Below, one piece after another: positions 1 to 42,420 of a DNA stretch of 42,420 nt. The DNA lies in the UHGV virus genome UHGV-0094761, one strand, 5' to 3'. The position numbers were made by a program, and so were the translations under genes. Every line of letters starts with the position of its first letter. Positions within the stretch are counted from its first letter, which is position 1. The stretch comes from a virus. Under the pieces are notes generated by a model. It saw only the letters and a list, made by a program, of their open reading frames with translations. It was not told the DNA's origin and searched no databases.

Positions 1-49
1 TACAGCGTGGTATTGCCCTCCACGCAGTTAACATGACGGGCGTTAGGGG

Positions 50-1363
50 TTAACTTACTGATTTTAATAATCCTCCCGTACTGCTCTCGTGGCTATGGGG
101 CATCAATGGGGCAAAATCTGCCAGCTTCTGATTGAGCATTGCGATCTGCTCTGCGCTGCTGTCAGCCATCCATGCACCGTAAACATTGAACACCATCTGC
201 GCGCTCGCATGCCCCATCTGACTGGCAATAAAACTCGGGTTTGCACCAGCAGATAATGACCAGCACGCATAGGTATGTCGTGACTGGTACGCCTTTCTGT
301 GTCTGATCCCTGCGCGCTTTAGTGCCGCTTCCCAGGAGTCGCCTACTGAATCGACCCGGTAGATAAATCCGACCTGCTTACTGCGTCTGACCACATGCGG
401 GTTAAAGACGAATGTACACTCATGGTTCACCGAACGGCCATACTCACGTAACTGAACTTCAATGTGATGTTGCCTGCCCAGCCTTGTCATTTCAGCCTGA
501 TTTTTCAGGATACTGATTGCGGGCTGGATAAGATGCACCACTCGATCTGTGCTTGCCTCGGTTTTCGGTAGAGTGAACTCACCAAGTTTCGTATAATTAC
601 GCCTGACGGTAATTGTTCCCGCCTTCAGATCGATATCTTCCCAGGCCAGGGAGACCAGTTCCCCGTGACGCATTCCTGTGTACACTGCTAATGACCACAG
701 GTTTTTAGTCTGCTGATGCCGGCATGCATCTATCAGGCGAATAAATTCATCACGAGAAAGAGGATCTGGTTCTGCCCTGGCTTTTTTCAGAGGCTTAATT
801 CCCTCGAATGGGTTCACTTCTAAGTAACCGTGATCCGCAGCAAACTGAAACATTCCGGCCATTGTCGTCATGTAATAGTTCACAGTAACAACGCTTCGCC
901 CTTTTGCCGGGGATTTGTTTTTCGTCGGATTCTGGTAACCAGTTAGCAAATCTTTCCTGAGATACAGCAATTCCTCTTTGGTTACTGCTGAGACCAGGCG
1001 ATTACCTCCGATCCTCGGCACCATATTCCTTGCGACGGACTCATAGCGATTGAATGCGTTCGCGCAGATTTCCATCCGTTTCAGATCCAGCCACTTTTCT
1101 TCAAGTTCTTTTACTGTAATGTCTTTTTTACTTACACCAAAAGCCTTGAGGTTAGGGGAGTCAGGAAACTGGGTTGCATAATCAAAGGTTCCTGTGCGGA
1201 TGGCAAAACATACTGATGTCCGCAGTTCCCCGGCTATCTTCCTGTTCTTAGCGGTGTCAGGGACACCGAGACTTTCCCTGACACGCTTACCTTTAAAATT
1301 AAACCAGATGCGTAATGTGCCGCCGTGGTTTTCGACGCCTGTTGGATATGTGACTTTATCCAT
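50..1363 (-). CDS. int: Tyrosine-type site-specific integrase (phage integrase)
   Basis: 437-aa ORF; C-terminal catalytic region with the R..HxxR..Y pattern (RHTYACW...MGHAS...VYGAW); GGAGG RBS 8 nt upstream of ATG at 1363; sits at the prophage end next to xis. Confidence 0.9.
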   Translation of the reverse strand: MDKVTYPTGVENHGGTLRIWFNFKGKRVRESLGVPDTAKNRKIAGELRTSVCFAIRTGTFDYATQFPDSPNLKAFGVSKKDITVKELEEKWLDLKRMEICANAFNRYESVARNMVPRIGGNRLVSAVTKEELLYLRKDLLTGYQNPTKNKSPAKGRSVVTVNYYMTTMAGMFQFAADHGYLEVNPFEGIKPLKKARAEPDPLSRDEFIRLIDACRHQQTKNLWSLAVYTGMRHGELVSLAWEDIDLKAGTITVRRNYTKLGEFTLPKTEASTDRVVHLIQPAISILKNQAEMTRLGRQHHIEVQLREYGRSVNHECTFVFNPHVVRRSKQVGFIYRVDSVGDSWEAALKRAGIRHRKAYQSRHTYACWSLSAGANPSFIASQMGHASAQMVFNVYGAWMADSSAEQIAMLNQKLADFAPLMPHSHESSTGGLLKSVS

Positions 1364-1421
1364 TGGTGTTACCTCCAGACGCCCAAGAGCGATACGAGCT
1401 TACCTTTTTCATGGCATCAAA

Positions 1422-1658
1422 TCACCCTGGCTGCTTGCTTTTCATTGAAGCGACCCAGGCATCTACAGCCTTTCTGTTATACATGCACTCACTGGAAGGT
1501 TTAGGATTCCCGTCAGGTGATACGTGGATATACTCCCTCCCGACCATCCAGCATTCTTTTCTTGCCCGTAGGATGGTACCGGGCTTGAGCCCGGTAACCG
1601 CGATAAGAACGCTTTCACAAACCCACTCGTTGGGGGCTAACTGGAAAATATTGCTCAT
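1422..1658 (-). CDS. xis: Excisionase-like protein (e14/P22-type Xis-like)
   Basis: 78-aa ORF immediately upstream of int on the same strand; sequence MSNIFQLAPNEWVCESVLIAVTGLKPGTILRARKE matches, from memory, small excisionase-like proteins of enterobacterial prophages. Confidence 0.7.
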   Translation of the reverse strand: MSNIFQLAPNEWVCESVLIAVTGLKPGTILRARKECWMVGREYIHVSPDGNPKPSSECMYNRKAVDAWVASMKSKQPG

Positions 1659-1695
1659 GGTTATTTATCCATTACCCTGGCTGCACCCAGGGAAA

Positions 1696-2277
1696 TTAAA
1701 GCTCGCTGCTGGTGGTCGGAATCAATTTCTGCCAGATCGCGGACACGTATTTTGCCTGATGGCGCGCATCGGCCAGTGCGTTATGTGCCCCCCCATCGAA
1801 TGGCATGTCTCGCTTAGGATCGAAACCCACAACTCTGCCTAATGTGACGATGGTTCTGACGTCGTGATCATTCCAAAATTGCCACGGGCAAACCTGGCCG
1901 GCACGTTCATATGCTCCGCGCAATATAACGTTGTCGAAAGTAGCTCCATTGCCCCAAACTTTTAAATATTTAGGGTTATCAGAATGCCGATTAATGAAAT
2001 GGCTCAGTTCAGATAGGGCAGATGATATTGGCAGAGCATCTTCAACACAGATTGCTGATCGTGCTTCTGGGCTTTGTCTTAACCACCACAGAATAGTGTC
2101 ACCATCCGGCACAGCTCCCTGTTCCATAGCACTTTCAAGGTTAACGGCGGTGTAAAACTCCTGACCCAGTTCACCGCTTTGCGGATCGAAGATCACGGCA
2201 CCAATGGAGACGATAGGGGCATTTGGTTTTTTGCCCATGGATTCAAGGTCGATCATTAAATTGTTCACGTTATACAT
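1696..2277 (-). CDS. DEDDh-type 3'-5' exonuclease (DnaQ-like)
   Basis: Exo I motif D-L-E (MIDLESMG) and Exo III motif H-x4-D (GGAHNALADARH). Start chosen at the ATG at 2277, which overlaps the stop of the upstream gene; the ORF track extends to 2409. Confidence 0.7.
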   Translation of the reverse strand: MYNVNNLMIDLESMGKKPNAPIVSIGAVIFDPQSGELGQEFYTAVNLESAMEQGAVPDGDTILWWLRQSPEARSAICVEDALPISSALSELSHFINRHSDNPKYLKVWGNGATFDNVILRGAYERAGQVCPWQFWNDHDVRTIVTLGRVVGFDPKRDMPFDGGAHNALADARHQAKYVSAIWQKLIPTTSSEL

Positions 2278-3073
2278 TCTCCTGCTGCGGTGCTGCTGCG
2301 AAATGCTCGACACCTTTATCCCAAATAGCTTTGATGGTCGTCCAGGTGACAGGAACGGTAATTTCAAGCCTTCCGCTACCGTCACATGTTTCGCACTCAT
2401 CATCACCAAAACACTCCGGGAAGTTTATAGACTTCGTTTCTGAAAACTCACCGGATAGCACGCCCTTAGCGCCGTTCTCAGCGGTTAGCTTCTTCGGCAC
2501 TAGTACGTAACCATCCGGAATCACCGAAGAGTTGCCAGCCTGTAGCATGGCGACGCGGCTATCATGTCCCAGCATCGCTTTAAACTCTGCTATCCCTGCA
2601 TCGTGCTCTGCTCGCTGTTCCGGAGTCATAGCTTCCAGTTCGGCGTAGTAGTCAGCGCGACGGCGCAATGCGTCCAGCATGCACTGAGTGCGAACGCCCT
2701 TACCGAATTTAAGACCAGGCTCCAGATGTACAGGGCACGGCAACGTTTCCGGCACTACCTGCGCTGGCTGAGGGGCGGCGTAGAGTGGAGTCTCTGTGAT
2801 TTCGTACTCATTGATGTCTTCCTGAGACCAGTTGCCAAATCTGGTATCCAGGCTAAAACGCGCATCAGCGTGAAGCTTATCTTTGTACATGTACGCTACA
2901 GGCTCTGCGCCAATCGCTGCAATAGCCCCAGCAATCACCTTCACAGCATCAGACATTGCGTAGCCGAGATTACCGCCGTCGCTTTGTGCTGCTGCTTTGC
3001 TGAGTATTTCTCTTATCTGGTGCAGGCGATCGAGTGATACAGGACCGTGCGCCGGGTGGTTGTTAGTTGTCAT
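2270..3073 (-). CDS. Hypothetical phage early protein (267 aa, Cys-rich C-terminus CETCDGSG)
   Basis: Long ORF with protein-like composition; start ATG overlaps the HNH gene stop (ATGA); part of a coupled leftward operon. Confidence 0.6.
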   Translation of the reverse strand: MTTNNHPAHGPVSLDRLHQIREILSKAAAQSDGGNLGYAMSDAVKVIAGAIAAIGAEPVAYMYKDKLHADARFSLDTRFGNWSQEDINEYEITETPLYAAPQPAQVVPETLPCPVHLEPGLKFGKGVRTQCMLDALRRRADYYAELEAMTPEQRAEHDAGIAEFKAMLGHDSRVAMLQAGNSSVIPDGYVLVPKKLTAENGAKGVLSGEFSETKSINFPECFGDDECETCDGSGRLEITVPVTWTTIKAIWDKGVEHFAAAPQQENV

Positions 3074-3492
3074 GCCGTAGCCCCTTCTTGATATTTTTCG
3101 AACCAGAACACAACCGGCTTTTCGACTACTTCAACCAGGCCAAATCGTTCAGCGGTGCGGAAGTTGACACTGCTCTTGCGCCCGCGCTCAACCTGTAGAG
3201 ATATTTGTTTTCTGAACATCTCCAGCGAGTAAGAGGTTTTGAACAAGTTGCAGGGAGCGCATGCCGGAAACTGATTTTCCAGGGTATCAGCGTAGATATT
3301 CCGCACCTCTCCAGTAGCTTTGAGCTTGAAAATGCCTTTTTCAGCGGCCTTCATATCCTGCTCAGATATTCTCGCCACTGGCTGCACATGGTCAGCATGC
3401 CAGCCTTTCTCTGGTAGTTCACAGCCACAATAAGCACAGCGACCGCCGAACTTCATGCGCAACTCTGCACGTTGTTTTTTCGTCAGCGCCAT
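3070..3492 (-). CDS. HNH endonuclease
   Basis: 140 aa; CAYCGC...HADHVQP...CAPCN zinc-finger/HNH pattern; AAGGGGGAG RBS upstream of ATG at 3492. Confidence 0.8.
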   Translation of the reverse strand: MALTKKQRAELRMKFGGRCAYCGCELPEKGWHADHVQPVARISEQDMKAAEKGIFKLKATGEVRNIYADTLENQFPACAPCNLFKTSYSLEMFRKQISLQVERGRKSSVNFRTAERFGLVEVVEKPVVFWFEKYQEGATA

Positions 3493-3493
3493 C

Positions 3494-3892
3494 TCACTCC
3501 CCCTTCACGCCAATGCCAGCGGCGGCAAGCGCATCACGAAATGCACCAACAACTGCACAGGTGTTAAACATGTCATCGTTGATGCTGCCATCGTCGTTAC
3601 GGTAATCGGCTGGTAATTTAACGGTCACCTTACGCGCCTCCAGTTCTGCTATGCGCTTCTCTGCGGCTTCCAGTGCCTCCACAAGCCTTTCGATTTTTAA
3701 AAATGCTGCATACGCCAAATCAGAAATAGGTCGCTCGAACTGAATTTCTTTGCCATTTTCGTTTTCAATAATTGATTCGAAAATAGCCCCTGCAACAGGG
3801 GACTCTTGTAGTTCGCGTAGTTGTTTTGCCGTTTCCAGCGCATTGACTATCAGCATGTCGGTACGCAGCGCCTGTTTGTTGAGTGCTGTCAT
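3494..3892 (-). CDS. Hypothetical protein (coiled-coil)
   Basis: Start placed at the internal ATG at 3892 (MTALNKQ...), which overlaps the upstream stop as ATGA; the ORF track's longer start at 3967 would overlap the upstream gene. Confidence 0.5.
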   Translation of the reverse strand: MTALNKQALRTDMLIVNALETAKQLRELQESPVAGAIFESIIENENGKEIQFERPISDLAYAAFLKIERLVEALEAAEKRIAELEARKVTVKLPADYRNDDGSINDDMFNTCAVVGAFRDALAAAGIGVKGE

Positions 3893-4383
3893 TGGGCTTC
3901 CTCCAGTTTCGATTTGCGCAGTGCTTCTTTGTAACTTGCCTTTGCCGCTTTCTTTGTCGGCATCCAATCACCGCGAACGTCATAATACGAATCCCAATAC
4001 GCCCGCGAACGGCGGACCATGCGGTATTCCCATTTGTACCGGCCAACTTCACGGTCCTCGTAAACCGGCAACTCAATCCCCAGCCACTCCCCAAACGATT
4101 CGCAGACTTCTGAGTGAAGATAATCATCGTAACGAGTACGTTTCTTCGGCTCTGGAAGTGCAGAAATTGCCGCTTCCTCGCCTTTTTCTGTGACGTGGTA
4201 AAGCGTTCCACCACCCACAAAATCAGGCGCGGGACGGGAGGTAGCGAAACCATCAGATACCAGTTCTTCCCACTTCACGTTATCCGTATGCCCTTCGCCA
4301 GCCAGGAAATAATTACGATATGGAGTGCGGTTTCGCTCACTGATGCCCAGCGCATGCTGCATGAGTTCAATTCCAGTGCTCAT
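3889..4383 (-). CDS. Hypothetical phage protein (164 aa)
   Basis: Protein-like ORF; ATG at 4383 overlaps the stop of the upstream 84-aa gene (ATGA). Confidence 0.6.
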   Translation of the reverse strand: MSTGIELMQHALGISERNRTPYRNYFLAGEGHTDNVKWEELVSDGFATSRPAPDFVGGGTLYHVTEKGEEAAISALPEPKKRTRYDDYLHSEVCESFGEWLGIELPVYEDREVGRYKWEYRMVRRSRAYWDSYYDVRGDWMPTKKAAKASYKEALRKSKLEEAQ

Positions 4384-4634
4384 AGCGCGGTTCCCTGTCT
4401 GGCTTTGTTCAATAGCTGGTTAAACATCATGGTTAGGCTGTTACTACACCCAAACGGCATATCGTTAACACGGTAAGTAGGAATTCCCTTGCGAACACCA
4501 GACTTCACGATCCGGCCGGTGCCATAGAGTTGCGATAATGCGCCAGCGACCGCGGGTGTCTTTTTGTTCATACCTTTGGCGATTTCACCGCTGGTGGTAT
4601 TCGGATGAGCCTGGAGATATTCAAATACGGTCAT
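4380..4634 (-). CDS. Small hypothetical protein (84 aa), possible winged-helix DNA-binding
   Basis: Protein-like ORF in the coupled early-left chain. Confidence 0.5.
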   Translation of the reverse strand: MTVFEYLQAHPNTTSGEIAKGMNKKTPAVAGALSQLYGTGRIVKSGVRKGIPTYRVNDMPFGCSNSLTMMFNQLLNKARQGTAL

Positions 4635-4798
4635 GGCGTTTTACCTTTACGTTCCTGTTCCAGTTGCACCAGAGACTCTTTTAATGCTGCGAACGTAGCC
4701 TCCAGTCTGGTGGCGACTTCGCGCATAAGCGGTGCATGCTTTGGTGGCAATTCAGCAACTGAGGCAAAAGCCTCCGCTACGAGTTCTTTTACCTTCAT
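4631..4798 (-). CDS. Small hypothetical protein (55 aa), absent from the ORF track
   Basis: Manual translation MKVKELVAEAFASVAELPPKHAPLMREVATRLEATFAALKESLVQLEQERKGKTP; start ATG overlaps the HD gene stop (ATGA at 4795-4798) and its stop overlaps the next start (ATGA at 4631-4634). Confidence 0.4.
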   Translation of the reverse strand: MKVKELVAEAFASVAELPPKHAPLMREVATRLEATFAALKESLVQLEQERKGKTP

Positions 4799-5334
4799 GC
4801 GGCGCATTGGCGCAGCTCCACCAGTTCGTTAAAGCGATTCATGAACAGGCCATAGGCTTGACCAGGACGGAGAGGGATAACTTGAACGAGATCAGAGCAG
4901 GGAATACCTTCGAGAATTTCCCACTTCGAACCGTCATCGATTTCCAGATCACGGCGCTCGGTGGCTAACATGGTGAGATCGGCATATTTCACGACAGCAG
5001 CTTGTTCAAGAGAGATACCGAATTTAAAGCGGATAAGACCATCAACATAAGTTTCCATGCGTTGGTAGTCTGGTAACAGGGCTTTGAGCGGGGCAGGAAT
5101 ATCCTGGCAATATGCCTCCGCAGCATCGTGCATTAGCGCTTCAAAGGCGAACTCTGGCGGCACAATCTGGCTTACAAGCACAGAGTGCTGGGCCACGCTG
5201 TAGAACTCTGGCAGATGCCCAGCAAATCGACAGATGTTGGAAAGAGCAGTCGCGATATCCTCAACATCGATATCGTCGATAGTGGCGGTAATGTAGTTAA
5301 ATTTTTTACCGGATAATGTTTGAATGTAGCTCAT
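4795..5334 (-). CDS. HD-domain phosphohydrolase (YfbR/YfdR-like 5'-deoxynucleotidase family)
   Basis: H..HD metal-binding pattern (AQHSVLVSQ...MHDAAEAY); start at the second in-frame ATG (5334), which has a GGAG RBS. Confidence 0.75.
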   Translation of the reverse strand: MSYIQTLSGKKFNYITATIDDIDVEDIATALSNICRFAGHLPEFYSVAQHSVLVSQIVPPEFAFEALMHDAAEAYCQDIPAPLKALLPDYQRMETYVDGLIRFKFGISLEQAAVVKYADLTMLATERRDLEIDDGSKWEILEGIPCSDLVQVIPLRPGQAYGLFMNRFNELVELRQCAA

Positions 5335-5427
5335 GGTTTTCTCCATATTGGCGCGCTGCACCGCGCAGATTTTGGTTGCACGAATCCCTCGCCGGTTGGC
5401 GATAATTAATGGAATTACGCTTCAATA

Positions 5428-5450
5428 AATCCCCGCGGCGCTGGGGATTT
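5428..5450 (-). promoter_or_regulatory. Intergenic hairpin between the YfdQ-like and HD genes
   Basis: 8-bp perfect stem AAATCCCC / GGGGATTT with an 8-nt loop; no strong U-tract, so it may be a processing or attenuation element rather than a terminator. Confidence 0.3.
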
Positions 5451-5462
5451 AATGCAGAGCAA

Positions 5463-6290
5463 TTAGGCTTTAAAGTTACCGATGAAAGTTTCCACTGATT
5501 CACCTTCGAACTTGCTGATCAGCAAATCGCGGAATTCGTTGGCGATCGCTTCTTCCTGGGCTTCAAGTTGGACAATGCGCAGAACAAAGCAGGGTTCATC
5601 GCTGGTCAGCAGGCTGTTACGCATGCTAAAGCGGCGTTCACCCAGACCTTCATACGGCACACATTTGAACTCGAACGCCACAGGCATTACGTCTTTGCTG
5701 CTTGCTTCAACGCTTTGCATCAGCGATTTTGTACCAGCGAAATCACCAGTTTCATGGTCCTGCTGGGTTGCTTGCTGAATAGTGATACGACGCACAGCCT
5801 GAGCCGCCTGGGAAATCTGCATCGTATTGCCATCAGCATCAAACGCCAGAAGGTAATCGCTCCAGTCTTCCAGCCATTCGGCGATTTGCTTTTGCTTCAG
5901 GCGTTGACCATCGATCTGCAGTAGCGCGCGGAACGGGGCGGTTTTCTTCAGGGTGATTGAAGCAACGTTATCGGCGTGACCGGGATTATCCAGGGTGCCG
6001 ATGTTGAACACTGAACGGGCGGTCATGTTGTCAGCGTCAATAAAGCAACGAGCTGGCTCACTGTCGCTGGCGTAACCTTTAGAATAACGTGCGAAGTCGT
6101 CAATACTGGTTGTGGTCATTGCGCCACGAAAGCGGAAACGCTCCAGAGAAAAGCGCTCGAGGCTTTCAATGCCAGTACCCTCTGGCAGTAATGCGGTCGG
6201 GCAAGCCAGGCCATGAATATCATTCAGGTGATAACCTGAAAGAACCAGGTCTTTGACCTGCTTGAAGGTACCGCTGTCTAACTGAGACAT
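5463..6290 (-). CDS. YfdQ-like protein (DUF2303-like, CPS-53-type prophage early protein)
   Basis: 275-aa ORF with AAGGAA RBS; family assignment is from memory of the CPS-53 yfdP-yfdQ-yfdR gene order, which matches the YfdP-like / this gene / HD-protein order here. Confidence 0.6.
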   Translation of the reverse strand: MSQLDSGTFKQVKDLVLSGYHLNDIHGLACPTALLPEGTGIESLERFSLERFRFRGAMTTTSIDDFARYSKGYASDSEPARCFIDADNMTARSVFNIGTLDNPGHADNVASITLKKTAPFRALLQIDGQRLKQKQIAEWLEDWSDYLLAFDADGNTMQISQAAQAVRRITIQQATQQDHETGDFAGTKSLMQSVEASSKDVMPVAFEFKCVPYEGLGERRFSMRNSLLTSDEPCFVLRIVQLEAQEEAIANEFRDLLISKFEGESVETFIGNFKA

Positions 6291-6346
6291 AAAAATTCCT
6301 TATTAACTGATGATCAAAGTGGTATCAGTGAGTTTGTTGTTGCGGA

Positions 6347-6718
6347 TCACTGAGCCGCTTTAAGCTTTCCATCCACCGCGCCAGTGATCCCGAACAGCTG
6401 ACCCTGATCTTCCTGCAGGATGGTTAGCTTCCCGCCTTTGTTGACCCACATCGGGGTTTCGGTTGTGTCCTCTTCTGAGGCTTTACCACGCGGTGTTGGG
6501 GTGCTGTAGTTCAGCTTGTGCTTGATCTTGACGCGCTTCTCTTCAACGGAATTACCCATGCGCTCAAAATCAAATGTGAGGACTACTTTGCCTTTGTTGC
6601 CGTTGTTCAGAACGCCAAGCGCGGTGGTATTAAGTGCTGCCGCGATTTTGTTCATGAACACGCCAGCATCCAGTTCGCCAAGAAAATCTGGCACTACGGT
6701 CATGCGGTCATTACTCAT
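6347..6718 (-). CDS. Hypothetical protein (YfdP-like position), about 123 aa
   Basis: Start placed at the internal ATG at 6718 (MSNDRMTVVP...) with a GAGGG RBS; the N-terminal 61 residues of the track ORF are not protein-like. Confidence 0.5.
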   Translation of the reverse strand: MSNDRMTVVPDFLGELDAGVFMNKIAAALNTTALGVLNNGNKGKVVLTFDFERMGNSVEEKRVKIKHKLNYSTPTPRGKASEEDTTETPMWVNKGGKLTILQEDQGQLFGITGAVDGKLKAAQ

Positions 6719-7767
6719 GGTTTTACCCTCGTTAAGGCGGCTGCCACCGCCGAACTTTCTCCATACACAACAGAGAAGGGCACCTGCATTTGTCGGCGAC
6801 TGCAATCGCCATCCTCTTGCCCGGGTGGATTGGGTTATGAGCCCGTCGCCCGGTGATGCCCTTTTCTGTTGCGTAAAAAGGGCGGTACCGAGATAGAACA
6901 TTATCTTCGTCCCCCTTGCATAAGGTTGAAGACCCTGGTACCGCCAAGACTACACACAGCAATACTGGAACTACGGTTATCACGGTCCTAAGCGTGATTT
7001 GGTTGTGGTTGCTGGTGCTGAACTCCAGCTCAGTGGCGCGGTGTTTCAATATCGTAACCGCCCGTTCCATCCGCGTTCGATCAGTCCGTATGTTCGCTTA
7101 GAACGTTTCGCCTGCTTATCTTTTCTCAACCGTTTGACGGTCAGCCCCGCCATTTACCACAACGAAGAGAGCACTGCCGGTGTTCGAATCGAACGAACCT
7201 TTTCCCTGCCCAACCCTCCCAACTGAATGGGACTGTCTGGAATCGAACCAGCACTTATGCCTTGCTCGTCAATGCTCTCGTCGTTGCGCCCTGAAAAAGG
7301 CTGGCGGTTACCGGACAAGTGGGAAAACACCGGGCCGCCAGAACAGGGAGTTACTTGTTATTGCTTTAGCCTGCTTTTAACCACATCAGGCGCGGTGGTA
7401 GGTATCTTCGGGCGGGGCGCTGGCGACCAACCAGCTACAACCCCTACGGTATTTACACTCCACGCCGTGGGTTAACGGCTCCGTATCGTGGCTGAGTTTC
7501 TGTTGCTGGTGGTCAAGCCAGCTTCGCAACCCCTCCCGAAGACACCTGTCAACGAATCATCCGGTTATTCATATGCCACCGGCGGCTACTTCGTGGGCGT
7601 CCTGCCTGTTCGCTGTTGATGAATTAAATATACCTGTGAGTAATTTTTGTGTAAATACCTATTGGTATATTTTTATTTACCTTAATGGCAACTACTTGCT
7701 TTTAATTGGATTTTATTTAAGTAGGTGATGCGTGTTATGCTCAAAAAAACACCAGAAAGGGCTTGGT

Positions 7768-7974
7768 ATGGAACGTGACGAACTGGAAGAAGACCGTGCG
7801 GCATTCATAGCTGGCGAGATTGGCGGCGCAGTTGTCGAATTGATAATCGGCGGAGTAGTGATTGACCGTGATGCGATCGTCGATTGTTTGGAAAGAAAAC
7901 GACGTGCGGTGGGCAACGTGATCCACAAAGGTGTTCTGCGAGACGCCGCTGCTATGGTGAGAAAAGGGCAGTAA
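7768..7974 (+). CDS. Small hypothetical protein (68 aa) convergent with cI
   Basis: ATG at 7768 with AAAGGG RBS; MERDELEEDRAAFIAGEIGG...; ends at the hairpin shared with cI. Confidence 0.4.
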   Translation: MERDELEEDRAAFIAGEIGGAVVELIIGGVVIDRDAIVDCLERKRRAVGNVIHKGVLRDAAAMVRKGQ

Positions 7975-7997
7975 AAACCCGGCTCAGTGGCCGGGTT
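7973..7997 (-). terminator. Rho-independent terminator downstream of cI
   Basis: Stem CCCGGC / GCCGGG (7978-7983 / 7990-7995) with a 6-nt loop, followed on the minus strand by a 5-U run (7973-7977). Confidence 0.6.
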
Positions 7998-8048
7998 AGA
8001 TGTTATTTCATTAAGAGTTAGGTCTGTTCAACTATCCAAAAATAGCAG

Positions 8049-8759
8049 TTACAGTTTATTGTAAGCTATTGATTCATGGAGCAGAGCTTTACCCATGATA
8101 TACAGTTGATCCTGATTTTCTTCAGTTATATACCAGTCTTTGTACACTGGATTATCGGACAGGACTGCAAGCTGCAAGCCCTGCATTTGTAATCGCTTCA
8201 CGTGGAAGTGTTGTCCGAAAACGAACGCATAAACACCGTCCACCTTGAAATTTCTTATCGAAATATCGAAAAACAACCTGTCACCAGACTGGATGGTTGG
8301 GCACATGCTGTCGCCATCTACAGTCATTACTTTAACATCATCCTGAGAACGATTCCCGAAGAGTGAACGAGCGTGCTCAGTAGTGAACTCAATAGCGTGT
8401 AGAACCTCAACAAACTCAGAAATCATGAAAGACCCTGGACCTGCGCTCACAGTAAGATCGAGAACTTCTACACGATAAGTGTCGATATTGCGGGCGGGTA
8501 CATCAATATCCATATTTGAGGTTGGGCCAAGACCATCCAACCATCCTCTGCTGATTTTCAAAGCATCTTCGATCTGCCGAGCCGCTTGCTCACCAATATT
8601 CCGCTTATTAGGTTTACCAACAGGGTAAAGCATCCGAGAGACAACAGTCGGATCAAGCCCTGCATTTTCAGCAAACTCTTTCTGGGTTTTATAGCGAGTT
8701 ACCAACTCCTGAAGTTTGAGGCGTCGTAACTCGAAGATGTCAGGCGATTCAGTTTTCAT
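8049..8759 (-). CDS. cI: CI-like repressor (HTH_XRE N-terminal domain plus LexA/S24-like autocleavage domain)
   Basis: 236 aa; N-terminal HTH (KTQKEFAENAGLDPTVVSRM), C-terminal S24 peptidase-like region (VDGDSM...K in FHVKRL); divergent from cro across an operator region. Confidence 0.85.
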   Translation of the reverse strand: MKTESPDIFELRRLKLQELVTRYKTQKEFAENAGLDPTVVSRMLYPVGKPNKRNIGEQAARQIEDALKISRGWLDGLGPTSNMDIDVPARNIDTYRVEVLDLTVSAGPGSFMISEFVEVLHAIEFTTEHARSLFGNRSQDDVKVMTVDGDSMCPTIQSGDRLFFDISIRNFKVDGVYAFVFGQHFHVKRLQMQGLQLAVLSDNPVYKDWYITEENQDQLYIMGKALLHESIAYNKL

Positions 8760-8858
8760 AATTCCATCTTACTTAAATTTACTTCAAGGTAAATGACCTG
8801 TGAGTATTGACATGTATTTACTTAAAGATATATTTAATTTCCAAACATAGGAGGCGTG
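8760..8858. promoter_or_regulatory. Immunity-region operator and divergent promoter region (OR/PR/PRM-like)
   Basis: Rightward promoter TTGACA (8807-8812), 16-17 nt spacer, TATATT (about 8829-8834); 18-bp palindrome ATTTAC-TTCAAG-GTAAAT (8777-8794) and repeated TTACTTAAA / ATTTAC half-sites. Confidence 0.6.
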
Positions 8859-9101
8859 ATGGAAACGTTAAGAAATTACCTAAACGCTTTGTCGCTCGAA
8901 AAACAGAGAGAATTTGCAGCACGATGCGAAACCTCTCTTGAGTACCTGCGTAAAGCCATTAGCAAAAAGCAAAAGTTGGGAGCTGCTCTATCTGTTTCTA
9001 TCGAAACACAATCTGGCGGCTCAGTTAGTAGAAAAAATCTTCACCCGGATGATTGGGAAAAGATTTGGCCTGAACTGGAGCATAAAAAAACAGCGGCATG
9101 A
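8859..9101 (+). CDS. cro: Cro-like HTH regulator (YdaS/Cro family)
   Basis: ATG at 8859 is 4 nt after a TAGGAGG RBS; small HTH protein divergent from cI. Confidence 0.7.
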   Translation: METLRNYLNALSLEKQREFAARCETSLEYLRKAISKKQKLGAALSVSIETQSGGSVSRKNLHPDDWEKIWPELEHKKTAA

Positions 9102-9129
9102 AAGTAACCACAGAATTAAGGGGTTAACC

Positions 9130-9681
9130 GTGGGTAACGAACCTATTTGGAAAGTCGAGCGTCAGCCTTCCTGGCTGGTGGTAGCGATTAAAAAAACGAT
9201 TACCGATCTGCCTGGTGGATATGCTGAGGCGGCGGAATGGTTGGGCGTGACAGAGAACGCATTGTTTAACCGCCTTCGTGTTGACGGCGACCAGATCTTC
9301 CCACTGGGCTGGGCAATGGTTTTACAACGTGCTGGTGGTTCAACTCATATAGCTGATGCTGTCGCGCGCCATTCTCAGGGCGTATTTGTACCGCTGGCAG
9401 ACGTTGATGATCTGGATAACGCCGATATAAACCAGCGCCTGATGGAGTCCATTGAATGGATAGGTCGTCATTCTAATTTTGTACGTAAAGCCACGGCTGA
9501 TGGGGTAATTGACGCAGATGAGCGTGCTCAGATTGAGGAAAACAGCTATCAGGTTATCGCGAAGTTCCAGGAGCACGTAACGCTTCTTTATCGAGTTTTT
9601 TGTGTCGCTGAAAAGAGTGACGCCCGCGAGTGTGCAGCTCCGGGCGCCTTGGCGAACAACTCTTCGAGTATGGAGAAATAA
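9130..9681 (+). CDS. CII-like / YdaT-like phage regulatory protein
   Basis: GTG at 9130 preceded by an AAGGGG RBS, just after the cro stop; the track ORF starting at 8914 overlaps cro in another frame; family call is from memory and tentative. Confidence 0.5.
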   Translation: MGNEPIWKVERQPSWLVVAIKKTITDLPGGYAEAAEWLGVTENALFNRLRVDGDQIFPLGWAMVLQRAGGSTHIADAVARHSQGVFVPLADVDDLDNADINQRLMESIEWIGRHSNFVRKATADGVIDADERAQIEENSYQVIAKFQEHVTLLYRVFCVAEKSDARECAAPGALANNSSSMEK

Positions 9682-9853
9682 TCCGCATGAGCAGTTTAAC
9701 GGCTTTTAACCGTCTACCGCAACTAAGGATGATCCCGGTTTCGGGTACTCCGTTGTTTCGGTATGAACGCAGATTATCAAACCGCTGGGTTCCGTGTAAC
9801 CACAGTAGGGCGGTTTCAATTGTGGGGGTCTACAACCGGAGGGCAAAACGCCT

Positions 9854-10033
9854 GTGCGCGAACTTAACCGAAGGTTCAAAGACCACCGCGGAGTGCAAGT
9901 CCGTGTTATCCGCTGGGAGCCAGAAACACAGCGCGTTATCTATCTGCGTGATGGCTACCCACACGAATGCTTCAGCCCACTTGAGCATTTCAGGCAAAAG
10001 TTCAGGGAGATAACGGACGATCATGAGCACTAA
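9854..10033 (+). CDS. Small hypothetical protein (59 aa), absent from the ORF track
   Basis: Manual translation from GTG 9854 with a GGAGGG RBS 10 nt upstream: VRELNRRFKDHRGVQVRVIRWEPETQRVIYLRDGYPHECFSPLEHFRQKFREITDDHEH; protein-like composition; overlaps the replication gene start by 11 nt. Confidence 0.4.
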   Translation: MRELNRRFKDHRGVQVRVIRWEPETQRVIYLRDGYPHECFSPLEHFRQKFREITDDHEH

Positions 10034-10880
10034 ATTAACCGGCTACGTATGGGATGGTTGCGCGGCGTCGGGCATGAAGTTGTCTAGTGTCGCGATCATG
10101 GCTCGCCTCGCTGATTTCAGCAGCGATGAGGGAGTGTGCTGGCCGTCCATTGAAACTATTGCTCGCCAGCTTGGCGCAGGGCCTAGCACGATCAGAACGG
10201 CAATCGCAAAGCTTGAAAAAGATGGCTGGCTCACGCGTACACAGCGCCGTAATGGTAACCGTAATGCGTCGAACGTGTACCGCCTGAATGTGGCGAAACT
10301 TCAGGCTGCCGCATTTTCTCAACTGTCAGATTCTGACACGTCAAAATCTGACGCATCAAAATTTGACGCCTCAAAAACTGACCCGTCGAAATCCGTCAAA
10401 AACGGCGGTTTTGACCCGTCAGAATCTGGCGGGGATCCGTCAGTAAAATCAAAACAAGATCCACAAGTAACTTCAAAACCCTCTTGTCCGGTTGCGGCGC
10501 AACCAGACCCTGAAGTCGTGATTACTGATCAGGCAATTTTGGTTCTGACCCATTTGAACCAGATCAGCGGATCCCGGTATCAGAAATCCAAAACATCCCT
10601 AGAGAACATCCGTGCCCGACTGCGTGAGGGATACAGCGTTGCAGACCTGCAACTGGTTATCGACCTGAAGCATGAGCACTGGCACGAGAACGACGAGCAG
10701 TACCAGTACATGCGCCCGGAAACGCTGTTCGGCCCGAAGAAATTCGAGAGCTATCTGCAAAGCGCTACCCGCTGGGAGCAGAAAGGACGGCCTAAACGCG
10801 CTGACTGGGGTGCGAAAAAGCGCGATGTGATGGCTTTTGGTCCGGTTGATACAACGATTCCAGAGGGGTTCAGAGGATGA
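10023..10880 (+). CDS. Replication initiation protein (lambda O-like, N-terminal HTH, phage-type C-terminal domain)
   Basis: 285 aa; N-terminal winged-helix/HTH region (IETIARQLGAGPSTIRTAIAKLEKDGWL); central low-complexity region encoded by iterons; position after cro/cII matches lambdoid order. Confidence 0.75.
   Translation: MSTKLTGYVWDGCAASGMKLSSVAIMARLADFSSDEGVCWPSIETIARQLGAGPSTIRTAIAKLEKDGWLTRTQRRNGNRNASNVYRLNVAKLQAAAFSQLSDSDTSKSDASKFDASKTDPSKSVKNGGFDPSESGGDPSVKSKQDPQVTSKPSCPVAAQPDPEVVITDQAILVLTHLNQISGSRYQKSKTSLENIRARLREGYSVADLQLVIDLKHEHWHENDEQYQYMRPETLFGPKKFESYLQSATRWEQKGRPKRADWGAKKRDVMAFGPVDTTIPEGFRG
10326..10450. repeat. Iteron array (putative replication origin) inside the replication initiator gene
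   Basis: Seven or more tandem repeats of about 15 bp of the form (C/T)TGAC(G/C)C(A/G)TCAAAA(T/A), followed by an A-rich stretch; analogous to ori-lambda lying inside gene O. Confidence 0.65.
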
Positions 10881-12196
10881 CGTTAAACAAATATTGCCAG
10901 TCGCTGGCGGCACTACGTAGCCAACCAGCCCACGAATTGAAAGAAGTTGGCGATCAGTGGCGAACACCGGATCTGCTTTTTTGGGGGATCAACGCGCTAT
11001 TTGGTCCATTAGTTCTGGACTTGTTTGCTGACGCCGACAACGCGAAATGCCCGGCATGGTACACCGCCGAAGATAACGCGCTGACACAGAACTGGTCTGA
11101 ACGTCTGGATGAACTGGGCGGCGCGGCTTTTGCCAACCCTCCATATAGCCGCTCCCAGTATCACGACAAGCAGGCGATTACGGGTATGACGCACATCATG
11201 AATCACACCATGGACATGCGTGAAAGAGGTGGTCGCTATATTTACCTGGTGAAGTCTGCCACAAGTGAAACATGGTGGCCGGAAGATGCCGATCACATCA
11301 TGTTTATTCGTGGTCGTATTGGGTTCGATCTGCCTGTGTGGTTTGTACCTGCTGACGAAAAACAGAAACCCACCAGCGCGTTTTTTGCCGGTGCTATAGC
11401 TGTATTCGATAAGTCATGGCGTGGTGAGCGGTTCAGCTATATCAACCGTACAGAACTGGAGGCAAAAGGGCGGGCGTTTATGACTTTGGCGCAATTTGCT
11501 GCCAGCAAGTCTCAACCTGCAACTGCCACACCATCTGTAGCTGACAAGCCAGAAGCAGAGTTGCCACTTACCCAGAAAGATATTTTTGATATCAGCGGTG
11601 TCGAGGCGTGGGCATGCGTTAGAGCTGCGTTCGGCGATAAAGAAGAATACACATTCAGTGAATCGAAGTTTGGGCATACCTGGGCGGCGGATTCTGTCGA
11701 AGCACCGGAATTCACTCAGGTATCACCATTAACGATCGACAAAGCGAAGCTGCTTATTCGTGAGAGTATTTTGTTCGGTGTGGATGAGTGGCTGTTGTCG
11801 ATTGAATTCGATGACGCTGCTGCGCGCCTGGATATGTCGGAACGTATTCGGACTGTTGCCCTTGAAGCATCTGGTGAATATGGCATGAACAGTACTGATT
11901 TCATTGCAGCTATGGGAAGCCTGGATGTTTCCAGTTGGTCCAATATTCGCCAGATCCGCATGCACATCCGTGAGAAAGCTAAACCAGTATCGGATCCGCT
12001 TCCCGAGTCCCGTATCTGGCCGCTGGAGGTTGGAATTGTATTCGACCAGGTAGACGGCGCTGACATGCTGGATGAATCACAGCAGAACAAGCTGAAAGCC
12101 AACATCAATCAACTCTGGCTGGAGCGGACTGCCACCAGCGAAATCATTACTGCTGCTTCTGAACTTGTTCGCAATATGCGGGGAGAGGCTGCGTGA
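10877..12196 (+). CDS. Phage Dam-family N6-adenine DNA methyltransferase fused to a C-terminal domain of unknown function
   Basis: 439 aa; N-terminal region has WRTPD and NPPYS motifs typical of the phage Dam family; about 250 extra C-terminal residues; start overlaps the upstream stop (ATGA). Confidence 0.65.
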   Translation: MTLNKYCQSLAALRSQPAHELKEVGDQWRTPDLLFWGINALFGPLVLDLFADADNAKCPAWYTAEDNALTQNWSERLDELGGAAFANPPYSRSQYHDKQAITGMTHIMNHTMDMRERGGRYIYLVKSATSETWWPEDADHIMFIRGRIGFDLPVWFVPADEKQKPTSAFFAGAIAVFDKSWRGERFSYINRTELEAKGRAFMTLAQFAASKSQPATATPSVADKPEAELPLTQKDIFDISGVEAWACVRAAFGDKEEYTFSESKFGHTWAADSVEAPEFTQVSPLTIDKAKLLIRESILFGVDEWLLSIEFDDAAARLDMSERIRTVALEASGEYGMNSTDFIAAMGSLDVSSWSNIRQIRMHIREKAKPVSDPLPESRIWPLEVGIVFDQVDGADMLDESQQNKLKANINQLWLERTATSEIITAASELVRNMRGEAA

Positions 12197-12579
12197 AACT
12201 GGTCCTGCCTTTTCCTCCGAGCGTGAATACTTACTGGCGCGCCCCTAACAAGGGGCCGCTGGCCGGTCGTCACCTCATTAGCGCTGATGGCCGTAAATAC
12301 CAAAGCGCTGCCTGCGTGGCGATCATTGAGCAATTACGACGTCTCCCGAAGCCATCGACTGAACTGGCAGCGGTAGAAATCACTCTGTACCCGCCGGATG
12401 CGCGCCGCCGGGATATCGATAATTACAACAAAGCCCTGTTTGACGCGCTGACGCATGCGGGTGTCTGGGAAGACGACAGCCAGATTAAGCGCATGCTGGT
12501 GGAATGGGGACCCGTTGTGCCGAAAGGTCGGGTAGAGATAACGATCAGCAGATATGAACCGGCGGGTGCAGCCGCCTGA
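12193..12579 (+). CDS. rusA: RusA-type Holliday junction resolvase
   Basis: 128 aa; MKLVLPFPPSVNTYW...DIDNYNKALFDALTHAGVWEDDSQI is the characteristic RusA signature; GTG start overlaps the upstream stop (GTGA) with a GGGAGAGG RBS. Confidence 0.85.
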   Translation: MKLVLPFPPSVNTYWRAPNKGPLAGRHLISADGRKYQSAACVAIIEQLRRLPKPSTELAAVEITLYPPDARRRDIDNYNKALFDALTHAGVWEDDSQIKRMLVEWGPVVPKGRVEITISRYEPAGAAA

Positions 12580-12592
12580 TATGGAGAAAAGT

Positions 12593-13276
12593 ATGAGCCA
12601 GTTAGCAACAACAGCATTAACCATGTCCAGCAGCGATATTGCTGAGCTGGTGGAATCACGACATGACCATGTTAAACGGTCCATTGAACGCCTGGCAGAG
12701 CGCGGTGTTATTGAACTCCCCCCAATGGGGGAAGTTAAAAATCACCTCAATCAGTCGGTATCGGTTTATCTGATAGGGAAGCGGGACAGTTATATCGTTG
12801 TCGCGCAGCTGTCGCCGGAGTTTACCGCACGTCTGGTTGATCGCTGGCAGGAGCTTGAGCAGGCACAGCAGCAGACGATTCCTCAATCATTCTCTGAAGC
12901 CCTACGTCTTGCAGCTGACCTTGCAGAACAAAAACAGCAGTTGACTAACGAACTGGCTGCCGCGGCGCCGAAGGTAGCGTTTGTTGATCGGTACTGTACA
13001 GCCAGTGGGTCAATGTCATTCCGTCAGGTGGCAAAACTGCTTAAGGCCAAAGAGCCAGATCTGCGGTTATTCCTCCTTGAGAACGACATCATGTATCGCC
13101 TTGGCGGAACGATGACCCCACGGCATCAGCATATTGATGCGGGCCGTTTTGAAGTGAAAACCGGTACATCCGTAACCTCAAATCATGCATTCAGCCAGGC
13201 ACGATTCACGGCGAAAGGCGTGCGCTGGATTGGTGGACTGTGGGCAGAACACATTGCCAGGGGGCAGGTCGCGTGA
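12593..13276 (+). CDS. Rha-family phage regulatory protein with C-terminal KilAC/ANT antirepressor domain
   Basis: N-terminal Rha-like region (MSSSDIAELVESRHDHVKRSIERL) and C-terminal KilAC-like region (AFVDRYCTASG...FEVK); start at ATG 12593 with a GGAG RBS. Confidence 0.7.
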   Translation: MSQLATTALTMSSSDIAELVESRHDHVKRSIERLAERGVIELPPMGEVKNHLNQSVSVYLIGKRDSYIVVAQLSPEFTARLVDRWQELEQAQQQTIPQSFSEALRLAADLAEQKQQLTNELAAAAPKVAFVDRYCTASGSMSFRQVAKLLKAKEPDLRLFLLENDIMYRLGGTMTPRHQHIDAGRFEVKTGTSVTSNHAFSQARFTAKGVRWIGGLWAEHIARGQVA

Positions 13277-14268
13277 GAGCTCTGCTTACCCCCGAGATCG
13301 CCCATCGTATGGGGATTGTGCTGTTCCGTCCCGGTGCGGAACTGATGCACCTCTTCATGCGTGGTCGCGTTCTGCTCGAGCCTGAACCAGAAGAAATGGC
13401 GTCATTCAGTACCGGGGCTGTTCCGGCAGCCATTCAGCCGCTGGCTGATGATCCGGTAATGCGTCAGGTCTTCGAGAATGAGAGGGTTATTCAGCGTGCC
13501 GGTGGGCTTCCTTCCCTTGAGCAATGGTTGAGTAATCGGTTTGAATGCCAGTGGCCACATTCAACGTGGCACGACAAGAACTTCACAACAATGCGGCACC
13601 CACCAGGAAGCATTCGCCTGTGCTGGCATTGCGATCACACTTTGTCGGGGCAGCATACCGAACAGCTTGCAGGTATAGCGGCCGGAAACCTGGTATCCTG
13701 GATTCTGGAAGTCATTCGGCGTGATTCTGGTTTTCCCGAGTCTCATATCCTGACGCTTCCGGAACTGTGCTGGTGGATGGTCAGAAACGACCTGGCTGAT
13801 GTTATTCCGGAAAGCGTTGCGCACAAAGGGCTGCGCCTTCCGGATGAGAAGATCCGTTCTGTCATGAGGGAAAGCGACATAGTGCCTTCCTCGTCAGCAA
13901 CCAGACTCGTGCAGGAGAAGGCGAAGAAGATCCTCACGCTCTCTGTTGATCCGGAGTCGCCAGAGTCTTTTATGCTCAGGCCAAAACGTCGCCGCTGGAT
14001 AAATGAGACGTACACCCGCTGGGTTAAAACACAGCCCTGTGAGTGTTGCCGACGGCCAGCAGATGATCCGCACCATATCGTAGGGCACGGTATGGGGGGG
14101 ACAGCAACAAAAGCCCATGATCTCTTCGTGATCCCTCTGTGCAGAGAGTGCCACGATGAGTTACACGCCGATGTACTGGCATTCGAGCAGAAGCATGGTA
14201 CGCAGCTTGAGCTGCTACTGCGTTTTATGGATCGGGCGCTGGCGATCGGCGTAATTGCGAAAGCTTAA
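13273..14268 (+). CDS. DUF968-like phage protein (YdfU-like)
   Basis: About 330-aa protein with a C-terminal Cys/His cluster (CECCRRPADDPHHIVGHG...CRECHDELH); GTG at 13273 overlaps the Rha stop; alternative starts at 13240 or 13309. Confidence 0.55.
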   Translation: MRALLTPEIAHRMGIVLFRPGAELMHLFMRGRVLLEPEPEEMASFSTGAVPAAIQPLADDPVMRQVFENERVIQRAGGLPSLEQWLSNRFECQWPHSTWHDKNFTTMRHPPGSIRLCWHCDHTLSGQHTEQLAGIAAGNLVSWILEVIRRDSGFPESHILTLPELCWWMVRNDLADVIPESVAHKGLRLPDEKIRSVMRESDIVPSSSATRLVQEKAKKILTLSVDPESPESFMLRPKRRRWINETYTRWVKTQPCECCRRPADDPHHIVGHGMGGTATKAHDLFVIPLCRECHDELHADVLAFEQKHGTQLELLLRFMDRALAIGVIAKA

Positions 14269-14285
14269 GTGTATGGAGAAAAGTA

Positions 14286-14651
14286 ATGCGTGATATTCAG
14301 ATGGTTTTAGAACGTTGGGGGGGCTGGGCATCAGCTGATAACTCTGGTGTTGACTATTCCCATATTGCCGCTGGCTTCAAGGGACTTTTACCGCAGACAA
14401 GCAAAACCAGGTTGTCATGTACAGATGATGATGCGCTTATCATTGAAGGCTGCCTGGCACGACTGAAAAGCCGAAAGCCATATGAGCATTCGCTTCTTGT
14501 CGCTCATTACCTGTACGGTATCTCGAAGAGGAAGATAGCAAAAGCGCGAAAGAAGGACGAGAAACTGATTCGTATTGAGATACAGATGGCGGAAGGATTT
14601 ATCGACGGCTGTTTGTCTATGTTAGACATACGGTTAGAGATGGATTATTAG
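14286..14651 (+). CDS. Phage antitermination protein Q-like (small Q family)
   Basis: 121 aa; MRDIQMVLERWGGWA... N-terminus; position after the rusA/DUF968 block matches Q in lambdoid phages; family call is from memory. Confidence 0.6.
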   Translation: MRDIQMVLERWGGWASADNSGVDYSHIAAGFKGLLPQTSKTRLSCTDDDALIIEGCLARLKSRKPYEHSLLVAHYLYGISKRKIAKARKKDEKLIRIEIQMAEGFIDGCLSMLDIRLEMDY

Positions 14652-14658
14652 TTTTGAT

Positions 14659-14695
14659 AGACTAAACGGTATTCGAGACCGTTTAGTCTTCTTTG
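14659..14695 (+). terminator. Perfect 12-bp hairpin between convergent Q and the minus-strand cassette
   Basis: AGACTAAACGGT-attcgag-ACCGTTTAGTCT (14659-14689) followed by TCTTTGG; overlaps the 3' end of the minus-strand gene ending at 14683. Confidence 0.5.
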
Positions 14696-15081
14696 GCTGT
14701 ACCGGAAGGTATAACTTCAACAGTTTTACCAATATTGACAATCTTCCTAACGGTTTCCTCACGGTCTTGAATTAGCTCAGCTCTAAATTTCTCACTTACG
14801 TGCGGGCTTTTCAATTGTTCGTCGATGCCCTTCAAATCTCTTTCAAGCCTATTCCGTAGGGCTGCTTCAGCTGGTGATTCAAGTCCATGTCGATTAATAA
14901 CGTACATCATTACGTAGGTTATCCCAGCAGAAACTAAAGGCGCGAGAGCGTATAAGAAAGGACGCCACTCACTGTTCTGTTCTGGCGCGACAAGAGGAAC
15001 TAAAGTCGTCAAAACAGCACCAAGGCCCCCAGTAGTGAGTCCAGAGTTGGTGCTTAACATATTTTTCTTATCGTCGCTCAT
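14683..15081 (-). CDS. Cassette gene 3: small membrane protein (132 aa, two predicted TM helices, charged C-terminal domain)
   Basis: Hydrophobic segments GLGAVLTTLVPLVA and FLYALAPLVSAGITYVMMYVI; start overlaps the upstream stop (ATGA at 15078-15081); AT-rich. Confidence 0.6.
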   Translation of the reverse strand: MSDDKKNMLSTNSGLTTGGLGAVLTTLVPLVAPEQNSEWRPFLYALAPLVSAGITYVMMYVINRHGLESPAEAALRNRLERDLKGIDEQLKSPHVSEKFRAELIQDREETVRKIVNIGKTVEVIPSGTAKED

Positions 15082-15335
15082 TTTTTTGAATGCCCATGAT
15101 TGGTTGCATCATCAATTAGATCAACGATTTTCTTGCCATCTTCTTGATTTAAACGAAGAGTGACAGTTTTTTCGAGCGAACGATTTGCATTGTAGAACCT
15201 AAGTTCCACAACTTTGGTAGGGAAGACCTTGCGCCACAGCAGTGCTGAGCCAGCATATACAAAGCGATAGAAGGTCGGAAGGCTTATAATTACCCCCAAC
15301 CAAAACACGATTTGTAAAAGTTGTTGCTGTATCAT
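15078..15335 (-). CDS. Cassette gene 2: small membrane protein (85 aa, one N-terminal TM helix)
   Basis: Hydrophobic segment LLQIVFWLGVIISLPTFY; 15 nt downstream of cassette gene 1; coupled to gene 3. Confidence 0.55.
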   Translation of the reverse strand: MIQQQLLQIVFWLGVIISLPTFYRFVYAGSALLWRKVFPTKVVELRFYNANRSLEKTVTLRLNQEDGKKIVDLIDDATNHGHSKK

Positions 15336-15350
15336 TAGGTTCTACCGTGG

Positions 15351-16232
15351 CTATATCAATTTTTTCCCCTGCATCACTCGATGCCGAAGTACTTTTTTTA
15401 TAACGTACTTTTCGGTCTTTCCTCGCGCTGAAGTGGTACGGGTTGTTTCTAAAAGGACAGAGAACATATCCTCACTAGTTACAGTCCCCTCGGCCATCCT
15501 TACTTTAGCTAAAAACTCATAGTCTGTAAGTAGTACGGAATGCTCCTCTTGGTTGTAATCCATTCTCCAGCCTTTCTCGCTGTGGAAATTAACCTGAGTA
15601 AACTTAACATTAACTTCTTTTTCTTCAACGGTTTTTGTCAGCAGCGTTCCTCTTGGAAGCGGCTTAATTTCCTCGGTCTGATCTCCTTCGAGTTTCACCA
15701 GTACTTCGTCATTTCCATCTACTATTTTGAAAACAGGAGACTCTTTTCCTTCAAGTGGACCTTGAACAACAGAGATCAAAGCATCACGAATCACTGGCTC
15801 GGTTACAAGAGTGGCAACAGCTGACGGGCATTCGATATCTCCATCTTCAAACTCAAGGACTGCCATATCTGTTCCAGCTTTTTTAGTTACCGAAACGACC
15901 TTTTTCGACCCCAACTGCCTAATCAAAGACAACGCACTAGCATGTGCAGCCGCACCAACAGTTCCCACTATCCCAATAGTTTTTAGAACATCTATTGCAT
16001 CAGGTAAAAGTTGCACAACAGTATAAGCAATACCAACTGAACCTTTCTTGAGTGGGGCAGAAACTAAGACCTTAACCGATTTATTGCCATCGTTTAATAA
16101 ATCATCGGCTTTGTTAATTAGTGTCGTCATGGAAAGTATTGATTTTCCAAGATCTTCTGCGTCAATCGCGTGTTTCGACAATTCTTTATCATCGGCGTCA
16201 TAAAACACCTTAAAGGAAGTAGACTTCTCCAT
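15351..16232 (-). CDS. Cassette gene 1: soluble 293-aa protein of unknown function
   Basis: AAGGAAAG RBS before ATG at 16232; no recognisable catalytic motif by eye; AT-rich, unlike the surrounding phage genes. Confidence 0.65.
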   Translation of the reverse strand: MEKSTSFKVFYDADDKELSKHAIDAEDLGKSILSMTTLINKADDLLNDGNKSVKVLVSAPLKKGSVGIAYTVVQLLPDAIDVLKTIGIVGTVGAAAHASALSLIRQLGSKKVVSVTKKAGTDMAVLEFEDGDIECPSAVATLVTEPVIRDALISVVQGPLEGKESPVFKIVDGNDEVLVKLEGDQTEEIKPLPRGTLLTKTVEEKEVNVKFTQVNFHSEKGWRMDYNQEEHSVLLTDYEFLAKVRMAEGTVTSEDMFSVLLETTRTTSARGKTEKYVIKKVLRHRVMQGKKLI

Positions 16233-16401
16233 GACTTTCCTTGCTAGGCCCGATATCTTTAAGGCTCATAATGGATGGGGTTAGTTATTTAGATATGTAA
16301 TTTACAGAGAAAAAAATACAAAATCACTAACGCGGTCCGCATTTTATCTATTACTGTGTTAAGAGTGGTCACTTAGACACGAACTTAAAGCATTTCACAA
16401 C

Positions 16402-16422
16402 CTCGCTTCGGCGGGTTTTTTT
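16402..16422 (+). terminator. Rho-independent terminator (UUCG tetraloop) on the plus strand
   Basis: CTCGC-TTCG-GCGGG followed by 7 T (16416-16422); implies a short plus-strand transcript starting in 16233-16400, possibly a PR'/tR'-like late leader. Confidence 0.55.
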
Positions 16423-16502
16423 ATGTCTTTTGCAAAGACTTCTTGCTGCTGTTTACAACCAGAGTTATCTGTATGTCACGCAAATAATTTTAGGTAAAAG
16501 AC

Positions 16503-16694
16503 ATGCTAAATCAGGAAGATATGACAGAAACCGCGAAGGCTGTTTTCAATGAGTTAAGCGATAAACCAGCAACGGCTGGGGAGATTGCACAGAATACCCA
16601 CCTTAGCCGAGAACGTTGCCAGCTCATTCTCACACAGCTGGTGATGGCGGGTTTATCTGATTACCAGTTTGGATGTTATAAACGCCTCCAGTAA
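16503..16694 (+). CDS. Small hypothetical protein (63 aa), possible winged-helix regulator
   Basis: ORF with AGGTAAAAGA upstream; ...AGEIAQNTHLSRERCQLILTQLVMAGL resembles a small DNA-binding fold; weak call. Confidence 0.4.
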   Translation: MLNQEDMTETAKAVFNELSDKPATAGEIAQNTHLSRERCQLILTQLVMAGLSDYQFGCYKRLQ

Positions 16695-16844
16695 TGGGGG
16701 CTTTCTGCTGTGGAAATGGGCGGCTGGTGGGTGTTAGCGCACCCGGCCAGCCATCAGCTCATGCTTTCAGGTCACAAGCTAACCAAGGCCCACTGCTTTA
16801 GCGCAAAAGCAACGTGAGCCTATCAGAGTTACGCTTACTGATCT

Positions 16845-17897
16845 ATGAAAAGTACTGTAAAAATAAACAGTGTTGAGTTAATCAACGCTGATAGCCTGCA
16901 TTACGTCGCCACCCTCCCGGATAACTCTATTGATCTGATAGTTACGGATCCGCCGTATTTCAAAGTGAAACCCAACGGCTGGGACAACCAATGGAAGGGG
17001 GACGAGGACTACTTACGCTGGCTTGATAGCTGTCTGGCTGAGTATGCTCGCGTTCTTAAACCTGCTGGCAGCATTTACCTGTTTTGCGGTCACCGACTGG
17101 CCTCAGATATAGAGATTATGATGCGTGCCCGGTTCAACGTTTTGAATCACATAATTTGGGCAAAACCATCAGGCCGCTGGAATGGATGTAACAAAGAAAG
17201 CCTGCGTGCGTACTTTCCATCTACGGAACGGATTTTGTTTGCTGAGCACTATCTTGGGCCGTATACAGGTAAAGAGGATGTTTACGAAAGGAAAAGCACA
17301 GAGCTAAAGCAGCACATTATGACGCCGCTGATTGATTACTTCCGTAATGCCCGTGAATCACTGGGTGTCAGCTCGAAAGAAATAGCTGAGGCAACAGGAA
17401 AGAAAAACATGGCGTCACACTGGTTTGGTGCAAGCCAATGGCAACTACCAAATGAAGTGGACTATAGAAAATTGCAGGAACTGTTCACGCGGATCGCTAT
17501 CGATAAGCACATTGAGCAGAAACTTGAACATCCTCACCACCAGCTGGTAGCTACCTATCAGTCATTAAACCGCAAGTATTCAGAATTGCTGGAGGAATAC
17601 AAAACTCTCCGGCGCTGCTTCTCTGTCTCCGCTCTAGTTCCGTATACCGACGTATGGACGCATAAGCCTGTTCAGTTTTATCCGGGCAAACATCCATGCG
17701 AAAAACCTGCCGACATGCTGAAGCAGATCATTAGCGCCAGCAGCAGGCCGGGGGATATCGTTGCCGATTTCTTTATGGGCTCTGGTTCAACTGTGAAAGC
17801 AGCAATAGAACTTGGCCGTCGGGCGATCGGTGTAGAACTGGAGGAAGACAGGTTTATACAGACCACCGAAGAGGTGGAAAAACTGAAAAAATCATAA
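16845..17897 (+). CDS. DNA methyltransferase (beta-class N6-adenine/N4-cytosine, orphan)
   Basis: 350 aa; catalytic DPPY motif (VTDPPYF) near the N-terminus and AdoMet-binding FxGxG (DFFMGSGSTV) near the C-terminus; no adjacent restriction endonuclease. Confidence 0.8.
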   Translation: MKSTVKINSVELINADSLHYVATLPDNSIDLIVTDPPYFKVKPNGWDNQWKGDEDYLRWLDSCLAEYARVLKPAGSIYLFCGHRLASDIEIMMRARFNVLNHIIWAKPSGRWNGCNKESLRAYFPSTERILFAEHYLGPYTGKEDVYERKSTELKQHIMTPLIDYFRNARESLGVSSKEIAEATGKKNMASHWFGASQWQLPNEVDYRKLQELFTRIAIDKHIEQKLEHPHHQLVATYQSLNRKYSELLEEYKTLRRCFSVSALVPYTDVWTHKPVQFYPGKHPCEKPADMLKQIISASSRPGDIVADFFMGSGSTVKAAIELGRRAIGVELEEDRFIQTTEEVEKLKKS

Positions 17898-18042
17898 CGA
17901 TCACCACGCTTCTCCGTTGCTGTGGTGATCACCATCTTCAGGCACCGGGAATCATCCTTAATTTTTACTTGAACATAAGATCCCGGTTGCCTGATCCCCT
18001 TCAATCACGCACAGCGCCATCCGAACTATCGGAGGTGAGGCT

Positions 18043-18321
18043 ATGACCAGAATGAGCACCATTTACAGCAGACTTTCATATGGATCAGGAACCACGCTTG
18101 CCGGCTGCGGTGTATCAGCGAAGGCATATGCCGAAACAGCTAAAACAGCAAAAGAGGTGTCCTGGATGTTGGCCGACAGAATTGCAGGGTTAAGCCTGAG
18201 CGACTGGGCAATTATTGTCGGTATCGCATGCACCGTTATTACCTGTGCAGTGAACTGGTATTTCCGCTGGAAAGAACGGGAGGATCGTCGCAATGGCTAT
18301 GCCACCAAAGCTGAAGAATAA
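18043..18321 (+). CDS. Holin (pinholin, S21-like) with dual-start motif
   Basis: 92 aa; N-terminal MTRM dual-start pattern; TM helix AIIVGIACTVITCAVNWYF; charged C-terminus REDRR; GGAGGTGAGG RBS; precedes a SAR endolysin. Confidence 0.7.
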   Translation: MTRMSTIYSRLSYGSGTTLAGCGVSAKAYAETAKTAKEVSWMLADRIAGLSLSDWAIIVGIACTVITCAVNWYFRWKEREDRRNGYATKAEE

Positions 18322-18841
18322 ACTGAGCGCAGCGGTCGTTGGTTTGATTCTTGCGGGGGCTTCTGCACCTGTGATTCTCGATCAGTTTCTTAATGAGAAA
18401 GAGGGTAATAGCCTTACGGCATACCGCGACGGTGGCGGACACTGGACCATTTGCCGTGGCGCCACGATGGTTGATGGTAAGCCAGTAGTTCAGGGCATGA
18501 AGATGTCTTCTGAGAAATGCGCCCGGGTGAACGCCATAGAACGCGATAAGGCGCTGGTGTGGGTTGAGAGAAATATCAAGGTACCACTGACCGAACCACA
18601 GAAAGCCGGGATTGCTTCTTTTTGCCCATATAACATCGGCCCGGGAAAATGTTTCCCGTCCACGTTCTATAAGCGAATTAATGCTGGTGACCGTATTGGC
18701 GCGTGTGAAGCGATCCGCTGGTGGATTAAAGACGGTGGCCGCGACTGTCGTCTGACCAAAGGCCAGAAAAACGGCTGCTATGGGCAAGTAGAACGGCGAG
18801 ACCAGGAAAGCGCGCTGACGTGCTGGGGGATAGACCAGTGA
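18293..18841 (+). CDS. SAR endolysin (lysozyme, glycoside hydrolase family 24)
   Basis: N-terminal signal-anchor-release domain ([19 protein letters not shown]) then the E-x8-D-x5-T lysozyme catalytic pattern ([22 protein letters not shown]). Confidence 0.85.
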
Positions 18842-19365
18842 GCCTGCGCTATCAGTTCATTGCCATTTCGGTGCTGGTGGCCGTCGCATTTATCGCCGGA
18901 AACGTATGGAGCAATCGCGGCTGGGAAAAGAAGTGGGCTGAACGTGACAGCGTGGAATCATCGCAAACAGCGAACGCCCAGACCGCCGCCCGCATGATCG
19001 AACAAGGGCGTATTATTGCCCGTGATGAGGCTGTAAAAGATGCACAAGCACAAGCCGCTAAATCTGCTGCCACTGCTGCTGGCCTGTCTGCCACTGTTAA
19101 CCAGCTGCGCACCGAAGCAACAAAGCTTGCCGCCCGCCTGGACGCCGCAAAGCACACCGCAAATCTTGCCGTTGCCGTCAGAAGCAAGACAGCCGGAGCC
19201 CATGCCAGAATGCTCGCCGACATGCTCGGAAGTATTGCAGCAGAAGCTAAACGATATGCTGGAATCGCTGATGAGCGCTATGCCGCCGGGATGACGTGTG
19301 AACGCGTTTATGACCAAGTGAGAGAGTCAAATAACAACATGGTTGACCACATAGTGAAGCGTTGA
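18838..19365 (+). CDS. Rz-like i-spanin
   Basis: N-terminal TM ([15 protein letters not shown]) followed by an Ala/Gln-rich coiled-coil periplasmic domain; GTG at 18838 overlaps the endolysin stop; contains the embedded Rz1 ORF. Confidence 0.7.
19040..19294 (+). CDS. Rz1-like o-spanin (lipoprotein) embedded in Rz in the +1 frame
   Basis: 84 aa; lipoprotein signal with lipobox LLTSC; proline-rich mature part; wholly embedded in the Rz gene, as in lambda Rz/Rz1. Confidence 0.65.
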
Positions 19366-19405
19366 AAACTGGTATGATTAGGCTTCACTTTTCGGTGGTG
19401 GGATT

Positions 19406-19939
19406 ATGAGAAAAGAAATAACGGTAAGCAATGCTAAGCATGAGGCAGGTCATTGGATAACGGGTTGGATACTTGAAAAGGCAAGCGAGGACATAGTCAT
19501 TGCCACAACCATAGTGGGCGATTCATATTGTGGTCGTGCCCCTCATCCGGATTTTGTTGATTTACAACAAATTAACTTTCATCTGGGTAACCGGGTTATC
19601 AACTTACTCAGCGGAGCTATATCCGAAAGCCTTGTATGTGGAGAATTTAATCGTGAGATATATAAGCATCTCATTGGCGATTACAAAGGAGCATGGCCAG
19701 ATTTTTTTATGGCTTCTGAGTTGTTCCGCTACTATTACAGGTCGTTGCATTCCTCTGAACGAGGGTCATTTGAAGAAGAGTGGAATCTTCTAATTACGAA
19801 AGCTGAAAAAATAATTAAGCAGCATGAAATGTTTATCAATCATGTAGCAAATGAAGCTATCCGACGCCTGTCCGTCGAACAATCACAAATAACATTGTCG
19901 CAAGTTGATGTGCTAGAAATATTAAAGAATAACTCGTGA
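19406..19939 (+). CDS. Stand-alone FtsH-like (M41-type) zinc metallopeptidase domain protein
   Basis: 177 aa; N-terminal AKHEAGHWITGWIL resembles the FtsH protease-domain motif AYHEAGHALVGWLL, and LLSGAISESLVCGEF resembles FtsH LYGGRLAEEIIYG; no AAA+ domain; AT-rich; GGTGGTGGGA RBS. Confidence 0.6.
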   Translation: MRKEITVSNAKHEAGHWITGWILEKASEDIVIATTIVGDSYCGRAPHPDFVDLQQINFHLGNRVINLLSGAISESLVCGEFNREIYKHLIGDYKGAWPDFFMASELFRYYYRSLHSSERGSFEEEWNLLITKAEKIIKQHEMFINHVANEAIRRLSVEQSQITLSQVDVLEILKNNS

Positions 19940-20000
19940 TGAACATTCACTGAATTCCTAGGATAATGTTATATATGCTACTCTAGAAAGCGGAGGGGCA

Positions 20001-20204
20001 ATGAATATTAAAAAATACTGGTTTTTTTCATGGGTTGCTTATGACTCAGTAACGGGTGAAAAGTTACTTGAATATTCCGGTTCTGATACTTTCACCTCTG
20101 AGGAGGGAGTTAGTGCAGTTGAGGTTTTTGAGAGTTTAATGAGTGACTTTGAATCGAGAAGAGAAAATCTGAAAATACATTGCATTGCATTCAATCCTAT
20201 CTAA
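20001..20204 (+). CDS. Small acidic hypothetical protein (67 aa) paired with the peptidase
   Basis: GGAGGGG RBS; AT-rich; followed by a terminator. Confidence 0.45.
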   Translation: MNIKKYWFFSWVAYDSVTGEKLLEYSGSDTFTSEEGVSAVEVFESLMSDFESRRENLKIHCIAFNPI

Positions 20205-20208
20205 ATAA

Positions 20209-20234
20209 AAAGCCTCGCGTATGTGGGGCTTTTT
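20209..20234 (+). terminator. Rho-independent terminator after the peptidase module
   Basis: GCCTCG-cgtatg-TGGGGC stem followed by 6 T (20229-20234). Confidence 0.55.
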
Positions 20235-20348
20235 TATGCGCATCGCACGCGCACATCAAAGAGAGTCTTTCAGTAGTGAGCCTGGGTAAACCGTTAACTC
20301 TTGGCGGCTTTGCCGTGCGAAAGGCTCACGTCTAAAAGGAAACCCCTC

Positions 20349-21008
20349 ATGAAATATTTATCGCTGCAGCAGGCAATGCTGGGCATGCGCGTAACAATGA
20401 CCGACGACGGCCTGATTCTCAAAAGTCCTGCAGGTAGCGCACACTACGATTTAAAAGGTCGCCGCCATGCAGTTTGGGGTGATGCTTCTTTCTTCCCTGA
20501 ACATCTACGTGTGAAAGATAAACGCAAACCGAAAGGTGGCCACGTCAGTTATGGCAATGGCGAAATCGTTGGCTATCGGACTGATGGTTCTATTGCCTGG
20601 CGAATGGGGAAGTTCGAAGAACCTACAAAAACGCCGAAGCCGAAGACCAGCAATGACAGCATCGATGTTAGCAAGATTCTTGACGATGCATGGAGAAGTG
20701 GTCGCCCTCTTGTCGGGGAGGCAGTTAACGATCTGGCTGAGGCTATAGCAAATGCCAGGGCATGCTCTCAAAGCTATCAGCAACATGCCTGCGGCGGTGA
20801 GACAACACCATCTACCTATACCGTATCTATCGGTATTAACTGCAACAATGAAGCCCATACTTCTGGTATCGGTAGCAACATCTATAGCATTCTGAAAAAT
20901 GCACTGGCGCGCGATAAAGCAATGCCTGATTTTGAAGAGACCATCCGTAAAGCCATCCAGAAAGAATGTCAGCCCGGTGGACTGATCTGGAATTCCCGCA
21001 GTCGTTAA
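20349..21008 (+). CDS. Hypothetical phage protein (220 aa) upstream of cos
   Basis: Start at ATG 20349 (MKYLSLQQ...) with an AAGGA RBS; the track's longer start at 20301 lacks an RBS. Confidence 0.55.
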   Translation: MKYLSLQQAMLGMRVTMTDDGLILKSPAGSAHYDLKGRRHAVWGDASFFPEHLRVKDKRKPKGGHVSYGNGEIVGYRTDGSIAWRMGKFEEPTKTPKPKTSNDSIDVSKILDDAWRSGRPLVGEAVNDLAEAIANARACSQSYQQHACGGETTPSTYTVSIGINCNNEAHTSGIGSNIYSILKNALARDKAMPDFEETIRKAIQKECQPGGLIWNSRSR

Positions 21009-21059
21009 TTTTTACGTGTAAATGGTAACTATTATCGTTTGCGGGTCCTTTCCGGCATA

Positions 21060-21260
21060 TCGGCGCGCTACGGGGCGGCGACCTCGCAGATTCTCGCTAT
21101 TTATGAAAATTTTCTGGCATTTGCCGTTTCCGTTCTTCTTCTCGCTAATTCATTGTTTTAACTGCAAACACCCCTGAAAAGAAAGGAAACGATAAGCCTT
21201 AAAAACGGCTAAATAACTAGAGGGCGTTTCCTTTCTCTGTTTTCGTGCATGGAGTGAGCT
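21060..21260. promoter_or_regulatory. cos site (lambda-type cosN with 12-nt cohesive end, plus cosB-like region)
   Basis: GGGCGGCGACCT at 21073-21084 is identical to the lambda cohesive end; the downstream block up to Nu1 (...CGCTATTTATGAAAATTTTC..GTTTCCGTTCTTCTTC...) closely resembles the lambda left end as I recall it. Confidence 0.7.
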
Positions 21261-21806
21261 ATGGAGGTCAACAAAAAGCGTCTTTCTGAAATATTTGGGG
21301 TCAGCGTGCGAACCATTCAGAACTGGCAGGATCAGGGAATGCCTGTAGCACGTGGTGGCGGAAAAGGTAATGAGGTCCTCTATGAATCTTCCGCGGCTAT
21401 TGAATGGTATTCCGCACGCGACGCGGCGATTGAGAATGAGAAATTACGCAAGGAGGTGGAAGACCTTCGTCTTGCATCGGAATCCGACCTCCAGCCAGGT
21501 ACGATTGACTATGAGCGTCACCGCCTTACCCGGGCGCAGGCAGACGCCCAGGAACTAAAAAATGCAAAAGATTCCGCTGAGGTGGTGGAAACCGCATTCT
21601 GCACGTTCGTGCTGTCGCGGATGGCCGGAGAAGTAGCCAGCATTCTTGATGGAGTTCCTCTGTCGGTTCAGCGGCGCTTCCCGGAGCTGGAAAACCGACA
21701 TATTGATTTCCTCAAGAAGGACATCATTAAGGCCATGAACAAAGCAGCTGCGCTGGATGAAATAATACCGGGGTTGCTGAGTGAATATATCGAACAGTCA
21801 GGTTAA
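21261..21806 (+). CDS. nu1: Terminase small subunit (lambda Nu1 homologue)
   Basis: 181 aa; near-identical to lambda Nu1 over most of its length as I recall it (MEVNKK.L..IFG.S.RTIQNWQ.QGMPV.RGGGKGNEVLY...). Confidence 0.9.
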   Translation: MEVNKKRLSEIFGVSVRTIQNWQDQGMPVARGGGKGNEVLYESSAAIEWYSARDAAIENEKLRKEVEDLRLASESDLQPGTIDYERHRLTRAQADAQELKNAKDSAEVVETAFCTFVLSRMAGEVASILDGVPLSVQRRFPELENRHIDFLKKDIIKAMNKAAALDEIIPGLLSEYIEQSG

Positions 21807-23703
21807 GGGGCTGCAGCACTCTGCGCGCGCAGGGCTACTTTCGCTGTACCGGCCTGAGCCGCAAACGGCGGTTGAATGGGCAGACGATAATTACTATCTC
21901 CCCAAAGAGTCGGCCTATCAGGAAGGGCGCTGGGAAACGTTGCCGTTTCAACGCGCGATCATGAATGCGATGGGTAACGACTACATTCGTGAAGTTAACG
22001 TTGTTAAGTCTGCCCGTGTTGGCTATTCAAAAATGTTGCTGGGTGTTTATGCGTATTTTATTCAGCACAAGCAGCGAAATTCCCTTATCTGGCTGCCCAC
22101 TGATGGTGACGCCGAAAACTTCATGAAGTCGCATGTTGAGCCGACGATTCGCGATATTCCGTCACTTCTGGCGCTGGCCCCCTGGTATGGCAAAAAGCAC
22201 CGGGACAATACGCTCAGCATGAAACGCTTCTCCAACGGTCGCGGGTTCTGGTGTCTGGGTGGTAAGGCGGCGAAAAACTATCGTGAAAAGTCAGTGGATG
22301 TTGCCGGCTATGACGAACTCGCTGCTTTTGATGAGGATATTGAGAAAGAGGGTTCCCCGACGTTTCTCGGTGATAAACGTATTGAGGGCTCTGTCTGGCC
22401 CAAATCTATTCGCGGATCAACGCCAAAAACAAAGGGAACCTGCCAGATTGAGCGTGCTGCCAGCGAGTCCGGGCATTTCATGCGTTTTCATGTTGCCTGT
22501 CCGCACTGTGGTGAAGAGCAGTACCTTAAGTTCGGCGACAAAGAGACCCCGTTCGGGTTCAAATGGACACCGGGCGAACCTTCCAGCGTCTTTTACCTGT
22601 GCGAACATAATGCCTGCGTCATTAAGCAGCAGGAGCTGGATTTCACTGAAGCTCGTTACATCTGCGACACCACCGGGATCTGGACGCGCGACGGTTTATC
22701 CTGGTTTTCATCAACAGGCACCGAAATCGACCCGCCAGACAGCGTGACGTTTCACATCTGGACGGCATACAGCCCGTTTACCACCTGGGTACAGATCGTT
22801 AAAGACTGGCTAAAAACGAAAGGGGATACCGGAAAGCGTAAAACCTTCGTTAACACCACTCTGGGCGAAACATGGGAGCCTAAAATTGGTGAACGGCCTG
22901 ACGCGGAGATCATGGCCGAACGTAAAGAGTTTTTCGGGGCATCCGTACCGGATCGTGTTGCTTATCTGACAGCCGGGATTGACTCCCAGCTGGATCGATA
23001 TGAAATGCGCGTCTGGGGATGGGGGCCCGGTGAGGAAAGCTGGCTGATTGACCGGCAGATCATTATGGGCCGTCATGATGATGAAGCTACTCTCGTCAGG
23101 GTGGACGAGGCGATTAACAAAACCTACCCCCGAAAGAATGGCGTGGAAATGTCGGTATCCCGTATCTGCTGGGATATCGGCGGTATTGACCCCACAATTG
23201 TCTACAATCGCTCAAAAAAGCATGGTCTGTTTCGCGTGATCCCGATTAAAGGGGCTTCCGTTTACGGTAAGCCTGTGGCGAATATGCCGCGTAAACGCAA
23301 CAAGAACGGCGTTTATCTGACGGAAGTGGGTACAGATACCGCAAAGGAGCAGATTTATAACCGCTTCACACTTCAGCCGGAAGGGAGTGAACCTCTTGCC
23401 GGTGCCGTGCATTTTCCCAATAACCCAGAAATTTACGATCTGGCTGAGGCACAGCAGCTTACTGCTGAGGAGCAGGTTGAAAAATGGGTGGACGGGCGTA
23501 AGAAAATCGTCTGGGACAGCAAAAAGCGACGAAATGAGGCGCTGGACTGCTTCGTGTACGCGCTGGCTGCCCTGCGGATCAGTATTTCGCGATGGCAACT
23601 GAATCTTGATTCACTGCTCGCAAGCCTGCTGGAGGAAGAGGGGAACCGGACCAATAACAAAACCCTGGCTGATTATGCCAGGGCATTATCTGGAGATGAA
23701 TAA
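21781..23703 (+). CDS. A: Terminase large subunit (lambda gpA homologue)
   Basis: 640 aa; collinear high similarity to lambda gpA (MNISNSQV...[40 protein letters not shown]); overlaps the Nu1 3' end as in lambda. Confidence 0.95.
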
Positions 23704-23909
23704 TGGCGACACAGACTGATCTGGATGCCGCCCGCGCTGCGTTGCACGATCTCATGATGGGAAAGCGGGTGGCAACGGTGCAAAAAGACGGCCGGCGGGT
23801 TGAGTTTACCGCGACCTCCGTCAGTGACCTGAAAAAATACATTGCCGAACTTGAGTCACAGGTTGGCACCACTCCACGACGCCGGGGACCGGCAGGATTT
23901 TACGCATGA
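23703..23909 (+). CDS. W: Head-tail joining protein W
   Basis: 68 aa; ...[42 protein letters not shown]... matches lambda gpW. Confidence 0.9.
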
Positions 23910-25498
23910 AAACACCTGCTTTGTTAGGACCGGACGGTAAAACCGCTCTACGGGATTATGCCGGATATCATGGCGGTGCTGGTGGCTTTGGCGGTCAGCT
24001 CCGCGCCTGGAATCCACCGAGTGAAAGCGCAGATGCTGCGTTATTGCCTAATTTTTCCCGTGGTAACGCGCGCGCTGACGATCTGGTCCGCAATAACGGC
24101 TATGCGGCAAACGCGGTACAGCTCCATCAGGACCACATTGTCGGGTCGTTTTTCCGGCTCAGTTATCGGCCCAGCTGGCGTTTTCTTGGCATTGGGGAGG
24201 AAGAGGCCCGGGCGTTCTCCCGTGAAGTTGAGGCGGCCTGGAAAGAATTTGCGGAGGATGATTGCTGCTGCATTGATGCGGAACGTAAGCGTACATTCAC
24301 CATGATGATCCGCGAGGGTGTTTCCATGCATGCGTTTAACGGTGAGTTATGTGCACAGGCCACCTGGGACAGTGATTCCACGCGTCTTTTCCGCACACAG
24401 TTCAAAATGGTGAGCCCAAAACGCATCAGCAACCCCAATAACGCCGGAGACACGCGAAACTGTCGGGCAGGTGTCAGAACAAATGACAGTGGCGCCGCGC
24501 TGGGATATTACGTCAGCGAGGATGGCTATCCGGGGTGGATGGCGCAGAAGTGGACCTATATCCCGCGTGAACTGCCCGGCGGGCGGCCTTCCTTTATCCA
24601 CGTGTTTGAACCCCTGGAAGATGGGCAGACACGCGGTGCCAACGTGTTTTACAGCGTCATGGAGCAAATGAAAATGCTCGATACGCTGCAGAATACGCAG
24701 CTCCAGAGCGCGATTGTCAAGGCGATGTATGCCGCCACGATTGAAAGTGAGCTGGATACGCAAACCGCGATGGACTTTATTCTCGGCTCAGACAGTAAAG
24801 AGCAGCAAAGCAAGATGACTGGCTGGCTGGGGGAGATGGCCTCGTACTATACCGCGGCGCCGGTTCGTCTCGGGGGCGCGAAGGTGCCGCATCTGATGCC
24901 GGGCGACTCCCTGAATCTTCAGTCAGCGCAGGACACTGACAACGGCTATTCGACGTTTGAACAATCTCTGTTGCGCTACATTGCTGCAGGGCTGGGGGTG
25001 TCGTATGAGCAACTCTCTCGCAACTATTCGCAGATGAGTTATTCCACCGCCCGCGCCAGTGCTAACGAGTCCTGGGCGTACTTTATGGGGCGTCGCAAAT
25101 TTGTTGCCTCCCGCCAGGCCTGTCAGATGTTTTTATGCTGGCTGGAAGAGGCCATTGTCCGCCGCGTGGTGACATTGCCGTCTAAAGCCCGGTTCAGTTT
25201 TCAGGAGGCGAGAAGCGCCTGGGGAAATGCTGACTGGATCGGCTCCGGGCGAATGGCCATTGACGGACTGAAGGAGGTGCAGGAGGCAGTCATGCTCATT
25301 GAGGCGGGGCTGAGCACCTATGAGAAGGAATGCGCCAAACGCGGGGAAGACTATCAGGAAATCTTTGCCCAGCAGGTTCGTGAAACGATGGAGCGTCGTG
25401 CTGCGGGCCTTAAACCGCCAGCGTGGGCGGCTTCGGCCTTTGAGTCTGGACTGAAAAAATCGAATGAGGAGGGGACAGATGACGCCAGAGCTGCGTAA
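23906..25498 (+). CDS. B: Portal protein (lambda gpB homologue)
   Basis: 530 aa; position and size match lambda gpB; start overlaps the W stop. Confidence 0.9.
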
Positions 25499-26816
25499 TC
25501 TCCCGCACATTGCCAGTATGGCTTTCAATGAGCCGCTTTTACTTGAACCCGCCTATGCGCGGGTTTTCTTTTGTGCTCTCGCTGGTCAGTTAGGTATCAC
25601 CCGTCTGACCGATACCGTGTCGGGCGTGACGCTTGGCGCAGAGCAGATGGCTGAACCGCTGGCACTCTTTGGTGATGATGAGGACATGGGACCAAAGCCG
25701 GCGCGAAGCTACCAGGTCACTGATGGTATCGCGGTGCTGCCTGTTTCCGGGACGCTGGTCAGTAAAACCCGCTCACTTCAGCCGTATTCGGGGATGACGG
25801 GGTACAACGGCATCATCGCCCGCCTCCAGCAGGCAATCAGCGATCCGGGTGTAGACGGCATTCTTCTTGATATGGATACGCCAGGTGGAATGGTGGCGGG
25901 TGCCTTTGACTGCGCGGACATCATCGCCCGTATGCGGGATACCAAACCCATCTGGGCGTTAGCCAACGATATGAACTGCAGCGCTGGCCAGCTGATTGCC
26001 AGTGCGGCATCACGTCGGCTTGTGACGCAGACGGCCAGAACGGGATCTATCGGGGTCATGATGGCCCACAGCAATTACGGCGCCGCCCTTAAAACCAGCG
26101 GCGTTGAGGTCACGTTGATTTACAGCGGCGATCACAAGGTGGACGGGAACCCCTACGAGAAATTACCCAAAGAGGTACGCGCAGATTTTCAGGCGCGTAT
26201 TGACGCTACCCGGCAGATGTTCGCTGAAAAGGTGGCAGGTTATACCGGCATGTCGGTACAGGCCGTTCTTGATACTGAAGCCGCTGTGTTTTCAGGCCAG
26301 GAATCAGTAGACAACGGCCTGGCGGAGCAGCTGGTCAACAACATGGATGCGCTGAACGTTATGCGCGATGCAATTAACAAACGAACGATGATTTCCCGAG
26401 GAGGAAGCATGAAAGGTACTACTGCATCCGCAGATACCACTCAACCAGCAGCATCTGCTGACCAGACCGTGACCACCGTTGACGTGCCTGCTGCGGTCGT
26501 TACTGACCCTGCAGCGGGTGCAACTGTTGATATCAGCAGCCAGCTGGCAGCGGCGGTCGCAGCCGAAAACGGTCGCATTATGGGGATCCTGAACTGTGAA
26601 GAGGCGAAAGGGCGTGAATCACAGGCGCGCGCGCTGGCGGAAACGCCAGGGATGACGGTGGAAAGTGCCCAGCGCATCCTTGCCGCGGCTCCTCAGAGTG
26701 CCCAGGCGCGTACGGATACCGCGCTGGATCGTCTGATGGAAACCGCACCCGGCACCGTAACGGCAGGTAGCGCTTCTGCCAAAGCGGGTGACGATTTGTT
26801 AAATACGCCTGTTTAA
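25479..26816 (+). CDS. C: Capsid maturation protease / minor capsid protein C (S49 family)
   Basis: Start at ATG 25479 ([19 protein letters not shown]...) with a GAGGAGGGG RBS; closely matches lambda gpC. Confidence 0.9.
   Translation: MTPELRNLPHIASMAFNEPLLLEPAYARVFFCALAGQLGITRLTDTVSGVTLGAEQMAEPLALFGDDEDMGPKPARSYQVTDGIAVLPVSGTLVSKTRSLQPYSGMTGYNGIIARLQQAISDPGVDGILLDMDTPGGMVAGAFDCADIIARMRDTKPIWALANDMNCSAGQLIASAASRRLVTQTARTGSIGVMMAHSNYGAALKTSGVEVTLIYSGDHKVDGNPYEKLPKEVRADFQARIDATRQMFAEKVAGYTGMSVQAVLDTEAAVFSGQESVDNGLAEQLVNNMDALNVMRDAINKRTMISRGGSMKGTTASADTTQPAASADQTVTTVDVPAAVVTDPAAGATVDISSQLAAAVAAENGRIMGILNCEEAKGRESQARALAETPGMTVESAQRILAAAPQSAQARTDTALDRLMETAPGTVTAGSASAKAGDDLLNTPV
26409..26816 (+). 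CDS. nu3: Scaffolding protein Nu3 (in-frame internal start within C)
   Basis: Internal ATG at 26409 with a GGAGGAAG RBS; C-terminal ...AAVAAENGRIMGILNCEEA.GRE.QAR.LAETPGMTV... matches lambda Nu3. Confidence 0.6.
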   Translation: MKGTTASADTTQPAASADQTVTTVDVPAAVVTDPAAGATVDISSQLAAAVAAENGRIMGILNCEEAKGRESQARALAETPGMTVESAQRILAAAPQSAQARTDTALDRLMETAPGTVTAGSASAKAGDDLLNTPV

Positions 26817-26825
26817 GAGGTCAAC

Positions 26826-27158
26826 ATGTCTAACACTGAACAATTTACGCACAATCAGCCCCTCGGGAACAGTGATCCGGCGCATACCGGTTTTGCACCT
26901 GGTGAACTGACGAAAGCAGTACCGGCGATGACGCCCCTGATGCTGGATGCCACTTCCGGCAAGCTGACCGTCTGGGATGGCCAGCATGCTGGGGCTGCCT
27001 GTGGCGTTCTGGCGGTGTCTGCCGACCAGAGCAGCACTGAGCTGGCATTCTATAAGTCCGGCTCTTTCCGTATTGAAGATGTGCTCTGGCCGGATGCGGT
27101 GACGGATGAACACATCAAACGCAACGCATTCGCAGGTACAGCCATCAGTATCGTCTGA
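26826..27158 (+). CDS. D: Head decoration protein D
   Basis: 110 aa; [13 protein letters not shown]...[10 protein letters not shown]...[10 protein letters not shown] matches lambda gpD. Confidence 0.9.
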
Positions 27159-27188
27159 CATCCGACTTAATACTAACCATCATCCACA

Positions 27189-27212
27189 GAAGCCGCCATC
27201 GCGGCTTTTTTT
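27189..27212 (+). terminator. Terminator-like hairpin between D and E
   Basis: AGCCGC-catc-GCGGCT stem followed by about 7 T; may be a partial terminator or attenuator within the late operon. Confidence 0.45.
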
Positions 27213-27225
27213 ACAGGAAACATCT

Positions 27226-28251
27226 ATGTCAACTTACACAACGGCCCAACTGCTGGCGGTCAATGAGAAGAAATTCAAGTTCGATCCGCTTTTCCTGCGT
27301 ATCTTCTTCCGTGAAAGCTATCCCTTCAGCACCGAGAAGGTGTATCTGTCGCAAATCCCGGGCATGGTCAACATGGCGCTGTATGTCTCGCCTGTTATTT
27401 CCGGCAAGGTTATCCGCTCCCGCGGCGGCGCAACGTCAGAGTTTACGCCGGGTTACGTCAAACCCAAGCACGAGGTAAATCCACAGATGACGCTGCGTCG
27501 CCTGCCGGATGAAGATCCGCAAAATCTGGCTGACCCGGCCTACCGCCGCCGTCGCATTATCCTGCAGAACATGAAGGATGAGGAGCTGGCGATTGCCCAG
27601 GTGGAAGAGAAACAGGCGGTGGCTGCTGTCCTCAACGGTAAATACACCATGACCGGCGAAGCGTTTGAACCGGTTGAGGTGGATATGGGACGCAGTGCCG
27701 GAAACAACATCATCCAGGCAGGCGCTGCGGCATGGAGCACCCGCGACAAAGAAACCTATGACCCCACTGACGATATTGAAACCTATGCGCTGAACGCCAG
27801 CGGCGTGGTCAATATTATCGTCTTTGATCCGAAGGGCTGGGCGTTGTTCCGTTCATTCAAAGCGGTAAAAGAGAAGCTTGACACCCGTCGCGGTTCTAAC
27901 TCTGAACTGGAAACGGCGCTGAAAGATCTGGGTGAAGCGGTCTCCTATAAGGGAATGTATGGCGATGTGGCCATTGTCGTTTACTCCGGGCAATACATTG
28001 AAGACGACACCAAAAAGAACTACCTGCCGGATTTGAGCATGGTGCTGGGTAATACCCAGGCGCGCGGCTTGCGCACCTACGGCTGCATTCAGGATGTGGA
28101 TGCCCAGCGTGAAGGCATTAATGCTTCCACGCGTTATCCGAAAAACTGGGTACAGACAGGCGATCCGGCGCGTGAGTTCACCATGATCCAGTCTGCACCA
28201 CTGATGCTGCTGGCTGACCCGGATGCGTTCGTGTCTGTCAAACTCGCCTGA
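27226..28251 (+). CDS. E: Major capsid protein E
   Basis: Start at ATG 27226 (MSTYTTAQLLAVNEKKFKFDPLFLR...); near-identical to lambda gpE over its full length as I recall it. Confidence 0.95.
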   Translation: MSTYTTAQLLAVNEKKFKFDPLFLRIFFRESYPFSTEKVYLSQIPGMVNMALYVSPVISGKVIRSRGGATSEFTPGYVKPKHEVNPQMTLRRLPDEDPQNLADPAYRRRRIILQNMKDEELAIAQVEEKQAVAAVLNGKYTMTGEAFEPVEVDMGRSAGNNIIQAGAAAWSTRDKETYDPTDDIETYALNASGVVNIIVFDPKGWALFRSFKAVKEKLDTRRGSNSELETALKDLGEAVSYKGMYGDVAIVVYSGQYIEDDTKKNYLPDLSMVLGNTQARGLRTYGCIQDVDAQREGINASTRYPKNWVQTGDPAREFTMIQSAPLMLLADPDAFVSVKLA

Positions 28252-28296
28252 TGTCCATTCTGTGGCCCTGCGGGGCCCTGCTCCGGAGTTGTTCTT

Positions 28297-28701
28297 ATGA
28301 CTGAAAAAGAAAAGTTGATTGCGCGGCTTAATGAACTTGGCGCGCAGCTTGATCGGGAAGTGAATACCAGTGGCACCATTCAGGAGCTCTCTATGCGCAT
28401 TGCAGAGCTGGAGGAAGAACTGAATGACGGCACGGATACCGATAGTGTTGAAAATGGTGGCGTGAGTGATGGTAGTGCATCCACCGGCGCCGTAGAACCC
28501 GTGCCGCCAGTGGATACTGTGTTAAGCGGTAGAACAGATGACGCGCTGATGGCCGTCGAAGCGCTGGCCACGCTGCACATTGAGGCGCTGCACGCGACCC
28601 GCGATGAACGGGTATCTATTGTCGAGGCGGGGACCGTGATCCGCGTGAAAGAAGCGGATGCGGACAGTCTGGTTGCACTCGGACTGGTCCGCGAGCACTA
28701 A
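28297..28701 (+). CDS. FI: DNA packaging protein FI
   Basis: 134 aa; position after E and C-terminal ...LHIEALHATRDE.V... matches lambda gpFI. Confidence 0.8.
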   Translation: MTEKEKLIARLNELGAQLDREVNTSGTIQELSMRIAELEEELNDGTDTDSVENGGVSDGSASTGAVEPVPPVDTVLSGRTDDALMAVEALATLHIEALHATRDERVSIVEAGTVIRVKEADADSLVALGLVREH

Positions 28702-28712
28702 CAGGGGGCTGT

Positions 28713-29066
28713 GTGGCTGATTTCGATAACCTTTTTGATGCTGCAATAACACAGGCCGATGACACTATTCGGCAGGTTATGGGGACTTCTGCAACGGTAA
28801 CGTCCGGCGCGATTTCTGGCGTCACGTTGAGTGGTGTTTTCGATGATCCGGAAAATATCGGTTACGCCACACCCGGCATCCGTGTCGAGGGGACCAGCCC
28901 GTCGCTGTTTGTGAAATCAGCAATGATTGGGCAACTGGCGCGGCTGGACACGCTGGATATTAACGGAAAGCCTTTCTGGGTTGATCGTATTGGTCCTGAT
29001 GACTGTGGATCCTGCCATGTCTGGCTCGGTACGGGTTCTCCCCCCGCAGCGACCCGGCGCCGGTAA
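28713..29066 (+). CDS. FII: Head-tail connector protein FII
   Basis: 117 aa; MADFDNLFDAAI...VFDDPENI.YA..G.RVEG.SPSLFV...FWVDR..PDD.GSCH.WLG.G.PPA..RRR matches lambda gpFII. Confidence 0.85.
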   Translation: MADFDNLFDAAITQADDTIRQVMGTSATVTSGAISGVTLSGVFDDPENIGYATPGIRVEGTSPSLFVKSAMIGQLARLDTLDINGKPFWVDRIGPDDCGSCHVWLGTGSPPAATRRR

Positions 29067-29075
29067 GGGGAAACT

Positions 29076-29630
29076 ATGTCTTTAAAAGGGCTTGAACAGG
29101 CTATAGCAAACCTGAACAGCATCAGCAATACGGCGGTTCCGCGGGCCTCGGCGCAGGCTGTTAACCGTGTCGCCACCCGGGCAGTCAGCCGAAGCGTTGC
29201 CGTTGTCTCGAAAGATACTCGGGTGCCACGCAAGCTGGTAAAACAACGCGCGAGGATAAAACGCGCCACGGCGAAAAATCCGATGGCAATGATTCGCGTG
29301 AACCGGGGCAACCTGCCCGCGATAAAGCTGGGTACCGCCAGCGTACGGTTATCCCGCAGAAAACGGGATAAAAAAGGGGCCAATAGTGTGTTGCGTATTG
29401 GCCCTTTTCGTTTCCCCGGTGCCTTTATTCAACAACTGGAAAATGGCCGCTGGCATGTGATGCGAAGGACATCCAGACCCCGCTATCCGATCGAAGTGGT
29501 CAGCATTCCACTGGCAGCGCCACTGACGACCGCATTTAAAGATGAGCTGCCGAAGCTAATGGAATCGGATATGCCTAAAGAACTTCGGGCATCCCTTAAA
29601 AACCAACTCAGGCTGATTCTGAAACGATGA
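29076..29630 (+). CDS. Z: Tail completion protein Z
   Basis: 184 aa; position and basic composition consistent with lambda gpZ. Confidence 0.8.
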   Translation: MSLKGLEQAIANLNSISNTAVPRASAQAVNRVATRAVSRSVAVVSKDTRVPRKLVKQRARIKRATAKNPMAMIRVNRGNLPAIKLGTASVRLSRRKRDKKGANSVLRIGPFRFPGAFIQQLENGRWHVMRRTSRPRYPIEVVSIPLAAPLTTAFKDELPKLMESDMPKELRASLKNQLRLILKR

Positions 29631-30025
29631 AACACACTGATATTAGAAAGGCGATTATTGATTCGCTGGAGAGCCATATTGGTAAAGACGCACTCTATTT
29701 TGACGGACGTCCAGCGGTACTGGAGGAGGGGGATTTTCCGGCGGTCGCTGTCTTCCTGACGGATGCCGGGTATACCGGCGAAGAACTGGATGCTGATATC
29801 TGGCAGGCCACGCTGCATATCGAAATCTTTTTACCAGCGCAGGTACCAGATTCCGAGCTCGATGACTGGATGGAGTCACGTATTTATCCGGTGCTTGGCA
29901 ATGTGCCAGGACTTTCCCTGCTGATCAATAACATGGTGCAGCAAGGGTATGACTACCAGCGCGATGATGATCTTGGGCTGTGGAGTTCGGCTGATCTGAA
30001 ATATTCCATTACCTACGAAATGTGA
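29627..30025 (+). CDS. U: Tail terminator protein U
   Basis: 132 aa; MKHT..R.A..D.LE.H......FDGRPAV..E.DFPAVAV.LT.A.YTGEELD.D.WQA.LHIE.FLPAQVPDSELD.WMESRIYPV matches lambda gpU. Confidence 0.9.
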   Translation: MKHTDIRKAIIDSLESHIGKDALYFDGRPAVLEEGDFPAVAVFLTDAGYTGEELDADIWQATLHIEIFLPAQVPDSELDDWMESRIYPVLGNVPGLSLLINNMVQQGYDYQRDDDLGLWSSADLKYSITYEM

Positions 30026-30032
30026 GGACGTA

Positions 30033-30770
30033 ATGACTACACCAAACCCACTGGCGCCGGTAAAGGGTGCCACCACCACGCTCTGGATTTATTCCGGATC
30101 GGGTAACCCGTTCGCCAACCCGGTATCGGATGTTGACTGGACGCGGCTGGCAAAGATTAAAGACCTGCAGCCCGGTGAACTGACTGCCGAATCAAACGAC
30201 GATACCTACCTGGACGACGATGATGCCGACTGGACTGCCACCTCGCAGGGGCAGAAATCGGCGGGTGAGGCCAGTTTTACGCTGGCCTGGAAACCTGCCG
30301 AGAGCGGGCAGCAGGATCTGGTTCGCTGGTTTGATGACGGTACCGTGCTGGCGTACAAAATTAAATACCCGAATGGCGCCATCGATGTGTTCCGTGGCTG
30401 GGTAAGCAGCCTGGGTAAAACGGTGACGGCAAAAGACACCATTACTCGTTCTGTCAAAATCAGCAATAACGGCAAGCCAGGCCTTGCTGAAGACAGCGCT
30501 GCTGCAGCGATTGCCGTAACTGGCGTCAGCCTGGATAAATCGACCGCCACCGTTGCAGTTGCTGCCACCACCACGCTGAATGTCACCGTGACGCCAGCCA
30601 GCGCGAGCGATCCATCTTTCCGGGCCACCACCACGGATGCAGGTAAAGCCACGGTGGCTGTCGCCGGTACGGTGCTGACGGTCACCGGCATTGCCGCCGG
30701 AACCGCCGACATTATCGTGATGACCAATGACGGGTTGTTTGTCGCGACCTGTAAAGTCACCGTTTCCTGA
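30033..30770 (+). CDS. V: Major tail protein V (with C-terminal Ig-like domain)
   Basis: 245 aa; N-terminal ...VKGA.TTLW.Y.GSG.P.ANP.SDVDW.RLAK.KDL.PGELTAES.DD.YLDD.DADWTAT.QGQKSAG matches lambda gpV. Confidence 0.9.
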   Translation: MTTPNPLAPVKGATTTLWIYSGSGNPFANPVSDVDWTRLAKIKDLQPGELTAESNDDTYLDDDDADWTATSQGQKSAGEASFTLAWKPAESGQQDLVRWFDDGTVLAYKIKYPNGAIDVFRGWVSSLGKTVTAKDTITRSVKISNNGKPGLAEDSAAAAIAVTGVSLDKSTATVAVAATTTLNVTVTPASASDPSFRATTTDAGKATVAVAGTVLTVTGIAAGTADIIVMTNDGLFVATCKVTVS

Positions 30771-30806
30771 TCTTCGGGGCTGTGGCCCCGCTTTCCGGAG
30801 TAACCC

Positions 30807-31214
30807 ATGTTTTTAAAAAGTGAACCGTTCGAACGTAACGGTAATACAGTCACGCTCTACGAGCTGTCGGCACTGCAGCGTATTGAGCATCTTGAACACC
30901 TGAAGGCGCTGGAAAGTATCACCGATGCCGACATGCAGGCGGCGATGGATATGACGATTAAATCCGGCGCACTGCTGGTGGCCATGTCGTTATGGCATGG
31001 GCATCCCCTGAAAGGGACGCACAAAACGCCGAAAGAAGACGTAGAGCAGATCCAGAATGAAGTGCTGATGACCTGGCCGCTGGAGATTGTTTCCGCAGCA
31101 GAGTACAGCGTGAAGCTGCTGTCAGGCATGGTGCCGCTGCAGGAAGTAAATGTTCCGGAGGATGTCGCTGTGACTGAGCCGGTCAGTCTGGAAAAGTCCT
31201 CGCCAGTGAGCTGA
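30807..31214 (+). CDS. G: Tail assembly chaperone G
   Basis: 135 aa; MFLK.E.FE.NG.TVTL.ELSALQRIEHL matches lambda gpG. Confidence 0.9.
   Translation: MFLKSEPFERNGNTVTLYELSALQRIEHLEHLKALESITDADMQAAMDMTIKSGALLVAMSLWHGHPLKGTHKTPKEDVEQIQNEVLMTWPLEIVSAAEYSVKLLSGMVPLQEVNVPEDVAVTEPVSLEKSSPVS
31190..31196 (+). other. Programmed -1 ribosomal frameshift site for G-T fusion (heptamer GGAAAAG)
   Basis: G-frame codons CTG GAA AAG at 31188-31196; the -1 frame continues ...GKVLASELTFVLKLAREFRRPDWRAMLAGMSSTEYADW..., matching the T part of lambda gpGT. Confidence 0.6.
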
Positions 31215-31543
31215 CATTCGTCCTGAAACTGGCGCGTGAATTTCGTCGCCCGGACTGGCGCGCCATGCTTGCTGGTATGTCGTCAACGGAATACGCCGAC
31301 TGGCGAACGTTCTACCAGGACAATTTTTTTAATGATGTGCAACTGGATGCGCATTTTTCCTCGCTGATGCATATCGTCATTACCGCGCTTGACCCCAAAA
31401 CCACATCAACCCCTGCCAGCTTCAGCCTGCTTTCACCTTCTGCGGAGGATATTGCCGACGATGAACCCGGTGATGCTGTGCTGATGGCAAAGGCCGAGGG
31501 CATTTCAGGAGGCGTTCGCTATGGCCCAGACGGCAGTGGGTGA
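31196..31543 (+). CDS. T: Tail assembly chaperone T portion (expressed as G-T fusion by -1 frameshift)
   Basis: The -1 frame relative to G is open from the slip site to 31543 and is homologous to lambda gpT (RPDWRAMLAGMSSTEYADW...GGVRYGPDG). Confidence 0.75.
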   Translation, partial: VLASELTFVLKLAREFRRPDWRAMLAGMSSTEYADWRTFYQDNFFNDVQLDAHFSSLMHIVITALDPKTTSTPASFSLLSPSAEDIADDEPGDAVLMAKAEGISGGVRYGPDGSG

Positions 31544-34037
31544 CCTGGTCGTTAACCTTGATGTTAACTCGTCAAAGTTCAACGAACAGATGGAGTACGT
31601 AAAACGGCAGTTTAAGCAGACGGGTGACGCAGCGAATGACTCTGCGCTGAAGGTGCAGCAGTCATTTACCCGCCAGGAGAGCGCGGCGAAGAAGGCCGGT
31701 ATTTCTGTAGGCCAGTACAACGCCGCGATGCGTATGCTGCCTGCGCAGTTTACGGATATCGCCACCCAGCTGGCCGGTGGTCAAAGCCCATGGCTCATTT
31801 TGCTGCAGCAGGGTGGTCAGGTTAAAGACTCCTTCGGCGGTATCATGCCGACCTTCAGGGCGCTGCTGGGCACCATATCGCCGGTGATGGTGGGGGTTGG
31901 CGCGCTGGCAGCCGCCACCGGTGCGGTGGTTTACGCCTGGTATCAGGGCTCGTCCACGCTGTCTGATTTCAACAAAACGCTGGTCCTGTCCGGAAACACT
32001 GCCGGGCTGACCTCAAACCGCATGCTGGTTCTGGCGAAATCCGGCGAGCAGGCGGGACTCACGTTTAACCAGACCAGCAACGCGCTGACGGAGCTGGTTA
32101 ACGCCGGAGTGCGTGCCGGTGCCCGGTTCGATGATATGAGTCAGGCGGTAGCGAAATTCACCGATGCGTCGGGTGTGCCGGTCGATAAGGTGGCGGCGGC
32201 ATTCGGCAAACTGACGAACGATCCGACCTCTGGTCTGATTGCCATGGCGCAGCAGTTCCATAACGTCACAGCGGAACAGATTGCTTATGTGGCACAGCTG
32301 CAACGTGCCGGGGATGAAGCCGGGGCGCTGCAGGCGGCTAATGATGCGGCGACGAATGGTTTTCGTGAGCAGACAAAGAGCCTGCGCGACAATATGGGGT
32401 CGATTGAGACTGCTGCCGACAGCCTGAAGCGTGCCTTTAAATCGATGTGGGATGCGGCGCTCGATATCGGCCGGCCTGACACCACGCAGGAGATGGTTGC
32501 CAAAGCTGAAGCGGCCTTTAAGCGGGCGGATGAAATCTGGAATCTGCGTAAAGGTGATGGTTATGTCAATGAGGATGCGCGCGCCAGCTACTGGAACGAT
32601 CGGGAATCTGCACGCCTTGCACTGGAAATGGCGCAGCAGCAGGCCAGTGTGGCAAAGGCAACTGAGGATAACGCCGCACGCGAGGCGGTGATTGAGTCTG
32701 ATCGCCAGAAGTATGCCGCGCAGGCGCAGGCTGCATATTCAAAGACCGAATCAGCTTTGGATAAATTTACGGCAAAACAGAAAGAATATAATCAGGCCAT
32801 CAAAGACGGACGTATCCTCCAGGCTGATTACAATATTCTGATGGCAGCCGCTAAGAAGGAATACGACGACTCACTGAAGAAGCCTAAAAAGCCGTCAGCA
32901 GTGAAAACACCTGCAGGTGTAAAAAGTGTCGATACTGCCAGCGCGCAGACGCTGGAGTTGGAGGCGCAGTTACGCACTCTGCAGGATCATAAGAGCATCA
33001 CGGATACCATCAGCCAGCAGCGGCAGGAATTGTGGAAACAACAATCCCGCTTTTCAGTGCTGGAAGAGGCCGCCAAAAAGCGCGCGCTGACCGCCGATGA
33101 AAAATCGGTGCTGGCGAACAAAGACGAGGTACTGGCGCGGGCCGAAGTGAATGCCCGGCTGGGCGATCAGATTGTTGCCCAGGAACGGTTAAACCGCCTG
33201 CAGGACAGCTCGCAGAAGTACGTTACCCAGATCGGGGAGAAGACCCGAGCGCTGGTGGCCGGGGGCAGCATGAGTAGCCGCGGCGCGCAGCGGCAAAACG
33301 AAGAGGCACAGCTGCGGCAGGGCTGGATGAATGCAGGTGGATCGGATTCCGATCAGGGTTATCAGAACGAACTGGCGGCGCTGAAAAAATATTATGCAGC
33401 CCAAGATAAGTTAAGAGGTGACTGGAGTGCTGGAGCTAAATCAGCATGGGCCGACTACGTGGAGTCGGCTGAAAACGCCTATGACTCCATTAAGTCAGTA
33501 GCAACATCCACATTTGATGGAATCAGCCATAGTCTTGCTGACATGCTTACAACTGGGAAAGCAAACCTAGCTGATTTTACCCGTTCCACGTTGTCGATGC
33601 TGACGCAGATACTGATGAAGCAGGCTATGGCTGGCTTGGTTAGTTCTGCCACGTCATCACTTGGATTTGCAGGTGGTGGGTATACCGGAACTGGCGGCAA
33701 GTTTGAGCCAGCAGGTGTGGTGCACCGTGGAGAGTTTGTCTTTACGCAGGAGGCCACTAACCGAATCGGTGTCGGCAACCTTTATCGCATGATGCGCGGT
33801 TATGCGACTGGCGGTCTGGTCGGGGGGAGTGGCGGTGGCGTTGCTTCTCCTTTTGGTGTCAGCGTGTATGCGCCAGTTTCGGTTACAACAGGCCAGGGAG
33901 ATTCCGGTCAACAGAAAGGAAGTGGTGATGCGCTGGGGAAAGCCTATCAGCAGGTGATCAACAGTTCCATCAGGGAAGGTATCACCAGAGAGGTCCGGCC
34001 CGGCGGTATCATCTGGAATGCAACAAAACAGAGGTAA
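31521..34037 (+). CDS. H: Tail tape measure protein H
   Basis: 838 aa; N-terminal ...VGDLVV.L........EQM..V.R.F...AGISVGQY.AAMRMLPAQFTD.ATQLAGGQSPWLILLQQGGQVKDSFGG matches lambda gpH; extended coiled-coil. Confidence 0.95.
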   Translation: MAQTAVGDLVVNLDVNSSKFNEQMEYVKRQFKQTGDAANDSALKVQQSFTRQESAAKKAGISVGQYNAAMRMLPAQFTDIATQLAGGQSPWLILLQQGGQVKDSFGGIMPTFRALLGTISPVMVGVGALAAATGAVVYAWYQGSSTLSDFNKTLVLSGNTAGLTSNRMLVLAKSGEQAGLTFNQTSNALTELVNAGVRAGARFDDMSQAVAKFTDASGVPVDKVAAAFGKLTNDPTSGLIAMAQQFHNVTAEQIAYVAQLQRAGDEAGALQAANDAATNGFREQTKSLRDNMGSIETAADSLKRAFKSMWDAALDIGRPDTTQEMVAKAEAAFKRADEIWNLRKGDGYVNEDARASYWNDRESARLALEMAQQQASVAKATEDNAAREAVIESDRQKYAAQAQAAYSKTESALDKFTAKQKEYNQAIKDGRILQADYNILMAAAKKEYDDSLKKPKKPSAVKTPAGVKSVDTASAQTLELEAQLRTLQDHKSITDTISQQRQELWKQQSRFSVLEEAAKKRALTADEKSVLANKDEVLARAEVNARLGDQIVAQERLNRLQDSSQKYVTQIGEKTRALVAGGSMSSRGAQRQNEEAQLRQGWMNAGGSDSDQGYQNELAALKKYYAAQDKLRGDWSAGAKSAWADYVESAENAYDSIKSVATSTFDGISHSLADMLTTGKANLADFTRSTLSMLTQILMKQAMAGLVSSATSSLGFAGGGYTGTGGKFEPAGVVHRGEFVFTQEATNRIGVGNLYRMMRGYATGGLVGGSGGGVASPFGVSVYAPVSVTTGQGDSGQQKGSGDALGKAYQQVINSSIREGITREVRPGGIIWNATKQR

Positions 34038-34040
34038 GCA

Positions 34041-34388
34041 ATGGCGATCGAGCATTTTGCGTGGCGGATTAAAGCATCCAGCCAGCCGACCCTGAAAAGT
34101 AAGGATACCGTCCGCACGGCGCAGTTTGGTGATGGTTATAAGCAGGTGTCAGGTGCCGGGCTGAATGATGAAACGCTCAGCTATGAGTTTTCATTTACCG
34201 GCGAACCGGGAACTGTAAAGGATATCTATGCTTTCCTGCGGCGCCATAAGACGAAATCATTTTCGTTTACCCCGCCTGGCGGTGATCTTGCGCTGTGGCG
34301 CGTTGAGGCAGACAGCCTGCAGCGCGTCACCAAAAGTAAAACGGTGGAAACCGTATCAGCCACCTTTGAACAGGCGTTTGCACCATGA
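34041..34388 (+). CDS. M: Minor tail protein M
   Basis: 115 aa; position and size match lambda gpM. Confidence 0.85.
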   Translation: MAIEHFAWRIKASSQPTLKSKDTVRTAQFGDGYKQVSGAGLNDETLSYEFSFTGEPGTVKDIYAFLRRHKTKSFSFTPPGGDLALWRVEADSLQRVTKSKTVETVSATFEQAFAP

Positions 34389-35140
34389 GCTTAAACAGTG
34401 ATTATCAGAAACTTGAGCCGGGCAATGTTGTCCGGCTTTTTGATGTCGATGGCACCGCATTTGGTGTTTCCGACGTTCTCCGCTTCCACGCCCATAATAT
34501 TGCCCACACCGCCGATGAAATCGCCGCTGCTGGTGGAGATGAAAATAAGCTACCGGCAAAATCGATCTGGTGGCAAGGACAGGAATATAAAGCCTGGCCT
34601 TGTCAGATAGAGGGGATTGAGACGGCGACCGATGGGACCAGCGCGCAGCCAACGCTCTCGGTCGCTAACCTGGATAGTTCCATTACGGCGTTGTGTCTTG
34701 CTTATGATGACCTGCTGCAGGCAAAGGTTACTGTTCATGACACGCTGGCGCAGTATCTGGATGCGAAAAACTATCCGGAGGGCAACCCGTCGGCGGATCC
34801 TCAGCAGGAAAAGCTGAAGGTGTTTTACATAGACGCCAAGAGCACTGAAACCAACGAAGTGGTGGCGTTTACGTTGTCCAGCCCGATGGATCTGCAGGGG
34901 CTGATGATCCCGACACGCCAGCTACATTCGCTTTGTACCTGGTGCATCCGGAATAAATACCGCTCCGGTGATGGATGCGACTATGCCGGGACGCGCTATT
35001 TCGACAAGCACAACAACCCGGTTAACGATCCGTCACTCGATGAATGCCCCGGTACACTCACTGCGTGCAAGTTGCGACATGGCGAGGGGAACGAGTTGCC
35101 GTTCGGTGGTTTCCCTGGCACATCCCTGATCAGGAGCTGA
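34385..35140 (+). CDS. L: Minor tail protein L
   Basis: 251 aa; C-terminal Cys cluster (CTWC...C...C) consistent with the Fe-S-binding region of lambda gpL. Confidence 0.85.
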   Translation: MSLNSDYQKLEPGNVVRLFDVDGTAFGVSDVLRFHAHNIAHTADEIAAAGGDENKLPAKSIWWQGQEYKAWPCQIEGIETATDGTSAQPTLSVANLDSSITALCLAYDDLLQAKVTVHDTLAQYLDAKNYPEGNPSADPQQEKLKVFYIDAKSTETNEVVAFTLSSPMDLQGLMIPTRQLHSLCTWCIRNKYRSGDGCDYAGTRYFDKHNNPVNDPSLDECPGTLTACKLRHGEGNELPFGGFPGTSLIRS

Positions 35141-35141
35141 T

Positions 35142-35858
35142 ATGCGTCAGAAAATTATCGACGCCATTATGGCGCATGCTGCTGCTGAATATCCGCGCGA
35201 ATGCTGCGGCGTGGTGGTACAGAAAAGCAGGGTGCAGCGGTATATTCCCTGCCGTAATCTGGCAACTGATCCGACAGAGCATTTCCACCTGTCACCGGAG
35301 GATTACGCCGCTGCCGAAGACTGGGGTACGGTGATTGCCATTGTCCACAGTCACCCTGACGCAACGACACAGCCGAGCGAACTGGATAAGGCACAGTGTG
35401 ATGCTACGTTACTTCCCTGGCATATCGTGAGCTGGCCGGAGGGGGATTTACGCACCATTCAGCCGCGCGGAGAATTGCCGCTGCTGGAACGCCCGTTTGT
35501 TCTTGGTCACTTCGATTGCTGGGGGCTGGTGATGAGTTACTTCAGGCAGACGCATGGTATTGAACTGAAGGATTACCGCGTCGATTATCCCTGGTGGGAA
35601 GACAGTTACCCCGAAAACTTCTACCACGATTGCTGGTATGAATGTGGATTCCGTGAATTCAGCGGCGCATCACAGCCAGGTGATATGGTGATCATGCAGG
35701 TGCAGTCAAATAAATGGAACCATGCCGGGATACTGCTTGACGGCAATATGCTACTGCATCATCTTTACGGACACCTTAGTCAACGTGTACCCTATGGAGG
35801 GTATTGGCAGGAGCGAACAATGAAAATTTTACGTTTTAAGAATCTTCTAAGTCAGTAA
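35142..35858 (+). CDS. K: Tail assembly protein K (JAB/MPN plus NlpC/P60-like)
   Basis: 238 aa; HSHPD metalloprotease-type motif (AIVHSHPD) and C-terminal Cys/His region, as in lambda gpK. Confidence 0.85.
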   Translation: MRQKIIDAIMAHAAAEYPRECCGVVVQKSRVQRYIPCRNLATDPTEHFHLSPEDYAAAEDWGTVIAIVHSHPDATTQPSELDKAQCDATLLPWHIVSWPEGDLRTIQPRGELPLLERPFVLGHFDCWGLVMSYFRQTHGIELKDYRVDYPWWEDSYPENFYHDCWYECGFREFSGASQPGDMVIMQVQSNKWNHAGILLDGNMLLHHLYGHLSQRVPYGGYWQERTMKILRFKNLLSQ

Positions 35859-35930
35859 TTCATTTATTGTTTTTTGTGATTCCTGTCTGCTTGTTAATTT
35901 AAAAACTAATGATAAACATAGGGAATATAA

Positions 35931-36371
35931 ATGTTTAGAGGTATGGCAGTATCTATGTTAGCTGTGGTTATTTTGAGTGGTTGCTCTAATCAAGAGGCCA
36001 TCAAAAAACACACTGCATCTGGTAAACCTGAAGCGGAATATCCAGGTAAAACTAAAGAACAGGTAAAGGACGCGTTAGTTTCTTATTGTAACCAAAAAGG
36101 ATTGTCAGTATTTGAATCTACAGAATCACTTGTAATATGTGGAAAGCAGACTGATAGCGTATTGGCACAAATGCTCGTGGGTAATTCATATTCAACCCCA
36201 TCTATGGCAAAGATTAGATTTACTATAGCTTCGGTAAATAATGCCCCGAAAGTATGGAGTGATATGTGGATTGAAAGCCAAATGCCAGGAGGACAGTTAA
36301 ATCAGATGCCATCAAAAAATAATACAGATATTAACTCAGTGCAAAATATGCTTGATAATCTACAGCCATAA
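35931..36371 (+). CDS. Lipoprotein moron inserted between K and I (unknown function)
   Basis: 146 aa; signal peptide with lipobox LSGC; strongly AT-rich; has its own terminator; lambda has no gene at this position. Confidence 0.6.
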   Translation: MFRGMAVSMLAVVILSGCSNQEAIKKHTASGKPEAEYPGKTKEQVKDALVSYCNQKGLSVFESTESLVICGKQTDSVLAQMLVGNSYSTPSMAKIRFTIASVNNAPKVWSDMWIESQMPGGQLNQMPSKNNTDINSVQNMLDNLQP

Positions 36372-36390
36372 TAAAACTTTTAATGAAAAA

Positions 36391-36411
36391 CCCACCGCAA
36401 GGTGGGTTTTT
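36391..36411 (+). terminator. Rho-independent terminator after the lipoprotein moron
   Basis: CCCACC-gcaa-GGTGGG followed by 5 T, preceded by 5 A (bidirectional potential). Confidence 0.6.
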
Positions 36412-36433
36412 CATTTGTGGGGGTACGCGTAAA

Positions 36434-37015
36434 ATGGCACAGATAATACTCTGTGGAGTTCTTGGTAAGACGTTTGGGAAAGAACATTTTCGATTAATTG
36501 ATAGAGTCGGAGAAGCAGGTGTTGCGTTATCAAAAACAATACCCGGATTTGAAAAATTCATGATTTCGAGTAAGCGTCGTGGCATTACATACGCTATTTT
36601 TAAGGGGAAGAAGAATATCGGTCTTGACGACTTTGGTTTTCCTGTTTCTGATGAAGTTATTCGCATTGTTCCAGTAATTATCGGTAGTAAACGCTCTGGT
36701 CTGTTACAGACTATCTTAGGTGCTGTCATTGTTATTGCATCAGCCATCGGTAGCTATTTTGCACCGGGCAACCCAATTTCCGCATTTGGATTTAAGGTTG
36801 GTGCAGCAATGATGATTGGTGGTGTAGTTCAAATGCTATCGCCACAGCCAGCAGGACTTGCCAGCAAACAGGATGCCGAAAATCGGGCATCGTATGCATT
36901 CGGTGGTGTAACTAACACTGCTGCTCAGGGTAATCCAGTTCCGCTTCTTTATGGTCGCAGACGTATTGGCGGGGCGATCATCTCTGCCGGTATATACGTC
37001 GAAGACCAGCAATAA
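36434..37015 (+). CDS. I: Tail assembly protein I
   Basis: Start at ATG 36434 (MAQIILCGV...), downstream of the terminator; ubiquitin-like N-terminal domain and Gly/Ala-rich hydrophobic C-terminus, as in lambda gpI. Confidence 0.75.
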   Translation: MAQIILCGVLGKTFGKEHFRLIDRVGEAGVALSKTIPGFEKFMISSKRRGITYAIFKGKKNIGLDDFGFPVSDEVIRIVPVIIGSKRSGLLQTILGAVIVIASAIGSYFAPGNPISAFGFKVGAAMMIGGVVQMLSPQPAGLASKQDAENRASYAFGGVTNTAAQGNPVPLLYGRRRIGGAIISAGIYVEDQQ

Positions 37016-37036
37016 CCAAAGCAATCTTCCTTTCAG

Positions 37037-37059
37037 GCTACCTTATGGTGGCTTTTTTT
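37037..37059 (+). terminator. Terminator-like hairpin between I and J
   Basis: GCTACC-ttat-GGTGGC (one G-U pair) followed by 7 T (37053-37059), 12 nt before the J start. Confidence 0.4.
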
Positions 37060-37070
37060 ATGGGCGTAAT

Positions 37071-40000
37071 ATGGCTACAGCAACCCCGATTAAAGGCCGC
37101 AAGGGCGGCAGTTCCAGTTCAAGAACCCCTACCGAACAGCCAGATGATCTGCAATCTGTAGCGAAGGCCAAAATCCTCGTTGCGCTTGGTGAAGGGGAGT
37201 TTGCAGGACAGCTAACCGGCAAAGATATTTACCTAGACGGAACGGCGCTGGAGAACGCCGACGGCTCCCAAAACTTTAGCGGCGTGACGTGGGAGTTTCG
37301 CGCGGGAACGCAGGCACAAAATTACATTCAGGGAATTCCCGGTACCGAAAACGAAATCAATGTTGGAACTGAAGTATCAAGCGCTACTGCCTGGACGCGC
37401 ACCTTCACCAACACCCAACTATCAGCCGTTCGCCTGCGACTGAAATGGCCTTCACTGTTTAAGCAGGAGGACAACGGCGATCTGGTAGGGTATTCCATCA
37501 ATTATGCGATAGACCTGCAGACTGATGGTGGGACCTGGCAAACCGTACTTAATACCAGTGCAACCGGCAAAACGACGTCTGGTTATGAGCGCAGCCACCG
37601 TATTGATTTACCGCAGGCTGGCAGCACCTGGACAATCCGACTGCGTAAGATCACCGCTGATGCAAACAGCGCGAAGATCGGCGACACGATGACGCTGCAG
37701 AGTTTTACCGAGGTGATTGACGCCAAACTGCGCTACCCGAATACCGCGCTGCTGTACATCGAATTCGACTCGAGTCAGTTTAACGGTTCAATACCGCAGA
37801 TCTCCTGTGAGCCTCGCGGGCGCGTGATCCGTGTTCCTGATAATTACGACCCTGAAACGAGGGCTTACAGCGGTACATGGCAGGGCGCGTTTAAGTGGGC
37901 CTGGACTGATAACCCGGCGTGGATATTTTACGATCTGGTGATTACCGATCGTTTTGGTCTGGGTAATCGCCTGACTGCAGCCAACATCGATAAATGGACG
38001 TTGTACCAGGTATCGCAGTATTGCGATCAGCCGGTACCGGACGGAAAGGGTGGAAGCGGGACAGAGCCACGCTATACCTGTAACGTCTATGTTCAGGACA
38101 GGAATGACGCTTACACTGTGCTGCGTGACTTTGCGGCTATATTCCGGGGTATGACGTACTGGGGCGGTGATCAGATTGTTGCGCTTGCCGATATGCCGAG
38201 AGATGTGGATTACGCTTACACCCGCGCTAACGTTATCGACGGACGCTTTACCTATTCCAGCAGCACGACAAAAACGCGGTATACCACGGCGCTGGTTTCC
38301 TGGTCTGATCCGGGTAACGCCTATGCAGATGCGATGGAGCCGGTGTTTGAGCAGCCTCTGGTGGCACGGTACGGATTTAATCAGCTGGAAATGACAGCCA
38401 TCGGCTGCACCAGGCAGTCAGAAGCGAACCGTAAGGGGCGCTGGGGTATTCTCACCAACAACAAGGATCGCGTTGTTTCGTTTGATGTCGGGCTGGACGG
38501 AAACATTCCGCAGCCGGGATACATCATCGCCGTGTCAGACGAGCTTCTGTCCGGCAAAGTTATGGGCGGTCGTATCAGTACCGTTAACGGTCGCGTGATA
38601 AAACTTGACCGCGTAGCTGATGCAGCAGCAGGCGATCGCCTGATTCTCAACCTTCCCTCCGGCGCGTCACAGAGCAGGACTATTCAGGCGGTTAACGCGG
38701 AATTTGTCACAGTCACCACGGCATACAGTGAGACGCCACATGCCGAAGCTGTATGGGTGGTTGAGTCAGATGAACTCTACGCCCAGCAGTATCGTGTTGT
38801 CAGTGTCTCCGATAACAATGATGGTACCTTCTCGATTACCGGCGCATGGCACGACCCGGATAAATATGCCCGTATCGATACCGGAGCCATCATTGACCAG
38901 CGGCCGGTGAGTGTGATCCCGCCGGGTAACCAGTCGCCGCCGGCTAACATTGTGATCAGCTCGTTTTCAGTGGTTCAGCAGAATATCAGCGTTGAGACCA
39001 TGCGGGTGAGCTGGGACCAGGCGCAGAACGCCATCGCCTACGAGGCACAGTGGCGCCGCAATGATGGTAACTGGGTAAACGTGCCGCGCAGCTCCACCAA
39101 CTCATTTGATGTATCGGGTATTTATGCAGGGCGCTACCTCGTGCGTGTGCGTGCCATTAATGCCGCTGAAATTTCCTCTGGCTGGGGCTATTCCGAAGAA
39201 AAAACGCTGACGGGTAAGGTGGGAAATCCGCCAAAACCTGTCGGCTTTGCGACAACGCCGATCAACTGGGGGATTCGCCTGAACTGGGGATTCCCGGCTA
39301 ACACCGGGGACACGCTGAAAACGGAAATTCAGTACACCGCGAACAGTGATTTCTCAAATCCTCTGCTGTTGTCTGATGTGCCTTATCCTTCTGCCGAATA
39401 CACTCAACTGGGATTAAAAGCGGGGCAGGAATTCTGGTACCGCGCGCAGCTGGTAGACAGAACGGGTAATGAATCAGGCTGGACCGACTGGGTTCGTGGA
39501 GAATCTAATGCGAATGCTGACGACTACCTGGGCGATATTGCAGATGACTTTCTCACATCTGCCGATGGTGACCGCCTGACAGGCGACATTGATACCAATC
39601 TCGAAGCCGCTTTGCAGAACGCGCTGGCCAACCATGCAACCGTGGAACACCAGTGGGCGCAGTACGGCGAGGTACGTGCGGATATTCTGGTGGTTAAAAC
39701 GACCATTGCTGATGTTGATAAAGCGATGGCTGAAATGTCGACGCAGGTGCAGGCGCAGTTCAATGATGTGACTGCCGCGCTGGAAGATAAGCTCACCGCC
39801 GTGGTTGATGCGACCGGGGCATCTGCAATTTACACCCTTAAAACCGGGGTTCGAATAAACGGTGTGATGTATAACGCCGGGATGTCGATCGCGGTACTGG
39901 CGGAAGCGGGTAAGCCGGTAGTCACCCGCGTCGGGTTTAACGCTAATCAGTTCGTCCTGATGAGTGGCAGTGGTGATACGCAATATTCACCGTTTGCCAT

Positions 40001-40256
40001 TATCAACGGTCAGGTATTTATCAGCGATGCGTTTATTCAGTATAGCCAAATCACGCTGGCAAAAATTGGTGAGCTGCGATCCGCTAATTATGTACAGGGA
40101 CAAACCGGCACCATCATGAAATCAGACGGGACGTTTGAAATGAATGGGGCGGTTGCCGGAGAGGGTGCAACGAAAATGACCAATCTCAATTACAGCGTTA
40201 AAGATGGCAATGGCGTTCTCCGCGTGCAGATTGGCAAATTAACAGGGGTATTCTGA
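37071..40256 (+). CDS. J: Tail tip / host specificity protein J (central fibre)
   Basis: Start at ATG 37071 (MATATPIKGRKGG...); about 1060 aa; conserved gpJ core (NTALLYIEFDS..F, YTCNVYVQDRNDAY) and FN3-like repeats; C-terminal receptor-binding region differs from lambda. Confidence 0.9.
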   Translation: MATATPIKGRKGGSSSSRTPTEQPDDLQSVAKAKILVALGEGEFAGQLTGKDIYLDGTALENADGSQNFSGVTWEFRAGTQAQNYIQGIPGTENEINVGTEVSSATAWTRTFTNTQLSAVRLRLKWPSLFKQEDNGDLVGYSINYAIDLQTDGGTWQTVLNTSATGKTTSGYERSHRIDLPQAGSTWTIRLRKITADANSAKIGDTMTLQSFTEVIDAKLRYPNTALLYIEFDSSQFNGSIPQISCEPRGRVIRVPDNYDPETRAYSGTWQGAFKWAWTDNPAWIFYDLVITDRFGLGNRLTAANIDKWTLYQVSQYCDQPVPDGKGGSGTEPRYTCNVYVQDRNDAYTVLRDFAAIFRGMTYWGGDQIVALADMPRDVDYAYTRANVIDGRFTYSSSTTKTRYTTALVSWSDPGNAYADAMEPVFEQPLVARYGFNQLEMTAIGCTRQSEANRKGRWGILTNNKDRVVSFDVGLDGNIPQPGYIIAVSDELLSGKVMGGRISTVNGRVIKLDRVADAAAGDRLILNLPSGASQSRTIQAVNAEFVTVTTAYSETPHAEAVWVVESDELYAQQYRVVSVSDNNDGTFSITGAWHDPDKYARIDTGAIIDQRPVSVIPPGNQSPPANIVISSFSVVQQNISVETMRVSWDQAQNAIAYEAQWRRNDGNWVNVPRSSTNSFDVSGIYAGRYLVRVRAINAAEISSGWGYSEEKTLTGKVGNPPKPVGFATTPINWGIRLNWGFPANTGDTLKTEIQYTANSDFSNPLLLSDVPYPSAEYTQLGLKAGQEFWYRAQLVDRTGNESGWTDWVRGESNANADDYLGDIADDFLTSADGDRLTGDIDTNLEAALQNALANHATVEHQWAQYGEVRADILVVKTTIADVDKAMAEMSTQVQAQFNDVTAALEDKLTAVVDATGASAIYTLKTGVRINGVMYNAGMSIAVLAEAGKPVVTRVGFNANQFVLMSGSGDTQYSPFAIINGQVFISDAFIQYSQITLAKIGELRSANYVQGQTGTIMKSDGTFEMNGAVAGEGATKMTNLNYSVKDGNGVLRVQIGKLTGVF

Positions 40257-40570
40257 TGTCATGGGGAATTCAGACGTGGGACGCAAATGGCGTCCCTAAT
40301 AACTACGGCATTAAACCTGTTTCTGTGGTGGGAATCATCGATCTTGCTTTAGGTCAGAAAACAGGAAGCTACCAGTTCAACCTTGAGCCTGGCTTAAAGG
40401 TTGGGTTTGCAGTTGGTACTCTGGAGGATAAAGGGACAATAAGTTACACAGATAAAAGAAATATTATTGCATCTGGAAACACCATAACAATACAGCCTTC
40501 AGGTAGTGATGGGATTAATGATTACCCGGCAGTCAAAGTGCAGTTAATCGTTTTTGCGGAGACTGCGTAG
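40256..40570 (+). CDS. Hypothetical protein (104 aa) downstream of J, paralogous to the next gene
   Basis: ATG overlaps the J stop (TGATG); shares the motif WG-x2-(T/I)WDA-(N/E)-G with the following ORF. Confidence 0.55.
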   Translation: MSWGIQTWDANGVPNNYGIKPVSVVGIIDLALGQKTGSYQFNLEPGLKVGFAVGTLEDKGTISYTDKRNIIASGNTITIQPSGSDGINDYPAVKVQLIVFAETA

Positions 40571-41245
40571 ATGGCTAAATATGGCGCATTGATTTCATTA
40601 CCTAACGGGAACCCTTTTATCACGCCTGATTCCACACCAATGACGCTTTACCGGAAAGTCACTGTAAACTCAACTTTTGGAGGGGATTTTAACAGTGCTT
40701 CTGCGTCCGTGACTGTCGACGGTCAGAAGGGAGGGATTGCATTTGCACGAACCAGCGCCCCGGCGAAGATATCAGCTTCAAAAAGTGGCAACACGTTCAG
40801 TGTTGATGCGTCTAATTACAGAGGTTCGGCTTTCGTGCTGGAGGCGTATTTTTTTGCCATATATCCGCTTACCCTTCCGGCCTGGGGTGTGGCTATATGG
40901 GATGCCGAAGGGACACTGGTACTTACGAATGAGTCCCGGGTATTAAGCGACCTTACAACTATAGGCTCACCCGGCGCTGCAACGGGTGGGCTTAACATCG
41001 ATACATACATGGCAGGCAAATGGGCCGTAAATCCGATGGGGCTGGGATCTGTTCTCCTTCATGCTGGTTCGGCACCCGGTGGACAGCCAATAATTCAGTC
41101 TGTGGATGTGGGTACAGGTTGCTTCAATGACGGTGCGGGAACGAGAATAAAAGGACTTTCATCAACAACAGCAAGCGGCTCTTCAATCGGAACGACGAAT
41201 AGCGGGATTGTAATAACGGCGATAAACACAGCCGTATATGATTAA
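40571..41245 (+). CDS. Hypothetical beta-rich protein (224 aa) downstream of J
   Basis: Starts immediately after the previous stop; Gly/Ser/Thr-rich; contains the same WGVAIWDAEG motif. Confidence 0.55.
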   Translation: MAKYGALISLPNGNPFITPDSTPMTLYRKVTVNSTFGGDFNSASASVTVDGQKGGIAFARTSAPAKISASKSGNTFSVDASNYRGSAFVLEAYFFAIYPLTLPAWGVAIWDAEGTLVLTNESRVLSDLTTIGSPGAATGGLNIDTYMAGKWAVNPMGLGSVLLHAGSAPGGQPIIQSVDVGTGCFNDGAGTRIKGLSSTTASGSSIGTTNSGIVITAINTAVYD

Positions 41246-41353
41246 ACCGATCGATTTAAACGATCAATTTAAGAATATTGATCTATTAAAACTATTTTTA
41301 TTATTCAACTCCATTGGTTATTTTTTGTTTAAATAATTAACTCTGGTGTCGAA

Positions 41354-41593
41354 ATGAAAAATATAATTATTCCCGTTATTGCATGTCTGGTGCTTTCTGC
41401 ATGTTCAGGACCTGTTCTGGAGAAACAGAAACCGGTTTGTCAGGCTGAGTTAGTGGCTGGTGGACTGCCCCAGTCAGTGCAGATTTACGGTGTGCGAAAA
41501 GTTGCTAATCAGACTGAGTACAGAGCCGGTTATCCATTTAACTGGCGATGGGTGAATAAAAATAACTTCACCAGTTCGAATTGCCCTCAATGA
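41354..41593 (+). CDS. Small lipoprotein (79 aa), candidate Cor-like superinfection-exclusion protein
   Basis: Signal peptide with lipobox LSAC; AT-rich upstream region; sits between J and the tail fibre gene; followed by a terminator. Confidence 0.5.
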   Translation: MKNIIIPVIACLVLSACSGPVLEKQKPVCQAELVAGGLPQSVQIYGVRKVANQTEYRAGYPFNWRWVNKNNFTSSNCPQ

Positions 41594-41607
41594 AACACCA
41601 AAAATAA

Positions 41608-41627
41608 CCCGCTCCGGCGGGTTTTTT
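41608..41627 (+). terminator. Rho-independent terminator after the small lipoprotein gene
   Basis: CCCGC-tccg-GCGGG followed by 6 T. Confidence 0.6.
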
Positions 41628-41651
41628 ATTATCTGAATTCAGGAGATATCC

Positions 41652-42420
41652 ATGTCAGCAGGAACCTTAACCCTGACGAATAACTCTGCTGCGGTCGCTG
41701 GCAGCGGGACCGCGTTTACCACCGAGGTGGCGGCCGGAGATTTTATTGTTGTCACTGTCGGCGGCGTTCCCTATACGCTCCCGGTTAAATCAGTGGAAAG
41801 CGGTACAGCGTTGACGCTGGTCAGTAATTTCACAGGGCCAACACAATCTGGTGCGGCCTGGTCTGCCGTTCCTCGTGTGGCGCTGAACATGGTTACTGCC
41901 GCGCTGGTGGCTCAGAGCGCAGAAGCGCTTCGAGGCCTGAACTACGACAAGCAAAACTGGCAGCAGTTTTTCACCGCTGACGGTGATGTAACGATCACAC
42001 TGCCTGACACCAGTCAGACGACAGGTCCATCAGCGAAAAAGTTGATCAATAGTGTGGCCGATAAAGCAGACTCGACTGATGCGCGGCTTGACACGATAAA
42101 TGGTAAGTCTGGCGGGGTTGTTGATGGCGAGGTAGCACTCACTCGTTCAGCAACAGAAAATATTTCAAACAGGTTTGTATTTACTACCATCGTCAATGCG
42201 GAGGGGCTTACAGCATGGGCTGAGAGACATGACTTCGCAGATGGTTCTAATCGTCAGATTCTAAATTTGGGGTCCGTATCAGGAGTGCGTAAAGCCGTAT
42301 TTAACGCCGAGGGTGGAATTCTGTGTAAAGCGGGGATCAATAACTTCTCGGCATTGCGTACCGGGTACTTTATAGACTATGAGTCCGGTCCTGTGGGTCT
42401 TTATATTGACTCGACTCGAA
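41652..42420 (+). CDS. Tail fibre protein (3'-truncated by the window end)
   Basis: ATG at 41652 with an AGGAGA RBS; MSAGTLTLTNNSAAVAGSGTAFTTEVAAGDFIVVTVGGVPYTLPVKSV...; frame stays open to the window end, so it is absent from the ORF track. Confidence 0.65.
   Translation, partial: MSAGTLTLTNNSAAVAGSGTAFTTEVAAGDFIVVTVGGVPYTLPVKSVESGTALTLVSNFTGPTQSGAAWSAVPRVALNMVTAALVAQSAEALRGLNYDKQNWQQFFTADGDVTITLPDTSQTTGPSAKKLINSVADKADSTDARLDTINGKSGGVVDGEVALTRSATENISNRFVFTTIVNAEGLTAWAERHDFADGSNRQILNLGSVSGVRKAVFNAEGGILCKAGINNFSALRTGYFIDYESGPVGLYIDSTR

Follow-up and report, generated by a model that had tools for sequence, protein, structure and literature searches.

The closest described counterparts of the locus analyzed here include the early-left leaders of lambdoid phages. 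The N leader of phage lambda is cut by RNase III, and phage HK022 carries put, a cis-acting RNA for processive antitermination whose effect on terminators requires the zinc-binding domain in the beta' subunit of RNA polymerase. The PL operon of lambda also contains the terminator tL2a, at which the Hfq-bound sRNA PreS/LPR1 is made (doi 10.1101/2024.10.31.621285). Lambdoid phages of the ST64B, phiNP, and LLS types have no N; no early antiterminator is known for LLS, ST64B, or phiNP, and on the control of their early-left operon a 2025 genome paper could offer only the guess of a put-like RNA (PMC12315714).

The locus was studied in a 42,420-nucleotide stretch of viral DNA (UHGV virus genome UHGV-0094761), hereafter the window. 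In this phage, the place of N and nutL is occupied by conserved, modular, structured RNAs that are neither put nor listed in Rfam. We think it probable, with some reservation, that the minus strand from 7620 to 6719 is an untranslated early-left (PL) leader, a mosaic of non-coding RNA modules arrayed in series, each folding independently, and not a gene or the remnant of one.

The region between PL and the first early-left gene

Positions 6719–7620 contain no credible gene and lie between a minus-strand PL-type promoter and the first early-left gene. PL had been expected here, and a sigma-70-like promoter was found at 7627–7655 on the minus strand (−35 TTTACA, 7655–7650; −10 TATATT, 7632–7627; 10/12 in a consensus scan), with operator sequence in common with the PR region (8796–8839) in the form of ACCTGTGAGTA and a 22-nt inverted match. 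Judged from these elements, the PL transcript would start at approximately 7620, and in 124 relatives conservation of the leader starts immediately 3′ of the variable promoter. The original prediction took 6719–7767 as a single interval; the leader part stands, but 7620–7767 falls outside the RNA and consists of AT-rich PL promoter/operator DNA and then the beginning of a genuine plus-strand gene (7768–7974, phrog_3975). The description of the region as GC-rich was borne out by measured values of 0.52–0.57, compared with 0.40–0.43 immediately to the right, and all of the motifs listed in that prediction are present, at most 1–6 nt from where they had been placed.

The ORFs of the region are short and lie in mixed frames, which agrees with the earlier view that none is credible. 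None of ten ORFs reached the Pfam family cut-off (best E 0.028, 14.5 bits versus 25), and a 35-aa ORF, the sole region ORF scanned against PHROGs, had no match there. The only ORF that is open in relatives (7154–7330, minus strand) overlaps an RNA with covarying helices (module delta), and neither its amino acids nor its start codon are kept among relatives. Two mini-ORFs, MEKVRRWQPP (6764–6732) and MNNRMIR (inside module alpha), were rejected because their start codons are missing from whole subgroups. An N-type antiterminator had likewise been anticipated near PL, but no N-type protein gene was found: PHROGs scans of the early-left and early-right proteins matched CI, Cro, CII-like, O-like, and Q-like proteins and no N, so by these scans the phage has Q and lacks N. 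The first early-left gene is yfdP/sb37-like, is assigned to phrog_204, and starts with an ATG at 6718. Its start forms part of module zeta3 (6716–6764, minus strand), which is visible in an alignment of 64 relatives and comprises a hairpin, GGCGG-UGGCAG-CCGCC (6751–6736), a Shine-Dalgarno sequence, GAGGG (6730–6726), and the ATG (6718–6716).

Rfam 15 gave no matches at gathering scores across the whole window. When 6500–8100 was searched at E values up to 10, only chance-level matches were returned (E ≥ 0.43; snoRNA, isrJ terminator, ctRNA, DicF, and beta_tmRNA), and 16 related loci gave no leader match. A literature search with conserved module strings retrieved nothing relevant. The Pas sRNAs of EPEC were set aside because they map by Q, lysis, and structural genes and not in the leader, as was the mEp021-type N and nut system, which belongs to another phage group. 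A rough hand count of CsrA-type GGA motifs suggested no excess over composition.

Structure and covariation of the leader modules

The motifs of the region rise above chance because hundreds of prophages share these sequences and differ by compensatory changes. Such changes had been proposed as a check, and many were found in beta, delta, and zeta2; together with G-U cells far outnumbering A-C cells, they indicate selection on the minus-strand RNA. Where the original prediction had offered a structured RNA or a decayed gene, covariation, fold z-scores, and the G-U/A-C asymmetry all favor a structured RNA, other than put, over coding sequence. The alignments of beta and delta were partly gathered by sequence patterns that fix some columns, which makes those columns invariant by design of the search.

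Alpha (7546–7618, minus strand) is the near-invariant 5′ element of the leader, with CAGCGAACAGGCAGGACGCCCACGAAGUAGCCGCC...GGAUGAUUCG and a hairpin, CCGGU-GGCAUAUGAAUA-ACCGG. It was recovered in 124 distinct copies behind many promoter and immunity types, and its 23-nt core has 93 exact matches in approximately 75 species from five families of Enterobacterales. The hairpin shows compensatory changes in three pairs; covariation in alpha is otherwise sparse, and its folding energy is unremarkable (z-score only −0.9).

Beta (7399–7547, minus strand) has an 18-bp closing helix (7547–7530 with 7416–7399, one A-G mismatch), four hairpins, and a loop-loop pseudoknot in which UGACCA (7515–7510) pairs with UGGUCG (7429–7424). 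The long-range complement noticed earlier (GGTATCTTCGGG, 7401–7412; CCCGAAGACACC, 7535–7546) is a real helix, namely this closing stem, and a repeat search recovered it as 25-nt arms (7393–7417 and 7530–7554) that are 80% complementary. The direct repeat (CCAGCTACAACCCCT, 7431–7445; CCAGCTTCGCAACCCCT, 7518–7534) proved to be a duplication internal to beta, and the local hairpin GCTGG-CGACCAA-CCAGC lies at 7419–7435. Across an alignment of 50 distinct sequences, paired cells make up 95.1%, versus 31%–51% with the partners slid; 14 pairs are changed on both sides, the helices hold 62 G-U against 26 A-C cells, and the fold z-score is −5.95. Pairing reaches 98% in the loop-loop helix, where one pair occurs as C-G (27), U-A (20), or U-G (3). 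The family extends to at least 119 IMG/VR contigs and has two interior subtypes with the same stem and analogous loop-loop pairing.

Gamma (7284–7400, minus strand) is sRNA-like. Its 5′ part could form a pseudoknot or hairpin (ACCAC/GUGGU, GCCUG/CAGGC), followed by an unpaired A-rich stretch, AAAGCAAUAACAAGUAACUCCCUGUU, and a hairpin resembling an intrinsic terminator, CUGGCGG..CCGCCAG (7341–7301), with CCUUUUU at 7300–7294. There are 41 distinct copies, and compensatory changes keep the terminator stem, which reads CUGGCUG..CAGCCAG in L079, L080, and phage LLS. With its unpaired A-rich strand, GC-rich hairpin, and U-tract, gamma resembles a terminator-derived Hfq-type sRNA in its layout. The stretch previously likened to lambda boxB (GCCCTGAAAAAGG, 7288–7300) exists but is on the plus strand, which is not transcribed from PL; at this place the PL transcript has CCUUUUUCAGGGC, the U-tract after the gamma terminator hairpin, and neither a boxB hairpin nor boxA was found on the transcribed strand.

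Delta (7150–7292, minus strand) is a tRNA-like RNA in which a 19-bp closing helix (P1, 7288–7270 with 7176–7158) carries a cloverleaf-like head with two T-arm-like hairpins (7251–7237 and 7198–7182, each with the loop UUCGAUU) and a variable hairpin, P3 (7232–7217). Its junction strands are ACGAGCAAGGCA, UUGGGCAGGGAAAAG, and a near-invariant ACCGG; for most of the 74 delta copies the search pattern itself required the first two, and they are unchanged too in 20 copies found independently via a neighboring protein. Across the 74 distinct sequences, paired cells account for 91.8%, versus 38%–53% when slid, 21 of 36 pairs are changed on both sides, and the observed value was reached by 0 of 500 shuffles. 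Pairing is near-complete in P1 and T-arm 2 and weaker at the ends of T-arm 1 and P3. The helices contain 127 G-U and 18 A-C cells, and the fold z-score is −4.1.

The T-arm-like motif that had been reported on the minus strand (GGTTCGATTCC, 7239–7249) is a real covarying hairpin of delta, and the second such hairpin had been overlooked. GTTCGATTC has two matches in the 42-kb window, both here and on the minus strand, where 0.48 would be expected by chance; two or more were seen in 9 of 100 shuffles. The suggestion of a tRNA or tmRNA fragment was not supported, since ARAGORN reported 0 tRNA or tmRNA genes and the Rfam tRNA and tmRNA models had no match (beta_tmRNA, 8.7 bits versus an 84-bit threshold). 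Delta is not a true tRNA either: 5 nt separate T-arm 2 from the closing helix, and there is no D or anticodon arm. A hammerhead (YUGACGAG...GAAA) was also rejected because its UG lies within the covarying closing helix, the nucleotide ahead of GAAA is unpaired with the G after CUGACGA, and the Rfam hammerhead models are silent. In epsilon15-like phages, delta immediately precedes a tRNA-Arg(UCU). In phage SPN9TCW, delta, tRNA-Arg, and a zeta1-like terminator stand together downstream of a TTGACA that looks promoter-like by eye, although a consensus scan found no promoter in that stretch.

Epsilon (6962–7149, minus strand) is rare, being known only as near-identical copies and one 82% homologue in phage 15G. 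It contains the hairpins GCGGU..ACCGC and AAUCACG-CUUAGGAC-CGUGAU (6999–6979) and the 35-aa basic ORF (7153–7046), whose start but not stop is kept in the 15G homologue. The 3′ hairpin of epsilon recurs after the tRNA in SPN9TCW. Epsilon may or may not be a gene remnant: the homologues lie in unannotated or "hypothetical" sequence, and only one copy is diverged.

Zeta1 (6872–6961, minus strand) is a long terminator-like hairpin, GGCGGUACC (6945–6937) with GGUACCGCC (6889–6881), followed by CUUUUU (6880–6875), and has a fold z-score of −2.0. Its 3′ side and flank repeat those of the gamma terminator, and deletions in relatives fuse 7283 to 6871. An identity with DicF (RF00039) was discarded at 16.6 bits versus a 48-bit threshold (E 1.7). 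A simple terminator scan flagged neither the gamma nor the zeta1 hairpin because their loops are above its limit; both U-tracts are only five U long.

Zeta2 (6765–6874, minus strand) is a three-way junction closed by a 20-bp helix (ACGCAACAGAAAAGGGCAUC with GGUGCCCUUCUCUGUUGUGU), with an inner helix, CCGGG/CCCGG, that encloses GGG-CUCAUAA-CCC, and a variable hairpin. Its alignment of 56 distinct sequences has 98.6% of cells paired versus 40%–57% slid, with six pairs changed on both sides; its helices hold 173 G-U against 6 A-C cells, and it folds with a z-score of −5.5. One-nucleotide indels are common. Zeta2 is always the final module ahead of the first gene, which is either yfdP-like or rdgC.

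Mosaic organization and alternative readings

Among related prophages, the leader modules are present, absent, or swapped, and their order and strand are constant (more than 200 loci). In E. coli relatives, a gene for a ClpX zinc-finger protein in this slot replaces a module and is not aligned to it. Parts of the region were matched in 1534 of 5426 complete E. coli genomes. The leader is absent from the E. coli K-12 prophage CPS-53 (yfdP-yfdQ), so data from K-12 are of no help. Phage LLS, which grows on E. coli K-12, has gamma and zeta2, with gamma immediately 3′ of its PL promoter. LLS lacks alpha yet has gamma and a zeta1-like terminator, and alpha is therefore no universal answer to read-through.

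A put-like element had been among the earlier suggestions. A put covariance model was made from eight sequences (HK022 putL, HK022 putR, and six putL homologues); it gave scores of 99 bits for HK022 putL, 52 bits for putR, and 89–96 bits for CobraSix and HK639, but it found nothing in 6700–7650 of the window or in five related leaders. Its best match in the window was elsewhere, at 7.9 bits (E 6.8), and it had no match on the PR side. No second copy of any leader segment was found in the window, and hence none 3′ of PR, so membership of the put family was not upheld. A separate proposal, and in our view an unlikely one, is processive antitermination in cis by alpha, with or without beta, in the manner of HK022 put: the RNA would fold on leaving RNA polymerase, bind the enzyme, and carry it past the gamma and zeta1 terminators. 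As with putL, alpha is approximately 70 nt long, opens the PL transcript, and lies 5′ of two terminator-like hairpins; its near-invariance over about 75 species and many immunity types would fit contact with a conserved host machine, the phage has Q and no N, and a put-type mechanism has already been guessed for the phage group (PMC12315714). This proposal has to contend with the silence of the put model on the window leader and the five related ones, the lack of a second copy 3′ of PR, covariation limited to one short hairpin with a z-score of −0.9, and the terminators without alpha in LLS; moreover, beta and delta exist without alpha, and delta even outside PL leaders.

The modules could instead be trans-acting phage RNAs for host take-over or counter-defense, with the PL-proximal slot serving as an accessory-gene slot that holds RNA genes, a reading we regard as doubtful. 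Delta would mimic a tRNA and serve as a sponge or decoy for factors that bind or cleave tRNAs; beta would be a folded RNA that binds protein, and gamma an sRNA that acts by base pairing. Such roles would suit the cassette behavior of the modules in a slot that a protein gene can also take and that is transcribed first upon derepression, the tRNA gene that accompanies delta in unrelated phages, the two canonical T-loops of delta, the compact pseudoknotted fold of beta, and the precedent of lambda PreS for gamma; however, the variable hairpin of delta has no anticodon-like 7-nt loop, and no defense or anti-defense gene is linked to the modules in the loci examined. A combination of these ideas, likewise improbable, would have the PL slot filled, in a very large group of N-less lambdoid prophages, by RNA cassettes that replace protein accessory genes. 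Beta (150 nt, with its pseudoknot) and delta (a tRNA mimic with two T-arms) would be cut in their 18–20 bp closing helices and, once freed, act in trans on host machinery or tRNA-directed defenses, and alpha would be a new class of RNA element, unrelated to put, for read-through of the built-in terminators. Delta might also be a functionless, decaying tRNA-gene remnant (a pseudo-tRNA pair or att fragment), with the rest a recombination linker between mosaic modules. T-arm 1 does resemble the T-arms of tRNAs in the same locus type (phages 15G and SPN9TCW), and module boundaries recur, as expected of recombination junctions, but we consider this very unlikely in view of 74 distinct variants with 21 covarying pairs, a 19-bp closing stem foreign to tRNAs, junction strands that hardly vary (in part because the search pattern fixed them), the strand-specific G-U asymmetry, and the silence of ARAGORN and the Rfam tRNA model. 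It is extremely unlikely that the region is a decayed protein gene or encodes small proteins, whether from the 58-aa ORF over delta or from the 35-aa basic ORF as a possible minimal N-like arginine-rich peptide. The 58-aa frame is open in several relatives, and the 35-aa ORF is Lys/Arg-rich with its ATG kept in phage 15G; however, start codons and N termini are not conserved, amino acids vary freely precisely where the RNA helices covary, zeta2 tolerates one-nucleotide indels, and the excess of G-U over A-C indicates selection at the RNA level. The 35-aa ORF has an identity to its 15G copy that 82% DNA identity predicts, its stop is not kept, and the absence of Pfam matches at the family cut-off and of a PHROGs match for this ORF weighs against coding as well. 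Nor do relatives contain an intact gene that aligns here with frameshifts, as decay of a gene would imply.

Proposed function and comparison with known systems

The most likely function of the region is that of a non-coding RNA array combined with an attenuating leader of the early-left operon. Upon loss of the repressor, PL would yield much leader RNA ahead of any early-left protein. The gamma and zeta1 hairpins may halt some of the transcripts, giving short sRNA-like products, and these stops would throttle read-through into yfdP and yfdQ and on to xis and int. The long closing helices would allow beta, delta, and zeta2 to fold autonomously and are probably cleaved by a double-strand-specific RNase such as RNase III. 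Stable RNAs would be freed by this cleavage, and zeta2 would stay behind to shield the 5′ end of the first mRNA. Alpha, whose near-invariant 70 nt open the leader, may act in cis on the transcription complex or on the fate of the RNA.

As conserved RNA modules that are absent from Rfam, the leader bears on how early genes are run in N-less lambda-like phages. It supplies several well-supported new RNA motifs with clear boundaries that are widespread in E. coli genomes and the Enterobacterales, and LLS, which can be grown on K-12 and has gamma and zeta2, offers a tractable test system. Should these RNAs turn out to be antiterminators, processed regulators, or decoys, early phage development would gain an RNA layer, as would prophage induction in enteric pathogens.

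The leader shares features with several known systems. Phage T4 encodes stable RNAs in its tRNA cluster, and delta resembles these and the bacterial Y RNA (YrlA) in its long end-to-end stem, T-loop head, and possible co-location with tRNA genes, but it differs in having two T-arms and no equivalents of the D-arm or anticodon arm. Delta had no match to the Rfam YrlA, tRNA, or tmRNA models at E values up to 10, and no Ro/Rsr annotation appeared among the 20 window proteins in a general PHROGs scan. Purine riboswitch aptamers are junction RNAs with loop-loop contacts, and beta is comparable in architecture only, with a closing helix, a multi-helix junction, and loop-loop pairing. Unlike the riboswitches, beta has four hairpins rather than two and an 18-bp closing helix that is far too stable for a switching P1; it matched no Rfam riboswitch and has no evident ligand or expression platform. 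Gamma and zeta1 share an A/U-rich single strand, a GC-rich hairpin, a U-tract, and location in an early operon with lambda PreS/LPR1 and Qin-prophage DicF; relative to PreS they are analogous, but unrelated in sequence.

HK022 putL and alpha are alike in that each is approximately 70 nt long, opens the PL transcript of a lambdoid phage without N, and precedes terminator-like hairpins. Alpha differs in its lack of two long covariation-supported stems and of a put-model match and in being a single copy with none 3′ of PR, and HK022 has no counterpart of the other approximately 800 nt of modules. The lambda PL leader, with nutL and an RNase III-sensitive stem before N, is similarly long, structured, and untranslated between PL and the first gene, and processing at long helices is plausible here too. 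The present leader has no N-like gene and no boxA or boxB on the transcribed strand, is four times longer, and is modular.

PL promoter and prophage setting

Gene content marks the window as a lambdoid prophage. The integrase gene (50..1363, minus) lies at the left end with the exonuclease next in gene order, and a yfbR/yfdQ/yfdP-like trio (4795..5361, 5463..6290 and 6347..6718, all minus) precedes a small phrog_3975 gene of unknown function (68 aa, 7768..7974, plus) and a CI/LexA-type repressor gene (8049..8759, minus). To the right of the repressor lie genes for Cro-like, CII-like and O-like proteins, for RusA and Ant, and for a Q-like antiterminator; PHROGs scans of early-left and early-right proteins gave no N-like protein. 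The nearest described phages are ST64B, phiNP and LLS. A 2025 paper reports no N homologue in LLS and offers a put-type mechanism only as a guess (PMC12315714). One IMG/VR metagenome contig is identical to the window over 6300-8100. The phrog_3975 gene, located between PL and the repressor gene 3' end and directed at the repressor gene, has its own terminator-like hairpin (7976-7997) and sits in the same position as lambda rexAB and sieB-type accessory genes. Two HNH endonuclease genes are present, phrog_2118 in the early-left region (3070-3492, minus) and phrog_96 in the early-right region (13240-14268, plus).

The original prediction expected PL in this region, and a sigma-70-like minus-strand promoter is found there (-35 TTTACA, 7655-7650; -10 TATATT, 7632-7627). 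Sequences from the PR region (8796-8839) recur in its flanks, as shared operators would predict, which identifies it as PL. An operator-like sequence, ACCTGTGAGTA, is common to PL and PR (7632-7642 and 8796-8806), a 22-nt inverted match relates 7622-7643 to 8818-8839, and repeats of the ATTTACTT..AGGTAAAT type lie at 8777-8794 and at 8816-8833 (operator-like regions, 7622-7672 and 8777-8839). The leader is approximately 900 nt long and extends on the minus strand from near 7620 to the ATG at 6718. The predicted interval, 6719-7767, thus stands for its leader part; the right-hand 150 nt differs in kind, being AT-rich and holding the promoter. The absence of a credible ORF was borne out, with none reaching a Pfam family's own cut-off and a 35-aa ORF lacking a PHROGs match. 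GC-richness is moderate, and all of the motifs originally listed were located within a few bases of their predicted positions.

Covarying helices in beta, delta and zeta2

We divided the leader into segments, named alpha to zeta3 from 5' to 3'. It is established as a non-coding, structured and modular PL leader, which agrees with the structured-RNA reading of the original prediction. Helices covary in beta, delta and zeta2. Each of these is closed by a helix of 18-20 bp with one internal mismatch. Sequence patterns served to seed several of the module alignments.

The long-range complement described originally is the 18-bp helix that closes beta (7547-7399), and the accompanying direct repeat is a duplication inside beta (AGGGGUUG.AGCUGG). 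Across 50 distinct copies of the window subtype, 95.1% of cells are paired compared with 31-51% when helix partners are slid, and 14 pairs are changed on both sides; any column set by the search pattern is necessarily invariant. The first and last hairpin loops are complementary (UGACCA, 7515-7510, with UGGUCG, 7429-7424), and this loop-loop helix is 98% paired, with one pair switching between C-G (27 sequences), U-A (20) and U-G (3). A second subtype keeps the beta closing helix around another interior and forms a comparable contact between loops (UGAUUA with UAAUCA, or in two loci UGAUAA with UUAUC). The family is present in at least 119 viral contigs.

Four minus-strand helices of delta (7292-7150) have support from 74 distinct aligned copies: the 19-bp closing helix (7288-7270 with 7176-7158), two hairpins with the loop UUCGAUU (7251-7237 and 7198-7182), and a variable hairpin (7232-7217) whose sequence is wholly different between subgroups while pairing is always kept. 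Standard pairs occupy 91.8% of cells versus 38-53% with partners slid, and 21 of 36 pairs show changes on both sides. None of 500 shuffles reached the observed values; shuffles ignore shared ancestry, for which the slid-partner control allows. An ORF is open over delta, but its protein is not conserved where the helices covary, nor is its start. The T-arm-like motif noted originally proved to be one of a pair, as both UUCGAUU hairpins are canonical T-arms, and the window has no other GTTCGATTC site. Delta itself was rejected as a tRNA using ARAGORN and Rfam.

Zeta2 (6874-6765) combines its 20-bp closing helix with an inner helix, CCGGG/CCCGG, and a hairpin that varies; 98.6% of cells are paired in 56 distinct copies (40-57% when partners are slid), and both sides have changed in six pairs. 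It invariably comes last in the series of modules ahead of the first gene, which is either yfdP-like or rdgC. G-U cells exceed A-C cells in the helices of delta (127/18), beta (62/26) and zeta2 (173/6), so pairing is selected on the minus-strand RNA and not on DNA or the other strand. Minus-strand fold z-scores are -4.1, -5.95 and -5.5, respectively. In zeta3, a short hairpin precedes a Shine-Dalgarno sequence and ATG. A mini-ORF (MEKVRRWQPP-stop, 6764-6732, minus) ends Pro-Pro-stop and overlaps the zeta3 hairpin just before the yfdP-like start; it is probably not functional because an entire subgroup of relatives has ACG in place of its ATG.

Terminator-like hairpins, alpha and mosaic organization

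The leader was compared with 80 IMG/VR loci, retrieved via the yfdP-like protein, and then with several hundred more via DNA patterns. It is a patchwork of segments that are present, absent or swapped among related loci, with recurrent breakpoints near 7546, 7400, 7283, 7150, 6961, 6871 and 6783 and lengths of ~490 to ~1880 nt; segment order and strand are constant in all loci compared. In E. coli relatives, a gene for a "ClpX C4-type zinc finger protein", oriented like the PL transcript, fills beta's slot (L001 3576-3941 and L002 3301-3666; FAM21845, Nissle 1917). In CPS-53, a cryptic prophage of E. coli K-12 (L402 5248-5604), yfdP, yfdQ and yfdR are retained but the entire leader is gone; upstream of yfdP there is instead a series of tandem repeats of the GACGG.TCAGATTTT type.

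The end of both gamma (7400-7284) and zeta1 (6961-6872) is a GC-rich hairpin with CUUUUU after it, and the two modules have their 3' sides and flanks in common. In many relatives exactly the DNA between these repeats has been lost, joining 7283 to 6871, which is what recombination between them would produce. The gamma hairpin is kept via compensatory changes, and with the A-rich unpaired stretch upstream of it gamma is laid out like a terminator-derived sRNA. Gamma directly follows the PL promoter in LLS. The boxB-like stretch of the original prediction is the complement of gamma's U-tract, on the strand not transcribed by PL. In delta, zeta2 and smaller variants, the closing helices of these different modules all start with (A)CRCAAC, right after a terminator U-tract (7290-7283 and 6874-6867 in the window; also L400 and L401), and end with GUUGUG(G); a "terminator plus closed module" unit therefore seems to have been duplicated along the leader.

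A delta covariance model recovered full-length copies in the window and Yersinia similis, plus many weaker matches to the closing helix only (base CACAAC...GUUGUG) with other interiors, including LLS and phage 15G. Three epsilon15-like phages carry delta immediately 5' of a real tRNA-Arg(UCU) gene, and a downstream hairpin and terminator are homologous to the epsilon end plus zeta1; a promoter-like TTGACA precedes delta by eye, although a consensus scan of that stretch gave no promoter. Delta can therefore belong to a free-standing stable-RNA unit. Phage 15G (L401 ~1170-1500) encodes a tRNA with anticodon CAU, its T-arm resembling delta T-arm 1, ~200 nt upstream of a module with the delta closing helix and a different interior, after which comes an epsilon homologue. 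For epsilon (7149-6962), we found a single diverged homologue and the 35-aa, very basic ORF (MAGLTVKRLRKDKQAKRSKRTYGLIERGWNGRLRY, 7153-7046, minus). This ORF begins right after delta and has no clear ribosome-binding site; phage 15G retains its ATG, but the stop is not conserved.

Alpha (7618-7546) is the most conserved leader part, with conservation beginning right after the promoter and ending at ...GAUGAUUCGC; 124 distinct copies stand behind many unrelated promoter/operator sequences. Its 23-nt core has 93 exact matches in ~75 species (Enterobacteriaceae, Erwiniaceae, Yersiniaceae, Pectobacteriaceae and Morganellaceae) with very different downstream content. Compensatory changes occur in one hairpin only, and folding energy is ordinary.

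Possible functions and known RNA families

After derepression, the leader RNAs would be the first PL products. The gamma and zeta1 hairpins would stop part of the transcripts, yielding short RNAs and limited read-through, while the closing helices would set beta, delta and zeta2 apart and would probably serve as double-strand-specific cleavage sites. Zeta2 would stay on the first mRNA as a 5' structure, and alpha may work in cis. It is possible that alpha is a put-like device in the functional sense, although its absence from LLS and the lack of a PR-side copy weaken this reading; it is equally possible that beta, delta and gamma act in trans, in host take-over or as decoys. Membership of the put family, one way to read the put-like element originally suggested, did not hold up. 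We rebuilt putL from the numbering of a cryo-EM paper (PMC9378689) and combined it with six homologues and putR in a covariance model; in an unfiltered search, putL, putR and the homologues scored 52-99 bits, and the window leader and five related leaders gave no match.

At gathering scores, Rfam 15 matched neither the window nor any leader among 16 related loci; in relatives it detected an SPN9TCW tRNA and, on the PR side, C4 antisense RNA and isrK. The latter two scored 64-84 bits (L003 4787-4975, ST64B; L005 4922-5110; L089 4100-4288) and presumably control an antirepressor in related phages; neither matched anywhere in the window, though an Ant gene is present (12554..13276). Full-text literature searches by conserved module strings and topic words returned no description of these leader RNAs. 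Gamma, although unrelated in sequence, is analogous to lambda PreS/LPR1, an sRNA from a terminator within the PL operon.

Follow-up and report, generated by a model that had tools for sequence, protein, structure and literature searches.

Orphan methyltransferases are widespread among phages, and little is understood of how they reach fast-replicating phage DNA and modify it completely. The window analysed here, a stretch of 42,420 nucleotides from the virus genome UHGV-0094761, carries on its + strand an open reading frame with an ATG start (10877..12196, stop codon included) that encodes a 439-aa Dam-type methyltransferase with accessory domains. The question that this locus raises is what the C-terminal half of the protein consists of and what it may do for the enzyme. 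In the explanation that fits our observations best, to which as a whole we assign a probability of about 0.55, the gene encodes an m6A methyltransferase of the orphan phage type, to which domains for protein contact or targeting are tethered. Its product is a single polypeptide of four linked parts: the catalytic core, followed by a linker, the inserted module and the tail.

An intact prophage gene

As the catalytic core fills less than half of the reading frame and a few database entries appear as separate short proteins, the long frame could be read as an artefact, with two genes fused by a sequencing frameshift or by read-through, and such a frameshift was the flaw that the first-pass annotation had named as fatal to its fusion. 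We consider the chance of this to be practically negligible. The frame of core, module and tail is intact in 77 independent loci of the 88 related ones, with a length of 439-448 aa and one copy of 481 aa, and 24 complete E. coli genomes, including that of the probiotic strain Nissle 1917, keep it at full length (93-95% identical) in RefSeq under the label 'phage N-6-adenine-methyltransferase'. Where genes appear split, the cause lies in the individual assembly, which has an N run, a contig end, a nonsense mutation or a frameshift. Furthermore, dN/dS lies at 0.06-0.12 over the extension (0.06-0.12 in the module, 0.11-0.12 in the tail), compared to 0.04-0.18 in the core and 0.35-0.52 in the first linker, showing that the accessory part is under purifying selection. 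The fusion is thus genuine, and the prophage carries an intact gene that encodes a DNA adenine methyltransferase of the Dam type.

The long form is already annotated in many genomes. The copies of E. coli Nissle 1917 (WP_001704140.1) and E. coli 1943 (WP_096035032.1), both of 439 aa, are colinear with the gene of the window at 93-95% nucleotide identity, and CDS0032 of Escherichia phage Eeyore (444 aa) has the same order of core, module and tail at 73% amino acid identity; all three are further members of the same long form. Our search of the literature on the Nissle 1917 prophage methyltransferase returned nothing.

A complete Dam core without a neighbouring endonuclease

The catalytic core (aa 1-210, 10877..11506, + strand) is matched by Pfam Dam PF05869 at aa 19-199 (E=3e-44, 151 bits against a cut-off of 28.1) and by NCBIfam TIGR01712 at aa 16-197 (203 bits against a cut-off of 97.05), and the PADLOC profile PDLC03332 covers it at aa 4-225. 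The WRTPD motif begins at aa 28, and catalytic motif IV, an intact NPPY read directly from the sequence and also located with a regular expression, lies at aa 87-90 (11135..11146, + strand). In the full-length AF2 model the pLDDT of the core is mostly below 60. The protein shares with HP1/T1-type phage Dam a core above both curated thresholds with NPPY present, but these family models comprise 165-169 positions, a core of ~170 aa only, in which the module and the tail are without counterpart. The earlier assignment to the Dam family, with the core confined to the N-terminal part of the 439 aa and a non-catalytic, acidic C-terminal half, holds on this evidence. Kinship with the non-specific methyltransferases Hia5 and Hin1523 is rejected, as these are enzymes with DPPY followed by FxGxG and belong to another class.

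Characterised HP1-type Dam members form m6A in an AdoMet-dependent manner with GATC as the target. Residues 1-210 are a complete core of this type. The protein would be an orphan N6-adenine DNA methyltransferase, with activity and specificity inferred from family membership, and GATC is the target that would be expected by family analogy only. GATC occurs 181 times in the window, where 161 +/- 12 are expected; this unremarkable count makes avoidance or enrichment uninformative as a clue to specificity. Among the neighbouring genes there is no cognate restriction endonuclease adjoining the methyltransferase gene, which therefore behaves as an orphan methyltransferase gene and stands apart from type II restriction-modification, despite the PADLOC label 'MTase_II'.

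An inserted module before an ordinary tail

Beyond the core, the models divide the protein into two predicted all-alpha domains, separate and independently folding, each carried on a disordered linker. Linker 1 (aa 211-227, 11507..11557, + strand) is variable, rich in Ala/Pro/Thr/Ser and predicted to be disordered, with pLDDT below 50 over aa 207-227; long and short forms are unalignable there, and it has the highest dN/dS of the gene. It is followed by an inserted accessory module of ~140 aa (aa 228-368, 11558..11980, + strand), for which AF2 predicts nine helices with pLDDT above 90 (the mean of that model is 85.7, with a gap at aa 371-378), the last two of them in a helix-turn-helix-like layout. 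Linker 2 (aa 369-378, 11981..12010, + strand) falls below a pLDDT of 50 at aa 371-378 in both models, and leads into a three-helix tail (aa 379-439, 12011..12193, + strand) with pLDDT of 84-91, recognised by phrog_111 and phrog_16025 at aa 379-434 as well as by PDLC03332.

The origin of this arrangement becomes clear from the closest relatives, Sb44 of Salmonella phage ST64B and prophage proteins of ~292-297 aa from Citrobacter, Salmonella and E. coli that likewise bear the name 'phage N-6-adenine-methyltransferase' (PHROG 111; PADLOC PDLC03332). These are ~79-83% identical to the 439-aa protein in the core, end in the same ~65-aa tail, and occupy the same slot after a DnaD-like replication gene, often before rusA. 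Where the long form has its ~140-aa helical module the short forms have a linker of only ~25 aa, so that the protein retains the order of core then tail seen by PDLC03332 and phrog_111 (the latter spanning aa 3-438) and departs from the colinear ~292-297-aa architecture with its short linker. The match to PDLC03332, a profile of 297 positions (E=9e-161), is broken into aa 4-225 and aa 369-439, the second stretch corresponding to profile positions 227-297, with the 140-aa insertion falling between positions 224 and 227; an alignment of long and short proteins places the same flanks around the module. This shows the module to be a clean insertion, a domain added in frame between the core and the tail.

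The tail, which is also present in Sb44, LLS gp45 and hundreds of proteins of 292-293 aa, is how the common prophage Dam proteins of the Sb44/ST64B type, 292-297 aa long, ordinarily end. Because the last ~65 aa are already present in these relatives, the closest of them are 292-297 aa long, and not the 180-250 aa that the first-pass annotation had taken as usual. Its view of a separate C-terminal domain is correct insofar as residues 200-439 are non-catalytic and acidic (pI 4.54, net charge -16); what it took for one 250-aa domain is an inserted module plus the ordinary tail of the lineage, and the unusual part is the ~140-aa insert. Two further ideas about the tail were rejected. It is not a duplicate of the C-terminal part of the module (hhalign probability below 1% for all pairs), and YfdM of E. 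coli K-12, which would have lent it a published phenotype, aligns instead to aa 4-90 of the core and ends at NPPY.

The domain-boundary and profile searches that had been suggested for the extension thus delimit two domains, but return zero matches in Pfam and NCBIfam for residues 200-439. For the module, sequence and profile searches of the PDB find no match, Foldseek gives nothing at E <= 1e-3 against the PDB or BFVD, and no relatives were found in Pfam, NCBIfam, PDB or BFVD. Elsewhere in the window there is no paralogous domain.

Recurrence of the module on ParB-like proteins

The module is rare, with 21 cluster representatives among 1.84 billion proteins, and is seen only as a C-terminal fusion, its N-terminal partner being either a PF05869 Dam core or a ParB-like protein. 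Its members are recognised by the signature SGVEAWAC..AAFG.K.EYTF.ESKF.HTWAADS ... ER ... W.NIR.IR. The second group is represented by gp48 of Pantoea phage AH07 and related proteins of 435-451 aa, which share the ~140-aa C-terminal module at 36-41% identity and likewise lie in an early-operon region with DNA-modification genes adjoining, but have an N-terminal ParB-like NTPase/HTH protein in place of the methyltransferase and are without the tail. None of the short candidates examined proved to be a stand-alone module gene: P0004, P0005 and P0010 are fragments or deletion variants, L005 and L006 are N-run artefacts, L007-L009 (TAG) and L104 (TAA) are nonsense-interrupted genes for the ParB-module fusion, and L105 is a frameshifted copy. 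The earlier question of whether the C-terminal part exists as a separate gene therefore has a divided answer; it does recur in other phages, as ParB-like fusions, but never with a start of its own.

ParB-module genes adjoin either a DpdA-like transglycosylase (phrog_887, E=8e-97) or an MT-A70 methyltransferase. There is published precedent for ParB-like proteins of phages that activate DNA-modifying enzymes or partner them (PMC13229309, PMC10164549, PMC12704722), the base-modifying examples being the 5mYOX-associated ParB and DpdB with DpdA (PMC13229309, PMC10164549). The likeness to these systems is one of concept, a non-catalytic accessory protein or domain working with a base-modifying enzyme; no similarity of sequence or fold to the module was detected, and the analogy is drawn only from gene neighbourhood and domain-fusion logic.

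This relationship bears on whether the module, the tail or both might be oligomerisation domains that dimerise the methyltransferase in the manner of a ParB C-terminal domain. Both domains are C-terminal, all-alpha and flexibly tethered, the module of AH07 gp48 follows ParB N-terminal and HTH domains, and it is through their C-terminal domains that ParB proteins dimerise, domains that phage ParB activators also require (PMC12704722, PMC13229309). Close ParB homologues lacking the module are, however, complete proteins of 265-277 aa, and hence the module is appended and replaces no dimerisation domain. It also has no Pfam match that would liken it to known ParB C-terminal domains. As the invariant residues are, moreover, mostly polar or charged and outline no hydrophobic interface, we regard oligomerisation as an unlikely function.

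A proposed tethered contact or targeting domain

We favour a model in which the module, and probably the tail too, would serve as a tethered contact or targeting domain for a conserved partner, which may be another protein or the protein itself. Binding of the partner would localise or assemble DNA-modifying enzymes, and direct DNA binding or catalysis by the extension is not favoured. Taken separately and in its broad sense, such a protein-contact or targeting role is one that we infer tentatively, at somewhat below even odds.

Protein contact is preferred over DNA binding because acidity is conserved in 10 of 11 members of the module family and basic residues are not preferentially conserved. 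The module of the 439-aa protein carries a net charge of -12 over 139 aa (pI 4.5), the net charge across all 11 members ranges from 0 to -14, and conservation is no higher for K/R than for D/E (p=0.31), which also rejects a basic patch on an acidic scaffold. A module that binds DNA or recognises a target, adding affinity, processivity or site preference to the PF05869 core and to the ParB-like proteins, is doubtful on these grounds, and also in view of its distance from the core on a disordered linker and of how common the module-less short forms are. The abundance of these short forms shows that the enzyme can dispense with the module, a point that also weighs against our favoured model. What speaks for DNA binding is that the module is fused only to DNA-acting proteins, that its last two helices resemble a helix-turn-helix, and that N356, R358, R361, R323 and H267 are invariant in members only 27-51% identical. 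The full invariant set is H267, W269, D272, R323, N356, R358 and R361, of which H267, D272, N356, R323, R358 and R361, together with the helix-turn-helix-like last helices, could just as well belong to a site that binds nucleic acid or a small ligand.

The same acidity invites comparison with DNA mimics, and the first-pass annotation had raised an anti-restriction function. A phage-encoded extension of pI 4.5, expressed early and fused to a protective methyltransferase, would suit a DNA mimic or some other domain that counters restriction or defence. Its acidity is only moderate, however, and Pfam, PHROG functions, PADLOC and structural comparison (PDB, BFVD) give no similarity to Ocr/ArdA-type proteins, nor do known anti-restriction or defence models in Pfam and PADLOC match the extension. 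With the same module present on ParB-like proteins, which does not suit a decoy role, we judge this function highly improbable.

The stop codon of the upstream 285-aa reading frame (10023-10880) overlaps the ATG of the methyltransferase gene in an ATGA (10877..10880, + strand, ggATGAcg), and this upstream gene encodes a replication protein with HTH_36 and Phg_2220_C matches and a weak one to DnaD_N. A replication gene is upstream in 74 of the 77 intact loci, with the ATGA overlap in every start context tallied, so the coupling noted earlier extends well beyond the window. The coupling to the downstream gene is present in the sequence too, the GTG start of a 128-aa RusA frame (PF05866, 12193-12579) overlapping the methyltransferase stop codon in a GTGA (12193..12196, + strand, gcGTGAaa), but it is incidental to rusA itself; of the 77 loci, 39 have a gene for a C5-cytosine methyltransferase next, as many long-form phages do, 27 have rusA and 11 another gene, with the GTGA overlap common. 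Other neighbours, besides the replication protein and RusA, are a Rha/ANT antirepressor, a DUF968/HNH protein and Q. In the early-right operon, from which it would be expressed, the methyltransferase gene comes immediately behind that of the replication initiator, and its product would presumably methylate phage DNA during lytic growth.

The first-pass annotation raised the possibility that methylation might be coupled to replication or recombination. In the case of replication, the extension would bring the methyltransferase to the initiator or the replisome of the phage. The conserved DnaD-like/HTH_36 replication protein (with or without Phg_2220_C) is consistent with such recruitment, as is the finding that all module- or tail-bearing genes examined adjoin this type of initiator, whereas two module-less ParB homologues adjoin replication genes annotated as O/P-type, a Pfam Phage_rep_O match bearing this out only in Mulock. 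The gene order of lambdoid early operons is, however, conserved regardless of interaction, and the association with initiator type comes from a small sample and is confounded by linkage. Furthermore, E. coli 1943 has a module and tail 99-100% identical to those of the window, together with an initiator whose C-terminal third, including Phg_2220_C, is 52-76% identical; the extension shows no co-variation, which argues against the initiator C-terminal domain as the specific partner. Replication coupling in this form appears improbable.

Returning to the contact or targeting domain, its occurrence on two kinds of protein allows for a wider proposal, which we offer as speculation. The module may constitute a previously undescribed domain family dedicated to the DNA-modification machinery of temperate phages, a portable adaptor fused either to a PF05869 Dam or to the ParB-like helper of a neighbouring DpdA-like transglycosylase or MT-A70 enzyme. 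By this adaptor the enzymes would all be brought to one conserved target, located on replicating phage DNA or else in the host. The accessory domain is small and mobile, and is common to a Dam-type enzyme and to ParB-like partners of other base-modifying enzymes; if its role were confirmed, this would suggest that phage DNA modification has a shared mechanism of targeting or assembly. The presence of the gene in Nissle 1917 allows full-length and truncated protein to be compared easily. Finally, the boundaries given here are those of two domains absent from curated libraries, and the analysis corrects the annotation of long-form proteins labelled 'PAPS reductase' in several phage records, those of Eeyore and Flotzy among them.

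Domain architecture of the long-form Dam

The 439-aa Dam-type methyltransferase encoded at 10877..12196 (+ strand, ATG start, as the first-pass annotation had it) carries an accessory module that is cleanly inserted, selectively maintained, rare and restricted in its fusion partners, its host protein belonging to the Sb44 lineage. Its catalytic domain fully qualifies as a family member, matching PF05869 (Pfam) over aa 19-199 (E=3e-44) and TIGR01712 (NCBIfam) over aa 16-197, both far over the curated thresholds, with WRTPD at aa 28 and NPPY at aa 87. The remainder, aa 200-439, gave no match in Pfam or NCBIfam and is acidic (pI 4.54, net charge -16). This extension was at first taken for a single C-terminal domain of about 250 aa, a description that BLASTP, PADLOC and AlphaFold2 lead us to replace with two distinct parts. 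Among phage proteins, BLASTP aligns ST64B Sb44 (297 aa) and phage LLS gp45 (295 aa) to aa 1-230 (~80% identity) and to the last ~65 residues, the middle being absent; the 444-aa CDS0032 of phage Eeyore is colinear end to end at 73% identity, and the ParB-like gp48 of Pantoea phage AH07 (440 aa) has the middle alone in common (aa ~228-366, 36% identity). A 297-position PADLOC methyltransferase profile splits on the query, aa 4-225 taking positions 3-224 and aa 369-439 positions 227-297, which independently confirms the insertion between core and tail. The protein is therefore an Sb44-type Dam, made of core, short linker and tail, in which a module of ~140 aa (aa 228-368) has been inserted before the tail. 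Core and tail agree with those of the Sb44-type family (~297 aa), but the inserted module breaks its colinear architecture. Short forms abound: Citrobacter, Salmonella and E. coli have 292-293-aa proteins of this kind by the hundred. The 180-250 aa initially assumed to be usual for such enzymes, though in keeping with the bare family models (165-169 positions), is too short for these closest relatives (292-297 aa).

The AlphaFold2 model of aa 222-439 is confident (mean pLDDT 85.7), and predicts nine helices in the module (aa ~233-367, pLDDT > 90) and three in the tail (aa ~383-434), separated by disorder over aa 371-378. The linker between core and module (aa 207-227) is predicted to be disordered and evolves faster than all other segments. 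PHROG 111 spans aa 3-438 and PHROG 16025 aa 379-434. Pfam (2025 copy) and NCBIfam (2026) have no entry for the module or for the tail, and searches against Pfam, NCBIfam and PADLOC models returned nothing apart from the tail match. Sequence and profile searches of the PDB gave no match, nor did Foldseek comparison of the model with the PDB and BFVD at E <= 1e-3. The tail as a repeat of the module was rejected (hhalign probability < 1%).

Integrity of the long reading frame

That the long ORF is an artefact, such as a frameshift joining two genes, is barely credible. The full-length gene occurs at 93-95% identity in 24 of the 5,426 complete genomes of E. coli, Nissle 1917 among them, always in the same frame and annotated 'phage N-6-adenine-methyltransferase', and core, module and tail form an intact ORF in 77 of 88 fetched loci (439-448 aa in 76, 481 aa in one). 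Furthermore, Nei-Gojobori dN/dS of the query against three homologues is 0.06-0.12 in the module and 0.11-0.12 in the tail, against 0.04-0.18 in the catalytic core, so that the extension must be translated and is subject to purifying selection. Two long-form copies, in Citrobacter murliniae (CP163158.1, ~3300-4639) and at locus L096, are frameshifted inside the Dam core with module and tail still in frame, leaving ORFs of 336 and 405 aa; the module of the C. murliniae copy matches that of the window at 99% identity, which points to Citrobacter or a near relative as the source of the window.

Distribution and fusion partners of the module

Searched exhaustively with HMMER, a set of 1.84 billion cluster representatives yielded just 21 matches to the module (E <= 1e-3), and two profile searches of a 5.8-billion-protein database added no further partner domain. 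Scans recovered the module from 271 viral contigs of IMG/VR and, among 185,579 species-representative genomes, from 8. All informative matches fall into four architectures: the PF05869 core with module and tail (the query; database protein P0145, 53% identity); the core with module but no tail (loci L005 and L006); a ParB-like protein with module (AH07 gp48, P0146, P0147, P0149, P0150, L019, L020); and remoter PF05869 cores joined by a long acidic linker to a related helical extension with module and no tail (P0153, 469 aa; P0159, 505 aa; a Plesiomonas copy). No other window protein contains module or tail. We found no phage gene encoding the module by itself, every candidate dissolving on inspection into a fragment or deletion variant, a split at a run of N, a ParB-module gene with one TAG or TAA, or a frameshifted copy. 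In-frame stops near the module start occur in two independent ParB-module lineages, as TAG in three different samples (L007 4986, L008 668, L009 151) and as TAA in L104 (33), and probably arose by nonsense mutation, splitting the fusion or abolishing its function.

Close ParB homologues that lack the module are whole proteins of 265-277 aa; the module has therefore been appended to ParB and replaces no dimerisation domain. In two cases a DNA-modifying enzyme gene adjoins the ParB-module gene: AH07 gp49, beside gp48, is a DpdA-type transglycosylase (phrog_887, E=8e-97), and the next gene in L104 encodes an MT-A70 adenine methyltransferase. Base-modifying enzymes can depend on a phage ParB-like partner (PMC13229309, PMC10164549), as in the case of a thymine dioxygenase (PMC13229309) and of DpdA with DpdB (PMC10164549), and phage ParB folds are often fused to methyltransferases (PMC12704722). 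The arrangement resembles a Rosetta-stone relationship, the module being fused either straight to a modifying enzyme or to a ParB-like helper adjoining one.

The reading that we favour, at a probability of roughly 0.35-0.4, is that module and tail, both tethered and non-catalytic, serve for contact or targeting; they would bind a conserved partner or self-associate and so localise or assemble DNA-modifying enzymes. In a broadened alignment (members 27-51% identical to the query) A250, F252, S263, H267, W269, D272, P277, R323, N356, R358 and R361 are invariant, and the many polar residues among them hint at a specific binding site. Direct DNA binding or target recognition by the extension is unlikely: net charge is acidic in 10 of 11 family members (-5 to -14), and conservation is no stronger at basic than at acidic residues (0.49 vs 0.43, p=0.31), which lends no support to a DNA-binding surface. 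Pure oligomerisation we consider doubtful, and DNA mimicry or an anti-defence role very improbable. The gene would gain in interest if the module turned out to be an adaptor that phage DNA-modification systems have in common.

Operon context and mosaicism

The window is a lambdoid prophage with the early-right order CII-like, DUF4222, replication protein, Dam gene, RusA, Rha/ANT antirepressor, DUF968/HNH and Q. No restriction endonuclease gene lies near the Dam gene in the window; it is a single intact orphan of the PF05869 Dam type, its methyltransferase activity and target sequence both predicted from family membership. The prophage shows neither avoidance of GATC nor an excess of it (181 observed, 161 +/- 12 expected). 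A second methyltransferase (16845-17897, +, 350 aa; N6_N4_Mtase PF01555, E=1e-44) is encoded 3' of the antiterminator gene Q, where the late region begins, and the prophage therefore holds two unrelated DNA methyltransferases.

Coupling to both neighbours had been claimed, and is visible here as an ATGA overlap (ggATGAcg, 10877-10880, +) with the stop of a 285-aa ORF encoding an HTH_36 + Phg_2220_C replication initiator (DnaD_N match weak), and a GTGA overlap (gcGTGAaa, 12193-12196, +) with the GTG start of the 128-aa RusA. The initiator overlap is kept in 74 of the 77 intact loci, but rusA follows in only 27, with a 645-aa C5-cytosine methyltransferase in 39 and other genes in 11, so that the rusA coupling is incidental. 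GTGA also joins the long-form gene to the C5-cytosine methyltransferase in those 39 loci (e.g. Eeyore CDS0033, L001 3725-5662), where the pair forms a two-enzyme modification island.

A DnaD-like/HTH_36 initiator adjoins every module- or tail-bearing gene examined, and O/P-type replication genes adjoin both examined module-less ParB homologues (Phage_rep_O by Pfam for Mulock's only), an association from a small sample and confounded by linkage. Recruitment specifically to the initiator or replisome is improbable. Sliding-window identity between the window and E. coli 1943 speaks against a specific contact with the initiator's C-terminal domain, since the extension shows no co-variation with the initiator: late core, linker, module, tail and rusA (~11290-12485) are 93-100% identical, and 97-100% from ~11440, whereas identity is 52-76% over the C-terminal third of the initiator gene, Phg_2220_C included (~10470-10900). 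A patch in the Dam core (~11060-11290, aa ~62-138) falls to 75-83%. These profiles show that recombination has made the gene a mosaic, with breakpoints that keep to domain boundaries. The core patch, 73-83% identical to the Nissle and 1943 copies with flanks at 92-100%, begins just ahead of NPPY and takes in the helix and strand after it; it is a patch of recombination or diversification with a possible effect on specificity.

Annotation and YfdM

The gene is already public under a generic methyltransferase name, and the copy in E. coli Nissle 1917 is WP_001704140.1; we found no literature on the extension or on the Nissle gene. Dam-type proteins of Eeyore (L001 2398-3732), Flotzy and RefSeq ST64B sb44 (L004 2320-3213) are labelled 'phosphoadenosine phosphosulfate reductase', which looks like propagated misannotation, likely because PHROG 33262, matched by the query in its Dam part only (profile positions 284-492), was built on PAPS-reductase-Dam fusion proteins. 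Finally, yfdM (b2356) of the cryptic prophage CPS-53 in E. coli K-12 MG1655 (L101 8113-8388, -, 91 aa) encodes an N-terminal fragment of an Sb44-type Dam, aligning to aa 4-90 of the query at 78% identity and ending 'NPPYPW*' with most of the catalytic domain missing. Truncated at motif IV, YfdM is unlikely to be an active methyltransferase, and the proposal that its 'methylase' activity activates phage SW1 (preprint 10.1101/413146) therefore deserves re-examination. The second CPS-53 gene that SW1 reportedly requires for its propagation (10.1101/413146) encodes YfdQ, which belongs to the same family as a DUF2303 protein of the window (5463-6290, -, E=7e-66).

What the first reader, a model, noticed from the sequence alone, without database searches (positions are those of the whole stretch)
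14659..16500. AT-rich three-gene cassette (soluble 293-aa protein plus two small membrane proteins) convergent with Q: candidate undescribed defence / abortive-infection module
Between the Q gene and the lysis genes sits a self-contained minus-strand unit of visibly lower GC than the phage backbone: a 293-aa soluble protein (15351-16232) with no motif I can recognise, then an 85-aa single-TM protein (15078-15335) and a 132-aa two-TM protein (14683-15081) that are translationally coupled (ATGA). It is transcribed against the phage late direction, with its own upstream region (16233-16400) and a perfect 12-bp hairpin at its 3' end. This opposite-strand, lysogen-expressed layout in the Q-to-lysis moron hotspot, with a soluble sensor-like protein plus small membrane proteins, resembles two-component exclusion systems such as lambda RexA/RexB, though I see no sequence similarity to Rex.
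Basis: partly seen in the sequence, partly recalled or inferred. Interest (0 to 1): 0.8.

Follow-up and report, generated by a model that had tools for sequence, protein, structure and literature searches.

The report
Prophage gp29-like three-gene defence cassette
A self-contained three-gene insert just after the phage's late-gene regulator Q encodes a distant relative of a proven mycobacteriophage anti-phage protein (MichelleMyBell gp29) plus two small membrane proteins, so it is most likely a prophage-carried defence module of a poorly understood family, here in bacteria that are easy to work with.

Summary
Three minus-strand genes, A (293 aa, 15351-16232), B (85 aa, 15078-15335) and C (132 aa, 14683-15081), form a tight, lower-GC operon convergent with Q. 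A 12-bp hairpin sits at the operon's 3' end.

A is not an orphan:
- It hits PADLOC candidate PDC-S42 (1.5e-29) and NCBIfam 'LAPAL_fam'.
- Profile-profile comparison shows full-length homology to mycobacteriophage MichelleMyBell gp29 (99.5 %, E 5e-23).
- gp29 is the toxic partner of the validated, abortive-infection-like gp29/gp30 prophage defence.
- MichelleMyBell gp29 itself hits the PDC-S42 model.

In all 51 related loci, A, B and C are intact, syntenic, under purifying selection and co-diverging. Their divergence is independent of the adjacent Q. The same layout (A-like gene, then a ~80-aa one-TM gene, then a TM-plus-helical-tail gene) recurs in a Vibrio tailless prophage and in a 24 %-identical phage contig.

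The cassette fills a variable slot between Q and a Q-linked conserved block with a terminator, probably PR'/tR'. That slot is empty in one E. coli prophage and holds a TIR-TM gene in phage mEp390.

DefensePredictor (2026) lists the E. coli homologue as a predicted, untested defence gene. No phenotype was tested here and the mechanism is unknown. Verdict: a new three-gene variant of a known defence kind.

The parts
15351..16232 (-). Gene A, 293 aa. A gp29-like / PDC-S42 / NCBIfam LAPAL_fam protein. It has an N-terminal alpha/beta region, a conserved hydrophobic Gly/Ala-rich helical hairpin (aa ~65-105) and a C-terminal beta-rich, OB-like domain (aa ~200-290, the most conserved part).
15078..15335 (-). 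Gene B, 85 aa. It has one N-terminal TM helix, a conserved P..RF.Y....LW...FP motif and a ~45-aa charged tail that is probably cytoplasmic.
   Evidence: ORF. Family alignment and hydropathy. Present in 51 of 51 loci directly after A. dN/dS 0.11-0.12. Only a weak phrog_36230 hit.
14683..15081 (-). Gene C, 132 aa. It has two hydrophobic helices (aa 14-32 and 41-63), then the invariant motif RHG(L/F)E(S/T)P..A..R....RDL..I and a charged helical tail. Its start overlaps B's stop (ATGA).
   Evidence: ORF. Alignment and hydropathy. 51 of 51 loci, with the 4-nt overlap in most. dN/dS 0.04. No significant family hit.
14659..14689 (.). Perfect 12-bp stem with a 7-nt loop between the convergent Q and C genes. 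It overlaps C's stop codon. It is a candidate bidirectional terminator or a 3' stabiliser.
   Evidence: Sequence. RNAfold energies, and hairpins of different sequence at the same place in many relatives. mEp390's authors annotated bidirectional terminators at the equivalent site.
16233..16319 (-). The 5' region of A. It has a Shine-Dalgarno sequence (AAGGAAAG) 5 nt before the ATG. The promoter was not identified with confidence; the best guess is GTGATT-17-TAAATT.
   Evidence: Sequence. The promoter scan found nothing here. The region is conserved only within subfamilies.
14286..14651 (+). Antiterminator Q (PF06530). This is the left border of the slot, not part of the cassette.
   Evidence: Pfam 1.4e-53, full length. 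A Q of this family is convergent with the cassette in 51 of 51 loci, but its divergence does not track that of A (r = -0.04).
16320..16422 (+). The right border of the slot. It is a Q-linked conserved block (16320-16391, core TGTTAAGAGTGGTCACTTAGACACGAACTTAAA) followed by an intrinsic terminator (stem 16402-16415, T-run 16416-22). This is probably the PR'/Q-loading site and tR'.
   Evidence: Conserved upstream of A in all loci whatever A's divergence, with the terminator stem varying in sequence but not in form. Present after a different cargo gene in mEp390. Present ~30 bp after the Q stop codon in an 'empty' E. coli prophage. Terminator scan. The general layout of a Q cassette is described in bioRxiv 10.1101/651190.

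Best explanation
The cassette is an accessory (moron) anti-phage defence operon carried by a lambdoid prophage. It is the enterobacterial, three-gene form of the family whose founding member is mycobacteriophage MichelleMyBell gp29/gp30.

Shown here:
- A is a full-length homologue of gp29.
- A, B and C form one co-inherited, co-diverging operon under purifying selection.
- The operon sits in a polymorphic slot between Q and a Q-linked conserved block.

Proposed working (inferred): the operon is expressed from its own promoter in the lysogen. It is insulated from early transcription by the hairpin after Q, and from late transcription because PR' lies to its right.
- A is the cytoplasmic or membrane-peripheral sensor and toxic component. 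Its C-terminal OB-like domain is the likely ligand-sensing part.
- A's hydrophobic helical hairpin is the likely contact with the membrane or with partner proteins.
- B (one TM) and C (two TM), whose tails are probably cytoplasmic, hold A in check at the inner membrane. This is the role proposed for gp30 with the toxic gp29.
- Infection by a heterotypic phage supplies a trigger after DNA entry. The complex then damages membrane function or otherwise arrests the cell, so no progeny are made (abortive infection).
For: Homology of A to gp29:
- hhalign of the window family against MichelleMyBell gp29: 93.5 %, E 2e-7.
- Against the gp29 family profile: 96.6 %.
- With a 50-sequence diverse profile: 99.5 %, E 5.4e-23, 272 columns.
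- Window A, MichelleMyBell gp29 and the Vibrio homologue all hit the PADLOC PDC-S42 model, as do all 50 diverse family members.
- The Vibrio homologue carries a depositor note naming the DefenseFinder model MMB_gp29_gp30__gp29.

Literature on gp29/gp30:
- The gp29/gp30 system defends against Tweety by 4-5 logs (PMC8549241).
- Adsorption and injection proceed but phage production fails (PMC6426606).
- gp29 is toxic and gp30 is a putative membrane protein (PMC11856565).

The operon as a unit:
- Synteny in 51 of 51 loci.
- Identities co-vary, r = 0.92-0.99, and do not track Q.
- dN/dS is 0.03-0.12.
- The same three-gene layout occurs in the Vibrio element's accessory locus next to the integrase and in a 24 %-identical member.
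- A gp30-like ORF overlaps the gp29 homologue in Mycolicibacterium.

Accessory status:
- No homologue in any of 50,697 phage records apart from the Vibrio element, although 400 records carry this Q family.
- The slot is empty in E. coli 100416 and holds a TIR-TM gene in mEp390.
- The cassette is kept in a decayed prophage (L057).

Independent prediction: DefensePredictor log-odds 5.78 for the E. coli cluster WP_021526742.1.
Against: - No phenotype has been measured for this cassette or for any proteobacterial member that I could find.
- Identity to gp29 is only ~17-21 %, so function may have drifted.
- B and C show no significant similarity to gp30, nor to the small ORFs of the Vibrio element and L064.
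- No promoter for A was identified, and lysogenic expression is assumed.
- NCBI names the family a 'putative phage structural protein'.
Confidence: 0.68

Rival explanations
1. A toxin-antitoxin-like addiction module. A is a toxin and B/C are membrane antitoxins, and the main role is to stabilise the prophage or this DNA segment rather than to stop other phages.
For: gp29 is reported as toxic, with gp30 tolerated alongside it (PMC11856565). The cassette persists in a decayed prophage remnant (L057). The genes are tightly coupled.
Against: The homologous gp29/gp30 system gives strong, phage-specific defence with escape mutants in a phage gene (PMC8549241). TA behaviour and abortive-infection defence are not mutually exclusive.
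Confidence: 0.1
2. A superinfection-exclusion system acting at the envelope. The membrane proteins B and C, with A, would block DNA entry or receptor function of incoming phages and would not kill the cell.
For: There are two small inner-membrane proteins. Many prophage morons with small membrane proteins exclude DNA injection; Charlie gp32 is the example cited in PMC6426606.
Against: For the homologous MichelleMyBell system, adsorption and DNA injection are reported to proceed (PMC6426606). A is a large, conserved, mostly cytoplasmic protein with an OB-like domain, which is not needed for a simple entry block.
Confidence: 0.09
3. A lysogenic-conversion or host-fitness cargo unrelated to phages, for example envelope stress or colonisation. 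A variant of this rival is an accessory lysis or virion function, as NCBI's name 'putative phage structural protein' suggests.
For: The NCBIfam name. Family members often sit next to lysis genes: downstream of the holin in MichelleMyBell and directly upstream of the amidase and holin in L064. There are weak, non-significant holin-PHROG hits.
Against: - The cassette is on the opposite strand to the late genes and probably upstream of PR'.
- It is absent from 400 phage genomes that carry the same Q family.
- It occurs in the accessory locus of a tailless Vibrio prophage.
- Its homologue has a demonstrated defence role.
- The holin hits have E > 0.05.
Confidence: 0.08

Closest known systems
Mycobacteriophage MichelleMyBell gp29/gp30 (DefenseFinder 'MMB_gp29_gp30'; Dedrick et al. 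2017)
   Same: A is homologous to gp29 over its full length, and both hit PADLOC PDC-S42. Both systems are prophage-borne. In both, a ~300-aa protein is followed by small, translationally coupled membrane protein gene(s), and both lie beside the lysis region.
   Different: - Identity is about 17-21 %, and the hosts are Proteobacteria rather than Actinobacteria.
- There are two partner genes (a one-TM 85-aa protein and a two-TM 132-aa protein with a long helical tail) instead of one 67-aa two-TM protein, with no detectable sequence similarity to gp30.
- The cassette lies in the Q-to-PR' slot on the opposite strand.
- No phenotype is known.
PADLOC candidate PDC-S42 and the DefensePredictor cluster WP_021526742.1
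   Same: A is a direct HMM member of PDC-S42. The E. coli cluster representative is the 90 %-identical A homologue in L001.
   Different: Both resources treat it as a single, unvalidated gene with no known relative. Here it is tied to gp29, and two obligatory small membrane partners are shown.
Lambda RexA/RexB, and the Rex-like systems Sbash gp30/31 and CarolAnn gp44/43
   Same: A prophage-borne pair consisting of a cytoplasmic protein and membrane protein(s), with an abortive-infection logic (PMC6426606). This is how the cassette may work.
   Different: - There is no sequence or fold relationship. A has no DUF4747 hit and no Rex hit in the PDB searches.
- The partners are one-TM and two-TM mini-proteins, not a 4-TM RexB-type protein.
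- The cassette is not co-transcribed with the repressor.
Other cargo of the same Q-to-PR' slot, e.g. the TIR-TM protein gp47 of phage mEp390
   Same: Same position and same opposite-strand orientation, between a PF06530 Q and the conserved block, with a terminator hairpin after Q. gp47 is a PADLOC TIR-TM hit, 1.6e-57.
   Different: The proteins are unrelated. This is a positional analogue only.

Membership tests
MichelleMyBell gp29/gp30 defence system (MMB_gp29_gp30) | A gp29-homologous protein of about 300 aa | tested here: met
   hhalign 99.5 %, E 5.4e-23, 272 aligned columns. gp29 and A hit the same PADLOC HMM.
MichelleMyBell gp29/gp30 defence system (MMB_gp29_gp30) | A small membrane-protein gene immediately downstream in the same operon | tested here: met
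   B (one TM) and C (two TM) follow A, with a 15-nt gap and then a 4-nt overlap. gp30 is a 67-aa two-TM protein overlapping gp29.
MichelleMyBell gp29/gp30 defence system (MMB_gp29_gp30) | Partner protein homologous to gp30 | tested here: not met
   hhalign of the B and C family profiles against gp30 gives E 0.41 and 0.05, probability about 1 % or less. This test has little power for proteins this short and hydrophobic.
MichelleMyBell gp29/gp30 defence system (MMB_gp29_gp30) | Lysogenic expression and abortive-infection-type protection against heterotypic phage | not testable with these tools
   Known only for MichelleMyBell, from the literature.
PADLOC PDC-S42 (candidate single-gene defence) | Match to model PDLC05015 | tested here: met
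   E 1.5e-29, residues 5-286 against profile positions 4-291 of 302.
NCBIfam NF053583 'LAPAL motif-containing putative phage structural protein' | Score above the curated cut-off | tested here: met
   189.5 bits against a cut-off of 60. The motif is LLPDAI at aa 75-80.
NCBIfam NF053583 'LAPAL motif-containing putative phage structural protein' | Structural (virion) role implied by the name: the gene belongs to the late or structural module | tested here: not met
   - The gene is on the opposite strand, outside the late operon.
- It is absent from 400 phages with the same Q family.
- It is kept in a decayed prophage.
- It lies in the accessory locus of the Vibrio element.
Lambda RexAB-type exclusion | A RexA-like DUF4747 protein | tested here: not met
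   No Pfam hit at E <= 1. Nothing Rex-like appeared in the PDB sequence or fold searches.
Lambda RexAB-type exclusion | A RexB-like polytopic (about 4 TM) membrane partner | tested here: not met
   B has one and C has two hydrophobic helices.
Holin / lysis proteins | Significant match to a holin family | tested here: not met
   Only PHROG holin hits at E 0.07-0.15. The true holin lies at 18043-18321.

The most novel reading that the evidence does not exclude
The gp29/PDC-S42 superfamily has at least 502 clusters at 50 % identity. It may represent a mechanistically new class of membrane-coupled abortive-infection system. In this reading, a non-enzymatic OB-fold sensor detects a phage nucleic-acid intermediate or a phage protein. 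It then uses its own hydrophobic hairpin, gated by two mini membrane proteins, to collapse membrane integrity. That would be a three-part sensor, gate and effector unrelated to Rex, CBASS-TM, Kiwa or any other characterised system, and the enterobacterial cassette would be its first genetically tractable model.
Probability: 0.2. Interest if true: 0.7.

Novelty: new variant of a known kind. Interest (0 to 1): 0.5.

Why it matters
The gp29/gp30 defence has been known since 2017 but has no mechanism. Outside Actinobacteria its relatives are filed only as an unvalidated single-gene candidate (PDC-S42), as a 'predicted novel defense gene', or under a probably misleading 'structural protein' name.

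Linking these labels has three consequences:
- It shows that the proteobacterial form always comes with two small membrane partners, so the system boundaries used by annotation tools can be redefined.
- It gives the mechanism an E. coli-compatible test bed.
- It marks the slot between a PF06530 Q gene and its downstream conserved block as a place to look for further prophage cargo, including defence genes.

Tried and rejected
- **Structure of A itself.** The single-sequence AF2 model of A was useless (pLDDT 40.6). I therefore modelled an actinobacterial gp29-family member instead (pLDDT 77.5).
- **Fold searches.** They gave only generic OB-fold matches and no full-length hit. The afdb50 library was unavailable.
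- **PDB profile search.** Nothing found.
- **Pfam.** No hit for A, B or C.
- **Rfam on 14000-18200.** Nothing found.
- **GTDB genome scan.** It returned a single locus.
- **Third homologue search.** Run with the diverse profile, it was swamped by close relatives and added no taxonomy.
- **Homology of B and C to gp30 or to the small ORFs of the Vibrio element and L064.** Not significant.
- **Pinning down sigma-70 promoters for A or PR' by eye and by scan.** No convincing hexamers were found, so I report the block only as 'probable PR'/tR''.
- **Literature.** No paper mentions PDC-S42 or 'LAPAL motif'. The Dedrick 2017 paper is not held. A search of the DefensePredictor supplement text that is held (several files were cut when stored) found no member of the A family among the sequences listed there.
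- **Considered and rejected.** CBASS-type 2TM effector for C (E 0.052); holin; RexA.
Full report
**1. The observation**

A (293 aa, 15351-16232), B (85 aa, 15078-15335) and C (132 aa, 14683-15081) all lie on the minus strand. A and B are separated by 15 nt, and B and C overlap by ATGA. GC is 0.40-0.47 across the cassette, against 0.50-0.58 in the Q-side backbone and the lysis genes.

Q (14286-14651) is a full-length PF06530 antiterminator and the holin lies at 18043-18321. A perfect 12-bp stem (14659-14670 / 14678-14689) lies between the convergent Q and C genes and overlaps C's stop codon. It lacks a clear U-run on either strand. Hairpins of different sequence occupy the same spot in many relatives, and the authors of phage mEp390 annotated bidirectional terminators there.

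All three ORFs are real genes:
- They are intact in 51 of 51 related loci.
- dN/dS is 0.03 for A, 0.11-0.12 for B and 0.04 for C wherever dS is not saturated.

**2. What protein A is**

Pfam finds nothing, but three other libraries do:
- PADLOC PDC-S42, an unvalidated candidate single-gene defence model: E 1.5e-29, full length.
- NCBIfam NF053583, 'LAPAL motif-containing putative phage structural protein': 189.5 bits against a cut-off of 60.
- phrog_3243, function unknown.

The only homologue among 50,697 deposited phage genomes lies in a tailless Vibrio prophage (25.6 % identity). Its depositors noted a hit to the DefenseFinder model MMB_gp29_gp30__gp29. I therefore fetched mycobacteriophage MichelleMyBell and compared profiles:
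- Window family against gp29: 93.5 %, E 2e-7.
- Against a 26-sequence gp29 family profile: 96.6 %, E 6e-10.
- With a 50-sequence profile of diverse relatives found by an exhaustive HMMER scan (502 clusters at E <= 1e-3): 99.5 %, E 5.4e-23 over 272 columns, essentially end to end.

The motifs that are invariant or nearly so in A's family line up with gp29's. These include H21, PAxxGS at 60-65, FxQVNF...GWR, D237xxF240, D255 and KYVIKKVxRHR. MichelleMyBell gp29 itself hits the PDC-S42 HMM (1.6e-16), as do all 50 diverse relatives.

So PDC-S42, 'LAPAL_fam' and gp29 are one superfamily.

**3. What is known about gp29/gp30**

This comes from the literature, not from tests here:
- MichelleMyBell lysogens reduce plating of phage Tweety by 4-5 logs, and Tweety gp54 is a counter-defence (PMC8549241).
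- The system is 'typical of abortive infection', because adsorption and DNA injection proceed but production is thwarted (PMC6426606).
- gp29 is described as toxic and gp30 as a putative membrane protein, with the mechanism unknown (PMC11856565).
- The primary paper (Dedrick 2017, PMC5508108) is not held.

**4. The partners**

B has one N-terminal TM helix, a conserved P..RF.Y....LW...FP motif and a charged tail. C has two hydrophobic helices followed by the invariant motif RHG(L/F)E(S/T)P..A..R....RDL..I and a helical tail. By the positive-inside rule both tails are probably cytoplasmic; this is an inference.

Across 51 loci, A's identity to the window ranges from 53 to 100 %. B and C track A closely (r = 0.92 and 0.99), whereas the adjacent Q does not (r = -0.04). 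The three genes therefore evolve and move as one unit, independently of the backbone.

The same layout recurs far away:
- In the Vibrio element, the A-like gene is followed by an 83-aa one-TM ORF and a 161-aa two-TM ORF with a helical tail, next to the integrase. This is the accessory locus that the element's describers found enriched in defence genes (PMC11630473).
- In an uncultivated phage contig, the A-like protein is only 24 % identical. It is followed by an 80-aa and a 123-aa ORF of the same types.
- In MichelleMyBell and in a Mycolicibacterium genome, the partner is a single overlapping 67-aa two-TM ORF.

Sequence similarity among these small proteins is not significant. The shared feature is architecture, not demonstrable homology.

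**5. Where the cassette sits**

Upstream of A, every locus carries a conserved block regardless of A's divergence. In the window this is 16320-16391, with the core TGTTAAGAGTGGTCACTTAGACACGAACTTAAA. It is followed on the plus strand by a hairpin and T-run (16402-16422), whose stem sequence varies while its form is kept.

The same block plus terminator is found in two other settings:
- In phage mEp390 it lies after a different minus-strand gene, gp47.
- In an E. coli prophage with no cargo it lies about 30 bp after the Q stop codon.

A Q cassette is defined as the Q gene plus an adjacent PR' promoter, Q-binding and pause elements, a terminator, and then the late genes (bioRxiv 10.1101/651190). 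I therefore read the block as the PR'/Q-loading site and tR'. This is an inference, and I could not identify convincing -35/-10 hexamers.

On that reading, the cassette is wedged between Q and Q's own target site. This explains why every enterobacterial copy is next to this Q family. It also means the late transcript starts to the right of the cassette and does not cross it.

The slot is polymorphic:
- Empty in E. coli 100416.
- A TIR-TM protein in mEp390 (PADLOC 1.6e-57, Pfam TIR_2).
- A DUF6731 protein plus a 147-aa protein in vB_EcoS-716R3.
- An IS element plus two unknown genes in SfIV.
- The A-B-C cassette in the window.

Other points bear on accessory status. None of the 400 phage records with this Q family carries A. 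The exact A protein occurs in 225 assembly blocks, including a decayed prophage that still keeps Q plus the cassette (L057). About 20 of 5,426 complete E. coli genomes carry a 78 %-identical copy at the same place.

**6. Structure and mechanism**

I therefore modelled a gp29-family member that is 77 % identical to gp29, with pLDDT 77.5 and pTM 0.60.

A has no catalytic-looking motif. It does have a hydrophobic Gly/Ala-rich helical hairpin at aa ~65-105. This is the most hydrophobic 19-residue window at the same place in 42 of 50 diverse members, with a median Kyte-Doolittle score of 1.57, which is borderline for a TM helix. It is less hydrophobic in the actinobacterial branch.

My best mechanistic guess is as follows:
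- A is a sensor and toxic component held at the membrane by B and C.
- A post-injection phage cue releases or activates it.
- Activation leads to membrane or energetic failure and an aborted infection.

Only the homology and the operon unity are shown. The rest is inferred from the gp29/gp30 literature and from the anatomy.

**7. Independent prediction**

DefensePredictor (Science 2026, PMC13092281) lists E. coli WP_021549515.1 in its Table S10, in cluster WP_021526742.1. That cluster representative is the A homologue of locus L001. The entry is a 'predicted novel defense gene' with mean log-odds 5.78 and no recognised defence homologue. I found no member of the A family in the held supplement text of that paper, part of which was cut when stored, so whether one was tested there is not settled. 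No paper mentions PDC-S42 or the LAPAL motif.

**8. Verdict**

However, the cassette is not an orphan:
- It is the enterobacterial three-gene variant of the gp29/gp30 (PDC-S42) family.
- Its resemblance to Rex is functional analogy only.
- NCBI's 'structural protein' name is not supported by the gene's context.

Confidence that this is an anti-phage defence module is about 0.68. Confidence in the specific gate-and-membrane mechanism is about 0.3. Interest is moderate: the kind is known, but the mechanism is open and this version is experimentally tractable.

Noticed in passing
window 16320-16422 (+): A conserved block (core TGTTAAGAGTGGTCACTTAGACACGAACTTAAA, preceded by a small hairpin GCGGTCCGC) plus an intrinsic terminator. 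It travels with PF06530 Q genes whatever lies between them. It is probably the PR'/Q-binding/pause unit and tR', but no clear sigma-70 hexamers could be assigned.
   Followed up: partly
L052 (mEp390) 3428-4246; L061 2986-4374; L059 3450-5369; L066 3986-4168: The slot between Q and the conserved block is a cargo hotspot for opposite-strand genes. It holds a TIR-TM protein in mEp390, a DUF6731 protein (mis-annotated as 'portal') plus a 147-aa protein in vB_EcoS-716R3, and an IS element plus two unknown genes in SfIV. It is empty in the E. coli 100416 prophage.
   Followed up: partly
window 16503-17897 (+): A 63-aa winged-helix (TrmB/DprA_WH-like, below Pfam cut-off) ORF and a 350-aa N6/N4 DNA methyltransferase (PF01555) sit between the putative tR' and the holin, at the head of the late operon. 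No partner nuclease is visible. The pair is shared at 88-96 % identity with E. coli prophages that lack the cassette (Nissle 1917 shares only the methyltransferase side).
   Followed up: partly
window 19400-20000 and 20301-21008 (+): A second low-GC patch (0.37-0.43) lies just after the Rz-like gene. It contains a 177-aa ORF and a 235-aa ORF with no Pfam hit. Near-identical prophages (L055, L056, L058) carry different genes here, so this is another variable cargo site between the lysis and terminase genes.
   Followed up: no
L057 (GCA_033835985.1) 9539-14040: A decayed prophage remnant has lost its lysis and head genes and most replication genes. It still keeps RusA, ANT, DUF968, Q, the intact A-B-C cassette and the 63-aa ORF.
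   Followed up: partly
L064 2370-6900: In the 24 %-identical relative, the three-gene cassette is co-oriented with the amidase, holin and Rz-like genes and lies immediately upstream of them. It is preceded by a lipoprotein and a small secreted Cys-rich protein. Across lineages the family keeps turning up at the edges of lysis modules.
   Followed up: partly
window 10877-12196 (+) and 5463-6290 (-): The prophage carries a second methyltransferase: a 439-aa protein with a Dam (PF05869) domain in the replication region, annotated via L055. It also carries a DUF2303 protein in the leftward early region.
   Followed up: no

What the first reader, a model, noticed from the sequence alone, without database searches (positions are those of the whole stretch)
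19380..20240. Stand-alone FtsH-like HEAGH peptidase domain plus small acidic partner in an AT-rich module after the lysis cassette
The 177-aa protein (19406-19939) carries, 12 residues from its N-terminus, a motif (AKHEAGHWITGWIL) very close to the zinc-binding motif of the FtsH protease domain, and a second FtsH-like stretch further on, yet it has no AAA+ ATPase domain or TM anchor. It is followed by a 67-aa acidic protein and a terminator, and the module is markedly AT-rich compared with the adjacent lysis and packaging genes. A minimal M41-like peptidase as phage cargo could be a toxin or effector (a protease-based abortive-infection or anti-host factor) with the small protein as partner or inhibitor.
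Basis: partly seen in the sequence, partly recalled or inferred. Interest (0 to 1): 0.7.

Follow-up and report, generated by a model that had tools for sequence, protein, structure and literature searches.

The report
Stand-alone FtsH-type zinc peptidase moron
A lambda-like prophage carries a small, self-contained cargo gene for a protease that is just the zinc-cutting domain of the FtsH protease, without FtsH's ATP motor or membrane anchor. Its relatives sit in prophage cargo slots and next to known anti-phage systems, so it is an untested candidate immunity protease, and the small neighbouring gene is not its dedicated partner.

Summary
ORF 19406-19939 encodes a 177-aa soluble protein whose HEAGH motif is a genuine FtsH-type (M41-fold) zinc site.
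- H12, E13, H16 and D99 are invariant in 35 homologues down to about 20% identity.
- D99 aligns with FtsH's third zinc ligand in a shared G-A-x-x-D motif.
- There is no AAA+ module and no membrane anchor.

The module is AT-rich (GC 0.39 against 0.51) and ends in a strong terminator.

- The 67-aa acidic gene is a separate cassette. It occurs at 93% DNA identity in sister prophages behind quite different cargo, such as a PD-T4-6/Stk2-like kinase plus PP2C.
- The peptidase gene occurs elsewhere with other neighbours, or alone with its own terminator, including at other phage positions (Klebsiella baseplate and tail regions).
- A -10 box, with an upstream TG in five of the six, lies 33-36 nt before the start codon in 6 of 8 lineages.

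The gene is therefore a single-gene moron. Distant homologues lie beside CBASS, Mokosh, Lamassu, Dsr2 and restriction genes. It matches no known defence family and no literature was found.

Best reading: an ATP-independent prophage peptidase acting in phage-host conflict, with a Lit-like role as a hypothesis. The function is untested.

The parts
18820..19365 (+). Rz-like spanin gene (DUF2514), the last gene of the lysis cassette. It forms the left flank of the cargo slot. An embedded Rz1-like lipoprotein ORF lies at 19040-19294.
   Evidence: Pfam DUF2514 E 3.4e-43. ORF list. Shared at 83-92% DNA identity, up to about 19337, with sister prophages that lack the peptidase gene.
19338..19944 (+). 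Peptidase cassette: the stretch absent from sister prophages that share both flanks.
   Evidence: blastn of window 18801-21300 against L028, L030 and L032: homology stops at 19337 and resumes at 19945.
19370..19378 (+). Putative extended -10 promoter element, TGgTATGAT (hexamer at 19373-19378), 33 nt before the start codon.
   Evidence: A -10-like hexamer lies at -33 to -36 in 6 of 8 lineages, 5 of them with an upstream TG. This includes lineages whose upstream DNA is unrelated (L011, L007). It is a pattern match only; transcription is not shown.
19406..19939 (+). Gene for the 177-aa stand-alone M41-fold (FtsH-type) zinc metallopeptidase domain.
19439..19453 (+). Codons for H12-E13-A14-G15-H16: the HEXXH zinc-binding and catalytic motif.
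   Evidence: H12, E13 and H16 are invariant in alignments of 15 and 35 sequences. They align with E. coli FtsH HEAGH, which starts at residue 414 in the RefSeq protein.
19625..19627 (+). Codon for E74, the conserved Glu of the G-A-x-x-E helix. It is equivalent to the Glu in FtsH G-G-R-L-A-E-E.
   Evidence: Invariant in the close family and nearly invariant when aligned with FtsH.
19688..19702 (+). Codons for G95-A-W-P-D99. D99 is the predicted third zinc ligand.
   Evidence: D99 is invariant in 35 homologues. G95 and D99 align with G-A-S-N-D of E. coli FtsH.
19940..19967 (+). Promoter-like site (TGAACA, 16-nt spacer, GATAAT) in front of the 67-aa gene, at the start of its own cassette.
   Evidence: Consensus scan. 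The region from 19945 travels with the 67-aa gene in other prophages. Function is not shown.
20001..20204 (+). 67-aa acidic protein of unknown function. It is an independent neighbouring cassette (19945-20223), not a dedicated partner.
20207..20238 (+). Intrinsic terminator that closes the AT-rich module.
   Evidence: 12-bp stem, -15.8 kcal/mol, z -4.85, then a U run. The homologous stretch is annotated 'terminator' in phage HK639.
21261..21806 (+). Nu1 small terminase gene, the right flank of the cargo slot.
   Evidence: Pfam Phage_Nu1 E 1.2e-93.

Best explanation
ORF 19406-19939 is a single-gene moron, meaning horizontally acquired prophage cargo with its own promoter. It sits at the lysis/packaging junction of a lambda-like prophage, most likely of Citrobacter. 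It encodes only the protease domain of the FtsH (MEROPS M41) fold.

Shown here:
- The fold.
- An invariant H-E-x-x-H ... E ... G-A-x-x-D metal site.
- The absence of an AAA+ unfoldase and of a membrane anchor.
- Mobility of the gene as a lone cassette.
- Independence from the 67-aa gene.

Inferred:
- It is an active, cytoplasmic, ATP-independent zinc endopeptidase. Lacking an unfoldase, it can only cut exposed or unstructured segments of a specific target.
- It is transcribed from its own extended -10 promoter in the lysogen, and also by read-through of the late operon.
- Its role is in phage-host or phage-phage conflict. The most likely version is prophage-encoded protection of the lysogen, working like the Lit protease of prophage e14: cleavage of a host or invader protein once a superinfecting phage is present.

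In this window the transcript probably continues through the unrelated 67-aa gene to the terminator at 20207-20238.
For: Fold and active site:
- H12, E13, H16 and D99 are invariant across 35 homologues of 17-41% identity.
- The alignment to E. coli FtsH places D99 on the GASND Asp.

Stand-alone architecture:
- All 40 hits in 1.84 billion representative proteins are 60-246 aa, and none is a full-length FtsH.

Moron features:
- GC 0.40 against 0.51.
- A -10 box at -33 to -36 in 6 of 8 lineages, with an upstream TG in five of them.
- Its own terminator directly after the stop codon in L011, L021 and the Klebsiella phage L048.
- Patchy presence at the Rz|terminase junction, behind at least three different lysis cassettes and in front of two terminase types.
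- Other insertion sites in Klebsiella phages.

Conflict context:
- The identical slot in sister prophages holds a PD-T4-6/Stk2/mad6-like kinase, E 7e-36 to 7.5e-24 for the three named models.
- Distant homologues lie directly beside a CBASS phospholipase+cyclase, Mokosh MkoB, a type IV restriction enzyme, HEPN_AbiU2, Dsr2 and Lamassu LmuA/B. A type II restriction-like protein and a mad8-like protein lie within four genes.
Against: - No functional data of any kind.
- No match to any PADLOC defence model.
- Defence-island association is guilt by location. It was measured on 15 loci with crude ORF calling and no matched control, and several of those loci are orthologous.
- The promoter is only a pattern match.
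- The gene lies in the late-operon orientation 40 bp after Rz, so a role during lytic growth (counter-defence or host takeover) fits equally well.
- Metal-site geometry in the model could not be inspected.
- The oligomeric state is unknown.
- Pfam M41 scores below its gathering threshold.
Confidence: 0.45

Rival explanations
1. Phage-benefit protease. The peptidase is made late in lytic growth, by read-through of the late operon. It cleaves a host protein (a defence effector, protease or regulator) or a competing phage's protein, so it works as counter-defence or host takeover rather than lysogen protection.
For: - Same strand as the late operon and 40 bp downstream of the last lysis gene, with no terminator in between.
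- The family is frequent in temperate phage genomes.
- The catalytic residues are conserved.
Against: - A -10 box at a conserved position and the gene's own terminators indicate an autonomous unit typical of lysogen-expressed morons.
- Distant homologues lie in bacterial defence islands next to CBASS, Mokosh, Lamassu and Dsr2, rather than in phages. That is unusual for anti-defence genes.
- Late expression is too late to counter most early-acting defences.
Confidence: 0.2
2. One reading: a two-gene toxin/effector plus partner module, in which the 67-aa acidic protein inhibits or assists the peptidase.
For: - The two genes are adjacent, both AT-rich, probably co-transcribed, and share one terminator in the window.
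- The pair also occurs in a diverged lineage, with the peptidase at 63-66% and the small protein at about 50% identity (L010, L017-L020).
Against: - The 67-aa cassette occurs at 93% DNA identity behind unrelated cargo with no M41-like gene, confirmed by tblastn.
- The peptidase gene occurs with four other kinds of downstream neighbour, or with none and its own terminator.
- The cassette boundary falls exactly between the two genes, at 19944/19945.
- A 61-bp spacer containing a promoter-like site separates them.
Confidence: 0.1
3. FtsH mimic. The free protease domain joins or competes with the host FtsH hexamer, or with its substrates and adaptors. That would alter turnover of FtsH-controlled proteins such as lambdoid CII/CIII-type regulators.
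For: - Its only structural relatives are FtsH protease domains, which in FtsH form the hexameric ring. The C-terminal helices are retained.
- The host is a lambdoid prophage, whose lysis-lysogeny choice depends on FtsH. This is established knowledge for lambda and was not tested here.
Against: - Only 18-20% identity to FtsH, so this is not a recent capture.
- A decoy would not need its catalytic His, Glu and Asp, yet these are invariant.
- Homologues occur in non-lambdoid contexts and in bacterial defence islands.
- The FtsH segment between the Asp-ligand helix and the C-terminal helices is missing.
Confidence: 0.07
4. An ordinary accessory of lysis or virion assembly, for example a processing protease for a lysis or head protein.
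For: It lies between the lysis and packaging genes in most enterobacterial examples.
Against: - It is absent from sister prophages with the same lysis and packaging genes.
- It is found behind different lysis cassettes and at unrelated positions, in baseplate and tail clusters.
- Distant homologues are in non-phage DNA.
- Its base composition is atypical.
Confidence: 0.03

Closest known systems
FtsH / AFG3L2 / YME1 protease domain (MEROPS family M41, Pfam PF01434)
   Same: - Same order of elements: the HEXXH helix, two beta strands, the G-x-x-x-E helix, the G-A-x-x-D helix carrying the third ligand, and the C-terminal helices.
   Different: - No AAA+ ATPase, no transmembrane or periplasmic part, and no C-terminal tail.
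- About 20% identity, with a Pfam score below the gathering threshold.
- It lacks the FtsH insert after the Asp helix and has about 9 extra residues between HEXXH and Asp.
- It is encoded as mobile cargo rather than a housekeeping gene.
PDB 5IQJ, an uncharacterised 131-134-aa Vibrio cholerae protein (structural genomics). Also UniProt 'Peptidase M41 domain-containing protein' A0A6J5RJ76 (214 aa, uncultured Caudovirales).
   Different: No function is known for either. 5IQJ is shorter. Both are only distant in sequence. Neither has been linked to prophage morons or defence islands, as far as the searched literature shows.
Lit protease of the defective lambdoid prophage e14 (Peptidase U49). It cleaves EF-Tu when T4 late peptide Gol appears (from established knowledge).
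   Same: A functional analogy only: a single prophage-encoded HEXXH zinc protease that acts without ATP in phage exclusion.
   Different: No detectable homology: no U49 hit among the Pfam matches at E below 1, and a different fold family. The trigger and target of the present protein are unknown, and the analogy is a hypothesis.
ImmA/IrrE/CapP metallopeptidases (Pfam Peptidase_M78)
   Same: Small HEXXH zincins on mobile elements and beside defence systems. They act as specific, ATP-independent cleavers of one partner protein.
   Different: No M78 hit and no M78 structure among the fold matches. No adjacent HTH repressor gene, which is the substrate in those systems.
PHROG 36675 (phage protein family of unknown function)
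   Same: The window protein matches it at E 2.7e-13 over residues 8-153.
   Different: The family carries no annotation, so the match adds no functional information.

Membership tests
Peptidase family M41 (FtsH-type protease domain) | HEXXH zinc-binding/catalytic motif on the active-site helix | tested here: met
   H12, E13 and H16 are invariant in alignments of 15 and 35 sequences. They align to E. coli FtsH HEAGH.
Peptidase family M41 (FtsH-type protease domain) | Third zinc ligand: an Asp on a later helix (the G-A-x-N-D motif of FtsH) | tested here: met
   D99 is invariant in 35 homologues. GAWPD aligns with GASND of E. coli FtsH. The ligand's identity in FtsH comes from established structural work, not from a test here.
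Peptidase family M41 (FtsH-type protease domain) | M41 protease-domain fold | tested here: met
   [not shown]
Peptidase family M41 (FtsH-type protease domain) | Score above the curated Pfam PF01434 / NCBIfam FtsH thresholds | tested here: not met
   Pfam 18.9 bits against a cut-off of 29.9. TIGR01241 13.2 bits against 600.
FtsH proper (ATP-dependent membrane protease) | N-terminal transmembrane segments and an AAA+ ATPase module fused to the protease | tested here: not met
   The protein is 177 aa. HEXXH starts at residue 12 and the ORF cannot extend upstream. All 40 family hits are 60-246 aa.
FtsH proper (ATP-dependent membrane protease) | Hexameric ring, zinc binding, proteolytic activity | not testable with these tools
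   Needs biochemistry (SEC-MALS, ICP-MS, peptidase assay).
Two-gene toxin-partner (TA-like) module | The two genes are inherited together across homologues | tested here: not met
   The 67-aa gene occurs without the peptidase in L028-L036. The peptidase occurs without the 67-aa gene in L001-L009, L011, L015-L016, L021-L022, L024-L026 and L048.
Moron (autonomous cargo unit in a phage genome) | Present or absent between otherwise homologous phage genomes; atypical base composition; own promoter and terminator | tested here: met
   Presence/absence with sharp borders at 19337/19945. GC 0.40 against 0.51. Terminators in L011, L021 and L048. A -10 box at -33 to -36 in 6 of 8 lineages; the promoter is a pattern match only.
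Known anti-phage defence families (PADLOC-DB v2) | Sequence match to a defence-system model | tested here: not met
   No hit for the window protein. Only four single-member matches among the 35 homologues, each a weak hit to a different model at E >= 0.0035.
Defence-island resident (candidate defence gene) | Homologues recurrently adjacent to known defence systems | tested here: met
   Neighbours are CBASS, Mokosh, a type IV REase, HEPN_AbiU2, Dsr2, Lamassu, a type II REase-like protein and a mad8-like protein, in 8 of 15 non-phage loci. The same prophage slot holds a PD-T4-6-like kinase. No matched control was run.
Defence-island resident (candidate defence gene) | Protection against phage when expressed | not testable with these tools
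   Requires phage challenge assays.
ImmA/IrrE (M78) and Lit (U49) prophage metalloproteases | Sequence or fold membership | tested here: not met
   Neither family appears among the Pfam hits at E below 1 or among the fold matches.

The most novel reading that the evidence does not exclude
The family is a new single-gene anti-phage system: an ATP-independent FtsH-fold zinc protease. It circulates between prophage moron slots and bacterial defence islands. It would protect the lysogen by cleaving a host or invader protein on infection, giving Lit-like abortive infection or exclusion.
Probability: 0.3. Interest if true: 0.75.

Novelty: new variant of a known kind. Interest (0 to 1): 0.55.

Why it matters
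FtsH-type proteolysis is thought of as inseparable from its AAA+ unfoldase and membrane anchor. This is a small family in which the bare protease domain has been kept, with all catalytic residues intact. The family numbers 40 representative clusters among 1.84 billion, and its members sit on mobile cargo in prophages and next to CBASS, Mokosh, Lamassu and Dsr2.

If the protein is active, it shows how an M41 site works and is controlled without ATP. If it protects lysogens, it adds a new protease-based immunity gene. That gene would also be a compact, easily testable 177-aa model, with clear mutants available (H12A, E13Q, D99A). The work also corrects the module's anatomy: there are two, probably three, independent cassettes stacked in one hotspot, not one operon.

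Tried and rejected
- Single-sequence searches of solved structures gave only chance-level hits (MAGE, PACSIN), with AFG3L2 at E 0.77. The close-family profile gave AFG3L2 at only E 0.23. The wider profile was needed to reach significance.
- The search for related loci with the 35-sequence alignment failed because no stretch was conserved enough.
- The single genome-contig scan returned one weak partial locus, L012, which had no convincing ORF.
- The viral scan with the P0070 group found nothing.
- The afdb50 fold library was unavailable.
The complex therefore remains untested.
- I tested whether the alternative downstream genes are disguised relatives. The 159-aa and 185-aa TM proteins are not similar to each other. 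The 63-aa (L024) and 60-aa (L011) ORFs do not match a profile of the 67-aa family. None of these proteins hits PADLOC.
- Six literature searches found no description of a stand-alone M41 peptidase in phages or defence. Three papers were checked for FtsH passages. Those passages concern the FtsH AAA+ module, the extracellular domain of IetA, or lambda CIII.
- DNA searches show the module is absent from 5,426 complete E. coli genomes and from deposited phage genomes. Only the terminator region matches.
Full report
**1. What is at the coordinates**

The window is a complete lambda-like prophage. Its landmarks are:
- a CI-type repressor (Peptidase_S24);
- a Q antiterminator;
- an N6/N4 DNA methylase at 16845-17897;
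- a holin at 18043, a lysozyme at 18293 and a Rz-like DUF2514 gene at 18820-19365;
- Nu1 at 21261 and the large terminase at 21781.

ORF 19406-19939 (+) is 177 aa with HEAGH at residues 12-16, and ORF 20001-20204 (+) is 67 aa. The 177-aa ORF starts at the first start codon after an in-frame stop, only 40 bp after Rz, so there is no room for an AAA+ or membrane part.

The small protein is acidic, with pI 4.6. GC is 0.401 and 0.348 for the two genes, against 0.511 for the window and 0.535 for the lysis genes. GC3 is 0.37 and 0.31, against 0.53-0.57.

A 12-bp hairpin followed by a U run sits at 20207-20238 (-15.8 kcal/mol, z -4.85). The homologous stretch in phage HK639 is annotated as a terminator.

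**2. Is the HEAGH a real FtsH-type site?**

Sequence evidence is weak on its own but consistent:
- Pfam Peptidase_M41 is the only hit (E 0.0015, 18.9 bits, below the 29.9 cut-off).
- NCBIfam FtsH scores E 0.028.
- 11 of 35 family members hit M41, best E 1.3e-6, and no other family recurs apart from four weak M50 hits.
- A profile of 35 homologues hits the Aquifex FtsH protease domain 2di4 at E 8.5e-4. The hit comes in two collinear pieces covering the HEXXH-to-GxxxE region and the C-terminal helices. The same profile also hits a stand-alone V. cholerae protein of unknown function, 5IQJ.

Structure settles it. The AlphaFold2 model built on 15 homologues has pLDDT 88 and pTM 0.85.
- The first 41 Foldseek matches in the PDB are all FtsH, AFG3L2, YME1 or chloroplast FtsH/FtsHi chains.

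Conservation agrees. In the close family (15 sequences, 42-97% identity), H12, E13, H16, E74, D99 and E105 are invariant. In 35 sequences down to about 17-20% identity, the only invariant positions are H12, E13, H16, R63, G70 and D99.

Aligned with E. coli FtsH taken from MG1655:
- HEAGH matches HEAGH.
- LLSGAISE matches LYGGRLAE.
- G95-A-W-P-D99 matches G-A-S-N-D. From established FtsH structural work, this segment carries the third zinc ligand.

It differs from FtsH in three ways: it has about 9 extra residues between HEXXH and the Asp, it lacks the FtsH segment that follows the Asp helix, and it is only about 20% identical.

**3. How big is the family?**

It is small and always stand-alone.
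- The word-indexed search found 16 clusters, named only as 'hypothetical protein' from Citrobacter freundii and Mixta calida.
- An exhaustive profile search of 1.84 billion representatives found just 40 proteins at E <= 1e-3. All are 60-246 aa and none is a full-length FtsH.
- PHROG 36675 (unknown function) matches at E 2.7e-13.
- BFVD contains a 214-aa 'Peptidase M41 domain-containing protein' from an uncultured phage.

The architecture therefore exists in databases, but I found no paper that describes or tests it.

**4. Is the 67-aa protein a partner?**

No. Three lines of evidence point the same way.

First, the gene following the peptidase varies. I surveyed the ORF after every homologue found on contigs:
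- the 67-aa family, in the window and L013/L014, and in a diverged lineage (L010, L017-L020);
- a 159-aa protein with an N-terminal TM segment (L001-L006, L015, L016);
- an unrelated 185-aa TM protein (L007-L009, L026);
- an unrelated 63-aa ORF (L024/L025);
- nothing, with an intrinsic terminator directly after the stop codon (L011, L021).

Second, the 67-aa protein (99% identical cluster P0056, on 41 contigs from Salmonella and Citrobacter) was looked up in its own right. It sits at the same Rz|Nu1 junction behind a protein kinase plus PP2C phosphatase (L030, L032) or behind a 74-aa plus 120-aa pair (L028 and 14 similar places). A 55%-identical homologue, P0059 (L036), has no called gene in the gap upstream. 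None of these loci has any tblastn match to the peptidase.

Third, blastn shows sharp cassette borders. Sister prophages share window DNA up to about 19337 and again over 19945-20223 (93% identity), with nothing shared in between.

The peptidase gene (19338-19944) and the 67-aa gene with its terminator (19945-20223) are therefore separate, independently exchanged cassettes. The second cassette carries a promoter-like site at 19940-19967. Stretch 20332-20963, holding most of the ORF read from the ATG at 20349, is a third insertion absent from the sister prophages.

The one point in favour of a link is that the pair recurs in a diverged lineage. I leave about 10% for a facultative functional relation.

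**5. The peptidase gene is a moron**

The gene shows all the hallmarks of an autonomous cargo unit.
- It is AT-poor in GC relative to its surroundings in every enterobacterial lineage: 0.385-0.41 against 0.46-0.53.
- A -10-like hexamer lies at -33 to -36 from the start codon in 6 of 8 lineages. It is preceded by TG (an extended -10) in five of them, including L007, whose upstream DNA is unrelated to the window's; L011, also unrelated, has a consensus TATAAT without the TG. The chance of any such hexamer in the 34-nt window was 0.09-0.37 per sequence in shuffles. In the window it is TGgTATGAT at 19370-19378.
- Terminators directly follow the gene in L011, L021 and Klebsiella phage ST11-OXA48phi15.1.
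- The gene sits behind at least three different lysis cassettes and in front of Nu1/GpA-type or Terminase_3-type packaging genes.
- In Klebsiella temperate phages, homologues of about 30% identity lie elsewhere. One is inside a Mu-like baseplate cluster and another lies between a KilA-N gene and the tape-measure gene. Both keep HEAGH and the GGAxxD motif.

This variable position and variable presence exclude a lysis or assembly role. The promoter itself is inferred, not shown.

**6. What is it for?**

Direct evidence is lacking. The arguments are contextual.

(a) The very slot occupied by the peptidase gene in this window holds, in sister prophages, a Ser/Thr kinase matching the defence models mad6, PD-T4-6 and Stk2, with E from 7e-36 to 7.5e-24.

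(b) Distant homologues (20-30% identity) are mostly not in phages. Their neighbours are:
- Rhizobium L037: the gene follows a CBASS phospholipase effector and cyclase by 28 bp, next to a second CBASS with E1/JAB genes.
- L038: it follows Mokosh MkoA/MkoB.
- L044: it precedes a type IV restriction enzyme.
- L041: it lies two genes from HEPN_AbiU2.
- Orthologues of the L038 gene sit next to Dsr2 in L051 (E 7.6e-155), Lamassu LmuA+LmuB in L055 (E 1.6e-69 and 3.3e-129) and a type II REase-like protein in L053. A more distant homologue (26% identity to P0070) sits near a mad8-like protein in L062.
- Among 51 neighbouring ORFs of 11 further loci, the PADLOC and Pfam hits also included PDC-S02, PDC-S68, a type II methyltransferase, Mrr_cat (twice), ABC-3C components, HEPN_Toprim_N and DUF4411 with Peptidase_M78. 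An integrase and a transposase were also present.

Thus 8 of 15 non-phage loci have a recognised defence system within four genes. Orthologous peptidase genes sit beside different systems, which is the signature of a defence hotspot.

Caveats:
- ORFs were called crudely.
- The loci are not all independent.
- No matched control was run.
- The protein matches no PADLOC model itself.

**7. Mechanism proposed**

The following steps were shown here:
- the M41 fold;
- an intact metal site;
- a soluble 177-aa protein;
- a lone mobile gene;
- defence-type neighbourhoods.

The following steps are inferred:
- The protein binds zinc through H12, H16 and D99, with E13 as the general base.
- Without an unfoldase, it cleaves only accessible, unstructured segments, so it acts as a specific endopeptidase rather than a bulk degrader.
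- It is made in the lysogen from its own promoter, and late in induction by read-through.
- Its cleavage of a host or incoming-phage protein limits superinfecting phages. This is analogous to, but not homologous with, Lit of prophage e14.

I put about 0.9 on the molecular identity, about 0.75 on 'autonomous single-gene moron', and about 0.35-0.4 on lysogen-protective defence. That gives 0.45 for the statement as a whole.

The rivals are:
- a phage-benefit counter-defence or takeover protease expressed late (0.2);
- an FtsH mimic or decoy (0.07), disfavoured because a decoy need not keep its catalytic residues;
- a lysis or assembly accessory (0.03).

**8. Novelty and verdict**

The fold and chemistry are known. 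An AAA-less, anchor-less M41 domain is visible in databases (5IQJ and a few 'M41 domain-containing' entries) but is uncharacterised. Its distribution as prophage moron cargo and as a defence-island resident has not been described in the literature I could search. I rate it a new variant of a known kind, with moderate to good interest (0.55). The hypothesis is sharp and cheap to test, but no function has been demonstrated.

Noticed in passing
window 19945-20223: The 67-aa gene with its promoter-like site and terminator is a mobile cassette in its own right. It is shared at 93% DNA identity with Salmonella and Citrobacter prophages, where it follows unrelated cargo. The family is tiny (4 clusters) and its function is unknown.
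   Followed up: yes
window 20332-20963 (ORF 20301/20349-21008): A third cassette lies between the terminator and nu1 and is absent from the sister prophages. The ORF (235 aa in the mechanical ORF list, 219 aa from the ATG at 20349) has no Pfam or PADLOC hit. Its first 91 residues are 93% identical to hypothetical proteins of Escherichia phage CharmingMan, and it weakly resembles a 'Fur regulated protein' of phage Fraca.
   Followed up: partly
window 15351-16232 (-): An AT-rich (GC about 0.38-0.43) 293-aa gene on the opposite strand, between the Q antiterminator and the methylase. It matches the PADLOC candidate single-gene defence family PDC-S42 (E 1.5e-29) and has no Pfam hit. The adjacent 132-aa ORF at 14683-15081 (-) has no hits.
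   Followed up: partly
window 35931-36371 (+): A 146-aa ORF in a strongly AT-rich patch (GC 0.37), inserted among the tail genes just before the J-like fibre gene. It has no Pfam or PADLOC match and is probably another moron.
   Followed up: partly
L030:2285-3846 and L032:1410-2914: Sister prophages carry a Ser/Thr kinase (PD-T4-6/Stk2/mad6-like, E down to 7e-36) plus a PP2C phosphatase in exactly the slot that holds the peptidase gene in the window.
   Followed up: partly
L001-L006, L015, L016 (gene called at L001:6001-6591): The public gene call for the 79%-identical homologue (196 aa) probably starts too early. Its first codons (ATGATT...) overlap the conserved TGtTATGAT -10 box, and the family start corresponds to its Met12.
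   Followed up: partly
L027:5995-6327; proteins P0013 (131 aa) and P0015 (135 aa): Truncated copies of the peptidase gene exist, one covering residues 73-174 only. They suggest decay of the cargo gene in some prophages.
   Followed up: no
L051-L057 compared with L038: Orthologous peptidase genes (53-59% identical to P0070) sit next to different defence systems in different metagenome contigs: Mokosh, Dsr2, Lamassu and a REase. This looks like one variable defence hotspot that keeps the peptidase gene.
   Followed up: partly
window 19040-19294 (+): An Rz1-like o-spanin ORF is embedded in the +1 frame of the Rz-like gene. It has a lipobox-like L-T-S-C after a signal sequence. This is ordinary for lambdoid lysis cassettes.
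   Followed up: no

Follow-up and report, generated by a model that had tools for sequence, protein, structure and literature searches.

The 42,420 nucleotides of DNA analysed here (the window) come from a lambdoid prophage whose host is Citrobacter. We report that a segment of about 575 bp (35859-36433), lying between the tail genes K and I, is with a probability of about 0.9 a moron, a horizontally acquired accessory cassette set into a tail module of the N15/HK022 type. This assignment, which a sequence-only reading of the same DNA had already proposed, is made because the segment has no counterpart in N15 and HK225, deviates in GC content, has its own terminator, and carries a gene whose family occurs at many positions. 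Very probably, the product of this moron is a periplasmic lipoprotein anchored in the outer membrane, from an uncharacterised mobile family.

The insertion between K and I

The late region of the prophage has the gene order H, M, L, K, I, J, which matches that of N15 and HK022 (Table 1). The extra gene had been placed exactly between K and I, with the suggestion that relatives be inspected for its absence; both points were borne out, since K and I abut with no insert in N15 and HK225. Over 235 of 238 residues the K product shares 90% identity with N15 gp19, only the last ten or so codons being different, the I product aligns with N15 gp20 from the first residue on at 75-76% identity, and in its C-terminal 299 aa J is 79-82% identical to the J of N15 and HK225. 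Only over about 35828-36454 does the DNA cease to be homologous to N15. As N15 gp20 aligns from residue 1, the start of I is the ATG at 36434 and not the in-frame ATG at 36383, which lies within the hairpin described below. On the 3' side of J are two genes like N15 gp22 and gp23 and a cor gene, the latter in the position of N15 gene 24.

Table 1. Position in the window of the features discussed in the text
Feature	Position	Strand	Remarks
Q antiterminator gene	14286-14651	+	Pfam Phage_antitermQ, E 1.4e-53
Tape measure gene H	31521-34037		late region
Tail gene M	34041-34388		late region, upstream of K
Tail gene L	34385-35140		late region, upstream of K
Tail gene K	35142-35858	+	left border of the insertion; Pfam Prok-JAB (E 8e-23) and NlpC/P60 (NlpC_P60, E 3e-21); phrog_30, E 7e-134
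Upstream spacer	35859-35930	+	AT-rich, 72 nt; Shine-Dalgarno-like AGGGA at 35920-35924
Lipoprotein gene	35931-36371	+	146 aa; PHROG 3152; between K and I
Codon of lipoprotein Cys18	35982-35984	+	lipobox cysteine
Hairpin	36383-36414	+	intrinsic-terminator type; 14-bp stem, GCAA loop, T-run 36407-36411
Tail gene I	36434-37015	+	right border of the insertion; phrog_32, E 1e-68
J	about 37071-40256		downstream of I
cor	41354-41593	+	phrog_1119 (Cor superinfection exclusion protein), E 8e-26; downstream of J

Phage phiKO2 also has a gene at this junction. Its gp19 (111 aa) is described in GenBank as a putative moron, with a terminator marked after the gene, and it also starts with a lipobox (MLSGC); homology to the window lipoprotein was ruled out, the mature sequences of the two being unrelated. 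Because phiKO2 carries an unrelated lipoprotein gene there, the K-I junction is, judging from sequence comparison, a recurrent slot for accessory genes.

The lipoprotein gene has a GC content of 0.37, compared with 0.53 on the upstream side and 0.47 on the downstream side (whole window, 0.511), in agreement with the much lower GC that had been ascribed to it. The low-GC tract extends from about 35700 to about 36800, and also takes in the last K codons and the 5' half of I. In most of the family copies examined the GC content is likewise below that of the flanks, and the sequence of the upstream spacer is kept in the closest relatives only.

A hairpin begins eleven bases past the stop codon of the lipoprotein gene, with a stem (AUGAAAAACCCACC / GGUGGGUUUUUCAU) built around the GC core CCCACC/GGTGGG. 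The 61-nt stretch containing it folds at -26.4 kcal/mol (z = -5.1), and none of 200 shuffled sequences was as stable. A simple terminator scan missed this hairpin because the T-run is absorbed in the stem. With an A-run 5' of the GC core and a T-run 3' of it, the structure is bidirectional in form; the strong bidirectional terminator claimed previously is thus present as a predicted structure. No gene converges on the hairpin, so that its bidirectionality is without evident use. A hairpin followed by a T-run is also found 3' of the majority of the copies that were examined from other phages, which would be an indirect sign of transcription that needs a stop when Q is absent.

No sigma-70-like promoter was detected upstream of the window gene on the + strand, by either consensus or relaxed scans, and at 24 representative loci the best promoter matches were no better than those in shuffled controls. 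The copies found in E. coli prophages have a candidate promoter, TTGATT-16-AATAAT, that is statistically not distinctive; they lie antisense to the late operon and would therefore require a promoter of their own. In a lysogen, the hairpin in the window would end transcripts begun upstream, keeping I and J unexpressed, and during lytic growth Q-modified polymerase would read through it into I and J. This picture of expression in the lysogen and of read-through by Q draws on the biology of lambda.

The lipoprotein and its mobile family

The gene was previously described as encoding a 146-aa lipoprotein with the lipobox LSGC, and this description holds. The N-terminus, MFRGMAVSMLAVVILSGC, shows an Arg in the n-region, a hydrophobic core and the lipobox L-S-G-C, which fits the pattern [LVI][ASTVI][GAS]C; the signal peptide comprises aa 1-17 and is followed by Cys18, with Ser at position +2. 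Cys18 is unchanged in all 15 of the close family members aligned, in which the +2 residue is A, S, T or V and never Asp. Since the +2 residue of the window protein is Ser rather than Asp (the +2 rule), the Lol pathway most likely delivers it to the outer membrane, in the inner leaflet of which it would reside. Two further cysteines, Cys53 and Cys70, are as invariant in the close family as Cys18 and probably form a disulfide in the periplasm. The motifs TxSGKxE, GNxxST and VWxxMWxExQMxxGQ are also invariant in these proteins.

An AlphaFold2 model, obtained from a 14-sequence alignment (mean pLDDT 86.5, pTM 0.75), shows a disordered tether after the lipid anchor and then, from about aa 33, a compact alpha+beta domain with a helix at 42-55, five strands and a C-terminal helix at 131-142. 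A tether of about 15 residues would thus hold a compact, helix-grip-like domain in the periplasm. The only family matched by the protein is PHROG 3152 ("unknown function"; E 7.7e-46), residues 5-146 aligning with profile positions 4-148 of 148, and comparison of the gene with relatives 90-92% identical to it gave a dN/dS of 0.06-0.07. Because of the full-length PHROG match, the low dN/dS and the mean pLDDT of the model, a chance ORF is excluded: this is a real gene under purifying selection.

Other searches returned little. A Pfam scan of the window protein at E <= 1 gave nothing except a spurious match to EAD7, NCBIfam and PDB sequence searches gave no match for the domain, and no defence protein in PADLOC-DB 2.0 matched the window protein or three of its relatives. 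The domain is without a Pfam or NCBIfam model and without a solved structure, and we found no paper on the family. The closest folds are the BamC helix-grip domains, the KA1 (kinase-associated-1) domains and the lipid-binding folds of the SRPBCC/Bet v 1-like type, which share with the model the general fold only (5-13% identity, TM 0.4-0.5); this resemblance is no evidence for homology or a common function. A fold search of BFVD, the collection of predicted viral structures, gave no meaningful match, and neither Llp nor named exclusion proteins were among the matches listed in the PDB and BFVD fold searches. Two other candidate identities were rejected. MliC/PliC-like lysozyme inhibitors, which an SG-containing motif had brought to mind, are all-beta proteins, and the window model is alpha+beta; likeness to o-spanins was confined to the signal peptide.

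A first protein search recovered 14 close clusters only, mostly from Citrobacter, in which the gene lies at the K-I junction. A profile search of 1.84 billion representatives revealed a much wider family, with 679 clusters at E <= 1e-3 and 250 at E <= 1e-10, counted as representatives of 50%-identity clusters. In phages the family occupies at least eight slots, mostly tail-gene junctions or sites beside the lysis cassette. Apart from K-I, copies were seen between the tape measure gene H and M, between M and L, between the tail chaperone and the tape measure genes (the relative L156 lies in that region), after Dit and other tail genes in phages with a different tail type, between NinG and holin genes in a prophage of the Haemophilus parainfluenzae type, and between Mor and holin genes in a Mu-like Halomonas prophage. 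One relative lies between the replication and lysis genes of a Stenotrophomonas prophage. In E. coli the gene has the reverse orientation and lies between Q and the genes for Dam methylase or holin, in about fifty lambdoid prophage contigs and in PhiR40_1 and PhiR55_1, which were the sole matches of a tblastn search against 50,697 phage records. This E. coli version is 49-50% identical to the window lipoprotein and was found in 185 of 5,426 complete E. coli genomes. It is annotated as "hypothetical protein".

The family also extends beyond phages, as seen in a handful of sampled contexts. One relative lies in a Stenotrophomonas integrase island, flanked by PDC-S52 and PDC-S21, two candidate defence genes according to PADLOC; one variant of the island also has CBASS within a few kb. 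The association with defence islands concerns this one island. Others were found in an integrase/AlpA island of Sphingosinicella, on a plasmid of Erythrobacter, beside ParB-like and helicase genes, and on a conjugative Kosakonia plasmid next to an integrase gene. Two relatives lie in ordinary-looking chromosomal settings, one flanked by two genes for FKBP-type isomerases and the other among metabolic genes. Some relatives differ in architecture: 11 of the 44 family members sampled, which are longer and more distant, have a C-terminal PDZ domain of the periplasmic DegP/DegQ/RseP type, pointing to a protein or peptide partner in the periplasm if sequence type is a guide, and a SHOCT domain is present in some. 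In the one PDZ-fused relative that was read, P0233, the signal peptide is without the lipobox Cys. Taken as a whole, the family is mobile cargo, and the gene is accessory.

What the lipoprotein may do

The sequence-only reading had compared the gene with Cor, Llp and Bor, and had raised the masking of receptors as one role. We compared the last 300 residues of J at 18 loci with a complete J (17 carriers of the family and the window). The J C-termini fell into at least five unrelated groups, with 22-29% identity or no similarity between them, and the lipoproteins of these carriers are 74-90% identical. Thus, the locus L098 has a lipoprotein 90% identical to that of the window and a J C-terminus that is 29% identical, and for L010 and L101 the corresponding values are 75-77% and 22-25%. 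With the exception of L098, Cor co-occurs only with J ends of the N15 type. These results ruled out that the lipoprotein tracks the receptor-binding domain of its own phage. The likeness to Cor, Llp or Bor did not hold up either: the match to Cor covered the signal peptide only (E 0.12), there was no Pfam match to Bor, and Llp was not listed.

Our favoured reading, put forward tentatively, is that the window lipoprotein is a candidate exclusion or defence factor acting at the level of the envelope. We favour it because the family is carried by several kinds of mobile element, is biased to tail-tip and lysis regions, has in one case a defence-island neighbourhood, and has functional precedents in HK97 gp15 and the lipoproteins of the mEpimmI coliphages. 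The lipoprotein would work on the envelope of its own host cell, where it would keep out arriving phages and possibly mobile DNA of other kinds, and its target would be a conserved component of the periplasm or outer membrane, or a step of DNA delivery, and not the receptor of the carrier itself. The mature domain is highly conserved and not diversifying, a pattern that would fit a ligand of the housekeeping type no less than a defence role. Counting against exclusion, as far as sequence can tell, are the lack of a sigma-70-like promoter standing out 5' of the gene in the window or in most relatives, the relatives in ordinary chromosomal settings and the PDZ-fused relative P0233 with its signal peptide devoid of the lipobox Cys; searches of PADLOC-DB 2.0, Pfam and PHROG and the fold searches found no homology to characterised exclusion or defence proteins. 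Overall, a more general role in exclusion or defence appears plausible.

The main rival, which we consider possible if somewhat doubtful, is that the lipoprotein is a lysogenic-conversion factor that benefits the host, contributing to envelope robustness, to stress or serum resistance, or to periplasmic protein quality control. Carriage by many kinds of mobile element, and not by phages alone, fits this reading, as do the E. coli lambdoid copies on the opposite strand near the lysis genes; the lambda bor gene has a similar position. The strong conservation of the mature domain with its invariant polar motifs, the fusion of relatives to a DegP-type PDZ domain, the chromosomal relative between two FKBP-type isomerase genes, and the best fold matches (BamC helix-grip, KA1 and SRPBCC/Bet v 1-like) are also consistent with it. 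However, the protein matches neither Bor (Pfam, E <= 1) nor characterised families of envelope homeostasis, and a fitness role would leave unexplained the bias of the family to phage late regions and tail-tip junctions. A purely lytic-cycle role, with expression from the late operon serving, for instance, to inactivate the receptor and spare the progeny from debris, or to modulate lysis or the envelope, seems quite unlikely. The window gene is co-oriented with the late operon and has no detectable promoter of its own, Q is encoded in the window, and several relatives immediately precede, in the same orientation, a holin or lysis gene; but the terminator after most copies best fits transcription that needs a stop without Q, and we disfavour such a role because copies are cargo of plasmids and islands, which have no lytic cycle, and because in E. 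coli the gene is on the strand opposite to the late operon.

Masking of the carrier's own outer-membrane receptor from the periplasmic side, in the manner of Cor or Llp, would block adsorption of the same or related phages. An outer-membrane-type lipoprotein encoded near the gene for the receptor-binding protein, in a phage whose J ends like those of N15 and HK225, which we take to be users of FhuA, fits this explanation. [quoted passage not shown] We consider it unlikely on sequence grounds, because the receptor-binding domains of J in the carriers are unrelated, lipoproteins 74-90% identical to one another being paired with at least five unrelated clusters of J C-termini. Moreover, a genuine cor lies 3' of J in the window, which suggests that the classical FhuA-masking role is already filled in this phage, the family is also present in Mu-like prophages, plasmids and islands without any J, and nothing outside the signal peptide resembles Cor. 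Finally, the possibility that the protein is a tail assembly or virion component native to the K-I position, which the sequence-only reading had named as what would overturn it, is effectively refuted. Its location among the tail-tip genes is all that speaks for it; N15 and HK225, with K, I and J 76-90% identical to those of the window, lack the gene, the lipoprotein family is present at many other positions, some of them outside tail modules, the protein has a lipoprotein export signal, and a terminator parts the gene from I.

If the lipoprotein is an exclusion or defence factor, a bolder proposal follows, which we regard as rather unlikely in its full extent: it may found a new and widespread class of envelope-level factors, carried by mobile elements, that exclude or defend by blocking DNA delivery across the periplasm. 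Proteins of this class would be marked by a periplasmic domain with TxSGxPE, GNSYST, ExQMxxGQ and a Cys-Cys pair, and would come either lipid-anchored alone or fused to a DegP-type PDZ domain. The step blocked would be, for example, the channel formed by the tape measure or tail tip, or a periplasmic chaperone that is needed, and not a particular receptor. A block independent of the receptor, if true, would explain how the gene travels among phages with unrelated receptor-binding proteins, defence islands and plasmids.

That lipoprotein morons in the late operons of phages can confer superinfection exclusion and lysogenic conversion is known, and the element described here is ordinary in kind. 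Its novelty is the family, for which neither a Pfam or NCBIfam model nor a solved structure exists, yet which is widespread in phages, islands and plasmids. A receptor-independent exclusion or defence factor would represent a new mechanism at the level of the envelope, and exclusion of this kind would be of practical concern for the prediction of phage host range and for phage therapy in Enterobacteriaceae; a fitness factor would be one further lysogenic-conversion gene. At 441 bp, this single small gene is a cheap target for cloning.

Comparison with known systems

Among the characterised systems, Cor of phi80, N15 and HK022 (PHROG 1119) is likewise a small lipoprotein whose gene is an accessory one, carried in the tail region by lambdoid phages that have a J of the N15 type, and both proteins are expected in the outer membrane of the lysogen. 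However, Cor has 79 aa and the window lipoprotein 146 aa, and the family of the latter, unlike Cor, does not follow the receptor-binding type of J. The Cor profile aligned with residues 7-36 of the window protein only, that is, with the signal peptide, and in a BLASTP comparison with the Cor encoded in the window itself the signal peptide alone aligned. The gp19 of phiKO2 shares with the window gene the K-I slot, the lipobox and the terminator, but its smaller product has an unrelated mature sequence, so that the slot is common to the two phages and the gene is not. Lambda Bor and Iss are also prophage-borne outer-membrane lipoprotein morons, involved in serum resistance; Bor differs from the window protein in size and predicted fold.

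T5 Llp and the mEpimmI lipoproteins Lpp021 and Lpp010 are encoded beside or within the structural genes, as is the case here. The mEpimmI coliphages carry in their structural cluster unrelated lipoproteins that exclude phages on expression (PMC11893012). Llp and the mEpimmI proteins track the receptor of their phage, whereas the family described here does not, and no sequence match to them was found in the tblastn search of the 50,697 phage records. The HK97 tail operon contains, between its genes for the tail chaperone and the tape measure, the moron gp15, which confers superinfection exclusion at DNA entry; the exclusion hinges on the tail region of the incoming phage and not on masking of a receptor (PMC3594210). 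Gp15 is small, resides in the inner membrane and belongs to the YebO family; it is no lipoprotein and is not homologous to the window protein, but like the lipoprotein family it is a tail-operon moron with bacterial homologues outside prophages, and L156, one of the relatives of the window lipoprotein, is encoded in the same region between chaperone and tape measure as gp15.

A possible mosaic breakpoint near the cassette

The tract of low GC extends beyond the moron cassette (the lipoprotein gene and its terminator between tail genes K and I): it runs from about 35700 to about 36800 and takes in K's final codons as well as the 5' half of I, for which the GC content is about 0.40. Against the I proteins of N15 and the nearest Citrobacter relatives, the window's I reaches only 75-76% identity, while in those Citrobacter relatives K, L, M and J are at 90-98%. 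Taken together, the divergence of I and the extent of the low-GC tract point to a mosaic breakpoint in the area of the cassette.

Other accessory slots

The junction between I and J is another accessory slot. In some Citrobacter relatives it holds a 158-aa ORF on the opposite strand (L005 7367-7843 (-), also L017 and L018), while HK225 has there a small additional gene, gp20, with a terminator (L175 3894-4160). That terminator, and the annotated stem-loop between N15 genes 20 and 21, are the positional counterparts of a terminator-like hairpin in the window (see the table). The two opposite-strand ORFs that follow the Q antiterminator gene are further moron candidates, in the Q-to-lysis slot. 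The lipoprotein's E. coli relatives also occupy this slot. Two metagenomic relatives (L006 and L007) carry a 71-aa ORF (3813-4028) between the tape-measure gene H and M, the slot in which the lipoprotein sits in other phages.

Features of the window and of a chromosomal relative
Feature	Location	Strand	Remarks
Q antiterminator gene	14286-14651		followed directly by two (-) ORFs
132-aa ORF	14683-15081	-	no family; directly after Q
293-aa ORF	15351-16232	-	PHROG 3243, unknown function
Terminator-like hairpin with T-run	37035-37054	+	between I and J
N15 gp22/gp23-like genes (two)	40256-40570, 40571-41245		between J and cor
Cor-family lipoprotein gene, 79 aa	41354-41593	+	PHROG 1119, E 8e-26
Chromosomal family member P0216, 154 aa, with its neighbours	L177 476-1923		P0216 flanked by two 140-aa FKBP_N/FKBP_C isomerase genes

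Chromosomal and island relatives

DNA injection by HK97 requires the periplasmic FKBP chaperone FkpA, and with this in mind the FKBP-type neighbours of P0216 could offer a clue to a partner. A PDZ-fused relative is present in a Stenotrophomonas integrase island (L167 and L168; 4047-7066 and 8275-10912), with two PADLOC candidate defence genes, PDC-S52 (DUF6988) and PDC-S21 (DUF4917), on either side of it. One variant of the island also has a CBASS operon (DncV-like NTase, E1/E2, JAB) in the vicinity.

J and cor compared with N15

The C-terminal 299 residues of J (window 39357-40253) share 79-82% identity with N15 gp21 and HK225 J, and 46-48% with the J proteins of ES18 and HK022. In the light of the receptors used by these phages, the identities suggest that the J C-terminus is a receptor-binding domain of the FhuA type. 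The cor gene lies 3' of J and of the two gp22/gp23-like genes, an order that matches that of N15 genes 21-24.

What the first reader, a model, noticed from the sequence alone, without database searches (positions are those of the whole stretch)
40256..41630. Paralogous protein pair sharing a WG-x2-WDA-x-G motif after J, followed by a small Cor-like lipoprotein
Two consecutive genes after J (104 aa and 224 aa) share the motif WGIQTWDANG / WGVAIWDAEG, suggesting duplication of a beta-rich domain; the first is translationally coupled to J (TGATG). They are followed by a 79-aa lipoprotein (lipobox LSAC) with its own terminator, at the position where Cor-type exclusion lipoproteins occur in some lambdoid and T1-like phages. 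The pair could be tail-tip accessory or receptor-binding proteins, or a host-range or exclusion module.
Basis: partly seen in the sequence, partly recalled or inferred. Interest (0 to 1): 0.45.

Follow-up and report, generated by a model that had tools for sequence, protein, structure and literature searches.

The report
Phage tail-tip receptor module plus Cor
The two genes after the tail-tip gene J and the small lipoprotein are the known gp22-gp23-cor cassette of FhuA-dependent phages (N15, phi80, HK022, T1), here in a Citrobacter prophage; the pair is truly related and is a two-gene version of a receptor-binding protein whose structure is solved.

Summary
J (to 40256), orfA (104 aa, 40256-40570), orfB (224 aa, 40571-41245), a 79-aa lipoprotein (41354-41593) and its terminator are all present. 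J and orfA overlap as TGATG; orfA and orfB abut as TAGATG.

This is the known gp22-gp23-cor cassette of N15, phi80, HK022, HK225 and T1, the "FhuA-type RBP locus downstream of gpJ" of the BASEL papers. Here it sits in a Citrobacter freundii lambdoid prophage.

BLASTP shows only the 11-residue motif. Diverse profiles show real homology:
- orfA matches the N-terminal domain of orfB (hhalign 91.7%, 80 columns).
- orfA occupies the place of the missing first ~100 residues, though orfA-to-DUF6453 similarity itself is not significant.

Best reading: orfA and orfB form the receptor-binding cap on the trimeric J tip, probably for FhuA. Cor blocks that receptor in the lysogen.

This is a new member of a known kind. 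The function is inferred, not shown.

The parts
37071..40256 (+). Central tail fibre / tail-tip protein J. The ORF is open from 36951, but the likely start is MATATPIKG at 37071. Its last ~100 residues are the conserved tip to which the downstream proteins are proposed to attach.
   Evidence: One search gives the ORF. The C-terminal 199 aa match 1394 phage records, best HK225 at 78.5%. The last 100 aa are conserved across phages carrying different downstream alleles.
40256..40570 (+). orfA, 104 aa, of the N15/phi80 gp22 family. It has an N-terminal conserved hairpin segment (residues 1-21) and a seven-strand beta-sandwich (23-103). It is a paralogue of the first domain of orfB.
   Evidence: PHROG 557 E 3e-25. 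N15 gp22 59.6% identity. AF2 pLDDT 82, with residues 1-20 at 53-62. hhalign to orfB residues 1-81: 91.7%.
40262..40291 (+). Hairpin motif copy 1 (orfA W3-G12, WGIQTWDANG).
   Evidence: G4 is the only invariant column and G12 is nearly invariant in the diverse orfA alignment.
40571..41245 (+). orfB, 224 aa, of the N15/phi80 gp23 family. It has two beta domains (24-97 and 129-219), each preceded by a conserved hairpin segment. It is the proposed receptor-binding protein.
40580..40624 (+). Hairpin motif copy 2 (orfB Y4-T18, YGALISLPNGNPFIT).
   Evidence: G5 and G13 are nearly invariant. pLDDT is below 50 for residues 1-20. The segment aligns with motif copy 3 at 89% probability.
40883..40927 (+). 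Hairpin motif copy 3 (orfB W105-T119, WGVAIWDAEGTLVLT).
   Evidence: G106 is the only invariant column of 45 diverse orfB relatives. pLDDT is below 50 for residues 101-121.
41246..41353 (+). AT-rich spacer (about 30% G+C) ahead of cor, the likely site of a separate cor promoter as annotated in phi80. No consensus promoter was found here.
   Evidence: G+C falls to 0.295 at 41200-41399. The phi80 record annotates -35, -10 and a start site before cor. The simple scan found no + strand site.
41354..41593 (+). cor: a 79-aa lipoprotein precursor with lipobox LSAC (Cys17). It is a superinfection-exclusion / lysogenic-conversion protein.
   Evidence: PHROG 1119 E 8e-26. 53-56% identity to phi80, N15 and HK225 Cor, with invariant C17, C29, C77 and RAGYPF.
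41606..41633 (.). Intrinsic terminator: a 7-bp G+C-rich stem, a 4-nt loop and a T run. It scores on both strands.
41652..42420 (+). Start of the side tail fibre gene (stf-like). It runs off the window and is context only.
   Evidence: PHROG 1980 / 17834, E 1e-67 to 8e-69. It occupies the same position as stf in phi80 and gp25 in N15.

Best explanation
orfA and orfB are late, J-coupled structural genes. Their products together form the receptor-binding cap of the central tail fibre.

What is shown here:
- orfB is a remote homologue of DUF6453, the single-chain receptor-binding protein of phages Oekolampad and Rtp, which binds the outer-membrane protein LptD as a monomer.
- orfB corresponds to the last two-thirds of that protein.
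- orfA is a paralogue of the first domain of orfB.
- Each of the three modules (orfA, orfB domain 1, orfB domain 2) begins with the same conserved hairpin motif.
- orfA is a separate gene at the position of the missing first ~100 residues of DUF6453.

What is inferred:
- The three hairpin segments dock the pair onto the threefold-symmetric C-terminal tip of J. This converts a trimer into a single asymmetric binding surface.
- The variable beta domains of orfB bind the receptor, most probably the host FhuA. All the closest relatives with a known receptor use FhuA, and a Cor gene follows.
- cor is a separate unit with its own AT-rich upstream region and terminator. It is expressed in the lysogen and makes an outer-membrane lipoprotein. 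That lipoprotein blocks the same receptor from the periplasmic side and so excludes FhuA-dependent phages.
For: Identity of the cassette:
- PHROG 557, 425 and 1119 hits.
- The order J-gp22-gp23-cor-stf is the same in phi80, N15 and HK225.
- About 345 phage records carry each gene.
- The closest relatives with a known receptor (JLBYU60, Teewinot, Envy, phi80, T1, HK022, N15) are FhuA-dependent (PMC10373560; PMC13164509).

Structural role:
- TGATG and TAGATG coupling to J.
- Neither protein has a signal peptide or a hydrophobic helix.
- The pair occurs without cor in Klebsiella phage KL, Serratia phage ZDD2 and several prophages. Every distant orfB relative examined has a 92-113 aa orfA-like gene immediately upstream.

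Link to a proven receptor-binding protein:
- hhalign of diverse orfB against the Rtp44 family gives 90.9-92.8%, E about 1e-6, score 49-50. Shuffled controls reach at most 21.
- An orfB-family member (P0371) passes the Pfam DUF6453 gathering score: 25.6 bits against a cut-off of 25. Its residues 42-145 match model positions 144-242 of 291.

Paralogy and the triple hairpin:
-.
- The motif glycines are the most conserved residues.
- The motif segments have low AF2 confidence in the monomers. This fits an intermolecular interface, but it is also what a shallow alignment would give.

Shared docking site:
- The last 100 residues of J are conserved across phages with the 1+2 pair and with the fused DUF6453 protein.

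Published models:
- AF2-Multimer places the orfB homologue of JLBYU60 as a monomer contacting all three J chains, and on FhuA (PMC12309495).
- AF3 supports the FhuA-associated family as the receptor-binding protein (bioRxiv 10.64898/2026.04.02.716166).

Cor; the phi80 annotation; an AF3 model of Cor on the periplasmic face of FhuA (PMC13164509).
Against: - No experiment shows either protein in virions or bound to a receptor. The T1 cryo-EM map did not resolve the distal J region (PMC11945409).
- orfB itself has no Pfam hit and no sequence hit in the PDB.
- The orfA-to-DUF6453 comparison is not significant. The equivalence of orfA to the first DUF6453 module rests on position, length and motif only.
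- The docking role of the hairpins is inference. Low pLDDT may simply reflect a shallow alignment.
- The stoichiometry of orfA is unknown. A published model used three copies.
- The family is not restricted to FhuA. Related pairs occur in Warwickvirus JLBYU07, which does not use FhuA alone, and in Stx phage 24B, which uses BamA. The receptor call for this Citrobacter prophage therefore rests on Cor and on the nearest relatives.
Confidence: 0.62

Rival explanations
1. orfA and orfB are membrane-associated helpers of Cor, part of a three-gene superinfection-exclusion cassette rather than virion proteins.
For: [quoted passage not shown] The KanT1 paper, which found no fold hits, assumed a role related to exclusion because of the link with cor (PMC13164509).
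Against: Neither protein has a signal peptide, lipobox or hydrophobic helix. They are coupled to J, whereas cor has its own spacer and terminator and lies on the opposite strand in T1. The pair occurs without cor in KL, ZDD2, L009 and L013. orfB is related to a protein solved on the extracellular face of its receptor.
Confidence: 0.07
2. One or both proteins are assembly chaperones for the J tip or the side tail fibres and are absent from the finished particle.
For: They lie between J and stf, where fibre assembly genes often sit. orfA is small and gives only generic beta-sandwich matches. The conserved N-terminal segments could bind J transiently.
Against: There is no match to Caudo_TAP or other fibre-assembly families. 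HK225 and L010 carry a separate assembly-protein gene next to the fibre gene. orfB is related to a protein that itself binds the receptor. A tentative 21-kDa virion band was reported for a homologue (PMC12309495).
Confidence: 0.13
3. J's own C-terminal tip binds the receptor. orfA and orfB only decorate or stabilise it, or bind a primary, reversible receptor.
For: Lambda J binds LamB through its own C-terminal domain (own knowledge; PMC8594841). TolC-, LamB- and NupG-specific J domains exist in related phages (bioRxiv 10.64898/2026.04.02.716166).
Against: The last 100 residues of J are conserved across phages with different receptors, so they are poor candidates for the specificity determinant. 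Receptor specificity tracks the downstream locus (PMC8594841).
Confidence: 0.12

Closest known systems
gp22-gp23-Cor cassette of N15, phi80, HK022, HK225 and T1 (PHROG 557 / 425 / 1119), the 'FhuA-type bona fide RBP locus downstream of gpJ' of the BASEL collection
   Same: Gene order, sizes (100-104, 224 and 77-79 aa), coupling to J, cor with its own terminator, and stf downstream. Sequence identity is 43-60% for the two proteins and 53-56% for Cor.
   Different: The host is Citrobacter freundii. There is no megablast-level DNA match to any deposited phage. orfA carries a short insertion (TISYTDK) that most relatives lack.
DUF6453 (PF20051): Rtp44 and the Oekolampad (Bas18) receptor-binding protein, solved on LptDE (PDB 9RPT)
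   Different: It is one 311-318 aa chain rather than two genes of 104 + 224 aa. It lies on the opposite strand in Rtp and Sfin-6. It binds LptD, not FhuA. Its exclusion lipoprotein (Rtp45) is unrelated to Cor. orfB itself does not reach the Pfam threshold.
T5 pb5 with Llp
   Same: The logic is the same: a monomeric receptor-binding protein at the tip of a trimeric central fibre binds FhuA, and a small lipoprotein blocks FhuA from the periplasm (PMC9586334).
Lambda J C-terminal receptor-binding domain
   Same: Both sit at the distal end of a J-type fibre. A paper proposes that the orfA-like protein resembles this Ig-like domain (PMC12309495).

Membership tests
N15/phi80 gp22 family (PHROG 557) | Protein of about 100 aa, full-length similarity to the family profile, encoded directly after J | tested here: met
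   E 3.4e-25 over residues 1-102. 59.6% identity to N15 gp22. Position confirmed.
N15/phi80 gp23 family (PHROG 425) | Protein of about 224 aa, full-length similarity, encoded directly after the gp22 homologue | tested here: met
   E 1e-54 over residues 1-224. 47.6% identity to phi80 gp23.
Cor (PHROG 1119) | Sequence similarity, lipoprotein signal with lipobox cysteine, conserved Cys pair and RAGYPF | tested here: met
   E 8.2e-26. The alignment shows invariant C17, C29, C77 and RAGYPF.
Cor (PHROG 1119) | Blocks FhuA-dependent phages when expressed | not testable with these tools
   Needs exclusion assays. Known for phi80, N15, T1 and mEp167 Cor (annotation; PMC13164509).
DUF6453 (PF20051) receptor-binding proteins | Reaches the Pfam gathering score | tested here: not met
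   orfB has no Pfam family at E up to 1. Two of 45 family members match the model; the one identified, P0371, scores 25.6 bits against a cut-off of 25.
DUF6453 (PF20051) receptor-binding proteins | Shared fold and remote profile similarity with the solved protein | tested here: met
DUF6453 (PF20051) receptor-binding proteins | Single chain of about 311 aa holding all three modules | tested here: not met
   Here the modules are split into 104 + 224 aa. orfB maps to Rtp44 residues from about 105 to 311.
DUF6453 (PF20051) receptor-binding proteins | orfA equals the first module of DUF6453 | tested here: inconclusive
   hhalign 2.6%. Only length, position and the N-terminal motif agree.
Outer-membrane / membrane-associated protein (the PHROG names; Lom-like) | Signal peptide, transmembrane segment or beta-barrel | tested here: not met
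   The maximum 19-residue hydropathy is 0.86 for orfA and 1.31 for orfB, and neither has an N-terminal signal. The models are soluble beta-sandwiches.
Tail fibre assembly proteins (Caudo_TAP / Tfa) | Similarity to the family | tested here: not met
   No such hit in Pfam or PHROGs.

The most novel reading that the evidence does not exclude
The receptor-specificity alleles downstream of gpJ, recently called unrelated families, would share one ancestral design. That design is three 'hairpin plus beta-sandwich' modules, encoded either as one chain (DUF6453, about 311-318 aa) or as a 1+2 gene pair (orfA + orfB, 297-328 aa in total). The three conserved hairpins would plug one asymmetric cap onto the threefold J tip, while the variable sandwiches carry the receptor specificity (FhuA, LptD and others). 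Gene fission or fusion and module swapping would then explain how small siphoviruses change receptors.
Probability: 0.35. Interest if true: 0.6.

Novelty: new member of a known kind. Interest (0 to 1): 0.38.

Why it matters
T1 and phi80 are classic phages, yet the protein that binds FhuA has never been shown by experiment. This locus is another natural variant of the candidate module, in Citrobacter.

The analysis adds three things:
- The gp23-type protein is related, in fold and in profile, to a receptor-binding protein solved on its receptor.
- The gp22-type protein is its paralogue.
- Both carry a thrice-repeated conserved hairpin that is a good candidate for the J-docking element.

This gives concrete targets for engineering host range, such as swapping the variable domains or keeping the hairpins. 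It also argues against the 'membrane protein' labels now spread by annotation pipelines.

Tried and rejected
- Megablast of the region against phages found nothing.
- Sequence searches of the PDB with the single proteins and with profiles found nothing useful.
- Pfam on the window proteins found nothing.
- Profile comparison with shallow alignments (Neff about 2.2-2.4) gave only the 13-column motif, or insignificant alignments. Significance appeared only after adding distant relatives.
- orfA against the DUF6453 family stayed insignificant.
- Foldseek against BFVD gave only uncharacterised phage proteins with TM 0.4-0.5.
- Two odd hits of the representative search were set aside. P0321 is a J-orfB chimera, probably a deletion or misassembly. 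P0383 is a repetitive, low-complexity protein.
- The simple promoter scan found no consensus site before cor.
- The window's lipoprotein at 35931-36371 is not related to phi80 MorF.
- The T1 cryo-EM paper does not resolve the distal fibre.
- The Cronobacter tail-fibre paper concerns the lateral fibre and is not relevant.
Full report
**What is there.** The window carries a lambdoid prophage with the usual late tail genes. The J-type central fibre gene ends at 40256. It is followed by orfA (40256-40570, 104 aa), orfB (40571-41245, 224 aa), a 108-bp AT-rich spacer, a 79-aa lipoprotein gene (41354-41593), a stem-loop terminator (41606-41623 plus a T run), and the start of a side tail fibre gene at 41652. 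The J stop and the orfA start overlap as TGATG, and the orfA stop abuts the orfB start as TAGATG. orfB is 100% identical to a hypothetical protein of Citrobacter freundii, and nearly all close relatives are from Citrobacter, so the host is C. freundii or a near relative. No deposited phage matches the DNA at megablast level.

**What it is called.** orfA, orfB and the lipoprotein hit PHROG 557, 425 and 1119 (Cor) at E 3e-25, 1e-54 and 8e-26, each over its full length. tblastn finds each of orfA and orfB in about 345 phage records. These include N15 (gp22, 59.6%), phi80 (gp22 and gp23), HK022, T1, Dhillonvirus phages such as JLBYU60 (52.9%), and Klebsiella Webervirus phages. The annotated records of phi80, N15 and HK225 show the same order: J, gp22, gp23, cor with its own terminator, then stf. 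In phi80 the depositors annotate a separate promoter for cor and call it a moron.

The literature calls this the FhuA-type 'bona fide RBP locus downstream of gpJ' (PMC8594841). It notes that T1, HK022, N15, ES18 and phi80, all FhuA-dependent, share it (PMC13164509, citing Wietzorrek 2006). So the locus is a new member of a known cassette.

**Are the two proteins related?** BLASTP gives only the 11-residue motif. Profile comparison with shallow alignments (Neff about 2.2-2.4) also gives only 12-13 columns. I then collected distant relatives:
- 110 cluster representatives of orfB from the 1.84-billion-protein library, nearly all stand-alone proteins of 200-245 aa.
- The small genes immediately upstream of distant orfB relatives, plus the phage homologues.

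With these diverse alignments, orfA aligns with orfB residues 1-81 at 91.7% probability, E 7.9e-7, over 80 columns. orfA residues 2-27 also align with orfB 104-130 at 90%. The two halves of orfB align over their first 29 residues at 89%. Column-shuffled controls (40 each) reached scores of at most 14-21, against 34-37 observed. Reversed profiles scored 9-14.

orfA corresponds to the first domain of orfB. The motif glycines are the most conserved positions of both families: G4 is the only invariant column in diverse orfA, and G106 the only one in diverse orfB.

**Structure.** AF2 gives orfA a seven-strand beta-sandwich (residues 23-103, pLDDT 82). It gives orfB two beta domains (24-97 and 129-219, pLDDT 76). 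In both models the conserved hairpin segments have the lowest confidence: orfA 1-20 at 53-62, and orfB 1-20 and 101-121 below 50. High conservation without a confident intramolecular position fits an intermolecular interface. It could also be a weakness of the shallow alignments used.

**Link to DUF6453.** The Rtp homologue of that protein, Rtp44 (311 aa), belongs to Pfam DUF6453. Three results tie orfB to it:
- Diverse orfB against the Rtp44 family gives 90.9-92.8% probability, E 1e-6 to 4e-7. orfB 55-135 aligns to Rtp44 155-239. Shuffled controls reach at most 21, against 49-50 observed.
- One orfB-family member, P0371, passes the curated Pfam threshold for DUF6453 (25.6 bits against 25). 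Its residues 42-145 match model positions 144-242 of 291.
- Both mappings place orfB on the last two-thirds of DUF6453, leaving about 100 N-terminal residues unmatched.

orfA has the right length, sits upstream, and starts with a similar motif (MSWGIQTWDANG against MAQGIYIDLNDG). Its direct comparison with DUF6453 is not significant, however. The Rtp44 family also shows three conserved G-containing segments, at about residues 4, 116 and 210.

A recent preprint describes the FhuA-, BtuB-, LptD- and YncD-associated proteins as unrelated families (10.64898/2026.04.02.716166). For the FhuA and LptD types, my results indicate a distant common origin.

**Other alleles.** Downstream of related J genes I found three further arrangements:
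- JLBYU07: a 91-aa lipoprotein, a 92-aa orfA-like gene and a 204-aa orfB-like gene, on the opposite strand.
- Henu7: 101-aa and 217-aa genes with the same three motifs (PGLQAWDASGNLV, SGFEVRNNAGVVL, SGYLDVFDASGNLV), plus a 112-aa secreted protein.
- Sfin-6: a 76-aa lipoprotein and a 318-aa DUF6453 protein.

The total is always about 300-330 residues, either as 1+2 modules or fused. The last 100 residues of J are conserved across all these alleles. That J tip type occurs in 1394 phage records, about four times as many as carry orfA and orfB. Conserved hairpins facing a conserved J tip, with variable domains between them, make the hairpins the natural candidate for the J-docking element.

**Function.** Several points argue against the 'outer membrane' and 'membrane associated' labels, and against the idea that the pair merely assists Cor (PMC13164509):
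- Neither protein has a signal peptide or a hydrophobic helix.
- They are coupled to J, whereas cor is a separate unit and is inverted in T1.
- The pair occurs without cor in Klebsiella phage KL, Serratia phage ZDD2 and several prophages.

No fibre-assembly family matches either protein. Published AF2-Multimer models place the JLBYU60 orfB homologue as a monomer touching all three J chains and docking on FhuA. A tentative 21-kDa virion band was reported for a Pseudomonas phage homologue (PMC12309495). The T1 cryo-EM map does not resolve this region (PMC11945409).

I conclude, at about 0.6 confidence, that orfA and orfB form the receptor-binding cap of the J fibre. orfB would carry the receptor contact, and FhuA is the likely receptor. 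The receptor call rests on the nearest characterised relatives and on the presence of Cor. Related pairs in other phages use other receptors.

**Cor.** The lipoprotein has the lipobox LSAC (Cys17). It is 53-56% identical to phi80, N15 and HK225 Cor and 35% identical to T1 Cor. It shares invariant C29, C77 and RAGYPF. It sits behind an AT-rich spacer (G+C 0.30) and before a strong terminator. [quoted passage not shown] This is inferred, not tested.

**Verdict.** The locus is an ordinary member of a known but experimentally unresolved cassette. The new points are the orfA-orfB domain homology, the triple hairpin, and the relation of the gp23 family to the solved DUF6453 receptor-binding protein. 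Together these suggest that the pair is a split version of that protein.

Noticed in passing
window 35931-36371 (+): A 146-aa lipoprotein gene (signal MFRGMAVSMLAVVILSGCS) is inserted between the K-like and I-like tail genes. It hits PHROG 3152, of unknown function. It looks like a moron, similar in kind to phi80 MorF, but the two proteins are not similar.
   Followed up: partly
window 36951-37071: The J ORF is open from 36951 and overlaps the end of the I-like gene (to 37015). The conserved J-type N-terminus (MATATPIKGRKGG) begins at 37071, which is the more likely start.
   Followed up: no
L014 (JLBYU07) 3120-4283, L016 (Henu7) 3106-4480, L017 (Sfin-6) 3143-4332: Other alleles next to J lie on the opposite strand. 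They also consist of a small secreted or lipoprotein gene plus either a 1+2 pair (92+204 aa, 101+217 aa) or a fused 318-aa DUF6453 protein. All carry three G-x7-G-type hairpin motifs.
   Followed up: partly
L011 2717-6274: In one metagenomic contig the orfA-like/orfB-like pair (93 + 204 aa) converges on the J-like gene instead of following it. The pair therefore moves as a unit, independently of J's orientation.
   Followed up: no
P0321 (337 aa): This database protein joins the C-terminal part of a J protein, almost identical to window J around residues 770-930, directly to the last ~180 residues of an orfB-like protein. It is probably a deletion in a decaying prophage or a misassembly.
   Followed up: no
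window 39954-40253 (J residues 1002-1101): The window's J departs from the family at some nearly invariant tip positions. It reads QTGTIMKSDG where relatives have xxGWKLDKGG, and LRSANYV where they have FIQSNNYV. This may co-vary with its orfA/orfB variant.
   Followed up: no
window 41606-41623: The terminator after cor scores on both strands. It could also stop antisense transcription coming from the fibre region. phi80 annotates overlapping terminators on both strands at the same place.
   Followed up: no
L006 (Klebsiella phage KL) 164-1141: In Webervirus KL the J homologue appears split. A 325-aa 'tail fiber protein' gene carrying the conserved J tip follows a longer 'tail protein' gene, ahead of the orfA/orfB pair.
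   Followed up: no
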